Source of the DNA: an uncultured bacterium
Lineage (GTDB): Bacteria > Hydrogenedentota > Hydrogenedentia > Hydrogenedentales > JAEUWI01
Assembly (NCBI GenBank): GCA_963977445.1
Contig: CAXBPH010000001.1
Location: forward strand, 16,709 to 80,708
Reading direction: 5' to 3'
Length of the DNA stretch: 64,000 nucleotides
A model generated the notes under the pieces. The model saw only the letters and a list, made by a program, of their open reading frames with translations, was not told where the DNA came from and did not search any database. The number at the start of each line of letters is the position of its first letter. Position 1 is the stretch's first letter. The translations under genes were made by a program, and so were the position numbers. This document shows, one piece after another, positions 1 through 64,000 of this stretch.

Positions 1-320
1 CGTAAAGAGCGCGTTTAAATATTGTACGTTCGCTGCCTTCCGAATTGTCTTGTATCCGGTAACATGGTTGGCGTTTGAACTAGAGCGACAGGGAAACCCG
101 TTCACGGAAAAGTAGCTGTTATCCTACATCGCCTCTAAAGGCGTGGAAAAGCTGTATTCAATATTCCCTGCCGGTAGAGCGCCGATATCTGCAAATTCAC
201 CTGTGCGCAATTCCTGTGAAAGAAAATGCCTCCATCATGTCCCCTGTGAAGCAGAGAGATGAATGTTGAGTTAGGAATTTTCGGCAAGCGTCTTCTATGC
301 AGCTTCACTTCGACACTCCT

Positions 321-806
321 CTATCCCTCGTCGTGTGGGCGGTACCTGCCATAAAACCTCCTCGCTGAAATCTCTGCTCCCTTACTCAACAGCAAACTGT
401 TTGCGAAATCAAGAGCCCTGTCTATACATCCCGAGACGGGAAGCACAGGAAGAAAAGCCAGCATACCAACGGAGATACCCAACACCATCCACATCTGGCC
501 AAGCCAGGTATCAAGTGTATAATCGGACCAGCCTCTGACGAAGCTCCCCACTCTATACGCGAAATAAATCCCAGCAGCGATGACCAAGAAATTGACCAAA
601 TTACAACAAATACCAATCACCTTCCTACATCGCTGGCAGCGGGAGTATTCATCAGCGGGCCAGAAGGTGGACACAAACCGTTCCCAGTAGCCCCGCCCCC
701 TCTTACTATAAATGAGGAGCAAAGCAAAGCCCCACCAGCCCAATGTTATAAACAATACGAAAGGAGGATTTCCAAGAATGCTGGGACCCTCCATCATTGC
801 ACCCAT
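321..806 (-). CDS. hypothetical small multi-pass membrane protein
   Basis: 161-aa ORF with 3-4 hydrophobic helices (FVLFITLGWWGFALLLIY, FLVIAAGIYFAY, WMVLGISVGMLAFLPVLPV). No recognisable family. Local composition differs from the rest of the window. Confidence 0.3.
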   Translation of the reverse strand: MGAMMEGPSILGNPPFVLFITLGWWGFALLLIYSKRGRGYWERFVSTFWPADEYSRCQRCRKVIGICCNLVNFLVIAAGIYFAYRVGSFVRGWSDYTLDTWLGQMWMVLGISVGMLAFLPVLPVSGCIDRALDFANSLLLSKGAEISARRFYGRYRPHDEG

Positions 807-1469
807 ACTCTAGAGTGCTTAGCACCCGTACCAGCCGAACGATCCAGATCGCACTCAACTATTGAAAACACCAAGATAAGCAAAACGCCCGACCCGAAAA
901 GCACAAGCAATCGACAACCCTCCCTCGTTCTGGCACGAGGACCGGTCCCCCCGCACGTATCCGCAAACGTAACATACATTCCTATTCAAAACAATAACCA
1001 ATACGCCATGCAAGCTTGCGTAAGTGAGCCGAGCGCCACGCTCCCCCATAGCCATTTGTGCATGCCCCAAAAAAATTGAACGTAACGTGAAGGCTAGAGT
1101 ACAAAATACTTTGGTCGACCTTCCCCCCGAGGCCCCCCTACCCTTCCTCCAACGAGTAACAAGCCTACCCCCCCCCTGCACGTTGCGCCCCGCTGCGGGG
1201 ACGCTCTTCCAGCGTATGGCATACCAAGCCCAGTTAGAGGCCCTTTCCCCTTGTTCTGTCACTCTACCGACCCGTCCAATCCCATTAAATTCGCCACGCC
1301 TTCGCCCCGGAAGCGCGCCAGTCGATAGCCCGGTGCGACCGACCCGGTAGAACGACGTCTCATCGCATTGAATCCACGGTAAGGCAATCCCCCGGAGGGC
1401 TGGGGGGCGACGTGCGTATTCACGACATGGGATGACGGAGGGATTCAACGGAACGGGTTCGGGGCTCAA

Positions 1470-4274
1470 TCAAGCCACGTTTTTTTTTGCGAGAGCCGTC
1501 TCGATGACGTCGAAGAGTTGGGCCACGTTGAAGGGCTTGCGGAGCACTTCACGGGCTCCGCTACCGCTGGCGGTACCTATTTCCAGATCAGAGGTGGGCC
1601 CGAGCAACAAAACCACGGCAAGGCTTGGTTTGCGCTTTTGAATCTCGTCTACCAGAGCGGTGGGGGTATTGACGCCGCGGACGGCACCGTCAAGGAGGAC
1701 AAGGTCAACGGGATTCGCAATAACTTCGGCGAGGGCTTCGAGGCCGTCGGCAGCGGTGCGGATCGAGTAGCCGCGATTGCGCAAGGCCTCGGCGAGTACG
1801 TCGCCCAGCGCGGGGTCGTTATCCACCAGTAGGATTCGATGTTCGCTCGATGGGGCGGCGCTGGGTGCCTGCACAGGAGCGGGGGCACTGACAGGGGCAC
1901 GCTCGGGCGGACGGATCTCAAAGTCCTGCGAACGTAGCGAATCGGGTGCCGACTGCTCAGCCCGAAGCATACGTCGGGCCGTGTCCGCTTTGATGGCAGC
2001 GACCACTTCGGGCGCAATGCCGGATGCACCCTCTTCTTCTTTTACCCGGGGTGAAAAGCTCGCTGTCTCGTCGATGGAGGAGCCTTTTGAAATCGCCTCT
2101 GGCTCGGCAGCCCCGGAACGGTCCGAGGCAATGGGCAGGGTCACGGTACAGGTTGTGCCTGAACCTTCCTGGCTGTGGAGCGTAATCGTGCCACGGTGGG
2201 CTTCCACGATGCCATGACAAACGGCGAGTCCCATACCCGTGCCTTCGTTGCCACTCTGGGTGGTGAAAAAGGGCTCGAATACTTTATCCATAATATCGGC
2301 AGCAATACCCTGACCCGTATCGATTATCTGCACAAGCACCGCGGTGCGGTCCTGATTGGGCCGCACGCGAATCGTGAGCTTGTCCCCCTGTCGGGCCATG
2401 GCGTTGACTGCGTTTTTCAGCAGATTCTGAAAGACCTGATCCAACTGCACCCGGTCCAGGGGAATCTGAGGTAAATCCTGGGCGTAATCTTCGACCAGTT
2501 GAATGCCTTCATCGGAAAACTTCTGGCGCACCCGGTCTACCGAGGTTTTTACGAGATAGCTGATGCGACTGGGCAGGAGTTGGGGAGGATTGGGACGAGC
2601 AAACTGGAGCAGGTCACGCAAGATTCCGCAGGCACGATTACTGTGCTCCACGATAGCCTGCAAGGCCTTCTGGTCTTCCGGCTCCTGGGTGTTGGCGAGC
2701 AGCATCTGGGCCTTGCCCGATATAACGGCCAGAGGATTGTTTATTTCGTGGGCCGCACCGGCCGCCATTTTACCGACACTGATGAGGCGCTCGGTCCGTC
2801 GATCGTGACGGTGGCTGAGCTCCTGTTTCCACACGGCTTCCGCCAGGGATTCTGCTTCGGCATGAACACCGCGCACGGCCTTGCAGCGGGCCAGCGCCGC
2901 ACCGGCACTCTTCACGAAATGCATCAAGTCGTTCAAAAAACTGTCGGAAAGGGTCGGACCACCGGCACCGCTCTGGAAAATAAGCTGTCCCACGCTCCGA
3001 TTGCCATCGAGAAGGGGCAGGGCCACAAAGCCATGGCGACGGATTACGTGTTTGTGTTCTTCCGCACCATCGGGGGCCCCTAGCGTCGCAATAAGTTCAT
3101 CAAGAGAGGAAGAGGAGTCTGAGGCATCATCGCCACCGCGCGTCACAACACTTTCGGGCTCTTCTGACTGGCTGCGCCAACGCAATACAACGGGACTTTC
3201 CGTCGTGTCGTCCGTCAGATAGCAGAGTCCCATAGGAATGGAAAAGGCCTTCCGAAGCCCGTCGACAAAGAGCGTCAATTGGGCAGCGGGCACGAGACCG
3301 GGCTGCATGCGCTCATGCAAGGTGCTCAGGGCCTCGTAATAATTGCGTTCAAACCGCAGGCGTGCCGTTTCCACCCGGGTGGTACCCACGCCGACAGCCT
3401 CCTGGAGCCTGCGTTTCGGGGTGGCTTCTGGCTGCGAATCTTTCAGACCATCGCGCACCATCTCCAGCACATCAACCCGCTCCAGCCCCAGACGCAAGTA
3501 ACGTTGCTCATCCAATGAGGCAACCCGTTCCTGGGGTGGAGAATCCAAGGTCTCGCCATGGGCAAGTATGTTCGCGAGAGAGATGATTTCTATCAACTCT
3601 ACCGGGTAGGGCGTATTGTCCAGCGTGCCTGGCGGGTGGTGGTGTAACCAGATGGCGAAGATCACCGAAGACGGCAGGCCCCACGCTTCAGAAAGCCACT
3701 TTCCGGCCACGGTATGATCGGCACCGAGTTCACGGCGCTCTGCTTCGAGGGCAAACAATCCCTGCTGGCGAACCAGCTCCAGGGCCCGGTTGTAACCACC
3801 CGGTGCGATGCGATCCAGGGCGGGCTTGCCAATGTCGTGTAATAGCCCCGCCACATAGGCCAAAGGCTGGTAGCGGCTTCGTATTTTGCGGGCGATGGTG
3901 TCGGCGTAGTGACCCACCGTAAGTGAATGTAGCCAGAAGGCCTTCAATTCGAGACCATGGCTTCGTGGGACGTCAAAAAGGGCAGGCAATACGCGATCGA
4001 AGGTAAGTTGGGCAACCCGTGCGAGGCCCAACGCCATCAATTGCTCGTCCAGCGGCGCGTCTTCGGCACAATCACATTCCGCAGCGGCTACCGTCTGGAA
4101 TTGGTGCACCAACCCATCGTCAAATTCGGCGATAGACACGAGCTCATCCCAGTGCACCGTCCCCGAATCAAGCGCGAGGAGAATTTCCCGCGCAATATGG
4201 GGCAGCACCGGCATTTGCTGCAACGAGCTTATACGTTGTTTTATATCTATCTTGATCATGTTCTTTTGCGCCAC
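1470..4274 (-). CDS. hybrid sensor histidine kinase with N-terminal HDOD domain, HisKA/HATPase_c core and C-terminal REC receiver
   Basis: N-terminus MPVLPHIAREILLAL...LLHDIGKPALD is HDOD-like. A GAF/PAS-like middle region follows. H-box AAGAAHEINNPLAVISG. HATPase_c G-boxes (IIDTGQGIAADIMDKVFEPFFTT, GTGMGLAVCHGIVEAH). C-terminal receiver ILLVDNDPALGDVLAEALRNRGYSIRTAADGLEALAEV...DLVLLDG. Confidence 0.8.
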   Translation of the reverse strand: MAQKNMIKIDIKQRISSLQQMPVLPHIAREILLALDSGTVHWDELVSIAEFDDGLVHQFQTVAAAECDCAEDAPLDEQLMALGLARVAQLTFDRVLPALFDVPRSHGLELKAFWLHSLTVGHYADTIARKIRSRYQPLAYVAGLLHDIGKPALDRIAPGGYNRALELVRQQGLFALEAERRELGADHTVAGKWLSEAWGLPSSVIFAIWLHHHPPGTLDNTPYPVELIEIISLANILAHGETLDSPPQERVASLDEQRYLRLGLERVDVLEMVRDGLKDSQPEATPKRRLQEAVGVGTTRVETARLRFERNYYEALSTLHERMQPGLVPAAQLTLFVDGLRKAFSIPMGLCYLTDDTTESPVVLRWRSQSEEPESVVTRGGDDASDSSSSLDELIATLGAPDGAEEHKHVIRRHGFVALPLLDGNRSVGQLIFQSGAGGPTLSDSFLNDLMHFVKSAGAALARCKAVRGVHAEAESLAEAVWKQELSHRHDRRTERLISVGKMAAGAAHEINNPLAVISGKAQMLLANTQEPEDQKALQAIVEHSNRACGILRDLLQFARPNPPQLLPSRISYLVKTSVDRVRQKFSDEGIQLVEDYAQDLPQIPLDRVQLDQVFQNLLKNAVNAMARQGDKLTIRVRPNQDRTAVLVQIIDTGQGIAADIMDKVFEPFFTTQSGNEGTGMGLAVCHGIVEAHRGTITLHSQEGSGTTCTVTLPIASDRSGAAEPEAISKGSSIDETASFSPRVKEEEGASGIAPEVVAAIKADTARRMLRAEQSAPDSLRSQDFEIRPPERAPVSAPAPVQAPSAAPSSEHRILLVDNDPALGDVLAEALRNRGYSIRTAADGLEALAEVIANPVDLVLLDGAVRGVNTPTALVDEIQKRKPSLAVVLLLGPTSDLEIGTASGSGAREVLRKPFNVAQLFDVIETALAKKNVA

Positions 4275-4542
4275 GACAAGTCGATAAGAAGGTAAAATGC
4301 ACGTCGAAATGGTTCCCGAGACACCATTATTACGGCTCTTCTTGCCTACTATATCATGTATGACAGATTATCGCCAACACAATATACACACCAAAAGCGT
4401 ACAAGAAGTTACATTCATGCCAGAAATTCTTACTTTTAGAATACCTCTGGCAAACCCACGGAGGCATCATAGCAATACACAGGCACCGGGTGTCAAATTT
4501 CTGCCATACGGCCCCGTCGCCCCAAAAAAGAAGGGAATCAGG

Positions 4543-5778
4543 TTACAGGGTGTTGACCATATCCGCGTAAACTTCGCGTGCGCCTTCGGCCAGCACCGGC
4601 ATAGCGCAGGACGCATATTGATCCAGTAGCACCCGGGTCTCCTCCTGATGACCACGTAGACTCCACACGATCCGGTTGTACATGGCTTCCTCGCGATCTT
4701 TAAACGCAATTTCGAGGAGTCGTCGGAGCACGTCAGTCTTCTTATACTTAACGGTAGACAGGCCAAAATAGACGGCGTTATAGCGCACCTCCCGATCCGT
4801 GTCTTCCGTCATCGCCAGTAAGAGATCGATGGCGGCTGGGTCCTGTTTCGGGGCGGCCCAGACCCATCGGGTGCCCACAATCCGCGCCACTTTTTTTCTC
4901 ACCTCCGGATCCTTATCCAGGCTGCACAAATAGAACGTAGAGATATGGGCTTCGTTCATGATGCGGGCAATATGGGCCTCTTCAATCAGGTTCAATACGG
5001 CCAGCCGCTCGGAGGAGTCGCCGGTACGAAGGGTCATCGTGAGAGCTTTCAGGCGCCCGCCATACCGTTCCTCCGCCGTCGCCAGTTCCTTTTCTGCCGC
5101 CCAGGCAAAGGCCTTGAGCTCCCGTCGGAGTATCTTTCGCACCACATCCGCTTTTTCACGAACAACGGGCTCAGGGTCTTGCGCATAGGGCGCGAGAAAA
5201 CGAATGGACGATTCCCGCTGCTCCCCCAGACCCCAGGCAACCCGACTCAAATCATTGGGGCCATCTATTTCCATGCAAATCTCTACCAGCGTCCGTAGGA
5301 TGGCGTCTGTCTTGGGTCGCACCACGGAAAGCCCGAAATAGAGGGCGGCACTTCGCGTACCGTAGGTGTCTGTTGCCGACGCCGTCCCCATTGACGCGTG
5401 ATACATGATTTCAATGGCTTCGGGGTCTTGGACCACCTTACCCCATATAAAGGTACTCCCCACCCAACGTAGCAGGGGCGTCCGGTCTCCCGGGAAGCGC
5501 CGCAAGCCCTGACGAACCAGGGCGAGTCCTTCGGGATTGGTCATGGCATCCAAGTCACCCTTTGACCATCGCTCATTCAGAATGAGGGCACCGGGCTGGC
5601 TATCGGGAAAGTAGGCGTCGAAATCCGGCCGTTGATAGACCCGCCCATCGCGCCACGAGAACGGTACCCCTTCGGTAGCACGCGCTTCGGCCGTCACCGA
5701 GGTTGGCTCGCTGGCAACGCTCGACAGGGAAAGGGCCCACAACACCAAACTCGACACCAACCGAAAACGCGTATCCAA
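4543..5778 (-). CDS. secreted HEAT/ARM-like repeat protein (hypothetical)
   Basis: N-terminal signal peptide MDTRFRLVSSLVLWALSLSSVASEP. Repeated DPEVRKKVARIVG / DREVRYNAVYFGL HEAT-like units. Confidence 0.45.
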   Translation of the reverse strand: MDTRFRLVSSLVLWALSLSSVASEPTSVTAEARATEGVPFSWRDGRVYQRPDFDAYFPDSQPGALILNERWSKGDLDAMTNPEGLALVRQGLRRFPGDRTPLLRWVGSTFIWGKVVQDPEAIEIMYHASMGTASATDTYGTRSAALYFGLSVVRPKTDAILRTLVEICMEIDGPNDLSRVAWGLGEQRESSIRFLAPYAQDPEPVVREKADVVRKILRRELKAFAWAAEKELATAEERYGGRLKALTMTLRTGDSSERLAVLNLIEEAHIARIMNEAHISTFYLCSLDKDPEVRKKVARIVGTRWVWAAPKQDPAAIDLLLAMTEDTDREVRYNAVYFGLSTVKYKKTDVLRRLLEIAFKDREEAMYNRIVWSLRGHQEETRVLLDQYASCAMPVLAEGAREVYADMVNTL

Positions 5779-5817
5779 GGCCTCGCTCCCATCAGGCCCG
5801 GCGCATTGTACCGCTAC

Positions 5818-6915
5818 TTATAACGCGATAGCCGCCACCAGGCCGGTCAACAGTTGTTCCACCAATCGCATACAGGGACTCAACAACAAACTGCACACAA
5901 ACCATGCAATCAAAAATCCCATACCACCTTCCATTCGAAGGGGAAAGCGGCTGGAAATCAACAGTATTTTCGCCATAAAGGAAACCATGAAGGCCATGGC
6001 AACCAAAATGCCCGCCGCAGGGCCGAAGGCGCCAAAATGTTCCGCACCCCAATTCACCATGGCGTTTATGGCGGCAAAAGTAACCCCAAGATAGGCGACA
6101 GAAATATAGTTTTGGCGGGAATCGTTTTCGTAGAGCAGCTCCATCAGCGCCAACGTGGCATAGAGTCCTATCCCTTGACCGAGGGCGCTCGCGACAAAAT
6201 TCATGGCCCAAAGGACCCAGTGCCAAACGGCAGGCAACGTCTGGGCCCGTTCCATATCTACGGCGAAGAGTTGTGCGATCCATTGATTCACGGGAAGTGC
6301 CGCAGCCACCAGGACGACCACGACACCAACGACTGCGAGTGTGATCAGGCCTTTTTTCTTTCGCCCACGCTCGGCATCTTCGTGGTCTCGGTTTACAGCG
6401 AGTTTTTTGGGGGGCTCGGGGCGATAGAAATCGCGGCGTTCCCCCACCGATGGCGGTGTATACCCCGGTGCCGCCTGGACCGCACACAGATGGCACAACA
6501 ATCCCTGGGGGCTGGCATTCTTGTCCCAATCCCCCCGAAAGGTCCGATGGCAGCGACTGCACTGCTCCAGCTCATCTTCCGCCGCCGCCTCACGAATCCC
6601 CCCGGTCCAATCGCGTGCGGCAACGGGAGCAGACGCAACTTCAGGAGGCCCCTCCGGCGTTGCGGAAGGCGATGGGCTCTCGAAGTCCCCAACCCCCGGA
6701 CTGAAATCAGATTCCATGGCACGGTCGTCGGCGAAGGCATCGGATGGAAGCTCCGGCACGAAGGCCTCCGCGAAGACAATCTTCTCTGCGGATACTTCGG
6801 CGGCAGGTAGAGGCCGTCCACAGGCGAGACACGAGCGCGCCTCGCCATAGGCGAATACTCCCAGGTCATTGCGTTGACCACATTCACATACGACCGATTG
6901 CCCCAAAACGTACAC
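5818..6915 (-). CDS. membrane protein with N-terminal double zinc-ribbon (hypothetical)
   Basis: N-terminal CECG...CLACG and CSRCH...CHLC cysteine pairs, an acidic/proline-rich linker, then ~6 C-terminal TM helices. The antisense ORF 5854..6810 was rejected. Confidence 0.45.
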   Translation of the reverse strand: MYVLGQSVVCECGQRNDLGVFAYGEARSCLACGRPLPAAEVSAEKIVFAEAFVPELPSDAFADDRAMESDFSPGVGDFESPSPSATPEGPPEVASAPVAARDWTGGIREAAAEDELEQCSRCHRTFRGDWDKNASPQGLLCHLCAVQAAPGYTPPSVGERRDFYRPEPPKKLAVNRDHEDAERGRKKKGLITLAVVGVVVVLVAAALPVNQWIAQLFAVDMERAQTLPAVWHWVLWAMNFVASALGQGIGLYATLALMELLYENDSRQNYISVAYLGVTFAAINAMVNWGAEHFGAFGPAAGILVAMAFMVSFMAKILLISSRFPLRMEGGMGFLIAWFVCSLLLSPCMRLVEQLLTGLVAAIAL

Positions 6916-7178
6916 CTCCTGAAATTCCGTTTATCCAGCCTGCCTTACATGCCGCCCGAGCCTATCCCCAATGTATCAGGAGCGTTGCTCTGGTATAACA
7001 ATACACCTCACCCCCCGGTGCGCTTCAAGCACAACCCAAACCGCTCAAGGTTGCGGATAGTGCCCCGTCCCATTGATTTTTGATTCCCCCGGGCGGTACG
7101 TTCTTGGTAGGACTTCGTTCGACAACCATTTCCACCAGAAATTCATCCTGAATACGATGAGACAAGGAGGACAAGAAA

Positions 7179-7364
7179 ATGCAAGATCACTACGATATAA
7201 GTTGCCCACATTGCTGGCAAACTTTTTCCATACCACTGGATCTTTCCGTACGGGGCCAAACCTTCATCTACGACTGCGAGATTTGCTGTAATCCCCTGGA
7301 AGTGGAATATGAGGCCGAAGGCGGGCAAATCGTTTTCTGTGAAGCCCGCTCACTGGAGCAGTGA
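7179..7364 (+). CDS. CPXCG-motif cysteine-rich small protein
   Basis: 61 aa with CPHCW...CEICC arrangement (MQDHYDISCPHCWQTF...YDCEICCNPLEVEYE), typical of the CPXCG small zinc-binding protein family. Confidence 0.55.
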   Translation: MQDHYDISCPHCWQTFSIPLDLSVRGQTFIYDCEICCNPLEVEYEAEGGQIVFCEARSLEQ

Positions 7365-7442
7365 CGCACAAAGTTGGGTCGATGTAGTGCTGACGACCCC
7401 GGCACGTCAGCTACGCTGCTCGGGTGCCGTTGTCATAGCACG

Positions 7443-9347
7443 TTACATATCCGAAAGGTTGCGCGGTAACCAGGCAGCACGAAGGGCATTCAACACCGCC
7501 AGCACATCGATGACTTCCTGGCAAACCGCGCCTTGAACGGGGGTCAAGTATCCCAAAGACGCCAGAATCATTCCGCCGATACTGAGAATCATCCCGCCAA
7601 CGGCACTTTCGATGGCGATTCTGCGCATCCGCCGACTGATATGAAGAAACTCATCCACCTTTTTCAATGAGTTGTCCATGATCACCACACCGGCCGCCTC
7701 GGCGGTCACATCACTCCCCTGGCCTATCGCCATCCCCACGGTGGCCGCCATCATGGCAGGGGCATCGTTAATACCATCGCCCACGTAGAGTGTCGGGGCC
7801 CGTTCGGTTTCCACCCGAACGATAGCCAGCTTTTCTTCGGGACTTTGCTGCGCGTAGATTTCTGTGATGCCCACCTCGCCAGCCAGGTAACGCACCTCCG
7901 ACTCGCGGTCTCCCGACACAATCATGAGTCGATTGAATTGATGATGGGGCCCCAGGTGCCTCATGAATGAATGGCTGTCGGCACGCGGCGCATCGCGAAA
8001 GCGATAGCAGGCGGCCACGCGGCCATCCAGCAGCACGACGCACTCCAAACCATCTCCCGTTGCTGGCAAGTTTTCAACACCCGATGCACCCATGGCCTCG
8101 AGCTTCTTCCGACTTGTAATACGAATCTCTCGCCCTTCAACCGTACCGCGAAGCCCCTCACCGGGATGCTCACTGACGGCCATGGCTTCGGGTATGGTCA
8201 TTCCGGCAGCATGGGCCGATTCGGTAATAGCCAAGGCCAGCGGGTGCCTGGAATAGCGCTCTAACCCGGCAACGAGCTGGAGAAGTTCCTGAGCATCTAC
8301 ACCTTCAACCGGAATTTGCTCGACAAGGGTTGGTGCGCCATAAGTCAGCGTACCCGTCTTGTCAAAAATAGCGGTGCGACAACGGGCAATTTGCTCAAGA
8401 GCTACCGGGCTCTTAACGATTATGGCCCGGCGCGCGCAAAGGGAAATCGAGCCAATTATGGCAACAGGTATACCGATCAGGAGGGGGCAGGGTGTCGCAA
8501 TCACAAGTACCGCCAGAAATCGTGTGGCTTCCCCGCTGAAGCCCCACGCGGCCAGGGCGATGGTTACCGCCAGGGGCGTGTAGAAGGCTCCGAGCTGGTC
8601 CCCGAGTCGGCGCATTTCGGGCCGGGTGGCTTCTGATTCCCGCATGACCGCCATGATTCGCGCATAGCGGGAATCGGCCACAATCTGGGTGGCCCGAATG
8701 GTAAGGGCGACTTCTCCATTGATAGCACCCGATATGACGACGGAGCCCTTCGTTTTCGTGCTGCTGAACGGCTCGCCGGTAAGATAGGATTCGTCCATGA
8801 CGCCATGGCCATCAAGCACTTCCCCATCGACGGGGCATATTTCGTGGGGGTAGACCACAACTTCGTCACCCACGGCAATCGCTTCGAGGGGCACATCTTC
8901 GAGCCCGCCCGCCGCCTGGCGACGGTGGGCCGTAACGGGCATGCGTCGGGCCAGGGCGGCCAACACGGAGGAAGCGCTTCGCAGGGCATAGGCTTCGAGG
9001 GCCTCCCCACCACTCAGCATCAAGACGATGATCGCACCGGCCAGATATTCGCCGAGCAGGATTGAGGTGACGATGGACAGTCCCCCCAGGAGGTCCGAGC
9101 CAAACTCACGGCGCAGGGCTTTTCGGGCCAGGTCGGCCACAAGAGGCACGCCACCCAGCAACAGACAAAGCCACAGGGGAGAATATGCGACGCGATCCGT
9201 AATACCAAACCCAAAGCGAATGACCAGATGGAGGCCGATCATGCCGACGGCAAGCAGAGTGATTAGAAGGGTCTGTTGCTTTCCCAATGATTTCAGGAGC
9301 CCGCCTCCCGTTCCCCCGCCGTCCACCTCTTCTGAATTTTGGTTCAT
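7443..9347 (-). CDS. heavy-metal-translocating P1B-type ATPase (no N-terminal metal-binding domain)
   Basis: DKTGTLT phosphorylation motif, CPC in TM6 ([13 protein letters not shown]), SRHPLA (HP motif), [11 protein letters not shown] hinge, TGEP actuator motif. 634 aa, so it lacks an HMA domain. TM8 ...LAVLNALR resembles Zn/Cd/Pb-type pumps, but the specificity is unresolved. Confidence 0.85.
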
Positions 9348-9615
9348 GTACTACCCGCTCCGGCAGAAATACGTGGAGCCTTTCTCGTAAAAGTCCATTC
9401 GCGTCGCACGGCCACTACCCGCATACGGAGCCGGACATTCTGACTATGCCGCGTCATTCACTATCATCCTAAACCCTTTGCGACAACAATGTAAACGAAA
9501 GGCCCGCGCTGCTACGAATTATTCCCCCCAAACACTACGGGCACTCGAAGACACTTCTCCGCCAACCCCAGGCAAACGTCTTGTTCGACAACCGGCTTAA
9601 GGCTATACTTCGTCC

Positions 9616-10488
9616 ATGCTCCACGCCTCCTTACGCCCAGAAGATTGCAGGGCCTGTACACGCGCCCTGTCATCGGGTCTACTCCAGGCTATCCATGCCG
9701 TTGTCCTACTCGCCATGGCCAGTCTCCTAATGCATTGGCCTGCCGAGGCTGAAGCTATAGAGGAGCTACCCCCGCACACTCCGGAAGTAGACGAGGCACC
9801 CGGCGACTGGTATTTCTTCATCGCCGCTGTCAATGTCTATCCCAAGCTCGAATCCGAACAGCTGATCAAGCAACTTTTCGAGCCGGTATTGCGCGGCCTG
9901 GCCCCGGGTCACGATGGGGTATACACCGTGAGCGACCTTCGTGACGACCATGGCCTCTGGCCCCCCCATATTGGCGTAGGAAAAAACCTGAATGACCACT
10001 GGTCGGTCTTCCTCGAAGCGGGCTACACGGCTGGAAAAGTGCGCACCAAGACCGATGACCGGAGCATAATTCTCGTCCCCCTCCACACCGACTTTGAAAT
10101 AATGCGAAGTGCTCTTTTTGCAGGTCTGGGCGTGGATTACTTCCCCTGGGGCATGCCCGAGCAACAAGACTACCAGGGACTCCGTGCCCGTCTCGCCGAA
10201 GTGCGGCCTTTTTTCGGAACACGACTCACGTGGACCCATGCCACCTTTCGCGCCAAGGCCAAGCTGGGCTTCCCGCCCACACCCAATTTCCTGAATATCG
10301 AAATCGCTGACGCCTGGACCCTCCCCAGCCTTACGACGGTGGTGGGTTTTGAGCTACCTCTCTCAAAGAATTCCGCACTTACGGTCAATGGCGCGTATAA
10401 CTATTTCTGGAAACAGGATTTCGATTTTGAAGGGTGGGCCTTGACCGTCCAGTGGAAACGTTTCTTTAAGGGCCCCCGATCTCGCTAA
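9616..10488 (+). CDS. hypothetical protein, possibly outer-membrane beta-barrel
   Basis: 290-aa ORF with a hydrophobic N-terminal segment and alternating aromatic/hydrophobic C-terminal strands (LTVNGAYNYFW, WALTVQWKRFF). No family recognised. Confidence 0.3.
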   Translation: MLHASLRPEDCRACTRALSSGLLQAIHAVVLLAMASLLMHWPAEAEAIEELPPHTPEVDEAPGDWYFFIAAVNVYPKLESEQLIKQLFEPVLRGLAPGHDGVYTVSDLRDDHGLWPPHIGVGKNLNDHWSVFLEAGYTAGKVRTKTDDRSIILVPLHTDFEIMRSALFAGLGVDYFPWGMPEQQDYQGLRARLAEVRPFFGTRLTWTHATFRAKAKLGFPPTPNFLNIEIADAWTLPSLTTVVGFELPLSKNSALTVNGAYNYFWKQDFDFEGWALTVQWKRFFKGPRSR

Positions 10489-10626
10489 TACGCCGCTAAC
10501 AGTGATATGAAATACTACGTCGGTTTGTTTCTACCGATGGTCGGTCGCAACGTGTCTTGAGGCGTGGCTCCTCGCGAGTAAGGCCTCGACGCATGATTTC
10601 GTCGAACATCAACAACAAGGTATGCC

Positions 10627-11316
10627 ATGGCCAACGAAAAAATCTTAATCGTAGAAGATGAAGCCGACATTACCGAATTGCTCCGCTACAATCTGAGCCG
10701 GGATGGCTATAATGTTGTCGAAGCAGCTACCGGTGAGGCTGCGCTGGATATTATTGAGCGCAATGCCCCCGACCTGGTCCTACTCGATTTGATGCTGCCC
10801 AAAATAAATGGACTGGAAGTATGCCGACGGGTACGTTCGAGTCAAGACAACAAGCACTTGCCCATCATAATGATCACGGCCAAGGGCGAGGAGGTCGACA
10901 TTGTTACGGGCCTGGAGTTGGGTGCCGACGACTATATGACGAAACCCTTCAGCCCCCGAGTCTTGTTGGCACGTGTTCGGGCCGTACTTCGACGCCATGA
11001 CACCGAAGTTCCCGGCGACGATGTTCAGATCCAAATCCACAACCTGACGATTCACCCGGGACGCCACGAAGTCACGGTGGATGGTGAACTGGTTTCCCTC
11101 ACCCGCACCGAATTCCAGGTGCTTCATTACCTCGCCCGACGGCCCGGCTGGGTCTTCACGCGCTACCAGATCGTCGATGCCGTCCATGGCGATGATTATA
11201 TTGTCACGGAGCGCAGTGTAGACGTGCAGATCGTTGGCCTCCGCAAAAAACTGGGCGCTGCTGGAAAATTCATTGAAACGGTCCGGGGCGTGGGCTATCG
11301 TTTTGGATCGGTGTAA
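10627..11316 (+). CDS. phoB: OmpR/PhoB-family response regulator (phosphate regulon PhoB-like)
   Basis: REC domain ILIVEDEADITELL...LDLMLP and winged-helix C-terminus (LTRTEFQVLHYLARRPGWVFTRYQI...GVGYRF). Sits immediately upstream of a PhoR-like kinase. Confidence 0.75.
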   Translation: MANEKILIVEDEADITELLRYNLSRDGYNVVEAATGEAALDIIERNAPDLVLLDLMLPKINGLEVCRRVRSSQDNKHLPIIMITAKGEEVDIVTGLELGADDYMTKPFSPRVLLARVRAVLRRHDTEVPGDDVQIQIHNLTIHPGRHEVTVDGELVSLTRTEFQVLHYLARRPGWVFTRYQIVDAVHGDDYIVTERSVDVQIVGLRKKLGAAGKFIETVRGVGYRFGSV

Positions 11317-11322
11317 TTCACC

Positions 11323-13098
11323 GTGGCACGAAAACGTTTTATATGGCAGATTTTTCCTGCCTTCCTCCTCATCACCCTGTTCTCCCTGCTCCTGGTGGCC
11401 TACTACGTGACGAAAACGGTAGAGGACCTCCACCTACGACACACCGAGTCCGATCTTATTTCCCGGGCCCGACTGCTCGCTCCACTTGCCTCTCAATATG
11501 ACCCAAACGGAGATATCAATGCCCTACGAGCCCGTTGCAAGGTCTTGGGGGAAGACTCCGCAACCCGGATTACCCTGATCTTGCGTGATGGGCGGGTCAT
11601 TGCCGATTCCCACGAATTGGCGGAACAAATGACCGACCACGCCAATCGCCCGGAAATCATAGAGGCCTACGAGGGCAAGGTCGGGAGCGTCGTTCGATTC
11701 AGTCACACCCTGAATACACGCATGATGTATGTCGCCATTCCGGCCTCCGCCAAAGCCGATAGCCTGATTGTTCGGGTAGCCATCCCGGTGACCGCCATCG
11801 GTGATACGTTGCACGTGGTCTATGCCCGCATGTTATTTATTGTGCTCGCCGTCACCACCCTCGCCGCCATGCTGAGCTGGTTTGTCTCCCGGCGCGTAAT
11901 GCAACCCCTCGCGGCCTTGAAGACGGGTGCCGAACGATTTGCCCAGGGCCAATTGGAACAGCCCCTGCCCATTCCGGAGTCCGAGGAATTCGCCCGGCTG
12001 ACCGAAGCCCTCAATCTAATGGCACGACAACTGGCGGACCATATTCAGTTCGTAGAACAACAACGAAATGAGCAGCAGGCCATCCTTTCCAGCATGGTTG
12101 AAAGCGTGGTGGCGGTCGATAGTAATTTGCGCATCATCACCGTTAACCAGGCGGCAATCTCCCTCCTGGGAGTGGACCCGGAAACCATCAAGGGGCGACC
12201 ACTCATCGAGGCCATTCGCAATACCGCCCTTCATGCCTTCGCGCAGGAGGTTCTCAAGAGCCAGGGCGTGGTGGAAACGGAATTCAGGTTTGGAACGAGT
12301 GAATCGATCCTTCTCAAAGCACAGGGCACCGTGCTCCGGGATTCGACCCATGGCTCGATGGGTGCCGTAGTCGTCTTAAACAATGTAACCCGACTTCACC
12401 AGCTGGAAGCCGTACGCCAGGACTTTGTCGCAAACGTATCCCACGAACTCAAGACACCTATCACCTCCATCAAGGGTTTTGTGGAGACCCTGCTAGACGA
12501 CCCCAATGCCCGCCCCGAAGATACGCGGCATTTCCTGCAAATCATCGAAAAGCAGGCCAATCGCCTGGATGCAATCATCGAAGACTTGCTGGCCCTGTCC
12601 CGTCTCGAAGACGATAATGGACATGCCTCGCTCGCGGTAGAGCCCACCCCACTGACCCCGATCATCGACGCAGCCGCCGAACTCTGTCAGCATCAGGCCG
12701 ACCTTCGTGGTGTCCGGATTCAGTTGGAATGTCCCGAGGGACTTCAGGTTGCCGCAAGCCCCGCCTTGTTGGAACAGGGACTGGTAAACCTCATAAACAA
12801 CGCTATCAAGTACAGCGAAGGCGGCCAGACCATAATCGTCCATGCCCATGCGCAGGATGGCGCCATTATTCTGGACGTCATCGACGAGGGCGTGGGTATT
12901 CCAGCCAATGAGCTCGAACGAATCTTTGAACGGTTCTACCGTGTCGACCGGGCCCGAAGTCGTGAATTAGGCGGCACCGGCCTGGGCCTGTCCATCGTAA
13001 AACACATTGCCCACGTTCATAAGGGAACGGTCTCCGTTTCCAGTACCCTCGGCGAAGGCAGCACCTTCAGCCTCTCCCTGCCCATTCGGTCAGAATAA
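11323..13098 (+). CDS. phoR: phosphate-regulon-type sensor histidine kinase (TM-HAMP-PAS-HisKA-HATPase_c)
   Basis: Two TM segments, HAMP, PAS (ILSSMVESVVAVDSNLRIITVN), H-box DFVANVSHELKTPITSIKGF (classic PhoR-type), HATPase_c (ELGGTGLGLSIVKHIAHVHKG). The start is 7 nt after the phoB stop. Confidence 0.75.
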   Translation: MARKRFIWQIFPAFLLITLFSLLLVAYYVTKTVEDLHLRHTESDLISRARLLAPLASQYDPNGDINALRARCKVLGEDSATRITLILRDGRVIADSHELAEQMTDHANRPEIIEAYEGKVGSVVRFSHTLNTRMMYVAIPASAKADSLIVRVAIPVTAIGDTLHVVYARMLFIVLAVTTLAAMLSWFVSRRVMQPLAALKTGAERFAQGQLEQPLPIPESEEFARLTEALNLMARQLADHIQFVEQQRNEQQAILSSMVESVVAVDSNLRIITVNQAAISLLGVDPETIKGRPLIEAIRNTALHAFAQEVLKSQGVVETEFRFGTSESILLKAQGTVLRDSTHGSMGAVVVLNNVTRLHQLEAVRQDFVANVSHELKTPITSIKGFVETLLDDPNARPEDTRHFLQIIEKQANRLDAIIEDLLALSRLEDDNGHASLAVEPTPLTPIIDAAAELCQHQADLRGVRIQLECPEGLQVAASPALLEQGLVNLINNAIKYSEGGQTIIVHAHAQDGAIILDVIDEGVGIPANELERIFERFYRVDRARSRELGGTGLGLSIVKHIAHVHKGTVSVSSTLGEGSTFSLSLPIRSE

Positions 13099-13713
13099 CG
13101 ACGTTTCGATACGCTGTGCCAAAGCGTCGCCCCCCAACGTTAAGGGGTGCCGAATCCCCACGTCAAACGCCCGTCAGGTAGCGCTTCTACGCCAATAATT
13201 TTTGTGTTGCCCCCCCTTCAATTTAGCAGACACCGAACTGGACGCGATAACACCCACAAACCAACGCAACACATCATTCAATGCTGCGGCAAGTCGTCAC
13301 CCAAAACACATTGCTTAGCAATGCATACCGCCACAAATCGTCCTATGTCATCCCGGAAAGTGGCCCAGACACGCTCTGTTTTTCCTGCCTTTTCTTCACA
13401 CACAAGATATATCGCCAGCTAATCATAGACTAATGGTCGATGGATACACTGTCACGTATTGCAGCGTCGGTGCATCGATGCTGTCTTGGGAAGAACACAG
13501 GTGTCGGCTGCACGCTAACAATCCCGGGTTGCGTAGCACCAATACCCTGAGACTTCCATGTCATTTAGTGCCTGGCCGTCGGTACGGAAATCCTTCCGGC
13601 TCCGGGCTAAAGCAGTCATCCAACGTTTGGCGGTGCCGACAGGGGTCGCATCGCCCCAAGTGATCAACGCTATCGAATTTATTCGGTGACATGTAAGTGA
13701 AGGAGAACTAAAA

Positions 13714-15168
13714 ATGTCGAAATGGCACAATTTGGGATGTGCCTGCTGTCTGACAGCAATTGCATTCTTCGGACTGACAACAACGGCTGGTGCACAAGAT
13801 GCGTCGCAGCGTGAAAAAGACTTGCTGATCCTCGTTGAAGCCCTCAAGGAGCGGGTCCAGGCCCTGGAAGACAAGACAGCTGCATCGGAAATGGCCGCCC
13901 CGGTTGAAGCAGGCCCCATTGTCGAACGGGTGGAAGCCCTGGAACAGGCAATTGACGAGAAGAAAGCCGGAAGCGACAACGACTTCCGGGTCTTCTGGAA
14001 GAGCGGACTCAATTTCGAGACCAACGACGGCACCACAAAACTGAAAATTGGTGGGCGCATTCACAATGACTGGTACTGGTTTGACCAGGACAGCAGCCTT
14101 CAGCGCATGGTTGACCTGGAAGACGGTACCGAGTTTCGACGTGGACGAGTCTATATTTCCGGCACCCTCTACGAAAACATCAAGTTCAAGTTTCAGTATG
14201 ACTTTGCTGACGGTGATGTGGACTTCAAAGATGTCTATATGGAGATTGCCAAGTTACCTGGTATCGGCAACCTGAGAATTGGTCATTTCAAAGAGCCCTT
14301 CAGCCTCGAAGAATTGACCAGTTCGAATGACGCGACCTTTATGGAACGTGCCCTGCCCAATATCTTCGCCCCGAGCCGCAACACCGGTATCATGGCCCAC
14401 AACGCCTTCCTCGGCGAGAAAAAACACGAACGCATGACGGCGGCCCTCGGTATCTTCCGCACCACAGACGACTATGGTAATGATGCGGATGATGGCGGCT
14501 ACAGCGTCACGGCCCGCGTAACCGGGTTGCCCTGGTATGAAGAAGACGGGCGAAAACTCGTCCACCTCGGTGCGGCCTACACCCACCGCAACCCCGATGG
14601 CGATGTACGATTGCGCCAGCGTCCGGAATCCCATGGTGCTGCACGTTTCGTGGACACGGGTGCCGTTGACACCGACGCCATCGATTCCTTCGTGTTGGAA
14701 GGAGCCCTCGTTCTCGGTGCGTTCTCCCTGCAGGGTGAATATTTCTTCAATGACTTCGATACCGAGTTTCTGGGCGACCACGACTTTGATGGTTATTATG
14801 TCCAGGCCAGTTACTTCCTCACCGGCGAACACCGTCCCTATAAGAATGCAGACGCCAAATTTGACCGCGTCGTTCCCAACAACAATTTCAAAGTTCACGG
14901 TGAAGAACGCGGTTGGGGTGCCTGGGAAGTGGCCCTGCGCTATTCCCACATCGACCTCGATGATGGCTACACCTCTTTCTGGGACCGGGCCTTCGGATAT
15001 AACGATCAGATCCGTGGTGGCGAAGAAGACAACATCACCATCGGTTTGAATTGGCACCTCAATCCCAACACGCGCATCATGTGGAACTACATCCACGCCG
15101 ACCTCGACAGCAACGTCTATGACGGCGATTTGAATATCTTCCAGACCCGATTCCAGGTGGCTTTCTAA
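13714..15168 (+). CDS. outer-membrane porin, phosphate-selective porin O/P (OprO/OprP) family
   Basis: Signal peptide MSKWHNLGCACCLTAIAFFGLTTTAGA, N-terminal coiled-coil, long beta-barrel body ending ...FQTRFQVAF (C-terminal Phe). Strong SD (aaggagaactaaaaATG). Located after phoBR. Confidence 0.6.
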   Translation: MSKWHNLGCACCLTAIAFFGLTTTAGAQDASQREKDLLILVEALKERVQALEDKTAASEMAAPVEAGPIVERVEALEQAIDEKKAGSDNDFRVFWKSGLNFETNDGTTKLKIGGRIHNDWYWFDQDSSLQRMVDLEDGTEFRRGRVYISGTLYENIKFKFQYDFADGDVDFKDVYMEIAKLPGIGNLRIGHFKEPFSLEELTSSNDATFMERALPNIFAPSRNTGIMAHNAFLGEKKHERMTAALGIFRTTDDYGNDADDGGYSVTARVTGLPWYEEDGRKLVHLGAAYTHRNPDGDVRLRQRPESHGAARFVDTGAVDTDAIDSFVLEGALVLGAFSLQGEYFFNDFDTEFLGDHDFDGYYVQASYFLTGEHRPYKNADAKFDRVVPNNNFKVHGEERGWGAWEVALRYSHIDLDDGYTSFWDRAFGYNDQIRGGEEDNITIGLNWHLNPNTRIMWNYIHADLDSNVYDGDLNIFQTRFQVAF

Positions 15169-15585
15169 GTCCACGCGGAACAGACCGCATTTCCCAGGAA
15201 CATAACGGAGTATCCGGTGCAGCACACGCTTCGTTGGATTGCCGCCCGTTTGGCAGCCGACTTGCATGCGAGTGTTGCCCCGCAGATGACGTCGAAAAAG
15301 ACCGGCCCTTCTTTTTCAGGGGCCAGGGGTCGGCGGAAAACTCGACAGCATCGGATCCGATACGCGCAGCAACTTTAAGACGTACTGGGCCGAGTCCATG
15401 GGTGAACGCCGCCTGAAGGTGTACATACAGATGAAAGGCAAGTGGGCCCACACGGCACCACCTGCCTTCATCTGTAGAACCGCACAACGGGACTCCATGT
15501 CTCATACGATGACGCTACCCTGAGGGAGATGAAATTCGAAAAGGGATACGAATTCAAGCCCCGGGCCATTGTCCCGCCTATCGCA

Positions 15586-15614
15586 TTGACTCTCTCCGGC
15601 CGGGGGGCGATAAT
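15586..15614 (+). promoter_or_regulatory. putative sigma70-type promoter (TTGACT-N17-GATAAT) upstream of the DUF1559 gene
   Basis: -35 TTGACT at 15586-15591, 17-nt spacer, -10 GATAAT at 15609-15614, about 60 nt upstream of the 15677 start. Confidence 0.4.
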
Positions 15615-15676
15615 ACGAAAGCGTCATTTCGGACGTCCAACGTATTATTTATAACCCATCGAGAGCATACACCTTC

Positions 15677-16642
15677 ATGAGAAGTAAGGGATTCACCCTC
15701 ATCGAGTTACTCGTCGTCATTGCGATCATCGGCGTCCTCGCCGCCATCCTGCTCCCTGCCCTGGCACGCGCCCGGGAGGCCGCACGGCGCGCCAGTTGCC
15801 AGGGAAACATGAAGCAGTTCGGCCTGGTTTTCAAAATGTACACCAACGAATCGAAGGGGGAGCACTTCCCACCACTCTCTCCCTACGGCAGCGTGCGGCC
15901 CGATTTGCGCTCCAGTCCCTTGTGGAGCTCCCCCCACGCCCGCACCATTTTCCCCGAATACCTGAGCGACTTGGGTGTGGCCGCGTGTCCCTCCGACAGT
16001 GGCGCCGACCCCGGCTGGGCCAGTGTGCTGCCGCGGGTGCCCAATGACGGGGGCAATTTCGAAAGTTGGAAGGCGGCCGCCGAAGCCGTGAATGACCGGG
16101 ACTCCGTCGACTACTTCATCAGCGGCGAACTCAGCCGCTCCTATATCTACAAGGGCTATGCCATTAAAAATATCCCCGAGTTTTACGGCTTTTGGGGGGC
16201 CAGCTCCATCAATGAAATCTCGGGCGATGTGGACATTTTGGGCGTGGGCACCGTACACCTGAAGAACTACGAGGACGACCTCAGCTTTGACTACAGCCCC
16301 TGGCCGCCCTGGGTCCCGAACGTGCCAGACGCTTCGGGCACCGCTGGCGGCGACACGATCCTACGCCTTCGCGAAGGCATCGAGCGATTCATGATTACCG
16401 ACATCAACAACGCGAGTGCGGGCGCCCAGGGTCAGAGCCTCATCCCCATCTTGTGGGACACCTTTGGAAGCAGCGAGTTTGGCGACAATGCCGTGGGTAC
16501 CGTTACCTTCAACCACCTCCCCGGCGGCTGCAACGTCCTCTACATGGACGGCCACGTGGAGTTCATCAAATACGGCGATAAATTCCCCATATCCGATGAC
16601 GACCAGGTGGTAAAAGAAAACAGCCACTATGGCTTGGGGTAG
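15677..16642 (+). CDS. DUF1559 domain protein with N-terminal prepilin-type cleavage/methylation signal (Planctomycete type)
   Basis: [47 protein letters not shown]... N-terminus and C-terminal ...[22 protein letters not shown], both hallmark motifs of the DUF1559 family. Confidence 0.8.
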
Positions 16643-16939
16643 ACGACCGCGAGAAAAGGCAGCCGGTCGCGCTGACCGCGCACAATTCCCATAGAGGCAG
16701 CCTGAGCTTATAAAGACGCGCTAACGTGGGTTGGGCTTCCAGCCTGACATGGCGTGTGGAAGAGTTTCCTGGGAGCGTCCAACTCCTGGCACGAGCACGA
16801 TGGGGTTACCCTGTGCTGATGCCAAGTCGGCCGAATGAATCGGGCTTCCTTCGAGATCTTGAGCGGCTGTCATCTCAGGCTGGAAGCCTAAGCCACGTTG
16901 GTTCACGGTCCCATTCAACGAGGCGATTCTTGTCCGCCC

Positions 16940-17923
16940 TTACGCCCCAGCGACTTCCAAGGGCTGCAAGCCCAATTTGTCGAACAACGCCTTGTCCCGA
17001 TCCACGCCGGGGTTGGCTGTTGTGAGAAGCTTTTCGCCCGCGAAGATAGAATTCGCGCCAGCAAGAAAACAGAGGGCCTGGGTTTCGTCCGTCATGGACG
17101 TGCGTCCTGCGCTGAGGCGGACCATGCTGGCGGGCATGGCAAGACGGGCCGTAGCAATCATGCGGACCATGACGATGGGGTCGACGGGCTCCTGCTTTTC
17201 GAGGGGCGTACCTTCTACGGCAACGAGGGCGTTGATGGGCACACTCTCGGGATGGGGATTGTGACCCGCAAGAACGGCCAACATGGCGATGCGATCTTTT
17301 ACCGTCTCCCCCATGCCCACGATACCGCCGGAACAGACGGTGACACCGGCATTGCGCACGTTTTGAATGGTCCGCAAGCGGTCATCATAGGTGCGGGTGG
17401 AGATAATTTTCTCGTAATATTCGGGGCCCGTGTCGAGATTGTGGTTGTAGGCGTCCAGACCGGCTTCGGCGAGGCGTTTGGCCTGGTCTTCGTTGACCAT
17501 ACCGAGCGTGCAGCAGGCTTCCATACCGAGGGCCTTTACACCGCGCACCATCTCCAACACCTGGTCAAACTGCTCGCCATCGCGCACTTCGCGCCAGGCC
17601 GCACCCATGCAAAAACGGGTAGAACCACTCTCTTTCGCTGATTTCGCCGCCGCAAGTGCTCCTTCCACATCGATAAGGGGTTCTTTTTCCAAATCGGTGT
17701 TGTAGTGAGCGCTCTGGGGACAATAGGAGCAATCCTCCGGACAGGCACCGGTCTTGATGCTCAACAACGTGCATTGCTGCACTTTGTTGGGATCGTGAAA
17801 CTGCCGGTGAACAGTCTGGGCCTGAAAAACCAACTCGGTGAGGGGCAGGTCATAGATAGCCTGCAATTCGGCTTCAGTCCAGTCGTGACGGAGGGCGTTT
17901 GCCCCTTCGAAAGTCGTATTCAT
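16940..17923 (-). CDS. bioB: biotin synthase (radical SAM)
   Basis: [11 protein letters not shown] radical-SAM cysteine triad, and ...[12 protein letters not shown]... (includes the conserved biotin-synthase block). Probable start MNTTFEG at 17923; the ORF extends to 17983. Confidence 0.9.
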
Positions 17924-18097
17924 TATAAATAACCGCTCCTCGGGAAAATGCTGTTTTGTACGTGAAGGCCATAAGGATAGCACGTTTCAGGGGCCTTGTG
18001 CCTCCTGTTGCCCATCACGGCATTGACTTTCACGCCCTGCCGATTCAGAGCTTTTCCCGGTGGGTATAGAATCTGTTAGGCTGACCACCAACGGCAC

Positions 18098-19666
18098 ATG
18101 ACCAGAAACAACAAAAGGATTGCTACCATGCCACGGCACCTGAACCGTCTTCCCCTATGTTGTCTGCTTTCCCTCTCTTTCGCGGCAACATCGGTTGCAG
18201 TCGCGGAGGAATCCGACGCGAACAAGGTCCTCCTCATCGTGCTCGATGGACTGCGGCCCGATTACGTCACCGAGGAGCGGATGCCCAATCTCTATGCCTG
18301 GGGCCGGGATGGCGTGGTATTTGAGAAACACCACGCCACCTTCCCCACGGTGACCCGTGTAAACTCCCCGTCCATCGCCACAGGCACCTACCCCAACCAG
18401 CATGGTATCGCCGACAACAGCGTGTATTTTCCGACCATCGAGCCAGACAAGACCCTCAGCACGGCAAGTCGTGGTGATTTACAGCGTATCGAAGCCGCAA
18501 CGGGCGGCCACCTCCTCACGGTCGAATCCATGGGCGAATATCTCGCGGGACAGGGCATGAAGCTGGGCGTATTCAGCTCGGGCTCTCATGGCTCGGCCTT
18601 CCTCCTAAACCACAAAGTCCCCAACGGTGCCATCATCAACACCGGCTTTATTCTGCCCGAGTCCCTCGCCGAAACCCTGGGTCCCCAACTCGGTGAAGAG
18701 CCGGCCGACGGCGCACCCAATACGGCACGCAACAATCGGGTAGTCGATGCTTACCTCGACTATGGCCTCAACGAACTCAAGGCCCCACTGACGATCATGT
18801 GGCTCAGTGACCCCGACCACACGGCCCACGAATATGGCATGGACAGCCCGGAAAACTACGCGGCGCTCCGCGGGGTGGACGACGCCCTCGGACGCATCGC
18901 CGCAACGCTCGAATCCCGGGGCCTCCTCGAATCCACCAATATCATGGTGACGTCTGACCACGGATTTTCCACCCACACCCTCGAAGAAGACCCCCGCCAG
19001 GTGTTGCATGATTTTGTTGCCACCCACCATCTGGCCCCGGAGGATATTATCGTAACCGGGGCGACCATCTACCTGCGGGAGGCCGCAAAGCCCCTTCTGG
19101 GTGAGCTGGTAGAGACGCTTCAGCGAACCCCATGGGTGGGCCCCCTCTTTACCAAGGCCAAGTCGCCGCAGAGCATCGAAGGCGTGGTGCCCGGCACCCT
19201 GTCGCTCGGTGTGATTCATGCCGATCACCCGGAGCGCGCTCCCGACATCGTTTTCTCGCCCAAGTGGACCGATGACAAGACCGGGCCCTTCAGCGGCACC
19301 GTTGCCACAAGCGGTGTTGCCGGTCATGGCAGTGCCAGTCCCTGGGACATACACAATGCCCTTATCGCCCGGGGCCCCGCTTTTGAACAGGGCATATTAA
19401 TCGGTACACCGACGCACAATACGGACCTGGCACCGACCGTCTGCCACCTGCTGGGTCTGGCCGTTCCCCCCACCCAGGTGGGTCGGGTTCTCTTCGAAGG
19501 CTTGCGTGAAGAGACGCCCCAACTGCCCGAGACCGTCACAACGCGTACCCTCCGCACCACACGGACCTTTGACGACGGCACCCAATACGTCATGGAAGTG
19601 GAGCTGAGCCGCTATCGAGGCATCGAATACCTCGACCAGGCGTCGGCCACAAAGATCGCCCCCTGA
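18098..19666 (+). CDS. secreted alkaline-phosphatase-superfamily enzyme, nucleotide pyrophosphatase/phosphodiesterase (NPP) type
   Basis: Signal peptide. LLIVLDGLRPDYV metal-site motif typical of type I phosphodiesterase/NPP. ...MVTSDHGF... block. Confidence 0.7.
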   Translation: MTRNNKRIATMPRHLNRLPLCCLLSLSFAATSVAVAEESDANKVLLIVLDGLRPDYVTEERMPNLYAWGRDGVVFEKHHATFPTVTRVNSPSIATGTYPNQHGIADNSVYFPTIEPDKTLSTASRGDLQRIEAATGGHLLTVESMGEYLAGQGMKLGVFSSGSHGSAFLLNHKVPNGAIINTGFILPESLAETLGPQLGEEPADGAPNTARNNRVVDAYLDYGLNELKAPLTIMWLSDPDHTAHEYGMDSPENYAALRGVDDALGRIAATLESRGLLESTNIMVTSDHGFSTHTLEEDPRQVLHDFVATHHLAPEDIIVTGATIYLREAAKPLLGELVETLQRTPWVGPLFTKAKSPQSIEGVVPGTLSLGVIHADHPERAPDIVFSPKWTDDKTGPFSGTVATSGVAGHGSASPWDIHNALIARGPAFEQGILIGTPTHNTDLAPTVCHLLGLAVPPTQVGRVLFEGLREETPQLPETVTTRTLRTTRTFDDGTQYVMEVELSRYRGIEYLDQASATKIAP

Positions 19667-20575
19667 CTATACGATGCCGCAACCTTTGGGCCGAATCATG
19701 CGCACGGGCCAGTCAAGCAGGGTAAAAGTGCCCGGAAGCTGACCGGCGGGGTCGCCATCGATCTGCATCAGGACGGGCTTGTCGCTGTCGGCGGGTTCCA
19801 GGAGCACGGTCTGGCCCTGGCAATAGGTAATCCAGGACGCATCGACAAAGTTTGGATTCCAGACCCGAAACACAAGCCAGAGCAGCCGCCCCCAACTCAG
19901 TTTGCGCATGATACAAACATCCAGTTGATGATCATTGATCACCGATTGGGGCGTTGCCGGAAAAACCCCAGCAGAGTAGCGACAGTTGCCTACGATTACA
20001 TACTCACCGTCTTCGGCTACAACCGCGCCATCCACCGTTACTCGAATATGCGGATAGTCATAGCCGAATACCACGCGGAGTGAGGGGCCCACCCACTTCA
20101 TGAGATTCGACTTGCGGCCACGTCCCGAATGCACCGCGTGGGCCACCGCCGCATCCAGGCCGGCGCCGGCACCGAGGAGAAATCGCTGCTCACCATGGAG
20201 CCCCACGTCCATGTCGATGTAGTTGCCCGCCACGATGGCATCGGCGACAGTAGCGACCTTGGAGCGCATACCCATTTCCCGGGCCACTACATTCGCCGTT
20301 CCCACCGGCAAAATCGCAAGGGCACAGGTAAATCTTTCGGGAAGCCCATTGAGCACCTCGTTCAAGGTGCCATCTCCCCCGACCACCACCACGACATCGG
20401 CGGTCGTCTGGCCTGCCTCAACGCGCCCGTCACCGGCCTTGGAGGTGCAGAACAGGGTGGTTTCGACACCCCGCAATATCAGGGCAGCTTCCAGGGCAAG
20501 TGCTTTTGCCTTCCCCTTACCACCACCGGCCACGGGATTGGCAATAATATGTGCATTACGTATTTCGACGTTCAT
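19667..20575 (-). CDS. diacylglycerol/lipid kinase (YegS/BmrU family)
   Basis: HIIANPVAGGGKGK...VVVVVGGDGTLNEVLNGL DAGK catalytic-domain motifs. The supplied ORF extends to 20947, but an internal ATG at 20575 (MNVEIRNAHII) gives the conserved N-terminus. Confidence 0.7.
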   Translation of the reverse strand: MNVEIRNAHIIANPVAGGGKGKAKALALEAALILRGVETTLFCTSKAGDGRVEAGQTTADVVVVVGGDGTLNEVLNGLPERFTCALAILPVGTANVVAREMGMRSKVATVADAIVAGNYIDMDVGLHGEQRFLLGAGAGLDAAVAHAVHSGRGRKSNLMKWVGPSLRVVFGYDYPHIRVTVDGAVVAEDGEYVIVGNCRYSAGVFPATPQSVINDHQLDVCIMRKLSWGRLLWLVFRVWNPNFVDASWITYCQGQTVLLEPADSDKPVLMQIDGDPAGQLPGTFTLLDWPVRMIRPKGCGIV

Positions 20576-20837
20576 ACAGTAGGATCTACTTTCTCGTGGT
20601 ATCAGACGGGATTGATCGCAGGTCGCGCGGTCGTCTCGCCGATGGACTTCCTGCACTTTCCTTGACCACATAGCGCCCCCATGGCATCGCAAAGGCAGTC
20701 TAACGAATATATTGGTGGAATTGCGAACCAAAGCACGACTGCCCCGAGGGTGTAGCACGCGCCCGCCCAATGCTTCGCTCACAAGCGCAGATAGGGTATG
20801 ATAGAGCCGAATCAAGGCACCTTCAGGATAGGAATGA

Positions 20838-23636
20838 ATGAATCTTCTCGGAAAATTCACCTTGGCCCTCCTCGCTTGCGGTCTGGCCCCGCTGCTGCTC
20901 GCCACGCTGTTTACCCACACCTTCACGAAGCGCGCCCTCGAAAACACCGGGCGTCAGGCGCAGGAAGCCCTCGAAACCAAGGCCAAGGATAATGTCACGT
21001 CGCTGGTCCGTGCGAAGAGTGAACATCTCGCCACCTTTGTTCGCGGCATTAACAATGAGACCCAAATCCTCAGCCGCACCGGTCGTCTCGGATTCCTCCT
21101 TGAGAGCAATACCTATTACACCTTCGGTAAAGACTCCGGGCTCGTGGAAGACCTTGAAGAAGGGCGGGCCCACTTAAAGGCACTCTACGACGAGAAACTG
21201 TTTTCACCAAATTTCCCCAGCACGGCCACGGTCAATACCTTGTATGCCCACATTGACAGCCTCGATGAAAACGCCATTGCCGCCCAGCTTCGCTATGTAT
21301 TCCCCCCCGAGCCCGGTGCCCCCCTGCGCCCCCCCCCGGGAAACGCCACCCCCTATGAAGACATCCACAGTCAGTTGGATATCTTCTGGCCTTCCGCCAT
21401 GGCCCACCTGGGCTACCGCGACGTGCTACTGGTCGATGGAGAGCGTGGGGATGTTGTCTATTCGGCCATAGGGGGTGTCGACTTTGGTGCCTCCTTTAAG
21501 GAAGGTCCCCTCGCCGACTCCATCGCCGCCAGGGCCTATCGGCGGGTATGGGAAAGCGGCAATGACCAACTCGTTTTCGAGGATGTCGCCCCCTATCTTC
21601 CCATGAAAAACGCGCCGGTTTTTGTCGTCGGCGCGCCCGTTCACATCCAGGGAAAACGCACCGGCGTTGCCCTGTTCATCCTGGGCCTCGATCGATTCGA
21701 TACCGTGCTGAATACGCGGGAACCCCTGGAGGGCGACAGCACCATGTACCTCGTGGGCCCGGACTATCGGCCCCGCTCCAGAATCGATTCGCTCATAAGC
21801 CACCCCGTAGATGCAGGCAAAGAAGTGGACCTCAGTCGACTCGACATCGAGCCCGCCCGCATCGTGTTTCATCTGGGCGAAATGGGGAGCGGTGTATACA
21901 CCGGCCCTTCCGGACAAGAGGCCCTCATCGCCTATGCCCCCATCGATGTGCTGGGCGTCACCTGGGCCCTCATCGCTCAGGTAGATACGGAAGTCGCCTT
22001 CAAGGCCGTCCGTGGCATGGAATCTTCTTCAAAATTTTTCATGAATCGCATCCTCTATATCGGCGACTTCATGGTCATCGCGGCCATTGTCATTTTGTGC
22101 TTTGTGGCAGACTATCTGGCCAAACCCATCGTTCGCCCCCTGCGCTCCACCGTCGCGATTCTAAAAAGAATGGTCCAGGGGGAAGACGCCCTCAATCAGC
22201 GGCTCGTCGTCCGCGGAAAAGACGAAGTCGCCGAGCTGGCCAGTGCGTTCAACCAGTTCATGAACAAGCTCCAACAACTCTACAGTTCCCTCGAAAATGA
22301 GATTAACAGCCGAAAAGCGGCCCAGGAAGAAGTGGAACGAAGCCAGCAGTATTACAAGGCACTAATTGAACATGCGCCCGACGTTATCGTCGTATTCGAT
22401 GATTCCAATCACCTGCTCTTTGTGAGTCCCTCCTTCGAACGAACCTTTGGATACACCACCAACGAAGCGCTGAACATTGACCTATCCCAATGGATACATC
22501 CCGACGACATGGAGGCCATCGCCAAAATCTCCCAGGAGGCACACGAAAACCCCGGTGCTCCCGTCCGTTCTGAATATCGCGTAAAACACAAAGATGGGCA
22601 TTGGGTTTACGTCGCCACCGTCGGCACCAACCACACGGAAGACACGTCGATTGCGGGTGTCGTGGTAAATATGCGCGATATCACCCGGCGCAAAGAGGCA
22701 GACCGTATCCTCCGCGAATATAGCGCCACCCTGGAGCGCGATGTGACGCAACGCACCATCGAATTGCAGCAAAACCGCGATGAACTCGCCCATACCCTGG
22801 AAGAACTGCGCAATGCCCAGGACCAATTGGTCCTCAACGAAAAAATGGCCTCGCTGGGGGCCCTTACCGCGGGCATCGCCCATGAAATTAAAAACCCCCT
22901 TAATTTCGTTACAAATTTTGCCGAGCTGACCGCCGAGCTTGCGGAAGAGCTCGCTACGGAAATGGAAGGCCCCTTGTCCCTGGTTGAGCCGGATGTTCGC
23001 GAAAACCTGCTCGACCTCCTGAAAGACATTCGTCTGAACAGCGAAAAAATAGAAGAACATGGAAAGCGGGCCGATAACATCGTAAAATCCATGCTGCTCC
23101 ATTCCCGGGGCAAAAAGGACGCACGACAACCCACCGACGTGAACGCCCTTCTGGAGGAATATGTGCAGCTTTCCTACCACGGCATGCGGGCGCTGGACAG
23201 CACCTTCAACATCGAACTCGACGTGAATCTGGCCCCTGAATTCCCCCTCCTCGATGTCGTCCCCCAGGATCTTGCCCGGGTGTTCCTGAACATCCTGAAC
23301 AACGGCTGCTATGCCGCAAACCAGCGCAAGAAAAAAGAGGACGGTGACTTTCAGCCCAAGCTGACCGTTTCCACAGAAATTGCGGGTGACCAGGCAATCA
23401 TCCGCATCAGAGATAACGGCGACGGCATGCCCCAGGAAACCCTTGAAAAAATATTCACGCCCTTCTTTACCACGAAACCGGCCGGAGCGGGCACGGGGCT
23501 GGGACTTTCCATCAGCTACGACATCGTGGTCCAGGAACATCACGGTGAACTCCACGTCGATTCGGAACCGGGGAGCCACACAGAGTTTCAGATTATGCTG
23601 CCCGTGCTGTCGACAAAGCAGGAGAAGAGTACATGA
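20838..23636 (+). CDS. sensor histidine kinase with large periplasmic (Cache-like) domain, HAMP, PAS, HisKA, HATPase_c
   Basis: N-terminal TM plus ~390-aa extracytoplasmic region. Second TM ILYIGDFMVIAAIVILCFVADYL. HAMP, coiled coil, PAS (YYKALIEHAPDVIVVFD). H-box MASLGALTAGIAHEIKNPLNFV. G-boxes IRDNGDGMPQETLEKIFTPFFTTK, GTGLGLSISYDIV. Confidence 0.8.
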   Translation: MNLLGKFTLALLACGLAPLLLATLFTHTFTKRALENTGRQAQEALETKAKDNVTSLVRAKSEHLATFVRGINNETQILSRTGRLGFLLESNTYYTFGKDSGLVEDLEEGRAHLKALYDEKLFSPNFPSTATVNTLYAHIDSLDENAIAAQLRYVFPPEPGAPLRPPPGNATPYEDIHSQLDIFWPSAMAHLGYRDVLLVDGERGDVVYSAIGGVDFGASFKEGPLADSIAARAYRRVWESGNDQLVFEDVAPYLPMKNAPVFVVGAPVHIQGKRTGVALFILGLDRFDTVLNTREPLEGDSTMYLVGPDYRPRSRIDSLISHPVDAGKEVDLSRLDIEPARIVFHLGEMGSGVYTGPSGQEALIAYAPIDVLGVTWALIAQVDTEVAFKAVRGMESSSKFFMNRILYIGDFMVIAAIVILCFVADYLAKPIVRPLRSTVAILKRMVQGEDALNQRLVVRGKDEVAELASAFNQFMNKLQQLYSSLENEINSRKAAQEEVERSQQYYKALIEHAPDVIVVFDDSNHLLFVSPSFERTFGYTTNEALNIDLSQWIHPDDMEAIAKISQEAHENPGAPVRSEYRVKHKDGHWVYVATVGTNHTEDTSIAGVVVNMRDITRRKEADRILREYSATLERDVTQRTIELQQNRDELAHTLEELRNAQDQLVLNEKMASLGALTAGIAHEIKNPLNFVTNFAELTAELAEELATEMEGPLSLVEPDVRENLLDLLKDIRLNSEKIEEHGKRADNIVKSMLLHSRGKKDARQPTDVNALLEEYVQLSYHGMRALDSTFNIELDVNLAPEFPLLDVVPQDLARVFLNILNNGCYAANQRKKKEDGDFQPKLTVSTEIAGDQAIIRIRDNGDGMPQETLEKIFTPFFTTKPAGAGTGLGLSISYDIVVQEHHGELHVDSEPGSHTEFQIMLPVLSTKQEKST

Positions 23637-24016
23637 TGCTAATCATGGTGGTAGACGACGAGACCGACATTCAACTCCTTTTTGAACAACAATTTCGTAA
23701 AGAGATCCGCAACGACGAGCTCAAATTTCATTTTGCCTTCAGCGGCGACGAGGCCCTGAAAACGCTCCAGGGTGAACTCGGAACCGACCTGGTATTAATC
23801 CTATCCGACGTGAATATGCCCGACATGAGTGGCCTCGACCTCCTTCGGTGTATCCGACAGGATCGCACCGACTTGCCGGTATTCATGATAACTGCGTATG
23901 ATGACGAAGGTACCTACCAGGAAGCGATGGAACGTGGTGCCAACGACTACATCGCAAAACCCATTGATTTTCACGCCCTGAAGCAGAAAATAATCGCCAT
24001 AAGGAATAGCGCGTGA
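23633..24016 (+). CDS. single-domain response regulator (CheY-like receiver)
   Basis: 127 aa, MVVDDETDIQLLF...LILSDVNMPDMSGLDLL... Overlaps the kinase stop by 4 nt (operonic). Confidence 0.8.
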   Translation: MMLIMVVDDETDIQLLFEQQFRKEIRNDELKFHFAFSGDEALKTLQGELGTDLVLILSDVNMPDMSGLDLLRCIRQDRTDLPVFMITAYDDEGTYQEAMERGANDYIAKPIDFHALKQKIIAIRNSA

Positions 24017-25203
24017 CCACCGCAACCCTTACACCCCTCCGCCTGCTGATTGTGGACGACGAGCCCGATCTGGAAACCCTCTTTCGTCAGAAATTTCGAA
24101 AGCAAATCAAACAGGGTGACTTCCACGTAAAATTCGCCTCCAACGGAAAAGAAGCCCTGGAGACAATCGACGCAAGCAACGAAATCGATATCATCCTCAC
24201 GGATATCAATATGCCGATCATGGACGGCCTCACCCTCCTCGCGCGACTTGCGGAACGGGACGAGCTCTTCAAGGCCGTCGTCATTTCCGCCTACGGCGAT
24301 ATGGACAACATTCGCACCGCCATGAATCGGGGGGCCTTCGACTTCATCACCAAGCCCATCGATTTCATCGATCTCGAAATCACGCTGGAGAAAACCGCAA
24401 CCGAAGTATTCAAGCTCAGGGCCGGCCAGGATGCGACCCGGCGGCTGGTTGAAGTGGACCATGAATTGGATGTGGCGGCACGCATCCAGGAATCTATCCT
24501 GCCCAAGACCTTCCCGCCCTTCCCCAATCGGTCCGAGTTGGAAATCTTTGCGGCCATGACCCCGGCAAAACAGGTTGGGGGTGATTTCTATGATTTTTTC
24601 TTCATCGACGACCACCACCTCGCCTTCGTAATCGGCGACGTCTCTGGGAAGGGCGTCCCCGCTGCCCTCTTCATGGCCGTCTGTCGCACCCTGATCAAAG
24701 CGACGGCGCTACACGAACACGCCCCGGACGAATGCCTGAATCACGTAAATCGCCTGCTCTATGCCGACAACGCTTCTGATTTGTTCGTCACCGTGTTCTA
24801 TGCCGTGCTCGATACGCGGACCGGCGAGGTTTCCTACAGCAATGCCGGCCACAACACCCCTTATTGGGTGCGCAACAATGGCACCGCACCGGAAGCGCTG
24901 CTGAATCAGGGGGGGCTCGTGCTCGGCGTCATGGAAAATGTCACCTACGTCCGAACTTCACTCCAGCTCGGCGTCGGTGAATGTTTATTCCTCTATACCG
25001 ACGGCGTCACCGAAGCCATGGATCAGGACAACGCCCTCTTCTGTGATGACCGCCTGATCGAACACCTCAATCAAGGCAGCGGAAGCTCACTGAAGGATAT
25101 GACCGCGTGTGTCGTAGAAGGACTGCACGCCTTCACAAGAAATCACCCCCAGCACGACGATATCACCATGCTGGCCGTTCGCTATAACGGCACGGAGACC
25201 TGA
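24013..25203 (+). CDS. response regulator fused to PP2C-type (SpoIIE/RsbU-like) serine phosphatase
   Basis: N-terminal REC (LLIVDDEPDLETLF...ILTDINMPIMDGL) plus C-terminal PP2C/SpoIIE domain (GGDFYDFFFIDDHHLAFVIGDVSGKGVPAALFMAV...LYTDGVTEA). 4-nt overlap with the upstream receiver. Confidence 0.8.
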   Translation: MTTATLTPLRLLIVDDEPDLETLFRQKFRKQIKQGDFHVKFASNGKEALETIDASNEIDIILTDINMPIMDGLTLLARLAERDELFKAVVISAYGDMDNIRTAMNRGAFDFITKPIDFIDLEITLEKTATEVFKLRAGQDATRRLVEVDHELDVAARIQESILPKTFPPFPNRSELEIFAAMTPAKQVGGDFYDFFFIDDHHLAFVIGDVSGKGVPAALFMAVCRTLIKATALHEHAPDECLNHVNRLLYADNASDLFVTVFYAVLDTRTGEVSYSNAGHNTPYWVRNNGTAPEALLNQGGLVLGVMENVTYVRTSLQLGVGECLFLYTDGVTEAMDQDNALFCDDRLIEHLNQGSGSSLKDMTACVVEGLHAFTRNHPQHDDITMLAVRYNGTET

Positions 25204-25217
25204 GTCCACAGCCCCGT

Positions 25218-26015
25218 TCAGGCGATAGCTTCCTGGGGAAAAGGCATTTGCCCAGGCGCCTTCGGGCGCATACCGCTCACAATGAGCCCGGGACGGCCAA
25301 CACTCTGGCCGCTCAACTGGACATTCTCGGGGTCGCGAAAACCACAACGTACCAGCCGGCGAACCTTGTCCGTCTGGTTTATGTAGCTGCCGTGGACCGT
25401 GAAGATGTTGAAGATCACAATATCCCCCCGTCGGGCAGGCACCGCCACCGTATCCTCAAGCCGATAGTCATCGGTCGAAAGATGGGGCGTGCAGGGGCCC
25501 TCGGGCGTTTCGGTGATATGGGGCAGGTAACCCGGCTTGTGGCTCCCCGCCAGAAATCGAATTTCGCCATTTTCGTGGCAGGTATCATCCAAATGAACCA
25601 ATACATCGATATAGCGGCCATCAGTATGTTCGTAAAAGGCGTTATCCTGGTGGAGAGGAAAGGGGTGGCCCGTTTCCGGGGGCTTCATGTGTAGTGTCGT
25701 GTGATGGAGCTCCACATTGGGGCCCAGTAAGTCGGACATGGCGCCCGTCAATCGGGGGCTCAACATGGCCCGGCTCCAGGCCTCGGAATAGAAGTGAAGG
25801 TCGTGCAGGTGCGTGAGCTTCGACTTTTCCGACGTAGCTGCGTCCATATAGGCATTCCGCCAGGGCCCCGTCCATCCCATGTCGGTCTGGGCCCAATCCG
25901 TCAACAGGGTTTCAAGCTGCCCGTCCATGGCACCGATCTCCTCGGCGGAGAACACCTGTGGGATATGAAGATACCCTTGTTCCTGGTAAAATTTGCACTG
26001 TGCTTCGGTCAACAT
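25218..26015 (-). CDS. phytanoyl-CoA dioxygenase (PhyH) family Fe(II)/2OG oxygenase
   Basis: MLTEAQCKFYQEQGYLHIPQVFSAEEI N-terminus and H..D...H triad context (HQDNAFYEH...TVHGS). The supplied ORF extends to 26099; an internal ATG at 26015 matches the family N-terminus. Confidence 0.65.
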   Translation of the reverse strand: MLTEAQCKFYQEQGYLHIPQVFSAEEIGAMDGQLETLLTDWAQTDMGWTGPWRNAYMDAATSEKSKLTHLHDLHFYSEAWSRAMLSPRLTGAMSDLLGPNVELHHTTLHMKPPETGHPFPLHQDNAFYEHTDGRYIDVLVHLDDTCHENGEIRFLAGSHKPGYLPHITETPEGPCTPHLSTDDYRLEDTVAVPARRGDIVIFNIFTVHGSYINQTDKVRRLVRCGFRDPENVQLSGQSVGRPGLIVSGMRPKAPGQMPFPQEAIA

Positions 26016-26187
26016 GGGCTCGTGTACTCCTGAATTCTTCCGACGATAGGGACTACAGATGTTTTTCGTTGGCCGGGCGCTACCACGGCAGCGGGGCAAA
26101 TATGCTATAGTATCGTTTCGCTCGTTCCGACTTAAAGAATACTATCACCATCAATCGGCAACTACAACGCCCGAAAAGGAACCTCTC

Positions 26188-26640
26188 ATGGCGGAATCCG
26201 TCCCACAGAATTACGACAACCATACCGTAATCCCGAAATCATTCCTGATAGTCGTCGTGCTTTTTCTGGCCGCTGCCATTCTGGCAACAGTTGGTCTGGT
26301 AAAAACGGGCACGGTTACAGGCACCTGCTGCATCGGGTCTGCGGTATTGATTCACGCACTTTCGGCCATCTTTGGCCTTTTTATCCTGCGAGGTTATGCC
26401 GTCAAACTCCAGGATCGCATCATCCGTACGGAAATGCGTCTCCGCCTGACGGCCATCCTTCCCGATGAACTGGCCCTGGCCGCCCAAAACCTCACTGTAA
26501 AGCAACTGATAGGCCTCCGTTTTGCCTCCGATGAAGAATTGCCCGATCTAACCCGGCAGGTTCTCGACGAGAAAATCGAAAAAGCGGATGCCATCAAAAA
26601 ACTTGTCAAAGACTGGCAAGCCGACAACGATCGCGTTTAA
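26188..26640 (+). CDS. hypothetical membrane protein (first gene of the glycan-export operon)
   Basis: MAESVPQNYDNHTV... preceded by aagga. Two TM helices, then an amphipathic C-terminal region. No family recognised. The ORF could extend to 26059. Confidence 0.4.
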   Translation: MAESVPQNYDNHTVIPKSFLIVVVLFLAAAILATVGLVKTGTVTGTCCIGSAVLIHALSAIFGLFILRGYAVKLQDRIIRTEMRLRLTAILPDELALAAQNLTVKQLIGLRFASDEELPDLTRQVLDEKIEKADAIKKLVKDWQADNDRV

Positions 26641-26654
26641 GAGAACTCCCTACC

Positions 26655-27674
26655 ATGCCCAATCAACCTGCCCGACGTAAACCAAAGCAATTTACCGGCG
26701 TTCCGGCCCACAAGCGTGATCTCGCGCTGGCAATAAAGTGGCACAACCTCATCGAATTTCAGGATGAGCGCGGCAAGCCCTTTCGACGCTTCTACAAATT
26801 GGAAACCCTGACCAGCGCCATCGAAAAGATGGTCAAGGAACAGGACCGCTTCCTCACGCCTGTACTCCAGCAGACCCTCGGTACCGGTAAACTGACCAGT
26901 ATGAATATCGAACTGGTCGGAGAAGACGCCCTTCGCTTCATCTTCCACGCACGCGCCTCCAACGCGCTGAAGAAGCGCGTAACTTTGCGCCTGGTCGTCG
27001 CCAAGAATGAAGAAGAAGCCACCCGGCGGGTTGCCACCGAGTTTAAACACCTCTCTGCACTGGCCGAGCGAATTCCCGAGCACATGACCGTGCCCTTGCG
27101 TTCGGGAGGGATTTTCATGCCCGACCGCTATCGCCGTAAAGAACACCATCGGGATATCCAGGCGTATATCACCACGGCCCCCAATGGCTATGAGCCCCTG
27201 GGCGTTCATCGCAACGAGCAGTTCATGTCCCTCGGCGCCGCCCCCCACACGTTTACCAAAAAAGAGACCGAAGCCCTTAAACAGGCTATGGTCACCGTCA
27301 TCGCCAGTGCTTTCAACCCCATCACCCGTGATGGATTGGACACGCACCAGATTGATGACACCACCTTTCAGGTATTCCGCCCCAGCCGGGGCCTTCCCAA
27401 GCTGAAGGTATTCAACTGCGTCCATATGCAGCCCCGTCTGACCCCGCCCCGTCTGCTGGGCTTTCTCCTGACCGATTGCTGGGAAAACCGGGGTGTACAG
27501 TGCCCCCTGGCTCCCGAAGATCCCAACGTGTTTTTTAAGGGTCTTGTCGACGCCGTGGGAAAAGATACCGCGAAGCAATGGGTCGCTCAGTTTGCGCCCC
27601 TGGCCGCCGCCGATAAGATTAAGGCACCCAAGGATGGCTACGTCGAGGAACTCGCGGAAGTCGCTGCCGGGTAA
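26655..27674 (+). CDS. hypothetical protein (339 aa, unknown family)
   Basis: Same-strand ORF 14 nt after the previous gene and 42 nt before Wzm. Balanced amino-acid composition, versus the Gly-rich antisense ORF 26637..27713. No recognisable motif. Confidence 0.4.
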   Translation: MPNQPARRKPKQFTGVPAHKRDLALAIKWHNLIEFQDERGKPFRRFYKLETLTSAIEKMVKEQDRFLTPVLQQTLGTGKLTSMNIELVGEDALRFIFHARASNALKKRVTLRLVVAKNEEEATRRVATEFKHLSALAERIPEHMTVPLRSGGIFMPDRYRRKEHHRDIQAYITTAPNGYEPLGVHRNEQFMSLGAAPHTFTKKETEALKQAMVTVIASAFNPITRDGLDTHQIDDTTFQVFRPSRGLPKLKVFNCVHMQPRLTPPRLLGFLLTDCWENRGVQCPLAPEDPNVFFKGLVDAVGKDTAKQWVAQFAPLAAADKIKAPKDGYVEELAEVAAG

Positions 27675-27716
27675 GGTTGCGTTGAAGCCCGTCCGCACGG
27701 GTGCTACCATCACGCC

Positions 27717-28583
27717 ATGGCAACTCTACGACATGCAGGTTGGGCCCACATGCCCCCCCTTCGGCTACTGGGTGATCTCATCGCATCCCGGGAACTGCTT
27801 CTCGATCTGGTGCGGAAAGATCTCCGGGTGCGCTATCGCTATGCCGCCCTCGGATTTCTCTGGGCCGTGCTGGAACCGCTCGCCTATATGGTGGTGCTCA
27901 CCTTCATTTTTGAGCGCATTCTCGCCCCGAAAACCGGGGCGACCATGTTTGGACCCGACATACCCTTTGCGGCGGGTCTTTTGTGCGGCCTGGTCTTCTG
28001 GCAGTTCACGACCCAGGCCATCAGTGCCGCCACGGCGTCCCTGCTGGACAATCAGCACCTCATAAAAAAGGTCGCTTTCACCCGGGAGGTCGTCCCGCTG
28101 GCAGCCATGGGCTATCCGCTCATTTCGCTATTCGTGGGCGTGACCGTGCTCATTCTGGTCCATCTCGTCCTCGGCGGGAGCCTGGGTCTGGCGGTGCTTT
28201 GGATGCTCCCCCTCTTTCTCCTGCAACTCGCCTTCACCGTAGGGGTAGGCCTCTTCACGGCCGCCCTCAATGTCCGCTTTCGCGATATAGGCTATATGGT
28301 CAGTGTGGCCCTCGTCCTCGGATTCTATGGGACCCCCGTATTTTATGATCTCGACTGGGTGCTCTCGGCGGCACAGAATGGCCATGTTCCCCACCTCGTC
28401 GTGCAGGCCTATCTGGCGAACCCCATGGCGGAGCTGTTGGAAGCCTATCGGCAGGCACTCCTCGAAGGTCGCCGTCCCGATGGATGGCTCTTTCTCTGGC
28501 CCATGATCGTGGCCACCATCGCACTACTGGTCGGTGTAATCACCTTCCGGCGCAGCGCCCCCACCCTGTCGGACTACCTCTGA
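27717..28583 (+). CDS. ABC-2 type polysaccharide/O-antigen export permease (Wzm/KpsM/TagG family)
   Basis: LRVRYRYAALGFLWAVLEPLAYMVVL signature of ABC-2 exporters. 6 TM helices. Confidence 0.8.
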   Translation: MATLRHAGWAHMPPLRLLGDLIASRELLLDLVRKDLRVRYRYAALGFLWAVLEPLAYMVVLTFIFERILAPKTGATMFGPDIPFAAGLLCGLVFWQFTTQAISAATASLLDNQHLIKKVAFTREVVPLAAMGYPLISLFVGVTVLILVHLVLGGSLGLAVLWMLPLFLLQLAFTVGVGLFTAALNVRFRDIGYMVSVALVLGFYGTPVFYDLDWVLSAAQNGHVPHLVVQAYLANPMAELLEAYRQALLEGRRPDGWLFLWPMIVATIALLVGVITFRRSAPTLSDYL

Positions 28584-30661
28584 TGGTGGTCATTGAAGCC
28601 AGCGATATCACCAAGACCTATCCCACCCAGGGTGGCAAGCGGGCCTTACTGGGCCGAGGCGGCATTGGAACGTTCTTTGCAACGAAAAAGGCGTCGGACG
28701 CGGCCCTCGCCCCCCTTTCCCTGACCGTCCATGCCGGGGAGGCCCTGGGTATAATCGGGCGCAACGGCTCCGGCAAAAGCACTTTACTCAAAATAATCGC
28801 CGGCGTCACCGCACCCACCAGCGGAACCCTCAACGTCAATGGACGGGTCGCCAGCCTCCTCGAATTGGGCGCGGGCTTCCACCCCATGTTGACGGGTCGG
28901 GAAAATGTCTATCTCAACGCAGGCCTACTCGGGATGCGCCATGCCCAGGTCGACGCCTGCTTTGATGACATCGTTGAATTTGCCGAGCTCGCCGAGGCCA
29001 TCGATCACACCGTGGACACCTACAGCAGCGGCATGTTTGTCCGCCTCGCTTTTTCCGTGGCCATCCATACCAATCCCGACGTCTTCCTCGTCGACGAAGT
29101 ACTGGCCGTGGGCGATGAGTCCTTCCAGCGAAAGTGCCGGGCCCGCATTCTGGCCCTGAAGGCCGCAGGCAAGACCATCCTCTTCGTTTCGCACGATCTG
29201 GGAAGCATTCAGGCCCTGTGTGATCGGGTGTTGCTGCTGGATCGGGGAACGGCCCTCTCCCGGGGCAACGCCCAGGACACCATCGATTTTTATCTCCGCC
29301 AGATTGGTGAAACGAAAGGTATCGGCCATCTGGTCCATAACGATACCGAGGCCATTTTCAATCATGGGCGTATCGCCCTTTTCCACCGTCAGCGAGAACT
29401 AACGGCCCCCCTGGGCATTAAAGTTCAGTTTTACAGCATGGGCACCTATCACGAGTCCACCGATGCCCTGTGGCATGTCTCAGAGACAGCCCCAACGACC
29501 CTCACAGGTTCCGGCACCTTCCCGCGACTCCCCGTTACGCTGCACATGACCTGCACGCTGGACGACACCGGTCTGGTCGTGACGGTTTCGTGGGAAAACA
29601 CCCAGGCCCTCAACCTGAGCTATGTGGCCCTCCAGGTGTTTGCGGTAAGCTCCTATGCGCAGTGGCATGCCGGAAGCCGAAGCGGTGCGTTCCCACCAAT
29701 CGGCCCGGAGAATCACCAATGGAGCACGGTTCTGACCCTTCCACCTTCGGAAGGCACCTGTGAACTGGCGGGAGATGGGGATTCCGACCTCCCCCCACTC
29801 TGTTTCTCCCTGGAGGGGGACACGTCGGGTGCCCGATTCCAACTGGACAACTCGGATTACATGGGGCAGGCCCGCATTATCCACCTGACCGAAGCCATAC
29901 CCACGGGTGCCAACCCCCTGCCACCAGAGAAACGGCACCTCGGGACCCTGACCATGGACCCCACCCAAGACCCCCAGGGACTGGAAAAACTTCGGACCCA
30001 GCGGCGCGACGCGCAACGGCTGGATCTCGCCAGCATCAGCGCAATACTCCATGATGGACAGGTACAGCTCCTTGGCGATGGCATCCCCTTGACCGACGGG
30101 CTCCATTGTCATCTTCAGCTTCGCACAGGCGATCTCTGGGTGCTGGGCCACGACTTCTCCTGGGCAGTGACAGCAAAACAAGACGACACCCTCACGGCCA
30201 CCGGACGGGTCCAGCGTATCCCCTGCGCCATCGCATGGACCGTAAGCGCCATCGCAGCAGACACGCTGGAGTTACAACTCGAATTAACGGCGGACCAGGA
30301 ATTGGAACTGACCGAATACAACCTGTCTCTCTGTCTGGCGACTGCCTATGACGAATGGGCCACCCCATCGGAATCGGGCCACTTCGGAAACGCGACAAAA
30401 ACAGGTCGTGGCTGGACTCATCTCAATAGCGCCTACACCGAGGGCACGTCCATTGTGGCCCAGGGAAAGGACGTACCCACACTAACCCTGACGGCCTCCG
30501 AGCATCTCGGAAACGCCTACCCCACGGCCATACGCACCGACACGGATCAGGATCTACGGGTACTCCAACTCCTGTGCAACCCGGGACAACAGCGGGCCTT
30601 CGCACTTGGGACAGGAGCCCATACGTTATTTCGCGCCACATTGCACGTTGGAAGCCAATAG
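28583..30661 (+). CDS. ABC transporter ATP-binding protein (Wzt/TagH-like) with ~440-aa C-terminal extension
   Basis: ATGA start/stop overlap with Wzm (ATG at 28583). Walker A GRNGSGKST, signature YSSGMFVRLAFS, Walker B VFLVDEVLAVGDE. The long C-terminal domain is unlike the ~150-aa Wzt carbohydrate-binding domain. The supplied ORF starts at 28484. Confidence 0.8.
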   Translation: MVVIEASDITKTYPTQGGKRALLGRGGIGTFFATKKASDAALAPLSLTVHAGEALGIIGRNGSGKSTLLKIIAGVTAPTSGTLNVNGRVASLLELGAGFHPMLTGRENVYLNAGLLGMRHAQVDACFDDIVEFAELAEAIDHTVDTYSSGMFVRLAFSVAIHTNPDVFLVDEVLAVGDESFQRKCRARILALKAAGKTILFVSHDLGSIQALCDRVLLLDRGTALSRGNAQDTIDFYLRQIGETKGIGHLVHNDTEAIFNHGRIALFHRQRELTAPLGIKVQFYSMGTYHESTDALWHVSETAPTTLTGSGTFPRLPVTLHMTCTLDDTGLVVTVSWENTQALNLSYVALQVFAVSSYAQWHAGSRSGAFPPIGPENHQWSTVLTLPPSEGTCELAGDGDSDLPPLCFSLEGDTSGARFQLDNSDYMGQARIIHLTEAIPTGANPLPPEKRHLGTLTMDPTQDPQGLEKLRTQRRDAQRLDLASISAILHDGQVQLLGDGIPLTDGLHCHLQLRTGDLWVLGHDFSWAVTAKQDDTLTATGRVQRIPCAIAWTVSAIAADTLELQLELTADQELELTEYNLSLCLATAYDEWATPSESGHFGNATKTGRGWTHLNSAYTEGTSIVAQGKDVPTLTLTASEHLGNAYPTAIRTDTDQDLRVLQLLCNPGQQRAFALGTGAHTLFRATLHVGSQ

Positions 30662-30666
30662 TTCCT

Positions 30667-31632
30667 ATGCCCCTTTCTCCCGCCACTATCGCCGTATCTA
30701 TTGTGATTCCCGCCTACAATCAGGCGACGCTCCTCGTGCGGCTGCTGGATTCCTTCCTTGCAATGGGCAATCAGCCGCTCTGGGAAGTCATCATCGTAGA
30801 TGATGCTTCAACCGATGATACCCAGTCGCAGGTGGCGGACTGGCTGGAAAATCACGGCGACGTGAATGGCCGCTACCTCCGCCAGGAACACAATCAAGGG
30901 CCCGGTGCCGCACGAAACCGCGGACTGGAGGTCGCCAAAGCCCCACTCGTGGCCTTCACCGACACCGATTGTGTCGTGAAACCCGGTTGGCTGGCCGCAC
31001 TGGTGGCACCCCTCGACGGAAACAATACGATTGTCGGTGTCGGCGGTGCGGTGGTCCCCTGGAATCCGGATAATCGCTTCGCCCGCTACAACACGGTGAA
31101 CAACACCCTCCAGCCAATCCACGCCCCCGACTATCCCATCCCCTACCTGGTCACGTGCAACTGCGTCTACCGTCGCAACGCGTTGCAGGCTGCAGGGGGA
31201 TTCCCCGACGACATCCCCCGACCCGGTGGTGAGGATGTGGCCGCGAGCATCGCCCTCTACAAGCAAGGCTATCGCTTCGCCTTCGCACCCGACGCCGTGG
31301 TCTGTCACGACTACCGCGACACCTGGCGAAGCTTCATGCGGACCTGGACGAACTATGGATTCGGTTGCGGCCTCGTGGCCCAGCGTATGCTCACCCCCGA
31401 GGAGCGCAACCCCGAGCTGGGCAAATGGGACGGTGACAACTACTGGGGCGTCCAGGCTGTCCGCCCGACCGTTACCGGGGTCCGGTCCCTGATAAAAGAC
31501 CTGCGATGGCATTGGGGCCGATGTCTTGGCCTCAAAACGGCCCCGAAGCGTATACCCGCGCTGATGTTGTTGCGCGTAATCGAAAGGCTGTGCTACTTTC
31601 GCGGCTGGAAACTAGCGCAACGGCAGACCTGA
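30667..31632 (+). CDS. glycosyltransferase family 2
   Basis: VSIVIPAYNQATLL...VIIVDDASTDDT...FTDTDCV (DXD) ... GGEDVA. Internal ATG at 30667 chosen; the ORF extends to 30574. Confidence 0.75.
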   Translation: MPLSPATIAVSIVIPAYNQATLLVRLLDSFLAMGNQPLWEVIIVDDASTDDTQSQVADWLENHGDVNGRYLRQEHNQGPGAARNRGLEVAKAPLVAFTDTDCVVKPGWLAALVAPLDGNNTIVGVGGAVVPWNPDNRFARYNTVNNTLQPIHAPDYPIPYLVTCNCVYRRNALQAAGGFPDDIPRPGGEDVAASIALYKQGYRFAFAPDAVVCHDYRDTWRSFMRTWTNYGFGCGLVAQRMLTPEERNPELGKWDGDNYWGVQAVRPTVTGVRSLIKDLRWHWGRCLGLKTAPKRIPALMLLRVIERLCYFRGWKLAQRQT

Positions 31633-31785
31633 GACGATAGGCGAAATAGTCCTGACCAAGGTCACGCAATTTTCGAACTTCCTACGTAACGCCTCCTGAA
31701 TAACCCAACCCTTTTCCCTTCCAAGCACGGACTGGGGTAGAATCATGCCCGATGTGCACCACAACCTAGCTTCAGGCCTGATCCT

Positions 31786-34134
31786 ATGACGAACACCCCA
31801 CCCATCAAAGCGCCCGCCCTCCGATCCGTTCGTGGATTGGTGCTGGCAGTCAATGAACATGGGGAGCGGACCGACCCGACCACAATCCGCCAGTGGCTCC
31901 GTCTTTCGACCGAAAAGTTCAAGGCCCGGAAGGTGGACCTCTATCTGCCCGAGGCGGATGAGCGCGCCCTGCTACCCTTGTTGGAAGAGGCCGCCCATCT
32001 GGGTCTCCGCCTTTCCTTGCGGTGCACCCCGGTCACCCCCCCGGCAATACTACCCACCCTCGCCGAAGCGGGGCTGTTGGACCTGGCACTCGACGTGAGT
32101 GAGTTGGACGCCCATGTGCTACGGGGCTGGATGGACCAGGCAACATTCGTCGGGCTACCCCTACGGCTCTTCATCACGGCAGAGGCCATCTCGGCGTCGC
32201 CAGACGATTCTTTGATGGACCTGCTTTCCGAAGCCGCGTCCGTACAGGTCTCCTTGGTGGATTCACTCACTGATGTCAGCACCACCGCCGCCCTGCCACC
32301 GGACACGATCGAACACATTATCTCCCTGATTCGGGGACTGAGAGACCGGGGTACCGAAATCCACTGCCTACAGATTCCCTATTGCCAGCTTCCCGAAGAC
32401 CTGTGGCCCACAGTCACCCAACATGCCCAGTGGCTAACCCACCACCAGTACTATCGGCCCGCCGCCCTGGAATTCGTACGAAAACTCAAGAGACTCACGC
32501 CCGCGCGCATGCGCCAGGCCGTAGAAATCGCTCTGGGCGAAGGGGCTTCCTTCCACAACCGTATCGACGATGCCGTGCTGCCCTGGGTGCTGGAGCATCC
32601 GTGGTATTTCTACTGGATTTGGTTCCTGCACAAGCTGACGCGCCGCCTGCCCCTGCGCCGCAAACAGCCCAGCCCTTTCCCAGAGGACCTCACCGAGTTA
32701 GAGGCCCTGGTAGAAGCACACCGCACCGAACAGCGAAAGAACTTGGGCCCGATTTGCGCCCAATGTCGATTTCATCCCATCTGCGACCACCACACGGAGC
32801 TCCTCAAGCAGCGCCTGCCGGGTCGAGCCATCGTAGCCCACCCGGGGGAGCCCCTGTATGACCCCCACGCCTTTCTGGACCCTGCCGTCACCTGGTATGA
32901 CCCTATAGACACCCAGCGGGTCCAGCAGTGGTCTCAGAGGGCCCATCGGGTCGAAGAAGCCCAACAACGTATCCAACGGGAACGACCTACCCGGGAAATT
33001 CCCGCAGAGAGCTATGAGATTCAGGATCACAAGACCCATCGTATGCCCGCCTCGGTACGCTGGTTCTCCTTTTCCACCGCCGAACTGCAGAGCACCGTAC
33101 TCGCCCGCCTGTCACCGCCATTCACAATAAGTGTCACCGTTGGGGGCGGAATGGCGGCGCTCATGGGCTTTGCCTTTGGTCGGCACGCCCGCCTCATGTG
33201 CCCCATGACCGCCTTCAGCCACAAACTGACCCTCCATGTCGACCGTGATGGTTACTACGTCCTCCTGCGGGACGGTGAGCCCGTGATGCCCACGGCATTT
33301 GAAGACGCCGATCTGGTTCCCGAGTATCTGGGCACCGTCGTGGAGCCCCGTATCGCCCTGACCAACATCGACGGGCAAATCGTCACCCAGACGGTGCTCC
33401 TTTGGGAGGAAAAACCCGCGACCACGCCCCCGCCGCCATGCAGGCACAGCGTGGTCATCGTTTGCACGAAGTATGCCCGTCGACTCCAGGCGGCCTTGCT
33501 GGCGCTGGCCCATCAAGAGGGACTGGAGGGCAAGGGACTCGAAGTCCTTGTCGGCTATGTACCCGGCATCGATGCGACCGACGACGTCTTGGACAGTCTG
33601 GCCGCCCAATGCCCCGAATTGACGATAATCCGCATGCCTTTTACCCCGCAGCACGACCGCGCAAAGGGCTTTATCATCAACGAATGTATCGATTTGGCCC
33701 GGGGAGCTTGGATTACCCTCCTGGATGCGGATATCATGCTGCCGCCCGATTATTTTGCACGACTGGATCGTGAACCCGAGGACACCCGATTTGTGGTACC
33801 GGATGGGCGTCATATGTTGTCCCCCGAAACGACCGCACGTGTGCTCCTGGGACTTTCCCATCCCTGGGCGGACTATGACGCCTTGCTCGAAAGTGACGGC
33901 GAATACCGTCACCACGAGTCGGAAGGAGTTCCCCCCGGCTTTTGCCAGAGTGTGCGACGCGCCGTGCTTGAAAAGATTCGATACCAGGAATTGGACCATT
34001 TTGAAGGGTCCGACTGGTGGTTCAGCGCCCAAGTCATAGAATGCTTCGGGAAAGAAACCCGACTGGAGGGCCTCCGCGTGCTCCATCTGGACCATGGTGG
34101 CAGCCAGTGGTATGGTACGGACAGGCACTATTAG
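31786..34134 (+). CDS. large hypothetical protein with C-terminal GT2-like (DxD) glycosyltransferase domain and N-terminal unknown domain
   Basis: C-terminal ~230 aa: SVVIVCTKYARRLQAALLAL...ITLLDADIMLPPDYF (GT-A fold-like). N-terminal ~500 aa without known motifs, except a CAQCRFHPICDHH cysteine cluster. Confidence 0.5.
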   Translation: MTNTPPIKAPALRSVRGLVLAVNEHGERTDPTTIRQWLRLSTEKFKARKVDLYLPEADERALLPLLEEAAHLGLRLSLRCTPVTPPAILPTLAEAGLLDLALDVSELDAHVLRGWMDQATFVGLPLRLFITAEAISASPDDSLMDLLSEAASVQVSLVDSLTDVSTTAALPPDTIEHIISLIRGLRDRGTEIHCLQIPYCQLPEDLWPTVTQHAQWLTHHQYYRPAALEFVRKLKRLTPARMRQAVEIALGEGASFHNRIDDAVLPWVLEHPWYFYWIWFLHKLTRRLPLRRKQPSPFPEDLTELEALVEAHRTEQRKNLGPICAQCRFHPICDHHTELLKQRLPGRAIVAHPGEPLYDPHAFLDPAVTWYDPIDTQRVQQWSQRAHRVEEAQQRIQRERPTREIPAESYEIQDHKTHRMPASVRWFSFSTAELQSTVLARLSPPFTISVTVGGGMAALMGFAFGRHARLMCPMTAFSHKLTLHVDRDGYYVLLRDGEPVMPTAFEDADLVPEYLGTVVEPRIALTNIDGQIVTQTVLLWEEKPATTPPPPCRHSVVIVCTKYARRLQAALLALAHQEGLEGKGLEVLVGYVPGIDATDDVLDSLAAQCPELTIIRMPFTPQHDRAKGFIINECIDLARGAWITLLDADIMLPPDYFARLDREPEDTRFVVPDGRHMLSPETTARVLLGLSHPWADYDALLESDGEYRHHESEGVPPGFCQSVRRAVLEKIRYQELDHFEGSDWWFSAQVIECFGKETRLEGLRVLHLDHGGSQWYGTDRHY

Positions 34135-34190
34135 AAATTGTACCGCTGGTTGGATTTTGTCCGCCAGTCTCATAACTCAAGGAATCACGA

Positions 34191-35447
34191 TTGCGTATCA
34201 GTCTGGTCGATTTACTCTTCTCCTGGCCCCCCAATGGCGGGGCCGATGTCGATCTGTATAATCTCGCAACGGGCCTGACCCGCGCCGGTCACGATGTACA
34301 GGTGGTCGTCGTAAACGACGCCAACTCCTGGGAGCGGGGCGCCATCCACAGCGGACATTTCTCCTTTTCTCTCCTGGGCGTGTCGGGTACGGGGCGCAAC
34401 TTCCATCGGAAGCGGCTGCCTGCCCGTATTCGCGAAGCAGTGGACATGTGGAACCCCGACGTGGTCTTTCTGGGCGATGGCTTCCTCATGAAACCCTACG
34501 TAGGGCTCGCCCTCGCAGACTATCCACTCGTCGTCCGTTACTATGCCTACGAAATGGCCTGTCTCCGCGATATACTCCAATTTAAGGACGGCGCGCCCTG
34601 TCCCAACCACTATCTAAAGACGCCTGGCGTCTGCCGCGCCTGTGCCTTTGAGCATCTCGGCCCGGAGATTAAGTCGGGGCGGCACCACGCGTGGACCCAG
34701 GAATACCTCGCCGCACAGGCCTATGACCCGGGCTATCGAAACGTCGCAGAGGAATTTCTCGGGCGCATTCACAGTGCCATCGTTTACAACGCGCGGATGG
34801 AGGAAAACCTGAAGCACCACTGCGCCGATGTGTATGTGGTGCCCGGCGGTGTGGACAGCCAACGATTCACCTTTGAACCACAGGCCCCAAAATCGCCCAA
34901 AGAATCCAAGCGCATCTTAATGGCGGGCCGGGCAGAAGATCCCATGAAGGGGCTTGATGTCCTCCTGGAAGCGGGCGAGCGCCTCTATCAACAGCGGCGG
35001 GACTTTATGATTCACGCCACCGTGCCCGAAGAAACGCCCATGCCCTCTTTCGCCCTGGCCATTGGATGGCAATCCCACACCTCCCTGGTTGAATACTACC
35101 GGCAGGCCGATATCTGCGTGGTGCCCAGCCGCTGGGAAGAACCCTTTGGCCTCGTCGCCCTGGAGGCCATGGCGACCGGACGTCCCGTATGTGCCAGTCG
35201 TGTAGGTGGCCTGCAGGACATCGTGGTTCACAAAGAAACGGGTTTTCTCTTCGATTCCGGTGATGCCGCCGAACTGGCCAAACAGCTGGACGTCCTGCTG
35301 GACAACCCCAATTTGCGTCAACGCATGGGCATCGCAGCCCACCGACGGGTCTATGCGGAATACCGTTGGCCCCACATCGTGGAAGAGTACTACATCCCCA
35401 TTCTGGAAGCGGCCTGCGAAAGCGGTACGCGGATGGTGGCTCCATGA
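34191..35447 (+). CDS. glycosyltransferase family 4 (GT-B, retaining)
   Basis: EPFGLVALEAMATGRPVCASRVGGLQDIV motif. TTG start with aagga RBS. Confidence 0.8.
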   Translation: MRISLVDLLFSWPPNGGADVDLYNLATGLTRAGHDVQVVVVNDANSWERGAIHSGHFSFSLLGVSGTGRNFHRKRLPARIREAVDMWNPDVVFLGDGFLMKPYVGLALADYPLVVRYYAYEMACLRDILQFKDGAPCPNHYLKTPGVCRACAFEHLGPEIKSGRHHAWTQEYLAAQAYDPGYRNVAEEFLGRIHSAIVYNARMEENLKHHCADVYVVPGGVDSQRFTFEPQAPKSPKESKRILMAGRAEDPMKGLDVLLEAGERLYQQRRDFMIHATVPEETPMPSFALAIGWQSHTSLVEYYRQADICVVPSRWEEPFGLVALEAMATGRPVCASRVGGLQDIVVHKETGFLFDSGDAAELAKQLDVLLDNPNLRQRMGIAAHRRVYAEYRWPHIVEEYYIPILEAACESGTRMVAP

Positions 35448-35890
35448 GCGCTCCCCGCATCTGTGCCTTCTACAGCCGAGGCCCCCACTACGTCCGCCTG
35501 CTTCGGTGCCTCCGGGAAAACTACCCCGATGCCACCCTGGTCGCGGCCATCCCCACCAGTTTTCCCTACCATGCCATTGAAGGGCTGGTGGACGAGACAC
35601 TGCGGCTGGACGACGGAACGAAACCCAAGCGTCTGGCGCAAAATTGGACTACCCTGGGTCAGATTCGTCGCGCGAAGTGCTCTCATCTGGTCATCATGTT
35701 CGACAGCCCCCGGCTCAACCTGCTCAGCGCACTCTCGGGCGCAAGCGTCCGGCGGTGTTTCACCGTCGATGGACGCTTCTACAAACTCAAGCAACCGTTG
35801 ATAACCGTATTCCTGAACTATTTGCGACAGCGGATGACGGGAATGTGGTATTACGCCCGGGCCGGGTGGGGCACCCGCAAATCGCAATAG
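35444..35890 (+). CDS. hypothetical protein (148 aa), translationally coupled to upstream GT4
   Basis: ATGA overlap at 35444-35447 (MSAPRICAFYS...). No family recognised. Confidence 0.35.
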   Translation: MSAPRICAFYSRGPHYVRLLRCLRENYPDATLVAAIPTSFPYHAIEGLVDETLRLDDGTKPKRLAQNWTTLGQIRRAKCSHLVIMFDSPRLNLLSALSGASVRRCFTVDGRFYKLKQPLITVFLNYLRQRMTGMWYYARAGWGTRKSQ

Positions 35891-35905
35891 AATCCCTGCG
35901 AAAGC

Positions 35906-36163
35906 TTAGCCCAGCTGCGCCATGGGAATGGCTTCGTCGATAAGCATGACCGGAATGTCTTCACGGATAATGTAGAGATAGGCACCATCCGCGCGAAGCA
36001 ATCCGCCTTCAATAGGCTGCTCAACATCTTCTTCGCCACGATTCTTCAGGGTCTTGGAGGCGATGGCTTCGTTAATACGATCAATCGTGGCCTGCTCCAC
36101 AAGGCTGACAGCCGTCTTATTTTCAGGACATACCAGTATCTTCAACAGTTCTTCGTCGACCAT
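35906..36163 (-). CDS. Trm112/UPF0434-family small protein
   Basis: MVDEELLKILVCPENKTAVSL...LLRADGAYLYIIREDIPVMLIDEAIP matches the Trm112p-like fold (LxILVCP...IP.ML). Internal ATG at 36163 chosen. Confidence 0.6.
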   Translation of the reverse strand: MVDEELLKILVCPENKTAVSLVEQATIDRINEAIASKTLKNRGEEDVEQPIEGGLLRADGAYLYIIREDIPVMLIDEAIPMAQLG

Positions 36164-36387
36164 CGGATGGATAGCTCCATAGTTACTCAAAGTGTCTCGA
36201 CCGCCGTAATTGCGGCCCATTTGCCCGGGTTTCACGTATCTGCAATACGGCACACACGGACCTTCGTCGCCAAAGGACGGGAGGGCACCATTGTACGTGA
36301 TTCTCCCCACAACACGCTACCTCCACGGCGCAGTTGACTCCCCGCCATCGGGCTTGTAGGCTAAAGTTCAAACGGAGATACAGACTC

Positions 36388-36771
36388 ATGTACAATTGCT
36401 TTAAGTGTGGTCGCTCATGGGAGAGCACCCTGCGGCAGCCTGCGGTCAAGGAAACCTGTGACGGGTGCGGCTCTTACCTGCATTGTTGCAGGAATTGCAC
36501 CCATCATCGTGCTGGGTACCCCAACGAATGCTACATTCCGGACACGGAGAAAGTAGCCAACAAGACGCTCACCAATTTCTGTGACGAGTTTGATTTTGTT
36601 TCCGCTGAAACCCTCGAATCGCGCAAACGGGGCAACAGGCAATCCGACCATTTATCGGAATCCTTGCTTGGTGAATCCAGCGAGCCAGAAAATCTGGAAT
36701 CTGATGTGAAGAATTGGCTGGTAACGTCCGATAAACTTGAGAAAGACTTTACGGACCTTTTCGAGGATTAA
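36388..36771 (+). CDS. cysteine-rich hypothetical protein (multiple CxxC, acidic C-terminus)
   Basis: MYNCFKCG...CDGCGSYLHCCRNCTHH...CYIP. Sits immediately upstream of the sigma-54 activator gene. Confidence 0.4.
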   Translation: MYNCFKCGRSWESTLRQPAVKETCDGCGSYLHCCRNCTHHRAGYPNECYIPDTEKVANKTLTNFCDEFDFVSAETLESRKRGNRQSDHLSESLLGESSEPENLESDVKNWLVTSDKLEKDFTDLFED

Positions 36772-36844
36772 TGCGCCTTGATAATCCGCAGATCTCGTGG
36801 TACTCTCCTGTAGGGTGATTAGTTGCTCATGAAGTGGAAAAGGT

Positions 36845-38224
36845 GTGAATATTAATAATAACGTAGTACATCGTATCCTCGTCGTAGACGACAAGGCCAA
36901 CATGCGTCAAATGTTGGAAGCTGCCTTCACAGAACGAGGCTATGCCGTGGATACGGCCGCCAATGGTCTGGAGGCCACGGAACTCATCAACACCCACACT
37001 TTTGATGTGGTAATTACCGATATGAATATGCCGGAAGCGTCCGGCATTGACGTCCTTCGGGCCGCCAAGGCGGTTTCCAGCGATACCGGGGTAATTATCG
37101 TCACCGCCTTTGGCACCATCGACACGGCCGTGGAGGCCATGCGTCTCGGTGCCTACGATTTCGTGACCAAACCCTTTCGTCTGGCCGATATGGAGCGCAA
37201 GGTAGCCCGTATCATTCGTGCCCGCAGTGGTGCCACCACGCCGCCCGCCCAGACGTGGATTCACCCTTCGGTCCAACATATGGTCGGCGCCAGTCACCAG
37301 ATTCGCCGATTGATGAAACTCATCATTAAAATCGCCCCCACCAACAGCTCCGTCCTCATTACCGGACCCAGCGGGGTGGGTAAGGAACTGGTTGCCCGAG
37401 CCATACATGAAGCCAGTTCCCGTCGGGACAGCCCCTTTGTGGCCCTGAACTGTGCCGCGCTGGCCTCCGGCGTCCTGGAAAGTGAACTTTTCGGACACGA
37501 AAAGGGTGCTTTTACCGGTGCCGATGTACAGCGTGTGGGGCGCTTCGAAAAAGCCCACACCGGGACACTCTTTCTCGACGAAGTGGGTGAAATCGACCCA
37601 CGCATACAGACCAAATTGCTTCGGGTGTTGCAAGAGGGAGAAGTCGAGCGGGTTGGCGGCGGCGATCCCATGAAAATTGACGTGCGCATTGTTGCGGCAA
37701 CCAATCGTGACCTTCGCGAAGCCATTTCCGAGGGCACCTTCCGGGAAGACTTTTACTATCGGCTCAACGTCTTCTCTCTGGAAGTAAGCGCGCTAAAAGA
37801 CCGACGGGACGACATTCCCGCCTTGGTTGATCACTTTCTTCGTAAATTCTCACTGGAGCTCGGCAAAGAGGTGCTTTCCATCGACGACGACGTCATTGGC
37901 ATCCTGCTGAACTATCCGTGGCCCGGTAACGTGCGTGAGTTAGAAAACACGATGGAACGTGCCGTGGTGCTGGCGGAAACCGATCATGTAACCCGCGAGG
38001 AATTGCCACCCCATATGTTGGAGAGTGCGGCCCTGGCGGCAGCATCCCCACAGGCACCTGCCCCACCCCAGGGCTCCCTGATTGAAAAAACGGACCGCTT
38101 GGAAAGTGACTTGATTCAAGGCGCGCTGGAACGCTTTCGTTGGAACAAGACCAAGGCAGCCGAACACCTGGGCCTGAAGAGAACCACGCTTCAATACAAA
38201 ATCAAGAAGTACGGTCTGGAGTAA
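36845..38224 (+). CDS. sigma-54-dependent response regulator (NtrC family: REC + AAA+ sigma54-interaction + Fis-type HTH)
   Basis: REC (ILVVDDKANMRQ...VITDMNMPEASG). Walker A GPSGVGKE, GAFTGA motif (ESELFGHEKGAFTGA), Walker B LFLDEVGE. C-terminal HTH (AAEHLGLKRTTLQYKIKKYGL). GTG start. Confidence 0.85.
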   Translation: MNINNNVVHRILVVDDKANMRQMLEAAFTERGYAVDTAANGLEATELINTHTFDVVITDMNMPEASGIDVLRAAKAVSSDTGVIIVTAFGTIDTAVEAMRLGAYDFVTKPFRLADMERKVARIIRARSGATTPPAQTWIHPSVQHMVGASHQIRRLMKLIIKIAPTNSSVLITGPSGVGKELVARAIHEASSRRDSPFVALNCAALASGVLESELFGHEKGAFTGADVQRVGRFEKAHTGTLFLDEVGEIDPRIQTKLLRVLQEGEVERVGGGDPMKIDVRIVAATNRDLREAISEGTFREDFYYRLNVFSLEVSALKDRRDDIPALVDHFLRKFSLELGKEVLSIDDDVIGILLNYPWPGNVRELENTMERAVVLAETDHVTREELPPHMLESAALAAASPQAPAPPQGSLIEKTDRLESDLIQGALERFRWNKTKAAEHLGLKRTTLQYKIKKYGLE

Positions 38225-38365
38225 CAGGCCGCGTGGTCGAGGGTCTGTCGGTGAGGTAAATTCGACGTTGCCGTACGGAGTGTCGTCCCCCACCCACTAC
38301 AGCTTCACCGGTCGCTCCTGAGAACCCAACGCCCAACGCCTGCACATTGGGCGGTCAGCATCCGC

Positions 38366-39172
38366 CTAAACGGAGGGTGCGTGATCGGCAGGCATTTCTG
38401 CCGCGCTGTATACCATGAACTCCGTCACGGCCGTGACCTGATTTTCAGGCAATTCGAGGGCCGTCGCCGCCAGGACAGGCTCCAGAACCGAAGAGAACAG
38501 CAATGCAAAGGGCGATTCCTGTGCAACCGCGGCCTCCAGACTGCCCAGCGGACCATCAGGCCCTTCCACGGCAAGCACGTCTCCCAGAGCCATCGTATTT
38601 TCAATGAAAGCGTTCCCTGAAGCTGCCGGACCAAAATCGGAGCCCGGTCGTACATTTGCAAGATACACAAACCTGCCCCGGCCAAGTATCGCGAGGGTCT
38701 CCTCCTGGTCGTAGGTCATTTTTGGGAAAAGCGTATCGGTTGCCGTAGGAGATCCATCGGAAGCTCCTGCCACCGTTTCGCCCGTTTGCTGGCTTTCGAT
38801 GATGCGCTTCAACGCGGTCAATTCCCTTTCGCAGGGAACATTCTCACTGGACTCAATATCATCGACCATCGAGCGCAGTCGATCGATCGCCTGAAGTAGC
38901 AGGGTTGTAACTTCAGAATCCAGAGGCAATTCGCCATCCCGAAGCATCATCAGTACGTTTTCCATACGATAACTTAAATTCTTCAGGGAATCATAAGCGA
39001 GGAAGCCCGCGCCACCTTTGATGCTATGAAGCACCCGGAACACCCGACTTATCACTTCAGGGGATACTTCTCCCTCCGCCATTCGCAGCAGATCCGGTTT
39101 TATAGCATCCAGATGCTCCCGACTCTCCGTTACGAAGTCGCTGACCAGACTTTTATCTAAAAAATCGCTCAT
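38366..39172 (-). CDS. HPt (histidine phosphotransfer) domain protein with uncharacterised C-terminal region
   Basis: N-terminal HPt motif VFRVLHSIKGGAGFLAYDSLKNLSYRMENVL, as in CheA P1 / Hpt domains. About 150 aa of C-terminus is unassigned. Confidence 0.55.
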   Translation of the reverse strand: MSDFLDKSLVSDFVTESREHLDAIKPDLLRMAEGEVSPEVISRVFRVLHSIKGGAGFLAYDSLKNLSYRMENVLMMLRDGELPLDSEVTTLLLQAIDRLRSMVDDIESSENVPCERELTALKRIIESQQTGETVAGASDGSPTATDTLFPKMTYDQEETLAILGRGRFVYLANVRPGSDFGPAASGNAFIENTMALGDVLAVEGPDGPLGSLEAAVAQESPFALLFSSVLEPVLAATALELPENQVTAVTEFMVYSAAEMPADHAPSV

Positions 39173-39498
39173 TACGTACACTCCTGCCCATGCTGGGCGG
39201 TATATACTCCGCCGTGAACCTCAGCATAAACCAGTCAACAAGATTTGGGCAAGGGAATTCGCCCAATAACATATAAATCACGCACCCAGCACCAAATAAC
39301 ATCAATTTTTCTTCTTTGCGGCTATCCCTATCCGAAAATTCCGTCCAACGTCACCGCAAATTAGTGTCCTACCCCGGTTTCAGCGCACCCTGGATCTATT
39401 GATGAACCTCCGCCTTTTGCTATCAAACGGTTAGCGAGAATGCAGGTGCATCCCTCCCGAGAATCCGTTACACTACTACCCTGTTCAAGCTGAAGAAC

Positions 39499-42400
39499 GT
39501 GGCCAGAGAAACAAGGCAGGGAATTATCACAATGAAAAATCACCGCAATCGATTTGTGTTGGGCATGACGGTCAGTACGCTGCTTTGCGGACTCTGGCAA
39601 CCGCAACTTGACGCCCAGCAAGAAAGCGCCGAGACCCTGGCGGGCATGGAAACCGCTCCCGGACTCGAAGTGACGCTCTTCGCATCTGAGGACCAACTGG
39701 TCAATCCAACGGCCATAGACATCGGTCCAGACGGACGGGTCTGGGTGACGGAGGCAGCCAACTACCGCCTCTTCAAACATCCCGTTGTCCAGGAAGGTGG
39801 TGATCGTGTCCGCGTCCTTGAAGATACGGATGGAGACGGCCGTTGCGATAAAGCGACCACGTTCTACCAGGATCCTTCGCTCCAGGCACCGCTGGGCATC
39901 GCTATCCTCGGCGACCGGGTCTATGTGTGCCAAAGCCCCGACCTCTTCTATCTCGAAGACCTCGACAAAGACGGTAAGGCCGACAAGAAAACCATCATCC
40001 TCACCGGCTTCGGGGGCGTTGATCATGACCACGCCATACATGGCATCATGGCGGGCCCCGATGGTCTTATTTACATGACCGTAGGCGATGGCGGCCTTGA
40101 CGTGACCGATAAATCGGGCCACCGCATCACGGCTGGCAAGGGCGCTGAGAATCCCGAGTTTGATGCGGCCACCGTGTTACGCACCGATCCTGAGGGCAAT
40201 CATCTGGAGATCCTGGCCGAGGGCATGCGCAACCCCTATGAGCCCACCATAAACTCCTTTGGCACCATATTTGGTTCGGACAATGACGACGATGGCAACG
40301 AACAGGTCCAGATTAATGACGTCATGGAAGGCGGACATTATGGGTACTGGCCCCGGCGCCAGGGCGACCGTCGCCTTGATGCGATCCATTGGAACAAAGA
40401 CCGCGCCGGCGTAATGCCCAATATGATTCGCACGGGATTTGGCTCGCCCACCGGCATCCTGTTTTACGAAGGCTCCCTCCTTCCGACGCGCCTGCAGAAC
40501 ACCTTGATTCATGCAGACGCGGGTCCGGGCGTCATTCGCTCCTACCGCGCCGTGGCCAATGGCGCAGGCTACAGTGGCGAAACAGAAATTATCCTCTCCG
40601 CGCCAAAAGACAAATGGTTTCGTCCCAGCGACGTCTGCGTAGCGCCTGATGGTTCCGTGCTTGTCGCAGACTGGTACGACCCGGGCGTCGGCGGTCACAA
40701 CATGGGTGACACAACCCGTGGCCGAATCTACCGCCTGGCACCGCCTGCAACGCCCTATACGATTCCCCCGCTGGAGTTAACGACAGACGAAGGCATTACC
40801 AACGCCCTGGCCTCCCCCAACCTGGCCCGCCGCTACCTGGCCTATACCGTCCTCACCGGAGACCTTAAGGGTGCCGAAGTGCCCCTGCTCCATAAGATTT
40901 ATCAAAGCAATGATCCGGTCCTCCGCGCACGGGCCCTCTGGCTCCTCGGACAGGAAAAAAACCACGGCTTGGAAACCCTCCTGGAAGCGGCCAAAGATGA
41001 TGCCCCGGCCTTCCGCGTTGAAGCCGTTCGCCTGTTGGCCGCCCGGGGTTCGGATGCGCTCTTCATGGCCGCTGGGTTGGTCGACGACCCCAACCCCATG
41101 GTCCGCCGCCAGGTGCTGGTAGAACTGCGCAACCTGCCGGATTCCTCCAAGCGAGACGCATGGCTTATCGCCCTGGCCCTGCAATATGACGGCCAGGATC
41201 GATTCTATCGGGAGGCAGTGGGTATCGCCTTCACCGGCCGGGAATCCTGGGGCTTTGAACAACTTCATGAGAAATTGGGTGGCCGCTGGGATGAACGCCT
41301 CTCCGGCCTGGCCCTCCAACTTCATCCCCCAGAGGCTATGGTGATCGCCGAGACCGCACTCAGCAACGCCAACCTTGGTGATACCCCCCGAAAATTGGCC
41401 ATGGACGTGCTCGACGCCATCGGCACCGAGGAAAGCGGCAAGCTTCTCGTCCAACTCATCGAAGCACCCGGCACCGAAGCCACCCTTTTCGAGCACGCCC
41501 TGCACCACCTTTCCCGGAATGGCGGCCAGGACTGGAGCAGCGTTACCGGCGGCGACGTCCTGGACGACGCCCTCGCGACCGCCTTGGATGACCCGGGACG
41601 CAGCAAGGCGGTGTGGTCCTTCCTTGCCGACACCCAACGACAGAGCTTCGTACCGGTATTGATTGCCCGTGCAAACCAGGAAACACTCACACTGGACAGT
41701 CGATTGGCCTCCCTGAGCGGCATCCGAGCGATTGCGCCCAAAGTAGGCCCCAAGGATGCCGACGGCATGGTAAAGGAGCTCGCACCCCTGCTGCAGGATA
41801 AAAATGAATTGTTGCGGAACGCGGTTCTCCAGACGATCCAGGATTTCCGTGGCAGCGCCAGCCGTTCCCTTCTACTGGACCTCGTTTTGGACATAGAACA
41901 GGATCTGACCCTGCGCGCGGACCTCGCCAAACACCTGGCGGGCACCCAGTCTGGCGCCATTGCGCTGCTGGATGCGGTGGAACAGGAAACATTGCCGGCT
42001 GACCTGCTGCCCGTGGTTTCGGAACAGATTCACAACAGCCCCTTCGAAGATGCCCGCATGATGGCGGAACAACTGCTTCCCCGAGACACCACCGCCGATG
42101 GTGCGGCCCTGCCCCCCATGGAGGAACTGATAACCATGGCGGGCGACGCGGAACGGGGCAAGATGGTCTTCTTCAGCGAAGATTTTGCCCAATGCTTCCG
42201 CTGCCACAGAATCGGAGAGGAAGGCAAAGAAGTGGGTCCCAATCTCACGGTGATTGGCCAGAAATTCGGCCGGGAAGGCATTCTGGAATCCATCCTCTTT
42301 CCGAGTGCAGCCATTTCCCACGAATATGAGGTTTGGATAGTGGAAACCGAGTGGGACGGCTTCCTCAGCGGCTTCATTGTGAGTGAGAACGACAAAGAAG

Positions 42401-42561
42401 TGAGACTGATGGATGCTACCGGCACCGTAAAAGATTTGAAGCGGTCTGATATCCTCGACACCCGGAAAAGTGCGACTTCACTCATGCCGACGGGACTGGC
42501 AGCGGCCATGTCGGCCCAGGATTTGAGCGATCTGGTAGCCTATCTGGCAACACTCAAATAG
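39499..42561 (+). CDS. PVC-type large secreted protein: membrane-bound-dehydrogenase-like beta-propeller + HEAT repeats + C-terminal CxxCH heme-binding domain
   Basis: Signal peptide. DIGPDGRVWVTE / VAPDGSVLVADWYDPGVGGH propeller blades. HEAT/PBS-lyase-like repeats. C-terminal CFRCHRIGEEGKEVGPNLT cytochrome-c motif (Pirellula/Verrucomicrobium-type heme-binding domain). Confidence 0.7.
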   Translation: MARETRQGIITMKNHRNRFVLGMTVSTLLCGLWQPQLDAQQESAETLAGMETAPGLEVTLFASEDQLVNPTAIDIGPDGRVWVTEAANYRLFKHPVVQEGGDRVRVLEDTDGDGRCDKATTFYQDPSLQAPLGIAILGDRVYVCQSPDLFYLEDLDKDGKADKKTIILTGFGGVDHDHAIHGIMAGPDGLIYMTVGDGGLDVTDKSGHRITAGKGAENPEFDAATVLRTDPEGNHLEILAEGMRNPYEPTINSFGTIFGSDNDDDGNEQVQINDVMEGGHYGYWPRRQGDRRLDAIHWNKDRAGVMPNMIRTGFGSPTGILFYEGSLLPTRLQNTLIHADAGPGVIRSYRAVANGAGYSGETEIILSAPKDKWFRPSDVCVAPDGSVLVADWYDPGVGGHNMGDTTRGRIYRLAPPATPYTIPPLELTTDEGITNALASPNLARRYLAYTVLTGDLKGAEVPLLHKIYQSNDPVLRARALWLLGQEKNHGLETLLEAAKDDAPAFRVEAVRLLAARGSDALFMAAGLVDDPNPMVRRQVLVELRNLPDSSKRDAWLIALALQYDGQDRFYREAVGIAFTGRESWGFEQLHEKLGGRWDERLSGLALQLHPPEAMVIAETALSNANLGDTPRKLAMDVLDAIGTEESGKLLVQLIEAPGTEATLFEHALHHLSRNGGQDWSSVTGGDVLDDALATALDDPGRSKAVWSFLADTQRQSFVPVLIARANQETLTLDSRLASLSGIRAIAPKVGPKDADGMVKELAPLLQDKNELLRNAVLQTIQDFRGSASRSLLLDLVLDIEQDLTLRADLAKHLAGTQSGAIALLDAVEQETLPADLLPVVSEQIHNSPFEDARMMAEQLLPRDTTADGAALPPMEELITMAGDAERGKMVFFSEDFAQCFRCHRIGEEGKEVGPNLTVIGQKFGREGILESILFPSAAISHEYEVWIVETEWDGFLSGFIVSENDKEVRLMDATGTVKDLKRSDILDTRKSATSLMPTGLAAAMSAQDLSDLVAYLATLK

Positions 42562-42584
42562 AAACTCTTTGAGATGATTTCATG

Positions 42585-42616
42585 AGCACGGGATAGCCAT
42601 TTATCCCGTGCTTTTT
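42585..42616 (+). terminator. rho-independent terminator after the 1020-aa gene
   Basis: agcacgggata-gccattt-tatcccgtgct followed by TTTT, 24 nt after the stop. Confidence 0.55.
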
Positions 42617-42776
42617 ACGTGAATCCCCCTACGCTTCGGCTTGCGCGGGGAAGTATGGGCCCAAAGTGACCTTTGCGTGATCTGCCCGGATCGGTGTACC
42701 ATGGAGTTAAGTTGTTAGCGGCTCAACGGTCAACGCGTATTTACCACGCGATGAAAGCAAAGGCGATCACTGAGGC

Positions 42777-43808
42777 ATGAATTCGAACTCAAAAACAAAA
42801 CCCGCCGAACCCTCCTCGCCCTCTCCCGAGCTATCTCCACCCAACGCGCCCGCCTCCGGTCCACCCGAGACGGTATTGGAAAGCAGTTTCGACGGATTTG
42901 ACGAAGCCCGCATTCTCAAAGACCTGGAAGCACAAAAAGGTGCAGAAGCTCCAGATCTAATCTCCGACCAACGCTCGGTTCGCCTGCGACCCGGTGTCGT
43001 AATTAACCGTAGATTTAAAATTCTCAAACAATTGGGGATGGGCGGTATGGGGGCCGTTTATCTGGTTAAAGATACCCACCTCCGGGAACGTCGGGCACTC
43101 AAGGTCATGCTGCCCCGACTCCTGTCCAACCCCCAGGCCCAGCGCCGATTCCTCATCGAGACCAAAGTTACCCAGCGACTTGCCCATGCAAATATCGTCC
43201 GGGTACACGACTTGGGCATGGATTTCGACTCGGGCATGCAATTCTTCACCATGGCCCTGGTTGAAGGGGAAACCCTCTACGACTTTTTAAAACGCAAGGG
43301 TGGCCAGCTCCCCATTGCTGACGTGCTGGACATCGCCCGCCAGATTTGCAGCGCCTTGTCCTACGCTCACCGAACCACCATTCACCGCGACCTGAAACCT
43401 CAGAATATTATGATTGGCGACGACGGCCACATCACCCTATTGGATTTTGGTCTGGCGAAGCTGTTGGATCAGAGTAACCCAGCGTTTTCCCGCATGGCCG
43501 TGGGCACCGTCCAGTACCAGGCACCCGAGCAGAAGTCCAATCCCCTGAATATCGACAAACGCGCCGATCTCTACGCACTGGGCGTTATCCTCTACCAATT
43601 GCTAACGGGTAAACTGCCTCTGGGACATTACACGCCTGCTTCACAACTCCAACGGGGCGTTCCGAGGCGCATGGATGCCATCATTCGATGCTGCCTCAAG
43701 AAACGTGGTGAACGGTATGCCAGCGCTGAAGCCCTCCAACACGATCTGAATACGGCCACCTACAGTGCCCTTCGGCGGTGGCTGCTTGGTTTCCGGTCAC
43801 CTCGATAG
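42777..43808 (+). CDS. Hanks-type serine/threonine protein kinase
   Basis: Catalytic loop HRDLKPQNIM, DFG (LLDFGLAK), APE (QYQAPE). N-terminal Pro/Ser-rich low-complexity segment. Confidence 0.85.
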   Translation: MNSNSKTKPAEPSSPSPELSPPNAPASGPPETVLESSFDGFDEARILKDLEAQKGAEAPDLISDQRSVRLRPGVVINRRFKILKQLGMGGMGAVYLVKDTHLRERRALKVMLPRLLSNPQAQRRFLIETKVTQRLAHANIVRVHDLGMDFDSGMQFFTMALVEGETLYDFLKRKGGQLPIADVLDIARQICSALSYAHRTTIHRDLKPQNIMIGDDGHITLLDFGLAKLLDQSNPAFSRMAVGTVQYQAPEQKSNPLNIDKRADLYALGVILYQLLTGKLPLGHYTPASQLQRGVPRRMDAIIRCCLKKRGERYASAEALQHDLNTATYSALRRWLLGFRSPR

Positions 43809-43991
43809 CCCCCACGGATTAGGTGGCTATCCCCGCACCCAAACGGACGCTTCGCTCAAAAAGGGTCGGATTAACTGACCACATCATTTTGGGCAGTCCC
43901 CCTGCGAAGAAATCACGGATGAAAAACTACCGGCTTTCTGTTAGAGTAAACCAAGCACAGTCAGAAAATCAGTACCGTACAGGGAGGGATT

Positions 43992-44336
43992 ATGCCAGGA
44001 TTGGAACACGCTTCGTGCATCTATCATCCGGGAAAAATAGCCGCTTCGAAATGCAAACAATGTGGAAAAACGACCTGCGCCCAGTGCACGGTCTCGGGCC
44101 CCACGGGAGCCTTTTGTTCTACCCCCTGCCGCACGGCGAATGAGGCACGGGTTATTCAAGCGGGTGACACCAGTGGTAGAGCACGATCCACATTCTTCGT
44201 AAGAATTCGCGGTATCTTCAGCAAACTCATCATTTTGCTTGTTATACTCCTCGCCGCCGCATGGGTCACCACCTTCATGTATATTCCCGGCCTCTCAGAA
44301 GTGATAAACACCCTGCGTGCCTCGCTGGGTATCTAG
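43992..44336 (+). CDS. zinc-ribbon (B-box-like) protein with C-terminal TM helix
   Basis: CIYHPGKIAASKCKQCGKTTCAQCTV...CSTPC, then hydrophobic IILLVILLAAAWVTTFMYIP. Confidence 0.4.
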   Translation: MPGLEHASCIYHPGKIAASKCKQCGKTTCAQCTVSGPTGAFCSTPCRTANEARVIQAGDTSGRARSTFFVRIRGIFSKLIILLVILLAAAWVTTFMYIPGLSEVINTLRASLGI

Positions 44337-44490
44337 GAGTCTGACTCCTGGAAGCCCCCGACTCCCAGGCATGCTATACAGCCATATTATCTATTCATAA
44401 GGTCGTTCCCATCGTCACATGGGAATGGCACGTGGTCAGTCGTTGTGTAGGCGCAATCTTGTGTTTCCACAACAAAGCAGGAGAGCAATC

Positions 44491-44928
44491 ATGGATTTAA
44501 GTGGACTGAAGTGGCCTTTTATCATCGTTGTAATCGTCGGCATTGGCTGGTTGGCCACCAGCGGCGGCGTAAACTGGATGTATGGAAAATACACCGCAGC
44601 CAGCCCGGGCGTTGACGCGCAGCAGGACTTACGCGATGAAGCTGGCCTGACGAGCCTGGCCGGATACACCTATATCCTTTGGAAATGGGAGACTACCATC
44701 CAGATAATTGAAGTAAGTATCGACCGCTATGGTGAAAATGGACCCAATTACTGGTACAATCTCGAACGACTCAGTAGCTGCTACGACCGCATTGGGCAGT
44801 ATCAGGTAAGCGTCGATATCTTGCGAGAGTTAATGGATGCAAACGCGCACGAGATCGATGAACGGGTGGGCAACTTCGACGCCCTCAATCTTCGGGCCGC
44901 AAAACTTATAGAGATGCACGAACTATAG
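44491..44928 (+). CDS. hypothetical membrane protein
   Basis: aggaga RBS 8 nt upstream of the ATG at 44491. One N-terminal TM helix (WPFIIVVIVGIGWLATSG). Unknown family. Confidence 0.35.
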   Translation: MDLSGLKWPFIIVVIVGIGWLATSGGVNWMYGKYTAASPGVDAQQDLRDEAGLTSLAGYTYILWKWETTIQIIEVSIDRYGENGPNYWYNLERLSSCYDRIGQYQVSVDILRELMDANAHEIDERVGNFDALNLRAAKLIEMHEL

Positions 44929-44930
44929 TG

Positions 44931-45677
44931 ATGAATAACAAAGACACCCTGATTGGTAGAATTCCCGTGTTGGAGTGCCTCCGCGCCAAGCGCCGGAAGG
45001 CACTTCAACTATTTATATTGGAGTCCGGTAACGGGCTGGAAGAGATCACTTCCGCAGCACGAAGTATACCCATCGAAAAGGTCTCGCGCCTGGAATTGGA
45101 TCGCATGACCGATGGGGCCAATCACCAGGGCGTGGTACTCCATGCCAATCCCCTGCCTGTCCGAACGTTGCCCGAATGGCTCGGCCGCCCGGTCGCTGCC
45201 GATGCGTTCATCGTCATTCTGGACTGTGTGGAAGACCCCCAGAATTTTGGGGCCATCGTGCGATCAGCGGCCGCCTGTGGTGCCGCAGCGGTGCTCTTTC
45301 CAAAGGATCGGAGTGCGCCCATCGGCCCGGCCACGGTAAAAAGTGCTGCCGGGGCGCTGGAACACATTGATATGATTCAGGTGCCCAATATTGCGCGGGC
45401 AGCGGCCGAACTCAAGAAACATGATTTCTGGTTGGCCGCGCTCATGCCCGAAGGACCGCAAGTACTTTGGGATGCTGATCTTAAGGGACGCATAGCCATC
45501 GTGGTGGGCAATGAAGGCAAAGGTATTCGTCCCCTCGTGGAGAAACAGTGCGACCTTGCCGTGCGTATACCGCTCACGGGCTCCATTACCAGCCTGAACG
45601 CGTCGGTAAGCACGGCTATTGCCCTGGCGGAATGCGTCAGACAGCGCCATAACGCCGCCACAGCGAAGCGCCCATAA
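44931..45677 (+). CDS. rlmB: 23S rRNA (guanosine-2'-O)-methyltransferase RlmB / SpoU-TrmH family
   Basis: VILDCVEDPQNFGAIVRSAAACGAAAVLF, VVGNEGKGIRP and IPLTGSITSLNASVSTAIAL SPOUT motifs. N-terminal RlmB-type substrate-binding domain. Confidence 0.75.
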   Translation: MNNKDTLIGRIPVLECLRAKRRKALQLFILESGNGLEEITSAARSIPIEKVSRLELDRMTDGANHQGVVLHANPLPVRTLPEWLGRPVAADAFIVILDCVEDPQNFGAIVRSAAACGAAAVLFPKDRSAPIGPATVKSAAGALEHIDMIQVPNIARAAAELKKHDFWLAALMPEGPQVLWDADLKGRIAIVVGNEGKGIRPLVEKQCDLAVRIPLTGSITSLNASVSTAIALAECVRQRHNAATAKRP

Positions 45678-45837
45678 CCCATTGTTATAGAACCCGTTAA
45701 CCGAAGATCACGGTGATGCGCTTCACCGTCGTCTTCCGGTTTCGGTAATGGGTGGGCCGGCTCTCTCCTGGAATCACATTTACCGATTCGCTCACGTCAC
45801 GGATTGTGTCCCCCGGGGTCGTCATCTTCCCCATTGG

Positions 45838-46089
45838 TCAATCGAGAACGGGGGGCGTATCCAAATCCCGTTCACGTAACTTTTTAGCATAATACGTCAC
45901 GATGCGTCGCAGCAGTTCATCACGCTTAATACCTTCAACCTCCGCCTTCCACCGCAAAAATGCGGCGGCGGACCGGGGCAACGTAACTGTCATCTTGACC
46001 ATATCCGATGGATTGGTATCCCCCAGATGTTGATCTTTCTTTTTACGCAGTCGCGCGGCCTGTTCGTTCTCCGTCATGTTTTCCTCCAC
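45838..46089 (-). CDS. ribbon-helix-helix (CopG/Arc-like) small DNA-binding protein
   Basis: MVKMTVTLPRSAAAFLRWKAEVEGIKRDELLRRIV beta-strand then two helices. 83 aa. Borders an AT-rich intergenic region. Confidence 0.45.
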   Translation of the reverse strand: MEENMTENEQAARLRKKKDQHLGDTNPSDMVKMTVTLPRSAAAFLRWKAEVEGIKRDELLRRIVTYYAKKLRERDLDTPPVLD

Positions 46090-46340
46090 GTATCTGCTCC
46101 TGATTGGAAGGGTACAAGTTCTACGCTAATCATATACCGTTGTTAACGCTTTTATAAAGACCACTATAACACGTAATTGTGCTAATCACGTAAAATGAAT
46201 TTCGTAATCGGGGTCAACTATTCCTATAATAGAGACTGGTCGGTTTGAATGACCTCACAATCGTGCGCAAATAAGGTAATAAATATGTTCCAAATTGCGC
46301 TACGAATTGTATCCAATCTACGCATTTCGGGAGAGTCGGG

Positions 46341-48032
46341 TTGAATATTCTGGGCATTGGTGGCTATTCGCACGATTCCGCAGCGGCACTGGTATGTGAC
46401 GGAAGAGTCGTTGCCGCCGTAGCCGAAGAACGTCTCTCCCGGGTGAAACATCAGGGCGGCATCCCCCACCGCGCCATCGCCTGGTGCCTGGAAGCGGGTG
46501 GAATAACGGCGGAAGAGGTGGACCATGTGGGCTGCTACATGCGCCCGGGCCTTCGCCTCGGAAAGCGCCTTCCCTACCGTGCATCGACCTTCTTCAAGCA
46601 TCCATTTTACGCTACAGCCTTTGCCGGGTATGAAATAATTCACAACGCCCAATACATCCAAGGTATGCGGAAGCTGACACCGCCCCATGGGAAGCTCCAC
46701 TATATGGAACACCATCCGGCCCACGCAGCCAGCGCTTTCTTATGCAGCCCCTTTGAGGAAGCCGCCCTCCTCTCCATCGATTATGTGGGCGAATGGGCCG
46801 TAACCTGGACCGGAGTGGGCCGTGGCGGCGCCATCACCCGCCTTCGCCAGACCAACTACCCCAACTCCCTCGGCGTCTTTTATTCCGCCCTCACCGACTA
46901 CCTCGGCTTTCTCCGTGCGTCGGATGAATACAAGGTGATGGGCCTGGCGTCCTACGGGGAACCGACCTACTATGACGATCTGAAAGAGGTCATTCGTCCC
47001 CAGGAGGACGGCTGGTATGCCATCGATCACCGATACACGGCGTGGCACTATCTTCCCGGTTCCCGTTGTGGTTATTTCAGCCAACGGTTTATTGACCGCT
47101 TCGGGCCGCCCCGAAAAAAAGACGAGCCCATCACCGAGCATCACCGCAATCTGGCGGCCTCGGCCCAGCGCCTTCTCGAAGACATCGTATTGAATCTGTG
47201 CCGCAGCCTTCACAAGGAAACCGGCCTGAAAAAGCTCTGTCTTGCTGGAGGCGTTGCCTTGAATTGCTCCATGAATGGGCGACTCAAACGGGAAGGCCCC
47301 TTTGAAGACATCTGGGTGCAACCCGCTTCGGGCGATGATGGCATCGCTATTGGAGCGGCACTCCAGCTCCACCACCAGTTCGGTGGTTCCCCCCGGAACT
47401 TTGTGATGGATCACGCTTTTCTGGGCCCCGAAGTTTCCAATGAAGAAATCGGCGATTTTCTGGACCTGACCAAGACCCCCTATCACCGCTCAGAAAACAT
47501 CGCCGAAGATACGGCGAAGTTACTGGCTGAGGGGAAAATTGTGGGTTGGTTTCAGGGCCCGATGGAGTTTGGCCCCCGTGCCTTGGGAAGTCGCAGTATT
47601 CTGGCCGACCCGACCCGACCCGACATGAAAGACCTCCTGAACAAACACGTCAAATTTCGGGAAGAATTTCGACCCTTTGCCCCGAGCGTCCTGGCGGAAC
47701 ACGCGAGCACCTATTTTGAAGGCTGTACCGATTCGCCCTTCATGCTCTTTGTCTATCCCGTGCGCGCCGAGAAACAGGCGGAAGTCCCGGCGGTCACCCA
47801 TATCGACGGCACCGCCCGGGTGCAGACGGTCACGGAAGCGGCCAATCCCCGTTACTATCAACTTATCAAGGCCTTTGCCGACCTCCGCGGAACGCCCATG
47901 CTGCTCAACACCAGTTTTAACGTGATGGGTGAGCCTATCGTGCACAGCCCGTCTGACGCGATCCGATGTTTTTATAGCACGGGCATGGATGCCCTGGCTA
48001 TTGGCGACTATCTCATTGTAAAGAATCCCTGA
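46341..48032 (+). CDS. carbamoyltransferase, NodU/CmcH/TobZ family
   Basis: N-terminal MNILGIGGYSHDSAAALVCDGRVVAAVAEERLSRVKH (ASKHA-like domain) and C-terminal YrdC-like domain. 563 aa, matching O-carbamoyltransferases. TTG start preceded by gggagag. Confidence 0.85.
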   Translation: MNILGIGGYSHDSAAALVCDGRVVAAVAEERLSRVKHQGGIPHRAIAWCLEAGGITAEEVDHVGCYMRPGLRLGKRLPYRASTFFKHPFYATAFAGYEIIHNAQYIQGMRKLTPPHGKLHYMEHHPAHAASAFLCSPFEEAALLSIDYVGEWAVTWTGVGRGGAITRLRQTNYPNSLGVFYSALTDYLGFLRASDEYKVMGLASYGEPTYYDDLKEVIRPQEDGWYAIDHRYTAWHYLPGSRCGYFSQRFIDRFGPPRKKDEPITEHHRNLAASAQRLLEDIVLNLCRSLHKETGLKKLCLAGGVALNCSMNGRLKREGPFEDIWVQPASGDDGIAIGAALQLHHQFGGSPRNFVMDHAFLGPEVSNEEIGDFLDLTKTPYHRSENIAEDTAKLLAEGKIVGWFQGPMEFGPRALGSRSILADPTRPDMKDLLNKHVKFREEFRPFAPSVLAEHASTYFEGCTDSPFMLFVYPVRAEKQAEVPAVTHIDGTARVQTVTEAANPRYYQLIKAFADLRGTPMLLNTSFNVMGEPIVHSPSDAIRCFYSTGMDALAIGDYLIVKNP

Positions 48033-48063
48033 ATCCAACCCAGGTATCGGACAGGCCAGTTAC

Positions 48064-49182
48064 ATGCGCATCCTCATTCCCACCGTGGACTACCCCCCCA
48101 TTGAAGGGGGCATCAGTACGGTTGCCCTGCAGGTGTCGCGCGTGCTGGCACGCCAGGGGCACGACGTCACGGTGGTCGCCCCTGCGTTTCCGGGTATGGA
48201 GGCCTTTGATGCGGCCGAGCCCGTCACCGTCGTGCGATTCCCCGGTTACGATCTGGGCTGGTTTCGCCTCCTCCCCCTCCTCAGGACGAGCTGGCCCCTT
48301 GTGGCAGATACAGACCTTATTCTGGCCATCAACGTGGCCTACGGGGGCATCCTGGGCCGTCTGGCCTATGCGCGACGGGGCACGCCCTACATCAATTTCG
48401 CCTACGCCTACGAATTCCTGAAGTTCGGAGGCAATCCCGTCGCCACAATGGCCCTGCGCTCGATCTATCGCAACGGCCTGCGCTGCATCGCCATCAGTCG
48501 CTTCACCCAGGAAAACCTGATTAATTTCGGTGTCCATGAATCCCATATTCGGATTGCCCTTCCGGGGGCCTCGCCCGCGACGGCAGTGCCGGAAATTACC
48601 GTAGCCCAAGCCCGTCACGAGCTTGATCTCCATGAGGGGCCCTTTGTCCTTGCCGTGGGACGCTTCATTCCACGAAAAGGGCACATACGCCTCGTGGAAG
48701 CCCTGCCCTATGTTCAGGAACGGGTCGGAGCCGTCCAACTGGTCATGGTGGGACGGGGACCGGAACGAGAACGGTGTGTGGAAAAGGCCCACGCTCTGGG
48801 TATTGAAGGCTCCGTGCGTTGTCCCGGCTACGTCGAGGAAGACATACTGCAAGCCCTCTATCAGGATTGCGCCTGCTTCGCCCTGCCCACCGGACAGGAT
48901 GACGATGGCCAGGTGGAAGGATTCGGCCTGGTTTTTACCGAGGCCCACGCCCATGGCAAGGCCGTCGTCGCCGGGCGTTCCGGGGGCGTCACCGATGCGG
49001 TGCTTCATGACCGAACGGGAATCGTCGTACCCTCGAAAGACGCCGACCGCCTCGTGGAAGCCTTGGCCGCTCTGCTCCAGGACCCCGACCACGCTGCTAC
49101 CCTCGGGAAGGCCGGATTGGATCGCGTGCGGGACACGTTGAACTGGGACCGATTTACGGAACAGGTTCTGGCCGATGACTGA
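48064..49182 (+). CDS. glycosyltransferase family 4
   Basis: EGFGLVFTEAHAHGKAVVAGRSGGVTDAV motif. GT-B fold. Confidence 0.8.
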   Translation: MRILIPTVDYPPIEGGISTVALQVSRVLARQGHDVTVVAPAFPGMEAFDAAEPVTVVRFPGYDLGWFRLLPLLRTSWPLVADTDLILAINVAYGGILGRLAYARRGTPYINFAYAYEFLKFGGNPVATMALRSIYRNGLRCIAISRFTQENLINFGVHESHIRIALPGASPATAVPEITVAQARHELDLHEGPFVLAVGRFIPRKGHIRLVEALPYVQERVGAVQLVMVGRGPERERCVEKAHALGIEGSVRCPGYVEEDILQALYQDCACFALPTGQDDDGQVEGFGLVFTEAHAHGKAVVAGRSGGVTDAVLHDRTGIVVPSKDADRLVEALAALLQDPDHAATLGKAGLDRVRDTLNWDRFTEQVLADD

Positions 49183-50350
49183 CCCGGAAAACCCCAGGCG
49201 AATCCGCGTCGCCCATATCATCACCCGCCTCTGTAAGGGTGGGGCCCAGGAGAACACCTTTCACACCGTACGTCTCGCCAATCGCGACCGCTTTGACGTG
49301 GATCTTATCAGCGGGCCCACCCGGGGTCGTGAAGGAAGTATCGAAGCCGCCATCGAGGCCGCCGGGATTCCTATACATCGCGAACCTGCTCTGGTGCGCG
49401 CACCCTTACCACCGTTGGACGTGCTGGCATTGCGTGGCCTTACCCGAAAGCTCAAGGCCGGCGACTACGATATTGTCCACACCCACACCTCCAAGGCCGG
49501 AATCCTCGGAAGGCTGGCCGCCGAGCGGGCGGGCATCCCGCACGTGGTCCACACGCCCCATGGCAATGTATTCCACGGCTACTTTAATGGCCCCCTTACC
49601 CGCCTTTTCGTCTGGATGGAACGCCATGCCGCACGGCGAACGGACCGCATCATCGAATTGACGGCCGGCGGTATTGAGGAGCATCTGGCCGAGGGCATCG
49701 GACAGCGTGACCAATACTGCGTCATCTTCAGTGGGATAGATACGACCCCCTATGCCGAAGCCCGTGCACTGCGGGAGCAGACCCGTGCCCAACTCGGTGC
49801 GGGCCCCGATGAAATATTGATTGGTGCCGTTGGGCGCCTTGAACCCGTCAAGGGTTTCACGTATTTTGTAGCCATGGCCCAACTACTCAAAGCGACGAAG
49901 AGCCCGTTGCGATTCTTCCTAGTCGGCGAAGGTGCACTCCGCCCCGCCCTCGAAGCCCAAGCGGCGGAGGCTGGTGTTACCATCGACTTTCTGGGGCTCC
50001 GCGACGACATCCCCAATCTCATGGCCGCCTTCGACATGCTGGTCGTTCCTTCCATCAATGAGGGCATGGGCCGGGTCATTCTTGAAGCGGGTGCCGCAGA
50101 AACGCCCGTCGTCGCGTCCCGGGTCGGTGGTATTCCTGATGTCGTCGATGAGGACGAAACGGGGATGCTCGTACCACCGCGCTCCCCGGAGGCGCTGGCC
50201 GAAGCCGTCACGTCACTCGTCGCCTCTCCCGAACGCCGCAAACTCATGGGTGCCACGGCCCACGCCAAGGTGGTCCCCCACTACAGTCTTACCCGAATGG
50301 TTCAACGGATTGAAACCGTCTATGAGGAATTATTAAATGCGAACACCTGA
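49175..50350 (+). CDS. glycosyltransferase family 4
   Basis: EGMGRVILEAGAAETPVVASRVGGIPDVV motif. 8-nt overlap with the upstream GT4 (ATGACTGA). Confidence 0.8.
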   Translation: MTDPENPRRIRVAHIITRLCKGGAQENTFHTVRLANRDRFDVDLISGPTRGREGSIEAAIEAAGIPIHREPALVRAPLPPLDVLALRGLTRKLKAGDYDIVHTHTSKAGILGRLAAERAGIPHVVHTPHGNVFHGYFNGPLTRLFVWMERHAARRTDRIIELTAGGIEEHLAEGIGQRDQYCVIFSGIDTTPYAEARALREQTRAQLGAGPDEILIGAVGRLEPVKGFTYFVAMAQLLKATKSPLRFFLVGEGALRPALEAQAAEAGVTIDFLGLRDDIPNLMAAFDMLVVPSINEGMGRVILEAGAAETPVVASRVGGIPDVVDEDETGMLVPPRSPEALAEAVTSLVASPERRKLMGATAHAKVVPHYSLTRMVQRIETVYEELLNANT

Positions 50351-51071
50351 GACCCCTGCCGATGAATTTCTGTCCAAACAGCGACTGCTGGTCATCTCCC
50401 CCCACGCGGACGACGAAAGCTTTGGCTGCGCAGGCACCATGGCCCGCATCAAGGATTTGGGCGGCGAAGTCTATGTCATCTGCTGCTCCGTGGGCACCTT
50501 GAAACACTATGACGGCAAAGAAGAGCTCGTCGACGGGAGTACCCGGGAAAAAGAATTTGAGTCGGTCATGGATTACCTCAAGGTGGACGACTATGAATAC
50601 CTCTATCGGGATGCGGAATCACACCTGCGACTGGACATGATTCCCCGTCGCGATCTCATCTCCAAGTTTGAGCGGGAGTCCCGCCTTTCCCTCGACAAAC
50701 TCCAGCCCACCATGCTGGCCATCCCCGTATCCTCGTACAACCAGGATCACGAGGCCGTATTCCGGGCGGCCTTCACTGCGGCACGGCCCGGTGTCCCCAA
50801 GGACAAACCGGTGCAGCCACTGGTGCTGGGATACAACAACACGTCCCTTTTCTGGAGCCTGGAGCATGAAAAAATTCACATGAACTTCTATGTCGACATA
50901 TCCGACTATCTCGAGAACAAATTACATGCCCTTAGTCTGCACAAGTCCCAGATGCGCGACCCCATTCACCATTCCAGCGTGCAGAATGTGGAGTATGCCG
51001 CCCGTCTCCGCGGCAGCGAGATTTCCGTTGCTGCCGCCGAAGGATTCATGCTCTTTCGACAGATACTGTAG
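50337..51071 (+). CDS. PIG-L / LmbE-family N-acetylglucosaminyl deacetylase
   Basis: LLVISPHADDESFGCAGT zinc-binding signature of the LmbE/PIG-L family. 14-nt overlap with the upstream GT4. Confidence 0.8.
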   Translation: MRTPETPADEFLSKQRLLVISPHADDESFGCAGTMARIKDLGGEVYVICCSVGTLKHYDGKEELVDGSTREKEFESVMDYLKVDDYEYLYRDAESHLRLDMIPRRDLISKFERESRLSLDKLQPTMLAIPVSSYNQDHEAVFRAAFTAARPGVPKDKPVQPLVLGYNNTSLFWSLEHEKIHMNFYVDISDYLENKLHALSLHKSQMRDPIHHSSVQNVEYAARLRGSEISVAAAEGFMLFRQIL

Positions 51072-51244
51072 GAAAACTTGCTCGGACTACTGGAAAGCCA
51101 GCCGTATCGGGCGTTATACTGGGAACACAGTCGCAACGATTAATTGGGCTGTTTTTCCAATTCTGAAAGCATAATGTTTACCACTCCGCTTGATAATGTA
51201 GCTACTACATTTAACAGCGATACATTTCACTACAGGAACCCACC

Positions 51245-52294
51245 ATGAGCGACCAGAAACTCGTAATCGGCATGCCAGCAGGCTCGCTGGCCGATCCCAA
51301 CCGCGGCGGCAACCTTATCGATCTGCTGAAGCACGCGGGTTTCCCCACCAGTGGCTACGAAAAAGGCGGCCCCACCACCTTCCCCATGAACAGCGTCCTC
51401 ATGGGATGGGATGGACGGCCCCAGGAATTCGGTGCCCAGTTGGCTATCGGTGAAATTGACGTCGCAATCGCGGGCGATGACTGGATCAAAGAGCGGGTCC
51501 TCGAATACAAGTATGAATACAACCAGGAAATCGAGCTGGAAAAAGTGCTCTCCCTGAACCGTGGCGGTGTCCGGTTGGTGATTATCAACAATCCGCTGGG
51601 CGACGACACGAGTTTCGACGAATGGCTGCGTCACATGCTGGTCGAAAAGCCGCTCATTACCATGGTTTCAGAGATGCCTTATCTGGCCCTTGACTGGTTC
51701 CACCGCAAGATCGCCGATTTGGGCTTCCAGGATTCCCACGGCGAATTCTCCGTGCAGAAGTTCAAGACCCCCCCAAAGATAAAGTCGGGCTTGGTTATTT
51801 ATGAAACCTGGGGCAAGACCGAAGCCAAGGTTCTGAAGGGCTCCGTAGATTTCGGCCTGGAAATCACCCAGACGGGCAGCGCCATCCGAAACTATGGTTT
51901 GGAGATGAGCGAAGAAGTCTTCACCTCCGAAACCGGCATCTGGGCGAATCCGAAGATCAAGGAAAACCCCGAGAAACTGGAATTGGCGCGCATGTTCCTG
52001 CTGAACCTGCAGGGCTCCATTTTTGCGGAAGACAAACTCCTCCTCTCTTTCAATGCCCGCAACAAGGATGTGGAAGAGGTCATTGCCTATCTCAGTGAGA
52101 ACGCCCTATTCGGCGATGAGCCCACCATGAGTCAGGGCACGAGCTTTACGCAGTTCACGGTACAGGTGGCTATCAAGAATAAGCGGATGGGCCTGGCACA
52201 CGTACGTTATGAACTCGCCAAGATGGGGGCCACCCACATCGAGACCATCCCCCTGGACTCGTGCATTACGGGCCTGGACGCCATCGACTTCTGA
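51245..52294 (+). CDS. hisG: ATP phosphoribosyltransferase (HisG)-like protein, long form with insertions
   Basis: Block-wise similarity to HisG: LVIGMPAGSLAD (cf. RIAMQKSGRLSD), EIDVAIAGDDWIKE (cf. VDLGIIGENVLEE), LVIYETWG...GSVDFGLEITQTGSAIRNYGL (cf. [30 protein letters not shown]). 349 aa versus about 300 typical. Confidence 0.5.
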   Translation: MSDQKLVIGMPAGSLADPNRGGNLIDLLKHAGFPTSGYEKGGPTTFPMNSVLMGWDGRPQEFGAQLAIGEIDVAIAGDDWIKERVLEYKYEYNQEIELEKVLSLNRGGVRLVIINNPLGDDTSFDEWLRHMLVEKPLITMVSEMPYLALDWFHRKIADLGFQDSHGEFSVQKFKTPPKIKSGLVIYETWGKTEAKVLKGSVDFGLEITQTGSAIRNYGLEMSEEVFTSETGIWANPKIKENPEKLELARMFLLNLQGSIFAEDKLLLSFNARNKDVEEVIAYLSENALFGDEPTMSQGTSFTQFTVQVAIKNKRMGLAHVRYELAKMGATHIETIPLDSCITGLDAIDF

Positions 52295-52313
52295 TTCAGA
52301 AACGACGCATTTT

Positions 52314-52350
52314 GCGGGACCATTCTTCGGAGTGGTCCCGCTTTCTTTTT
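52314..52350 (+). terminator. rho-independent terminator after the hisG-like gene
   Basis: gcgggaccat-tcttcggag-tggtcccgc followed by TTTCTTTTT, 20 nt after the stop. Confidence 0.7.
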
Positions 52351-53017
52351 GGTTCCAGGGCAATTAGTTGGGATGATTTATTCGATATTTCAAGTGCAGG
52401 AGGCAAAAGGATGGCTCGATAGGTTCTTGCGAATCATGTCGTCACGCAACTTTTTGCAGATAAAACGACAAACCATGGACGTGCCGCGCGATCTGGCACT
52501 CCTGTCGAAGATGCGCCGCAGGTGGATTCGTGCGAAGGGGCTGCGGGACGTCGTTGGGGTCTATGTAATTGTGGGAAGTCTTCAATAGGTCATTGGGAAT
52601 AGAGCATTTTGCTTGGCCGAACTTTGCGTTGCTAATCCTTGAAAATACTCGTATTTCCCGTGGCTTCGCGCCTTGATTTCGACCAAGAATTCTCGTTCTC
52701 GCCTTCACGCGCCTTTTGCAACGGGCTGCTAGCATATTTCGCCGATCACATGAAAATCAGAGGGGCGAGGTGCGGTGTGTCCATTCCAAGCGCACGAACC
52801 CTCGTACCGCGGGATCGCGCGGCACCTTTGGCGCTTGAAATCTCGAATCAATCATCCCAGCTACGTACGCATGAACTTTTCTTATTGCCCAAACATGCGA
52901 CTGGACCGCAAAAAGACAACGCGCCACAACGCCCCCTCCCACGGTCTTCCGGACACAAAAAGAGCCAGGAACAACCTGTGTTGCACCTGGCTCTGAAGTA
53001 GCGTCTGATTGAGTAAC

Positions 53018-54262
53018 TTATCCGGTGGCGAGACAGAGTCCGTCGTCACCGGGCGTTTCGTCGGGATCACAGAGGCGGTAGCCACCTTTGTTGTAAATCT
53101 GAATGGCCCGAAGCATTTCGGACAGGTCAAAGTGCCAGTCCTCGTTATAGTCGGCATTGTGGGGGGTGCAGGTTTCGGTGCCTTCGGCACTGGGAATGAA
53201 ACCATCTTCACCGGAGGGGTCGCAGCTGAATTCGCCCAGATTGTACAGCTGAATCATGCGCAAGAGTTCGCTGGAGCTAATCTTCATATCATCGTCATTG
53301 TCCCCCGCATGGCCCACGCGGTCACCGGTGCTGCCCGCGAGCTCGGAGCCCACCACATACTTTACGATGGGATCGGCCGTATCGGAACCCCAGTCGGTAC
53401 TGGGCACCAATTCCGGACTCGCTTCCAGGGAGAAGGAGACATCCAACTTTTTGCCGAGTGCCACGATAGCTTCGCCCGTGGCGGCATTTTTCATGAATCC
53501 CCGAAAGGGGGCCTTCATCTCTGCTTCGTGTCCATCTGCAGAAATTGCGATGGTCACGATGGAGTCGGGATAAACCGGACCCTTGTCCACCACCCAATAG
53601 ATGGCCTCTCCTGTAGGAATGATGATTTCCTGACCGAAGGTCGCCGGATCAAAACCGGGAGGGGTATCGTAGTAAACCCATTGGGTATAGCAATCGTAGT
53701 TACCGGGAACCAGGTTCACCACGCCCATGGACTGTTCCACCTGGGATTGGAGGAAGGCGGGGTCGCCAGAATTTTCAAGACAACCGTGGAGCAGGAAGTG
53801 GCCCGTATTGAATTCGCCGTCGTAAAACTCCACCTCCATATTCATATCATAGCCCGGCGTCGTGGGATAGTAGCCCCCCTCGTGAAGGGGATAGCCGGTT
53901 TCATCATCTTCATCCATATCAATGGTGATAATGATGTAGAAGCGACCGGCTTTGCCATCGACACCTAAATTGGAAGTACGACCAATCTGACCCCGGGAGC
54001 GGAAGTACCCGTAGAGGTTATCTTCATCGTGACTGAATTTATATTCGATCAAGTCCACATCGGGATGGTCGACATAGGCGGGCACATCGGTGGCACCCTT
54101 GTGATCCGTGTCATGCTGATCATCCGCCGGATCCGTATAAGAGGGAATGCCCGCCCAGTCACCAAAATTGCCGTCGATTACAATCGGACGTATTGGTGCT
54201 GCGTTTACGGTTGACACCATCAGGACAACACAACCCACATAAATCAATACTTTGTATTTCAC
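53018..54262 (-). CDS. secreted protein with N-terminal conserved domain (shared with the next gene) and two C-terminal dockerin/EF-hand-like repeats
   Basis: Signal peptide MKYKVLIYVGCVVLMVSTVNAA (GTG at 54262; the ORF extends to 54307). Conserved IDGNFGDWAGIPSYTDPADDQHDTD...YVDHPDVDL block. C-terminal repeats GDNDDDMKISSSELLRMIQLYNLG and DYNEDWHFDLSEMLRAIQIYNKG. Confidence 0.5.
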   Translation of the reverse strand: MKYKVLIYVGCVVLMVSTVNAAPIRPIVIDGNFGDWAGIPSYTDPADDQHDTDHKGATDVPAYVDHPDVDLIEYKFSHDEDNLYGYFRSRGQIGRTSNLGVDGKAGRFYIIITIDMDEDDETGYPLHEGGYYPTTPGYDMNMEVEFYDGEFNTGHFLLHGCLENSGDPAFLQSQVEQSMGVVNLVPGNYDCYTQWVYYDTPPGFDPATFGQEIIIPTGEAIYWVVDKGPVYPDSIVTIAISADGHEAEMKAPFRGFMKNAATGEAIVALGKKLDVSFSLEASPELVPSTDWGSDTADPIVKYVVGSELAGSTGDRVGHAGDNDDDMKISSSELLRMIQLYNLGEFSCDPSGEDGFIPSAEGTETCTPHNADYNEDWHFDLSEMLRAIQIYNKGGYRLCDPDETPGDDGLCLATG

Positions 54263-54369
54263 AATAGCACTCCAAAAACTTCGGCAAAGATTGCCGATTT
54301 TTATCAACTACACTTTTACGTACATCCGCCCCACATTGCTATGATACCTGCTATGGACGGAAAAGAAAA

Positions 54370-55383
54370 CTATTTTATGGACTGGCGCCGAGCAAAAGCG
54401 AGAGAACTCAGAATACCACCAATTATTAGAAAAACGCCCGCAAACCCAATCGCGTAGGGACCGAGGGGCAACGGTGTCGTGGCATCTTTGTTGCCAAGGA
54501 CATACCCGTTAATCGGGTCGGCCGTGTCAGACGCCCATTGGGCACCCACCGCCAACTCACCACTCGCTTCAAGGGAAAAAGAAACATCTATCGTATCGCC
54601 CAGCTCAATGATGGGGCGGCCGCCTGGGCCATCTTTCATAAATCCCCGAAAGGGCGCTTTCATTTCCGCTTCGTGACCGTCGGCGGAAAGAAATATTTCT
54701 ACGATCGAGTCGGGGTATACCGGACCTTTATCCACCACCCAGTAAATCGCTTCTCCCGTGGGAATTATGATTTCGTTGGCATAACCTGGCGGGGTGTCAT
54801 ACCACACCCACTGGGTATAGCAATCATAGTTGCCCGGAACCAGCGTCACATAACCCTGCGACTGCTCGGCTTCCGAAGCCATAAAGGTGGTCGCATCGAG
54901 GCAGCCATGGAGCAGATAGTGCCCTGTGTTAAAGGTACCATCGAAATATTCCACTTCCATGTTCAAGTCATAGCCGGTCGTGGTGGGGAAATAGCCCCCC
55001 TCGTGTAGCGGATAGCCCGTGCTATCGTCATTGTCCATATCAATCGTAATGATGACGTAGTACCGGCCCCCCGTACCTGCACCGGAATTTAACGTACGTC
55101 CGATTACGCCCCGTGATTTGAAATAACCGTAAAAATTGTCTTCGTCATGGGTAAACTTAAATTCAACCAGATCAACATCCTCGTGGTCCACATAGGCGGG
55201 CACGTCGGTTGCCATGGTCTGATCCGTATCATGCTGGTCGTCCACCGGATCCGTGTAGGACGGCACTTCCGCCCAGTCATCGAAATTCCCATCCATGGAA
55301 ATGCGATAAATGGGTTCGGCATGGCCCGCGAAGGATAGGGTGAACAAAACCATCCCAACAAGTCCACGGCGTAGTGTCGACAT
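54370..55383 (-). CDS. secreted paralog of the preceding gene with C-terminal TM/Arg-rich (PEP-CTERM-like) anchor
   Basis: Signal peptide. MDGNFDDWAEVPSYTDPVDDQHDTD...YVDHEDVDL block, estimated >50% identical to the 53018 gene over ~280 aa. C-terminus PLPLGPYAIGFAGVFLIIGGILSSLAFARRQSIK. Confidence 0.5.
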   Translation of the reverse strand: MSTLRRGLVGMVLFTLSFAGHAEPIYRISMDGNFDDWAEVPSYTDPVDDQHDTDQTMATDVPAYVDHEDVDLVEFKFTHDEDNFYGYFKSRGVIGRTLNSGAGTGGRYYVIITIDMDNDDSTGYPLHEGGYFPTTTGYDLNMEVEYFDGTFNTGHYLLHGCLDATTFMASEAEQSQGYVTLVPGNYDCYTQWVWYDTPPGYANEIIIPTGEAIYWVVDKGPVYPDSIVEIFLSADGHEAEMKAPFRGFMKDGPGGRPIIELGDTIDVSFSLEASGELAVGAQWASDTADPINGYVLGNKDATTPLPLGPYAIGFAGVFLIIGGILSSLAFARRQSIK

Positions 55384-55550
55384 AGCGAATTGCTCCAGAT
55401 GCCCCTACGTTCAGTTTCAATGATCGTGTGCTGTCGAAACTGACAGACAAGAATCCCCAAGCGCCCAGCATACAGTAATCCGCTTCGGAATAAAAATCCC
55501 CTCAGCCCCCTGGCGGTGGAGAATTGCCGATAATTTCATGAACCAAAGGC

Positions 55551-57422
55551 CTATTCCAAGGCAAATATCCCCGAGGCAGGGAAGTGGGCTCCCGTCGCCC
55601 AACCGGGGCGCCAGGTAATCAAAGATACACCAAGGCGGGCATCGGAAGGGTCGTAGTCGTTGATACCGATATTAAATTGGATATGGTCCGTTTCTGCTCC
55701 GGAAATACGTTTCAACGCCGCCAGCGGTATGGAAAACTCGTAGGTAATTCGTTCCGCTGACGCATCGAATGCGGATATACAGTCTAACTCGGCAGAAAGG
55801 TGCTTGGAGCCATTCCGCTCATAGCCCGCCCGTTCCTCGGGGCTGAGGTCGGGACCTTCAACGATAGCCACAACGGATTCCTCGGTCATCGGTGTCTTTT
55901 CGGGATCCTCCCCCGCTGCGCGTGCGTAAACCACGGCGAAGTCCTGCCACAATTTCACCCCACCCCCGTCGACCACGTCATCGTCGACTTCCATGGCCAC
56001 AAAGAGGGTTGTGTCGTCATGGGCGAGGCCAAAGCGGAATGTGGCATCCTCCATGCCCTTCCAAGCAAGTTCGTTGGTATAAATCTGGCCCGGCTGCTTC
56101 ATTTCGAAAGGCAGCACGCCCCAATCGTCCAATTTCCCATCGACGGCAATACCTTCTATCCTGGGTACGTGGTGAAGTCCGTCGGCAAAAAGTCGGTGGA
56201 CATCGTTGAACTGGATGGGCTCGGCATTAAAGGTGTCGTAGATACCGGTCCAATGGAGGGCGATGGGCTGGATCTGGTCCACGAAAAGCGCCGGCTCAGC
56301 GGCCACGGATATACGCTTGGTCACGGCGCTGTCTGGCGGCACAATAAAACTAATACTACTGGGCGATACACGAAGTGATGCATCGGCCTCTACGAAGCCC
56401 TTGAATCGGAGGGGCTTGTCCCAGGGATTGGTCACAGAAATGTCCCAGGAGGCCGTGGCAAAGGTATCGCCTTCGATAACGACGGGGGACGACTGGACCA
56501 CACGACCACTGCGAAAGGCGCTCAATTCTTCCATCAGCGCCGTGGTTCGAAAATCGACGGGCTGAATGCCGTCCAGCGCGAGGGAAGCCATCTTGGGGCC
56601 CTCGTCTCGGGCGGTAACCCACATCACATGGTCGAACTCGCCGTAGGCCTCACCCCGAAGCCGGGAGCCGCCCCCGCTCGTTCCCAACGTGACATACTGG
56701 ATGTTGCCGCGCTCCTCGAAGGAGTAATTGTGGACATGGCCAGCAAAGAAGGTGTGCTGGCGCCCGGCGAAGAGGGGCTCGGCCCGCTTCCATTCGTCTT
56801 CGTGGGATAGCCAGAAGGGCTTATGCTGAATAACGTACGTCCAGCGCACATCGGTGTGGGCGTCCAGCACGCCCTTGGCCCACTGGAGCTGTTCCTCGCT
56901 GTAACCCGTGCCCCTATTCTCTCCGTCGTTCGTATCAAGAATGAGAAAGAGAACATCCTGATAAAGAAAATAGTAATAGGAAGGCCCCACCCGTTCCAGG
57001 TAGACATCGTGCCAAAGCTGCCGTCCCACATCGTGGTTACCGGGTGCAAAGAAGAAGGGCACCGTGAGGGGTTCCAGGTAGGTCATGAACTCGTCCCACT
57101 GGACGTTTAATTCCTCTTTGGTATCTACATAGCCTTCTATCAGGTCGCCCACGCTGATGATAAAGGCGGGCTGGAGCAGATCGGCTTTTTCCATGGCCTC
57201 GCGGAAGATGCCGGGACGGGGCGTACCCGTGTTGTCGGACACCACCACGAATTGGAAGTCCTTGGGAGCAAATCGGGGTTTGTCGCTGGTCCAGGGCTTC
57301 TTATCACCGACGATAGTGTGCTCGATAAGCGGGGCATGGTCGTCGTCATGATCCCCACCGGGGTGGGCGACGGCCAATCGGGCAAGTGAGGAAATGAGCA
57401 AGAGTATCGTTAACGAGCGCAT
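55551..57422 (-). CDS. secreted calcineurin-like metallophosphoesterase (purple-acid-phosphatase-like) with C-terminal extension
   Basis: Signal peptide. Metallophosphoesterase motifs FVVVSDNTG (GD), GNHD (FAPGNHDVG), GHVHNY. ~300-aa C-terminal beta-rich region. Confidence 0.7.
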   Translation of the reverse strand: MRSLTILLLISSLARLAVAHPGGDHDDDHAPLIEHTIVGDKKPWTSDKPRFAPKDFQFVVVSDNTGTPRPGIFREAMEKADLLQPAFIISVGDLIEGYVDTKEELNVQWDEFMTYLEPLTVPFFFAPGNHDVGRQLWHDVYLERVGPSYYYFLYQDVLFLILDTNDGENRGTGYSEEQLQWAKGVLDAHTDVRWTYVIQHKPFWLSHEDEWKRAEPLFAGRQHTFFAGHVHNYSFEERGNIQYVTLGTSGGGSRLRGEAYGEFDHVMWVTARDEGPKMASLALDGIQPVDFRTTALMEELSAFRSGRVVQSSPVVIEGDTFATASWDISVTNPWDKPLRFKGFVEADASLRVSPSSISFIVPPDSAVTKRISVAAEPALFVDQIQPIALHWTGIYDTFNAEPIQFNDVHRLFADGLHHVPRIEGIAVDGKLDDWGVLPFEMKQPGQIYTNELAWKGMEDATFRFGLAHDDTTLFVAMEVDDDVVDGGGVKLWQDFAVVYARAAGEDPEKTPMTEESVVAIVEGPDLSPEERAGYERNGSKHLSAELDCISAFDASAERITYEFSIPLAALKRISGAETDHIQFNIGINDYDPSDARLGVSLITWRPGWATGAHFPASGIFALE

Positions 57423-57522
57423 GGGCTATCAAACTTTCCAGGTTAATACCTACCGGAACTGAACTTGGGTTGCAACAGGTCGATGATGACCTGCTCCAGC
57501 CCATTAATGCAAGAAGATGGTA

Positions 57523-58484
57523 TCAGACACCTGCGCCGTAGACAGCGTTCAACTTCGGCACCGGAAATTCGTCCGACGGAAATTTTACAAACTTCACATG
57601 ACCGTCCAGATAGAGCACATTGGAACCACCGGGGATGTGGTTGAAACGCTGGGTCCCGGAGGGGGCACTCGGCTGGGCCGCTTCGATGTGGTCCCACATG
57701 AGCGCAATCAAGCTCTGTGCTTTCGCCGATCCAGCCGCATTGTTTACCGTGATGAGAAAACGCTCGGTGCCCTCGCGAAGACGGGAAATCTTGTCGCCGC
57801 CATTGTTGCCCTGGGCCACATAGGTCCCGGCAGCTTCGCCCAGTTCCGCCGCAGACGCGTCGATATAGGGCTGAATCATTCCCCGCGCTGCCGCAGCATT
57901 TACGCCAGGGATCAATCCACCCAGATCGATATACCCGTCGAGAAGGGCCTGCTGCTCTGCAGGTCCACCACCAATGGCACCGGGGACCTGTACCGCAATG
58001 ACCATCGTGCCAAAGACATCAACTATCTCCACCAGGTAACCATAGTAGAGGTAACTGCGCTTGTCACCAAACTCCTCGGGATCAAGCTTTCCGAAATTCG
58101 GACTGATTATATCCTGGGTTCACCATTGGCCATCGGGCAGTCACTAAAAAGCTCTGCGGCACCACGGGCCGTGGATGGGCAAAAGTACAGATTCAGGTCG
58201 GTGAGGTATTCGGGATAGACGGCGCTACCGTCCACCATGGCGACCGGTCCGACTTTCGTGAGATCGTCCAGCTTCGACTCATCGCCCATGGGGGGATAGT
58301 TTTCGCCCGCCGATTCATTGGCATACATTTTGTAGACCAAGGCCCATTGCTTGAGATTGTTCTGGCAACTCGCGCGGCGCGCCGCTTCCCGGGCACGGGC
58401 CAAGGCAGGCAGGAGTATGGCCGCCAGTAGGCTAATGATAGCAATAACAACGAGAAGTTCGATGAGAGTGAAGCCTTTGTTCAT
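57523..58484 (-). pseudogene. DUF1559 / prepilin-signal protein gene interrupted by a frameshift (two ORF pieces)
   Basis: ORF 58107..58484 encodes [46 protein letters not shown] (aaggag RBS). ORF 57523..58032 encodes the family C-terminus ...FNHIPGGSNVLYLDGHVKFVKF. The pieces are in different frames with a ~75-nt gap. Paralog of 15677..16642. Confidence 0.55.
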
Positions 58485-58820
58485 GGTAAAACTCCTTATG
58501 CTATGTTTGCTGATAACAGCAGGTACTGCCGGTAGAACGGACATCGAAGCAACGCCCGATCAGCGCACAGCGTACCGGAGTCCCGTTTCACACGCATATG
58601 TTCCGTGTTAGAATCCGATTGCCGGGAACGACGCAGGCAGTAGCACAATTCGCATCTGATGCAGCTCCGCAAATCACCATGACTCCATTCGCCATGCGGA
58701 ACCGGGCGTCACTCCCCTCTTGAATGGCATCGGGCGTTGTGTTCCAATGATGGGCGGTGCACGTGACGGTCTGTTGTGATACCACGCCGAAAGTCTCGCG
58801 CCCCAGGAGTGTAATTTATC

Positions 58821-61800
58821 GTGAGAGAGACTGTTATGCATCCCATCCCATACATTTCCCTGCTGATCGGGGTCGTTTCCCTAGTTCAGGCGCCCGCCGT
58901 GTCCGCCACCGAGGTTGATTTCCAGCAGGACATTCTCCCCCTGATGGCAGACCGGTGCTTTGCCTGCCATGGTCCCGATGGCAATCAACGCAAGGGCGAC
59001 CTGCGGCTTGATGTGGAATCCGCTGCAAAAAAGGAAGTCATCGTATCGGGAGAACCCGAAAACAGCGAGCTCATTCGGCGCATTCTCACCACGGATCCCG
59101 ACGACCATATGCCCCCACCGGAATCGGAGAAGGAAAGTCTCACCCCGGAACAAATCGAGTTGTTTCGCGCATGGATACAACAAGGCGCGACCTGGGAAGG
59201 TCACTGGGCCTATACGACGCCCTCCCTCCCCGATACGCCCGCCGTCGTAACCCAACAGTGGGCTCGGACCCTTGTCGACCCCTTTATCCTGGCGCGTCTG
59301 GAGGAGAAGGGCCTGTCTCCTTCGCCCGAGGCGGACCGGGAAACCCTCATCCGACGTCTCACCCTGGATCTAACGGGGCTGCCACCCACCCTGGACGCCA
59401 TCGACCGCTTTGTCTTGGACAACAGCGACGATGCCTATGAGAACCTCGTTGACGGCCTGCTGAATACCCCTGCCTATGGGGAGCACATGGCCCGGATGTG
59501 GCTCGATGTGGCCCGCTATGCCGACACCAATGGCTACCAGAATGATTTCCACCGGGTCATGTGGCCCTGGCGCGACTGGGTCGTTGGTGCCTTCAACGAC
59601 AATATGCCCTATGACCAGTTCGTCGTTGAACAGCTTGCCGGTGACCTCCTCCCCAACGCAACAGAATCCCAGCGCATCGCCACGGGGTTCAACCGCAATA
59701 ACAAGAGCGTCACCGAGGGCGGCTCCATTGAAGAAGAATGGCTCGTGGAAAACCTCGTGGACCGGGTGGAGACCACGTCGCTGGCCTTTCTCGGTCTGAC
59801 CATGGGGTGTGCGCGCTGTCACGATCACAAGTATGACCCCATCACCCAGAAAGATTTCTATCAATTCTACGCGTTCTTCAATAGCACCGAGGACAATGGC
59901 TTTTATCAGGAAACCCGGGGCAATACGGGGCCACAGGTCTTCGTGCCCGATTTTAAACAGCAGCAGGAACTGACCCGGCTGGACCAGGCCATTAATCGGG
60001 CCCAGGCCGAATACAACGAGGCCCGCGCGGCCCAGGGTGGTGAGTTTGACGGCTGGCTGAACGCGCTCCGAGAGGTCAAACCCGCGGAGAACGCACCCCA
60101 TCCCGTCTACGAGGCGGCCCTGGCGGGAACGCTGCCCACCCAGGAAGCACCACCGGCCAACACGCCGGTCTGGAAAGCGGGCCTCCTCGGGCAAGCCCTC
60201 GCGCTGGACGGTACGGCAACCTCGACCATCGATTTGGGTCAGGGCGTCACCTTTGATCGGGAAAAGCCCTTTACCGCACTCCTGTGGGTCCGGCCCACGT
60301 CAGCGGGTGCCCTCTACAGCAAGATGGATGAAGCGCAGGACTTCCGTGGCGTGGATCTGCTCCTTTCCGGCAACGGCGCAATCGAGGCTCATGTCGTCAG
60401 CGCATGGGATTCGGATGCCTTCAAGATTCAGGCAGAGAACGCCGTCACCATGGGCGTATGGAATTTTGTAGGCCTCACCTATGACGGCTCCAGTAAAGCG
60501 TCCGGCATGAAAGTCTATGTCAATGGCATGGAAGTCCCCGTGAAGGTCTTGAACGACGCCCTGAGCGGCCCCATCGACACGGCCCAACCCCTCCGCGTGG
60601 GCCAACGCACGTCTAGCACCTATCTCAACGGGGAAGTCGCTGGCCTTCAGTTTTTTGACCAGGCCCTGCCGCTGGACGTGGTGACCCAATTCCAGGACGT
60701 CTCCCTGGCATCCGCCTTGACGACGGATATTGGCGAGGATCAGATGAAGGCCCTTCAGGGGTTTCATAATCTCCAAATCACCAAGCTCCTTCGTCCCCAG
60801 CAGGAAGCCCTCGACGCGACAAACAAGGCCCGCAATGAGTATGCGAAAAACATCCCCAGTGTCATGGTGATGGAAGAGCGGGAAACGCCCCGGCCGACTT
60901 ATCTCCTCAAGCGGGGTGCCTATGACGCGCCCGACACCAGTGAAGAACTCCATCCGAACACACCCGGCTTCCTGCCTGCCCTGGCCGACGGCGTCCCCCA
61001 CAATCGTCTGGGCCTGGCCCAATGGCTCATTTCACCGGAAAATCCACTCACAGCACGGGTCGCGATAAACCGATTCTGGCAAATGCTCTTTGGCCGTGGT
61101 CTCGTGAAGACTTCCGAAGATTTTGGCGTTCAGGGAAGCCCCCCGACCCACCCCAAGTTGCTCGATGCCCTGTCCCTTCACTTTGAGGAAACCGGTTGGG
61201 ACGTGAAAGGACTGTTGAAGGATCTGGTCATGAGCGCCACCTACCGTCAATCGAGTGCCCTGAATCAGACCTTGCTGGCCCAGGACCCGGACAACCAGTT
61301 TTATGCCCGGGCACCCCGTTATCGCCTCTCTGCAGAGATGATTCGGGACAACGCTCTGGCCGTCAGTGGCTTACTGGCGAAGGAACTCGGCGGACCACCG
61401 GCCATGCCCTATCAACCGGGGGGACTGTGGGAAGAACTCGCGGGCGGTGCCAGCCAAGGCCCCTATGTGCAGGGAACGGGTGATGATCTCTATCGCAGAA
61501 GCCTCTATACCCATCGCAAGCGAACCGTGCCCCACCCCACGTTGACGACCTTTGACGCCCCGAGCTTTGAGTATTGCCTCGCACGCCGGGGACGCACCAA
61601 CACCCCCTTGCAGGCGCTGGCGCTCTTGAATGACACCACCTATGTGGAAGCAGCCCGCCATCTGGCCCAGCGGATGGTGACCGAAGTAGACGGCGACGCC
61701 CGTGCCCGTCTGGCCTATGGCTTTCGCCTGGCAACGGGACGTAACCCCACGGAATCGGAATTGAATTCCCTGCAACTCGGCTATGACCGCTATGAAGAGA

Positions 61801-61949
61801 AATATGCCAGCGACCCAGAGGCCAGCCAGGCCTTGGTGAGCAATGGCGAATCTCCCGTTCCCGGGGACATCCCCGCAGCGACCCTGGCGGCCTATACACC
61901 CGTCGCAGGCGTTCTGCTCAACCTCGACGAAACCTTGACGCGGGAATAG
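58821..61949 (+). CDS. Planctomycete cytochrome-c domain protein (PSCyt1 + PSCyt2/DUF1549 + PSD1/DUF1553)
   Basis: Signal peptide. CFACHG heme-binding motif near the N-terminus. 1042 aa with the DUF1549...DUF1553 layout, followed by a DUF1501 gene as is typical. Confidence 0.8.
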   Translation: MRETVMHPIPYISLLIGVVSLVQAPAVSATEVDFQQDILPLMADRCFACHGPDGNQRKGDLRLDVESAAKKEVIVSGEPENSELIRRILTTDPDDHMPPPESEKESLTPEQIELFRAWIQQGATWEGHWAYTTPSLPDTPAVVTQQWARTLVDPFILARLEEKGLSPSPEADRETLIRRLTLDLTGLPPTLDAIDRFVLDNSDDAYENLVDGLLNTPAYGEHMARMWLDVARYADTNGYQNDFHRVMWPWRDWVVGAFNDNMPYDQFVVEQLAGDLLPNATESQRIATGFNRNNKSVTEGGSIEEEWLVENLVDRVETTSLAFLGLTMGCARCHDHKYDPITQKDFYQFYAFFNSTEDNGFYQETRGNTGPQVFVPDFKQQQELTRLDQAINRAQAEYNEARAAQGGEFDGWLNALREVKPAENAPHPVYEAALAGTLPTQEAPPANTPVWKAGLLGQALALDGTATSTIDLGQGVTFDREKPFTALLWVRPTSAGALYSKMDEAQDFRGVDLLLSGNGAIEAHVVSAWDSDAFKIQAENAVTMGVWNFVGLTYDGSSKASGMKVYVNGMEVPVKVLNDALSGPIDTAQPLRVGQRTSSTYLNGEVAGLQFFDQALPLDVVTQFQDVSLASALTTDIGEDQMKALQGFHNLQITKLLRPQQEALDATNKARNEYAKNIPSVMVMEERETPRPTYLLKRGAYDAPDTSEELHPNTPGFLPALADGVPHNRLGLAQWLISPENPLTARVAINRFWQMLFGRGLVKTSEDFGVQGSPPTHPKLLDALSLHFEETGWDVKGLLKDLVMSATYRQSSALNQTLLAQDPDNQFYARAPRYRLSAEMIRDNALAVSGLLAKELGGPPAMPYQPGGLWEELAGGASQGPYVQGTGDDLYRRSLYTHRKRTVPHPTLTTFDAPSFEYCLARRGRTNTPLQALALLNDTTYVEAARHLAQRMVTEVDGDARARLAYGFRLATGRNPTESELNSLQLGYDRYEEKYASDPEASQALVSNGESPVPGDIPAATLAAYTPVAGVLLNLDETLTRE

Positions 61950-62016
61950 AAAACGGTGACGTATGAATTACAGAATCCTTTCACGGAAATTCGAAGCCGG
62001 TACAACGGGATTAAAC

Positions 62017-62121
62017 GGGTGCCACCCTTACAGACACGAGGTACGAGTGGCTTTAAGGGTGTATCCCAACCCAACACCCTTAAACTCCCCCGCTGCGCTC
62101 CTCCGTGTAAGGGTGGCACCC
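62017..62121. repeat. nested perfect inverted repeat (16-bp outer stem, 11-bp inner stem) in PSCyt-DUF1501 intergenic region
   Basis: Outer arms GGGTGCCACCCTTACA (62017-62032) and TGTAAGGGTGGCACCC (62106-62121). Inner hairpin TTTAAGGGTGT (62052-62062) / ACACCCTTAAA (62074-62084) with an 11-nt loop. No U-tract. Confidence 0.6.
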
Positions 62122-62217
62122 ACAATACTTCGTGCTATGTATCGCCGTAACGTTGCTATTGACCCGACAACTCCGTTTGAGACGAAACCTCAATAAAATA
62201 ACTACCGGAACTACACT

Positions 62218-63666
62218 ATGGACGCGCTAAAATTTGCCCAACATATTAACCGCCGCGACTTCCTCCAACGTGCCGGATGCAGCCTCGGTGCCGCCGCGCT
62301 CGGCCTCCTCGGCGCCGGCACCGCAACAGCATCGACGGAAGAAGATATTCGTAAAGTAGCCAACCACTTCGCTCCCCGGGCCAAGCGGGTTATTTACCTC
62401 TTTCAGTCCGGCGCACCCACCCAACTCGAAACCTTCGACTATAAGCCGGGACTGAAAGACCTTGATACCACCGAGCTGCCCGACAGCATCCGCATGGGAC
62501 AACGGCTAACCGGCATGACCTCGGGCCAGGCGAATTTTCCCGTGACGGCGTCCCGTTTCGGCTTTTCGCAATATGGCCAAAGCGGCATGTGGCTCAGCGA
62601 ATTACTTCCCCATACCGCGGGCATCGCCGACGACATCTGCGTCATCCGCTCCATGCACACCGAAGCCATTAACCATGACCCGGCCATCACCTTCTGCCAG
62701 ACGGGCTCCCAACTTGCGGGCAAACCCAGCATGGGCGCCTGGGTGGCCTATGGCCTCGGCAGCAGCAACGAAAACCTACCTACCTTCACCGTGCTGATAT
62801 CCCGGGGCACGGGACGCCTCGCCACCCAGCCCCTTTATGACCGTCTCTGGGGCAGCGGTGCCCTCCCCGGACGTTACCAGGGCATAAAACTTCGTGCCGG
62901 TGAAGAACCCGTGCTCTACCTGGCCAACCCGGCAGGATGCGACACCAACATTCGCCGCCAGATGCTTGACCAGCTCAACGACCTCAACGAACAGAAGTAC
63001 AACGCGGTGCAGGACCCCGAAATTCGCACCCGTATCGAACAATACGAGTTGGCCTTCCGCATGCAGTCCGCCGTGCCCGATCTCACCGACATCAGCGACG
63101 AACCGGAACACATCCTGGAAATGTATGGCCCCGACGTGCGCAAACCGGGCACCTACGCCCGCAACTGCCTCCTCGCCCGCCGCATGGCCGAGCGGGACGT
63201 CCGCTTCGTACAGCTTTATCACATGGGCTGGGATCACCACGACAACCTGCCCGACCACCTCACCAAGCAATGCCGCGACACGGATCAACCTTCGGCGGCG
63301 CTGGTGGCCGACTTGAAACAACGCGGCATGCTCGACGACACCCTCGTCATCTGGGGCGGCGAATTTGGCCGCACCGTCTACAGCCAGGGAAAAGTCACCG
63401 ACACCACCTATGGCCGGGATCACCACCCCCGCTGCTTCTCCCTCTGGATGGCCGGCGGCGGCATCAAGCCCGGCATCGTCCACGGCGAGACCGACGATTT
63501 CAGCTACAACATCGTGAAGGACCCGGTCCACGTAAATGACTTGCACGCCACCATCCTCGATTGCCTCGGCCTCGACCACGAACGCCTCTCCGTCCCCTTC
63601 CAGGGTCTGGACGTCCGCCTCTCCGGCGTGGAGGAACACCACCCGGTGAAAGCCATATTGGCGTAG
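62218..63666 (+). CDS. DUF1501 (sulfatase-like) protein with twin-arginine signal
   Basis: Tat motif [23 protein letters not shown]. 482 aa. The DUF1501 family is canonically paired with DUF1549/DUF1553 proteins. Confidence 0.8.
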
Positions 63667-64000
63667 GATCGGGGAAGAAGGCCGTAATAATTGGGAGCGC
63701 AGGCGGTCGCCGGAACTGTCCCACGAACCTCTTGTGCATGGAGGTATTGCGTCCAGTATCGGGTTGACTCCGTGCGCCCCGATGAGGTGCCCAGCACCGT
63801 CGCGATTTGTCCCAAGGAACTATGGACATAGGAGAGCTGCAATGTACTCAAACCCTCTTCTCATTGAGCACATTGCAGCCTTGGCCCTAGCGGTATCTGA
63901 TGGTGTTAGCACCACTCCCTGCCCCCGGTTGTGCTTTTGTAGTGGAAGCAAAGCTACAAAATAAAGGTGCCATCGCTCATGACTTTCCCCGTTTTAAAGT

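Follow-up and report, generated by a model that had tools for sequence, protein, structure and literature searches.

The 105-nt element at positions 62017-62121 of the DNA analysed here is very probably a REPIN, i.e., two inverted REP units of ~47 nt each, and belongs to a family that is dispersed among Hydrogenedentota and partnered with a single-domain HUH-Y1 RAYT (REP-associated tyrosine transposase). The REPIN is non-canonical, with long units and without the GT[AG]G tag. The DNA, which we refer to as “the window”, is a 64,000-nt stretch of a 95.5-kb TARA Oceans scaffold whose closest relatives are metagenome-assembled genomes (MAGs) of the Hydrogenedentota/Hydrogenedentiales. To our knowledge, Hydrogenedentota are known only from such genomes.

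A repeat search reproduces exactly the two nested stems that had been reported from a sequence-only reading of the window. The outer stem is a perfect 16-nt inverted repeat with arms at 62017-62032 and 62106-62121, 73 nt apart; nested within it is a perfect 11-nt inverted repeat with arms at 62052-62062 and 62074-62084, 11 nt apart. Complementarity is 100% in both stems, and all four arms contain the common core (CACCCTTA / TAAGGGTG) that the same reading had pointed out. Its view that the structure is beyond chance also holds, given the folding of the element and the enrichment of the core 8-mer, which occurs seven times in the window (1.3 expected), four of these within the element. Additional matches to TAAGGGTG, or resembling the 16-mer, at 40866, 49232, and 49401 are inside coding sequence and represent chance. 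As DNA, the 105-nt element folds with −31.8 kcal/mol on the plus strand (z = −7.6) and −32.8 kcal/mol on the minus strand (z = −6.8), with none of 200 shuffled sequences as good in either case. The RNA fold of the entire intergenic region has a z of −5.2.

The four arms can also be paired differently, in a way that the first description did not include. Pairing of arm 1 with arm 2, and arm 3 with arm 4, produces two adjacent hairpins with one mismatch each, meaning that the arrangement is that of two inverted copies of one imperfect palindrome. In the reference orientation of the family, with the conserved-loop unit first, the complete REPIN lies on the minus strand and is bounded by the 16-nt terminal inverted repeat. 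REP unit 1 (62075-62121, minus strand) consists of a GGGTGC tail, a stem of CACCCTTACAC / GTTTAAGGGTG with one mismatch, and a conserved loop of 19-20 nt; it fits the pattern GGGTGCCACCC-N7-GAGGAGCG. The near-invariant loop itself, GGAGGAGCGCAGCGGGGGAG (CTCCCCCGCTGCGCTCCTCC on the plus strand), occupies 62085-62104 on the minus strand and contains GCG(A/C)AGC. REP unit 2 (62017-62061, plus strand) likewise has a GGGTGC tail and a stem with one mismatch, CACCCTTACAG / CTTTAAGGGTG, enclosing the loop ACACGAGGTACGAGTGG. The 11-nt loop of the inner hairpin (62063-62073, no strand assigned) is the central spacer and corresponds to the variable centre of the family; counted from one 11-nt unit stem to the other, it is 13 nt.

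The region from 61500 to 62700 contains no intrinsic terminator, i.e., no GC-rich stem with an adjoining T-tract, on either strand, in agreement with the earlier judgement that the structure, lacking a U-tract, is not a simple intrinsic terminator. A scan for sigma-70-like promoters around the element found none. A host protein may bind the palindrome, but nothing suggests a locus-specific operator. A coding role for the small ORFs at 61963-62196, 61956-62150, and 61892-62125 was considered and rejected: they have no Pfam match, the differences between subfamilies are non-synonymous, and the sequence is palindromic.

The element is one of many. A blastn search of the element against the fetched loci returned related copies at unrelated positions in relatives, including a complete 138-nt copy (L006:17785-17922) with a T-to-A change in both terminal arms and a half copy in each of L002 and L003. 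Three copies share GGGTGCCACCC-N7-GAGGAGCG(A/C)AGCGGGGGA, in the minus-strand reading of the window. When one genome per GTDB species was scanned with the pattern GGGTGCCACCC-N7-GAGGAGCG, at least 116 stretches matched, all but seven of them in five Hydrogenedentota MAGs and one 7.9-Mb metagenome-assembled chromosome. The remaining seven, from Nitrospira (AP038806), belong to an unrelated multicopy sequence that matches the pattern by chance. In total, there are at least 124 unique unit instances, with per-genome lower bounds of 53 for JAJRPE01, 20 for JAXMOL01, 18 for JAUIMA01, 17 for JBIJDL01, 9 for OW818658, and 4 for JBHEKR01. A search with nhmmer, using a profile of the family unit, detects the window element with E = 2e-16 as the sole copy in the 64 kb; its full-length homologues, of 101-116 nt, are found in L011, L098, L126, L044, and L050. 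Of the possibilities raised in the sequence-only reading, a REP-like genome-wide repeat is the one borne out: the wider search for dispersed copies finds many in related Hydrogenedentota genomes, and a REP-associated tyrosine transposase adjoins the family in six lineages (see below). We found no description of such repeats in Hydrogenedentota in the literature.

Members of the family share a fixed order of parts: a GGGTGC tail, unit 1, a variable centre, unit 2, and a GCACCC tail. Each unit of ~47 nt comprises a 6-nt tail, an 11-bp stem, and a loop of 17-20 nt. In unit 1, the stem (CACCC+N6) is followed by the loop, GGAGGAGCG(A/C)AGCGGGGGA(G/A), and the returning stem (N6+GGGTG); unit 2 has the same stem composition around a second loop. 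For 62 of the 124 instances, a copy-specific 16-nt terminal inverted repeat is present <450 nt away, giving elements of 101-439 nt. The commonest length is 185-200 nt, with the window copy falling into a short class of 101-116 nt. Most instances with no paired end are cut by the end of a contig or block, or have a degenerate far end, and ~20 of the 124 look like true singlets. In 57 doublets, the centre, taken as the distance from one 11-nt unit stem to the other, is 9-345 nt. Interiors decay freely, and the ends are preserved.

The two loops of a doublet differ in their conservation. The unit 1 loop is GGAGGAGCGAAGCGGGGGA in 56 of 115 copies, and the others differ from it by one to three positions or by one extra base. 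The second loop, by contrast, exists in several types. The type found in the window (GCCACTCGTACCTCGTGTC, minus strand) is common to eight other copies (L011, L028, L044, L051, L086, L097, L098, and L126), as well as to the units that flank the RAYT P0134 (L211-L213). Other second loops form small hairpins, such as GCCGG-GAA-CCGGC or GCGGC-GNA-GCCGC, or are the reverse complement of loop 1.

The stems vary in a coordinated manner. The N6 box occurs as the subtypes TCACGC, TCAAGC, TCAAAC, TTACAC, TTACGC, and GTACxC, and a switch of subtype affects all four arms at once. Among the unit 1 stems, 72 copies have C:G and 42 have T:A at position 7; at position 10, 65 have G:C and 47 have A:T; and at position 11, 102 have C:G and nine have G:C. 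Positions 6 and 9 are recurrent mismatches in most copies. The two possible folds were compared on an alignment of six short REPINs, with controls in which pairing partners were slid and with 500 shuffles. The nested fold is 92% paired, with three pairs changed on both sides. The adjacent fold, in which each unit forms its own hairpin, is 85% paired, with six two-sided pairs and one position per unit that is never paired. Both folds beat all slid-partner controls. Against shuffles, the nested fold is clearly better on three of five measures; for the adjacent fold, at most two of 500 shuffles reach the observed value on four of five measures, the exception being the count of further pair types, which 370 of 500 shuffles reach. 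The nested stems are perfect because unit 2 is an inverted copy of unit 1, mismatches included.

The position of the window copy could suggest a local function. The element begins 68 nt past the stop codon of a PSCyt/DUF1553 gene (58821-61949, plus strand; PSCyt1, PSCyt2, Laminin_G_3, and PSD1 domains) and ends 97 nt ahead of the start codon of a DUF1501 gene (62218-63666, plus strand; Pfam E = 1.9e-152). Both genes are outside the element and provide context only; the Pfam domains agree with the names that the genes had been given from sequence, and the pair is probably an operon. Among the candidates in the sequence-only reading were a structured cis-regulatory RNA, a processing site, and an attenuator that would couple the two genes. 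A locus-specific structured RNA of this kind (attenuator, processing site, or stabiliser), evolved to couple PSCyt/DUF1553 and DUF1501 expression, would fit an element that is located inside a probable operon, so close to both genes, and that has a very stable RNA fold. It would also be in keeping with E. coli, where REP hairpins affect mRNA decay and translation.

Several observations make locus-specific regulation very unlikely. First, we compared the orthologous gene pair from four lineages (L002-L005, L006, L007, and L010), in which the proteins are 88-91% identical (DUF1501). The hairpin is absent from all four intergenic regions by both alignment and profile search, and the regions cannot be aligned. 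The intergenic region is 268 nt in the window but 132 nt in L006, 98 nt in L007, and 94 nt in L010; in L002-L005, it is 399 nt and contains an unrelated 120-aa ORF. By the criterion set in the sequence-only reading itself, the lack of the hairpin at these orthologous loci rules out a conserved structure for coupling the two genes. Second, the same sequence separates unrelated genes elsewhere, whether these are tandem, convergent, or divergent, and occurs in both orientations. Third, the conserved-loop unit of the window is antisense to the operon. Fourth, Rfam searches of the window element and one long family copy at permissive thresholds returned only sub-threshold chance matches. A conserved role of the hairpin as regulator of the gene pair is therefore not supported. 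Absence from the orthologous loci means that the window copy was inserted, or that copies were lost elsewhere. In any read-through transcript, the element would be expected to fold as a very stable hairpin, and, by analogy with E. coli REPs, this hairpin could either protect the message upstream or lower expression downstream. Since the structure is not conserved at orthologous loci, any such effect on the operon mRNA is probably incidental and not the reason for the presence of the element.

Across genomes, family copies occupy intergenic positions. All 35 complete copies that can be classified are located between long ORFs, with 19 in tandem, eight in convergent, and eight in divergent contexts. 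Among the tandem contexts, eight copies are sense and 11 antisense, i.e., there is no orientation preference. Another 17 overlap with ORFs of 120 aa or more; we judge these ORFs to be spurious, and some of them cluster as frames through the GC-rich repeat. The ends of many MAG contigs fall within the repeat, which makes the family one cause of assembly fragmentation in Hydrogenedentota.

The ~25 nt outside the GGGTGC termini are weakly conserved, with both flanks sharing an A-rich consensus (inward strand), and appear to be subfamily-specific, as judged by eye in the copy listing; the real element may end further out than the GGGTGC termini. The A-rich/T-rich flanks raised the possibility of a bidirectional terminator, which was rejected: pairing at the flank positions is seen in only 17-48% of copies, and 9-14 nt separate the tracts from the stem. 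A search for filled and empty sites between genomes yielded no clean pair and no exact boundary; at orthologous sites, the element is present in both genomes or the differences are complex (as for L071 versus L105 and L011 versus L023). Some copies are present at orthologous sites in JAXMOL01 and JAUIMA01. These copies predate the split, and many copies are therefore old and not recently mobile.

With its small size, perfect terminal inverted repeats, variable interior, many copies, and intergenic location, the element also has features of a classical MITE. Such an element would derive by deletion from an insertion sequence with a DDE transposase and move by cut-and-paste via the 16-bp terminal inverted repeats. 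We consider a MITE extremely improbable here. Looking for direct duplications of 2-9 nt at 60 complete copies, we found identical flanks in at most three of the 60 at any length, which is the level expected by chance. No DDE transposase recurs near copies in ~870 kb of loci. Indeed, the recurrent neighbours that could be considered as a candidate transposase are only ordinary paralogue families, which, judged from sequence alone, are sulfatase-like, Gfo/Idh/MocA-like, and ArsC-like proteins and an ATP synthase subunit. In addition, short inverted repeats are expected for DDE insertion sequences, but conservation here reaches ~47 nt inward, loop included. Lastly, in six lineages, a Y1 HUH enzyme is the only protein that was found encoded next to the ends or between them.

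This enzyme was found by scanning six frames for an HUH...Y motif, which identified a 186-aa ORF in L039 (2421-2978, minus strand). The gene is positioned between unit 1 (2343-2391) and unit 2 (3047-3095), such that it occupies the variable centre of the doublet. The encoded protein matches Pfam Y1_Tnp and scores 88.5 bits (cutoff 80) against NCBIfam NF047646, the equivalog model for “REP-associated tyrosine transposase”, a cutoff passed by four proteins at 87.5-88.5 bits. It is below threshold for the IS200 equivalog model, at 28 bits against a cutoff of 55. Among solved structures, a profile built from 26 homologues matches best to E. coli TnpA-REP (PDB 4ER8; E = 1.3e-10), and the HUH histidines and the tyrosine (H66, H68, and Y144) are invariant in all 26. 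Two other Y1_Tnp ORFs (L118 2137-2904 and L019 66-452) were set aside as parts of other elements with different flanking repeats.

Homologues of the RAYT with 62-91% identity all have the repeat family beside the gene. In six lineages (L039, L128, L129, L210, L211-L213, and L215), the gene is flanked by units or embedded in them, and in four of these (L039, L128, L129, and L210), it is located inside a doublet. The RAYT loci of L128 (OW818658) and L129 (JAXMOL01) share hisD-hisC synteny upstream. L210, from the JAEUWI01 bin as is L006, has one unit upstream of the RAYT and three tandem units downstream. In L215 (JAJRPE01, the MAG with the most copies), the gene lies between two complete 195-nt REPINs. 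The units flanking P0134 (L211-L213) are of the window's own subtype, e.g., GGGCCCCACCCTTACAGACGTGAGGTACAAGCGGCTTTACGGGTG. More distant enzymes have other neighbours: a homologue with 59% identity (L214) has a different hairpin on its flanks, in which only the GGGTGCCAC terminus is retained, and no unit is found beside RAYTs of at most 53% identity at 80 metagenome loci. The absence of units beside divergent RAYTs indicates that the repeat type tracks the enzyme clade. A metagenome scan with a single RAYT protein returned no match, and the alignment query returned only RAYTs of at most 53% identity. Taken together, the location of the RAYT gene beside or inside the units, the match to NF047646, and the similarity to TnpA-REP identify the element as the REPIN of a REP-RAYT system.

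We suggest that this REPIN is mobilised as single-stranded DNA. Following the paradigm of E. coli TnpA-REP and IS200/IS605, the RAYT would recognise the folded unit hairpins on single-stranded DNA, e.g., at the replication fork. It would then cleave and rejoin DNA at the conserved GGGTGC foot, and this cleavage and rejoining would disseminate the doublet.

A different view of the same partnership is that the repeat is a non-mobile site maintained by the host for a nucleoid protein, gyrase, or other factor, with the Y1 protein a domesticated nuclease that serves it. The four copies of the core motif in alternating orientation could be read in this way, as could the near-invariance of the 19-20-nt loop among genera in which RAYT identity is only 62-91%. 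The synteny of the RAYT loci in L128 and L129 fits vertical inheritance, copies are common to orthologous sites of different species, and RAYT domestication is debated in the literature (PMC5581495). Nevertheless, there is no evidence for any binding protein, and the free decay of interiors between preserved ends is not what a maintained site would predict. Copy number differs strongly between genomes, and presence or absence varies at orthologous loci. We regard a purely host-maintained site as very improbable; it largely overlaps with the REPIN-RAYT model and does not replace it.

For the source genome of the window, no matched RAYT was found in 67 kb of the source contig and scaffold_648, and no TARA-derived closer relative of P0134 was present among the best 120 of 1,322 matches. 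In the same TARA assembly, a single RAYT was found (P0158, scaffold_648), with repeats of a different REP family on its flanks, GTGCCGCGCGATCCGG.... This second family is also present in the window, as an inverted pair spanning ~52352-52876. Its occurrence on both scaffolds suggests that the window scaffold and scaffold_648 are from one organism with at least two REP families.

In the literature, REPIN-RAYT systems are described mostly from Proteobacteria, and GTAG repeats are also on record for Cyanobacteria, Chloroflexi, and the PVC group. Their hallmarks in Pseudomonas and Enterobacteria are inverted hairpin doublets with variable spacers, extragenic abundance, subfamilies, and RAYT genes flanked by their own repeats (PMC3116915, PMC3337134, PMC5581495, PMC6006769). 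The Hydrogenedentota family resembles the systems of Bertels and Rainey in most of these respects. It consists of inverted imperfect palindromes that are separated by a variable spacer and form a long hairpin; it is abundant outside genes and splits into several subfamilies within a genome; some units are singlets; and the RAYT gene has repeats of the family on its flanks. The RAYT loci may also be vertically inherited, as the synteny of L128 and L129 would suggest. There are also clear differences. The units, at ~47 nt, are longer than the ~20-40 nt of canonical REPs, and their large (19-20 nt), near-invariant loop contrasts with the small loop of the latter. The two units of a doublet have different loops, the RAYT is inside the doublet in four lineages, and the host phylum is Hydrogenedentota.

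A further departure is at the foot of the hairpin. REPs of the GTAG superfamily have an unpaired 5′ GT[AG]G at this position (PMC3733652, PMC6006769). No such tag is present here: the units start GGGTGC-CACCC, and GTGG occurs only across the stem/tail junction, on the opposite strand. The foot, GGGTGC, is complementary to the first bases of the stem, as opposed to the unpaired GTAG of E. coli. The E. coli REP/BIME system with TnpA-REP (the REPtron; PDB 4ER8) nonetheless provides the best solved-structure match for the family RAYT, and E. coli BIMEs also pair two REP types, Y and Z, in inverted orientation (PMC3479197, PMC6006769). Recognition of a folded single-stranded hairpin and a short foot would be shared with TnpA-REP under the mechanism proposed above. 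Sequence identity between the enzymes is low, with only two stretches that match, at a profile E of 1e-10.

Two other groups of Y1 elements invite comparison. In TIRYT/TIRtron systems and the atypical TnpA-Y1 classes 2.6 and 3, longer non-GTAG inverted repeats flank tyrosine-transposase genes; some of these TIR repeats are “double palindromic” and form moderately abundant families, including in Planctomycetes and Acidobacteria (PMC3733652, PMC6006769). The family described here is similar in having longer, self-complementary, non-GTAG repeats around a Y1 gene, but it lacks the GGGGWSAS motif, its protein passes the NCBI RAYT equivalog model, and, with at least 53 copies in one incomplete MAG, it appears more abundant than the TIR families. 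IS200/IS605 elements and their palindrome-associated derivatives likewise have a Y1 HUH enzyme, subterminal hairpins in place of plain inverted repeats, and no target-site duplication. Unlike in IS200/IS605, each end here is an inverted copy of the other, the repeats have multiplied without the enzyme gene, and the protein falls below the IS200 equivalog cutoff.

The loop of unit 1 remains fixed while the stems covary and the loop of the partner unit changes type. This pattern raises the possibility that the loop is a recognition determinant of the RAYT. The purine-rich 19-20 nt may serve the RAYT clade in this way, or may be a motif co-opted by the host; we hold this reading tentatively and consider it unlikely. 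DNA hairpins of the d(GCGNAGC) type and mini-stems closed by G-N-A form unusually stable triloops, and both sequence types occur in the loops of the family. The GCG(A/C)AGC within the loop is possibly such a GNA-triloop mini-hairpin, and stable triloops would fit a single-stranded DNA substrate. The host alternative draws on the transcribed loop, which has a Shine-Dalgarno-like GGAGGAG on one strand and an anti-SD-like CUCCUCC on the other. If the loop is indeed a determinant of recognition, RAYTs of this clade would recognise REPs by reading the loop, unlike E. coli TnpA-REP, which recognises the GTAG foot.

At the level of the locus, identification of the element as a REPIN removes a tempting false lead, that of the hairpin as a regulator of the gene pair. 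At the level of the phylum, it documents a REPIN-RAYT system in Hydrogenedentota, with unusually long units, no GTAG tag, and a strongly conserved loop. A populous, non-canonical family with co-varying subtypes and matched RAYT clades should be useful for addressing questions of RAYT substrate recognition.

In the closest orthologous locus, the intergenic region between the PSCyt/DUF1553 and DUF1501 genes contains a called ORF of 120 aa (L002 8251-8613; also in the orthologous loci L003-L005), which has no Pfam match and whose product, judged by eye from its sequence, looks like a small membrane protein. No counterpart of this ORF is found in the window. At a further orthologous locus, from the MAG JAJRPE01, a degenerate unit of the main REPIN family (GGGTGCCACCTGCACGCGCCGGAGTTCGTGGGTG, L010 8799-8832) lies directly downstream of the DUF1501 stop codon, with the conserved loop deleted; there is no unit on the upstream side of this gene.

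At one site, two genomes have flanks that are ~95% identical. This site holds a 322-nt composite element in one genome (L071 1000-1321) and a 144-nt element in the other (L105 735-878). The right junction is identical and the loops of the terminal unit differ, which suggests either replacement or conversion between elements, or that a single site was used more than once.

A sister REP type, GGGTGCCACGGGTAGGCC...TTACCCGTG, has only the terminus GGGTGCCAC in common with the main family. It occurs on both sides of the RAYT (REP-associated tyrosine transposase) P0138 (59% identical), in the flanks of 1896-2459 in locus L214. A copy of the sister type is also nested within a 439-nt REPIN (L025, ~6500-6660), which suggests that REP elements insert into one another.

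In Hydrogenedentota MAGs, many contigs or 8-kb blocks end inside or immediately beside a repeat unit (L015, L022, L024, L025, L031, L032, L046, L054, L077, L080, L096, and L102), suggesting that the main family breaks short-read assemblies of this phylum.

The search pattern, derived from unit 1 of the main family, also matched a multicopy sequence of Nitrospira sp. NFB02 (L062, L074, L079, L100, L109, L124, and L125). In the four copies read among these seven, the flanks are identical and the family architecture is absent; the sequence was rejected as a family member and is regarded as an insertion sequence or gene family with no relation to the repeats.

Apart from the family at 62017-62121, the window contains a second palindromic repeat family, at 52352-52876. 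Its outer arms, of 46 nt each, are 78% complementary and enclose a perfect 13-nt inverted repeat (GTGCCGCGCGATC / GATCGCGCGGCAC). The element has ~80% identity over 70-91 nt to the repeats flanking RAYT P0158, which is encoded on scaffold_648 in the TARA assembly that also includes the window; at least six tandem copies adjoin the RAYT gene there (L127). Inside the window element, a single base does not agree with the ENA entry for this scaffold (TAAAACG at window 52462 vs TATAACG at L001 245); the discrepancy may stem from different versions or consensus calls.

Two more Y1_Tnp ORFs are present in these MAGs (L118 2137-2904 and L019 66-452), the former with its own long flanking repeats, unrelated to the main family. 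Several distinct Y1 systems thus seem to be present in Hydrogenedentota genomes.
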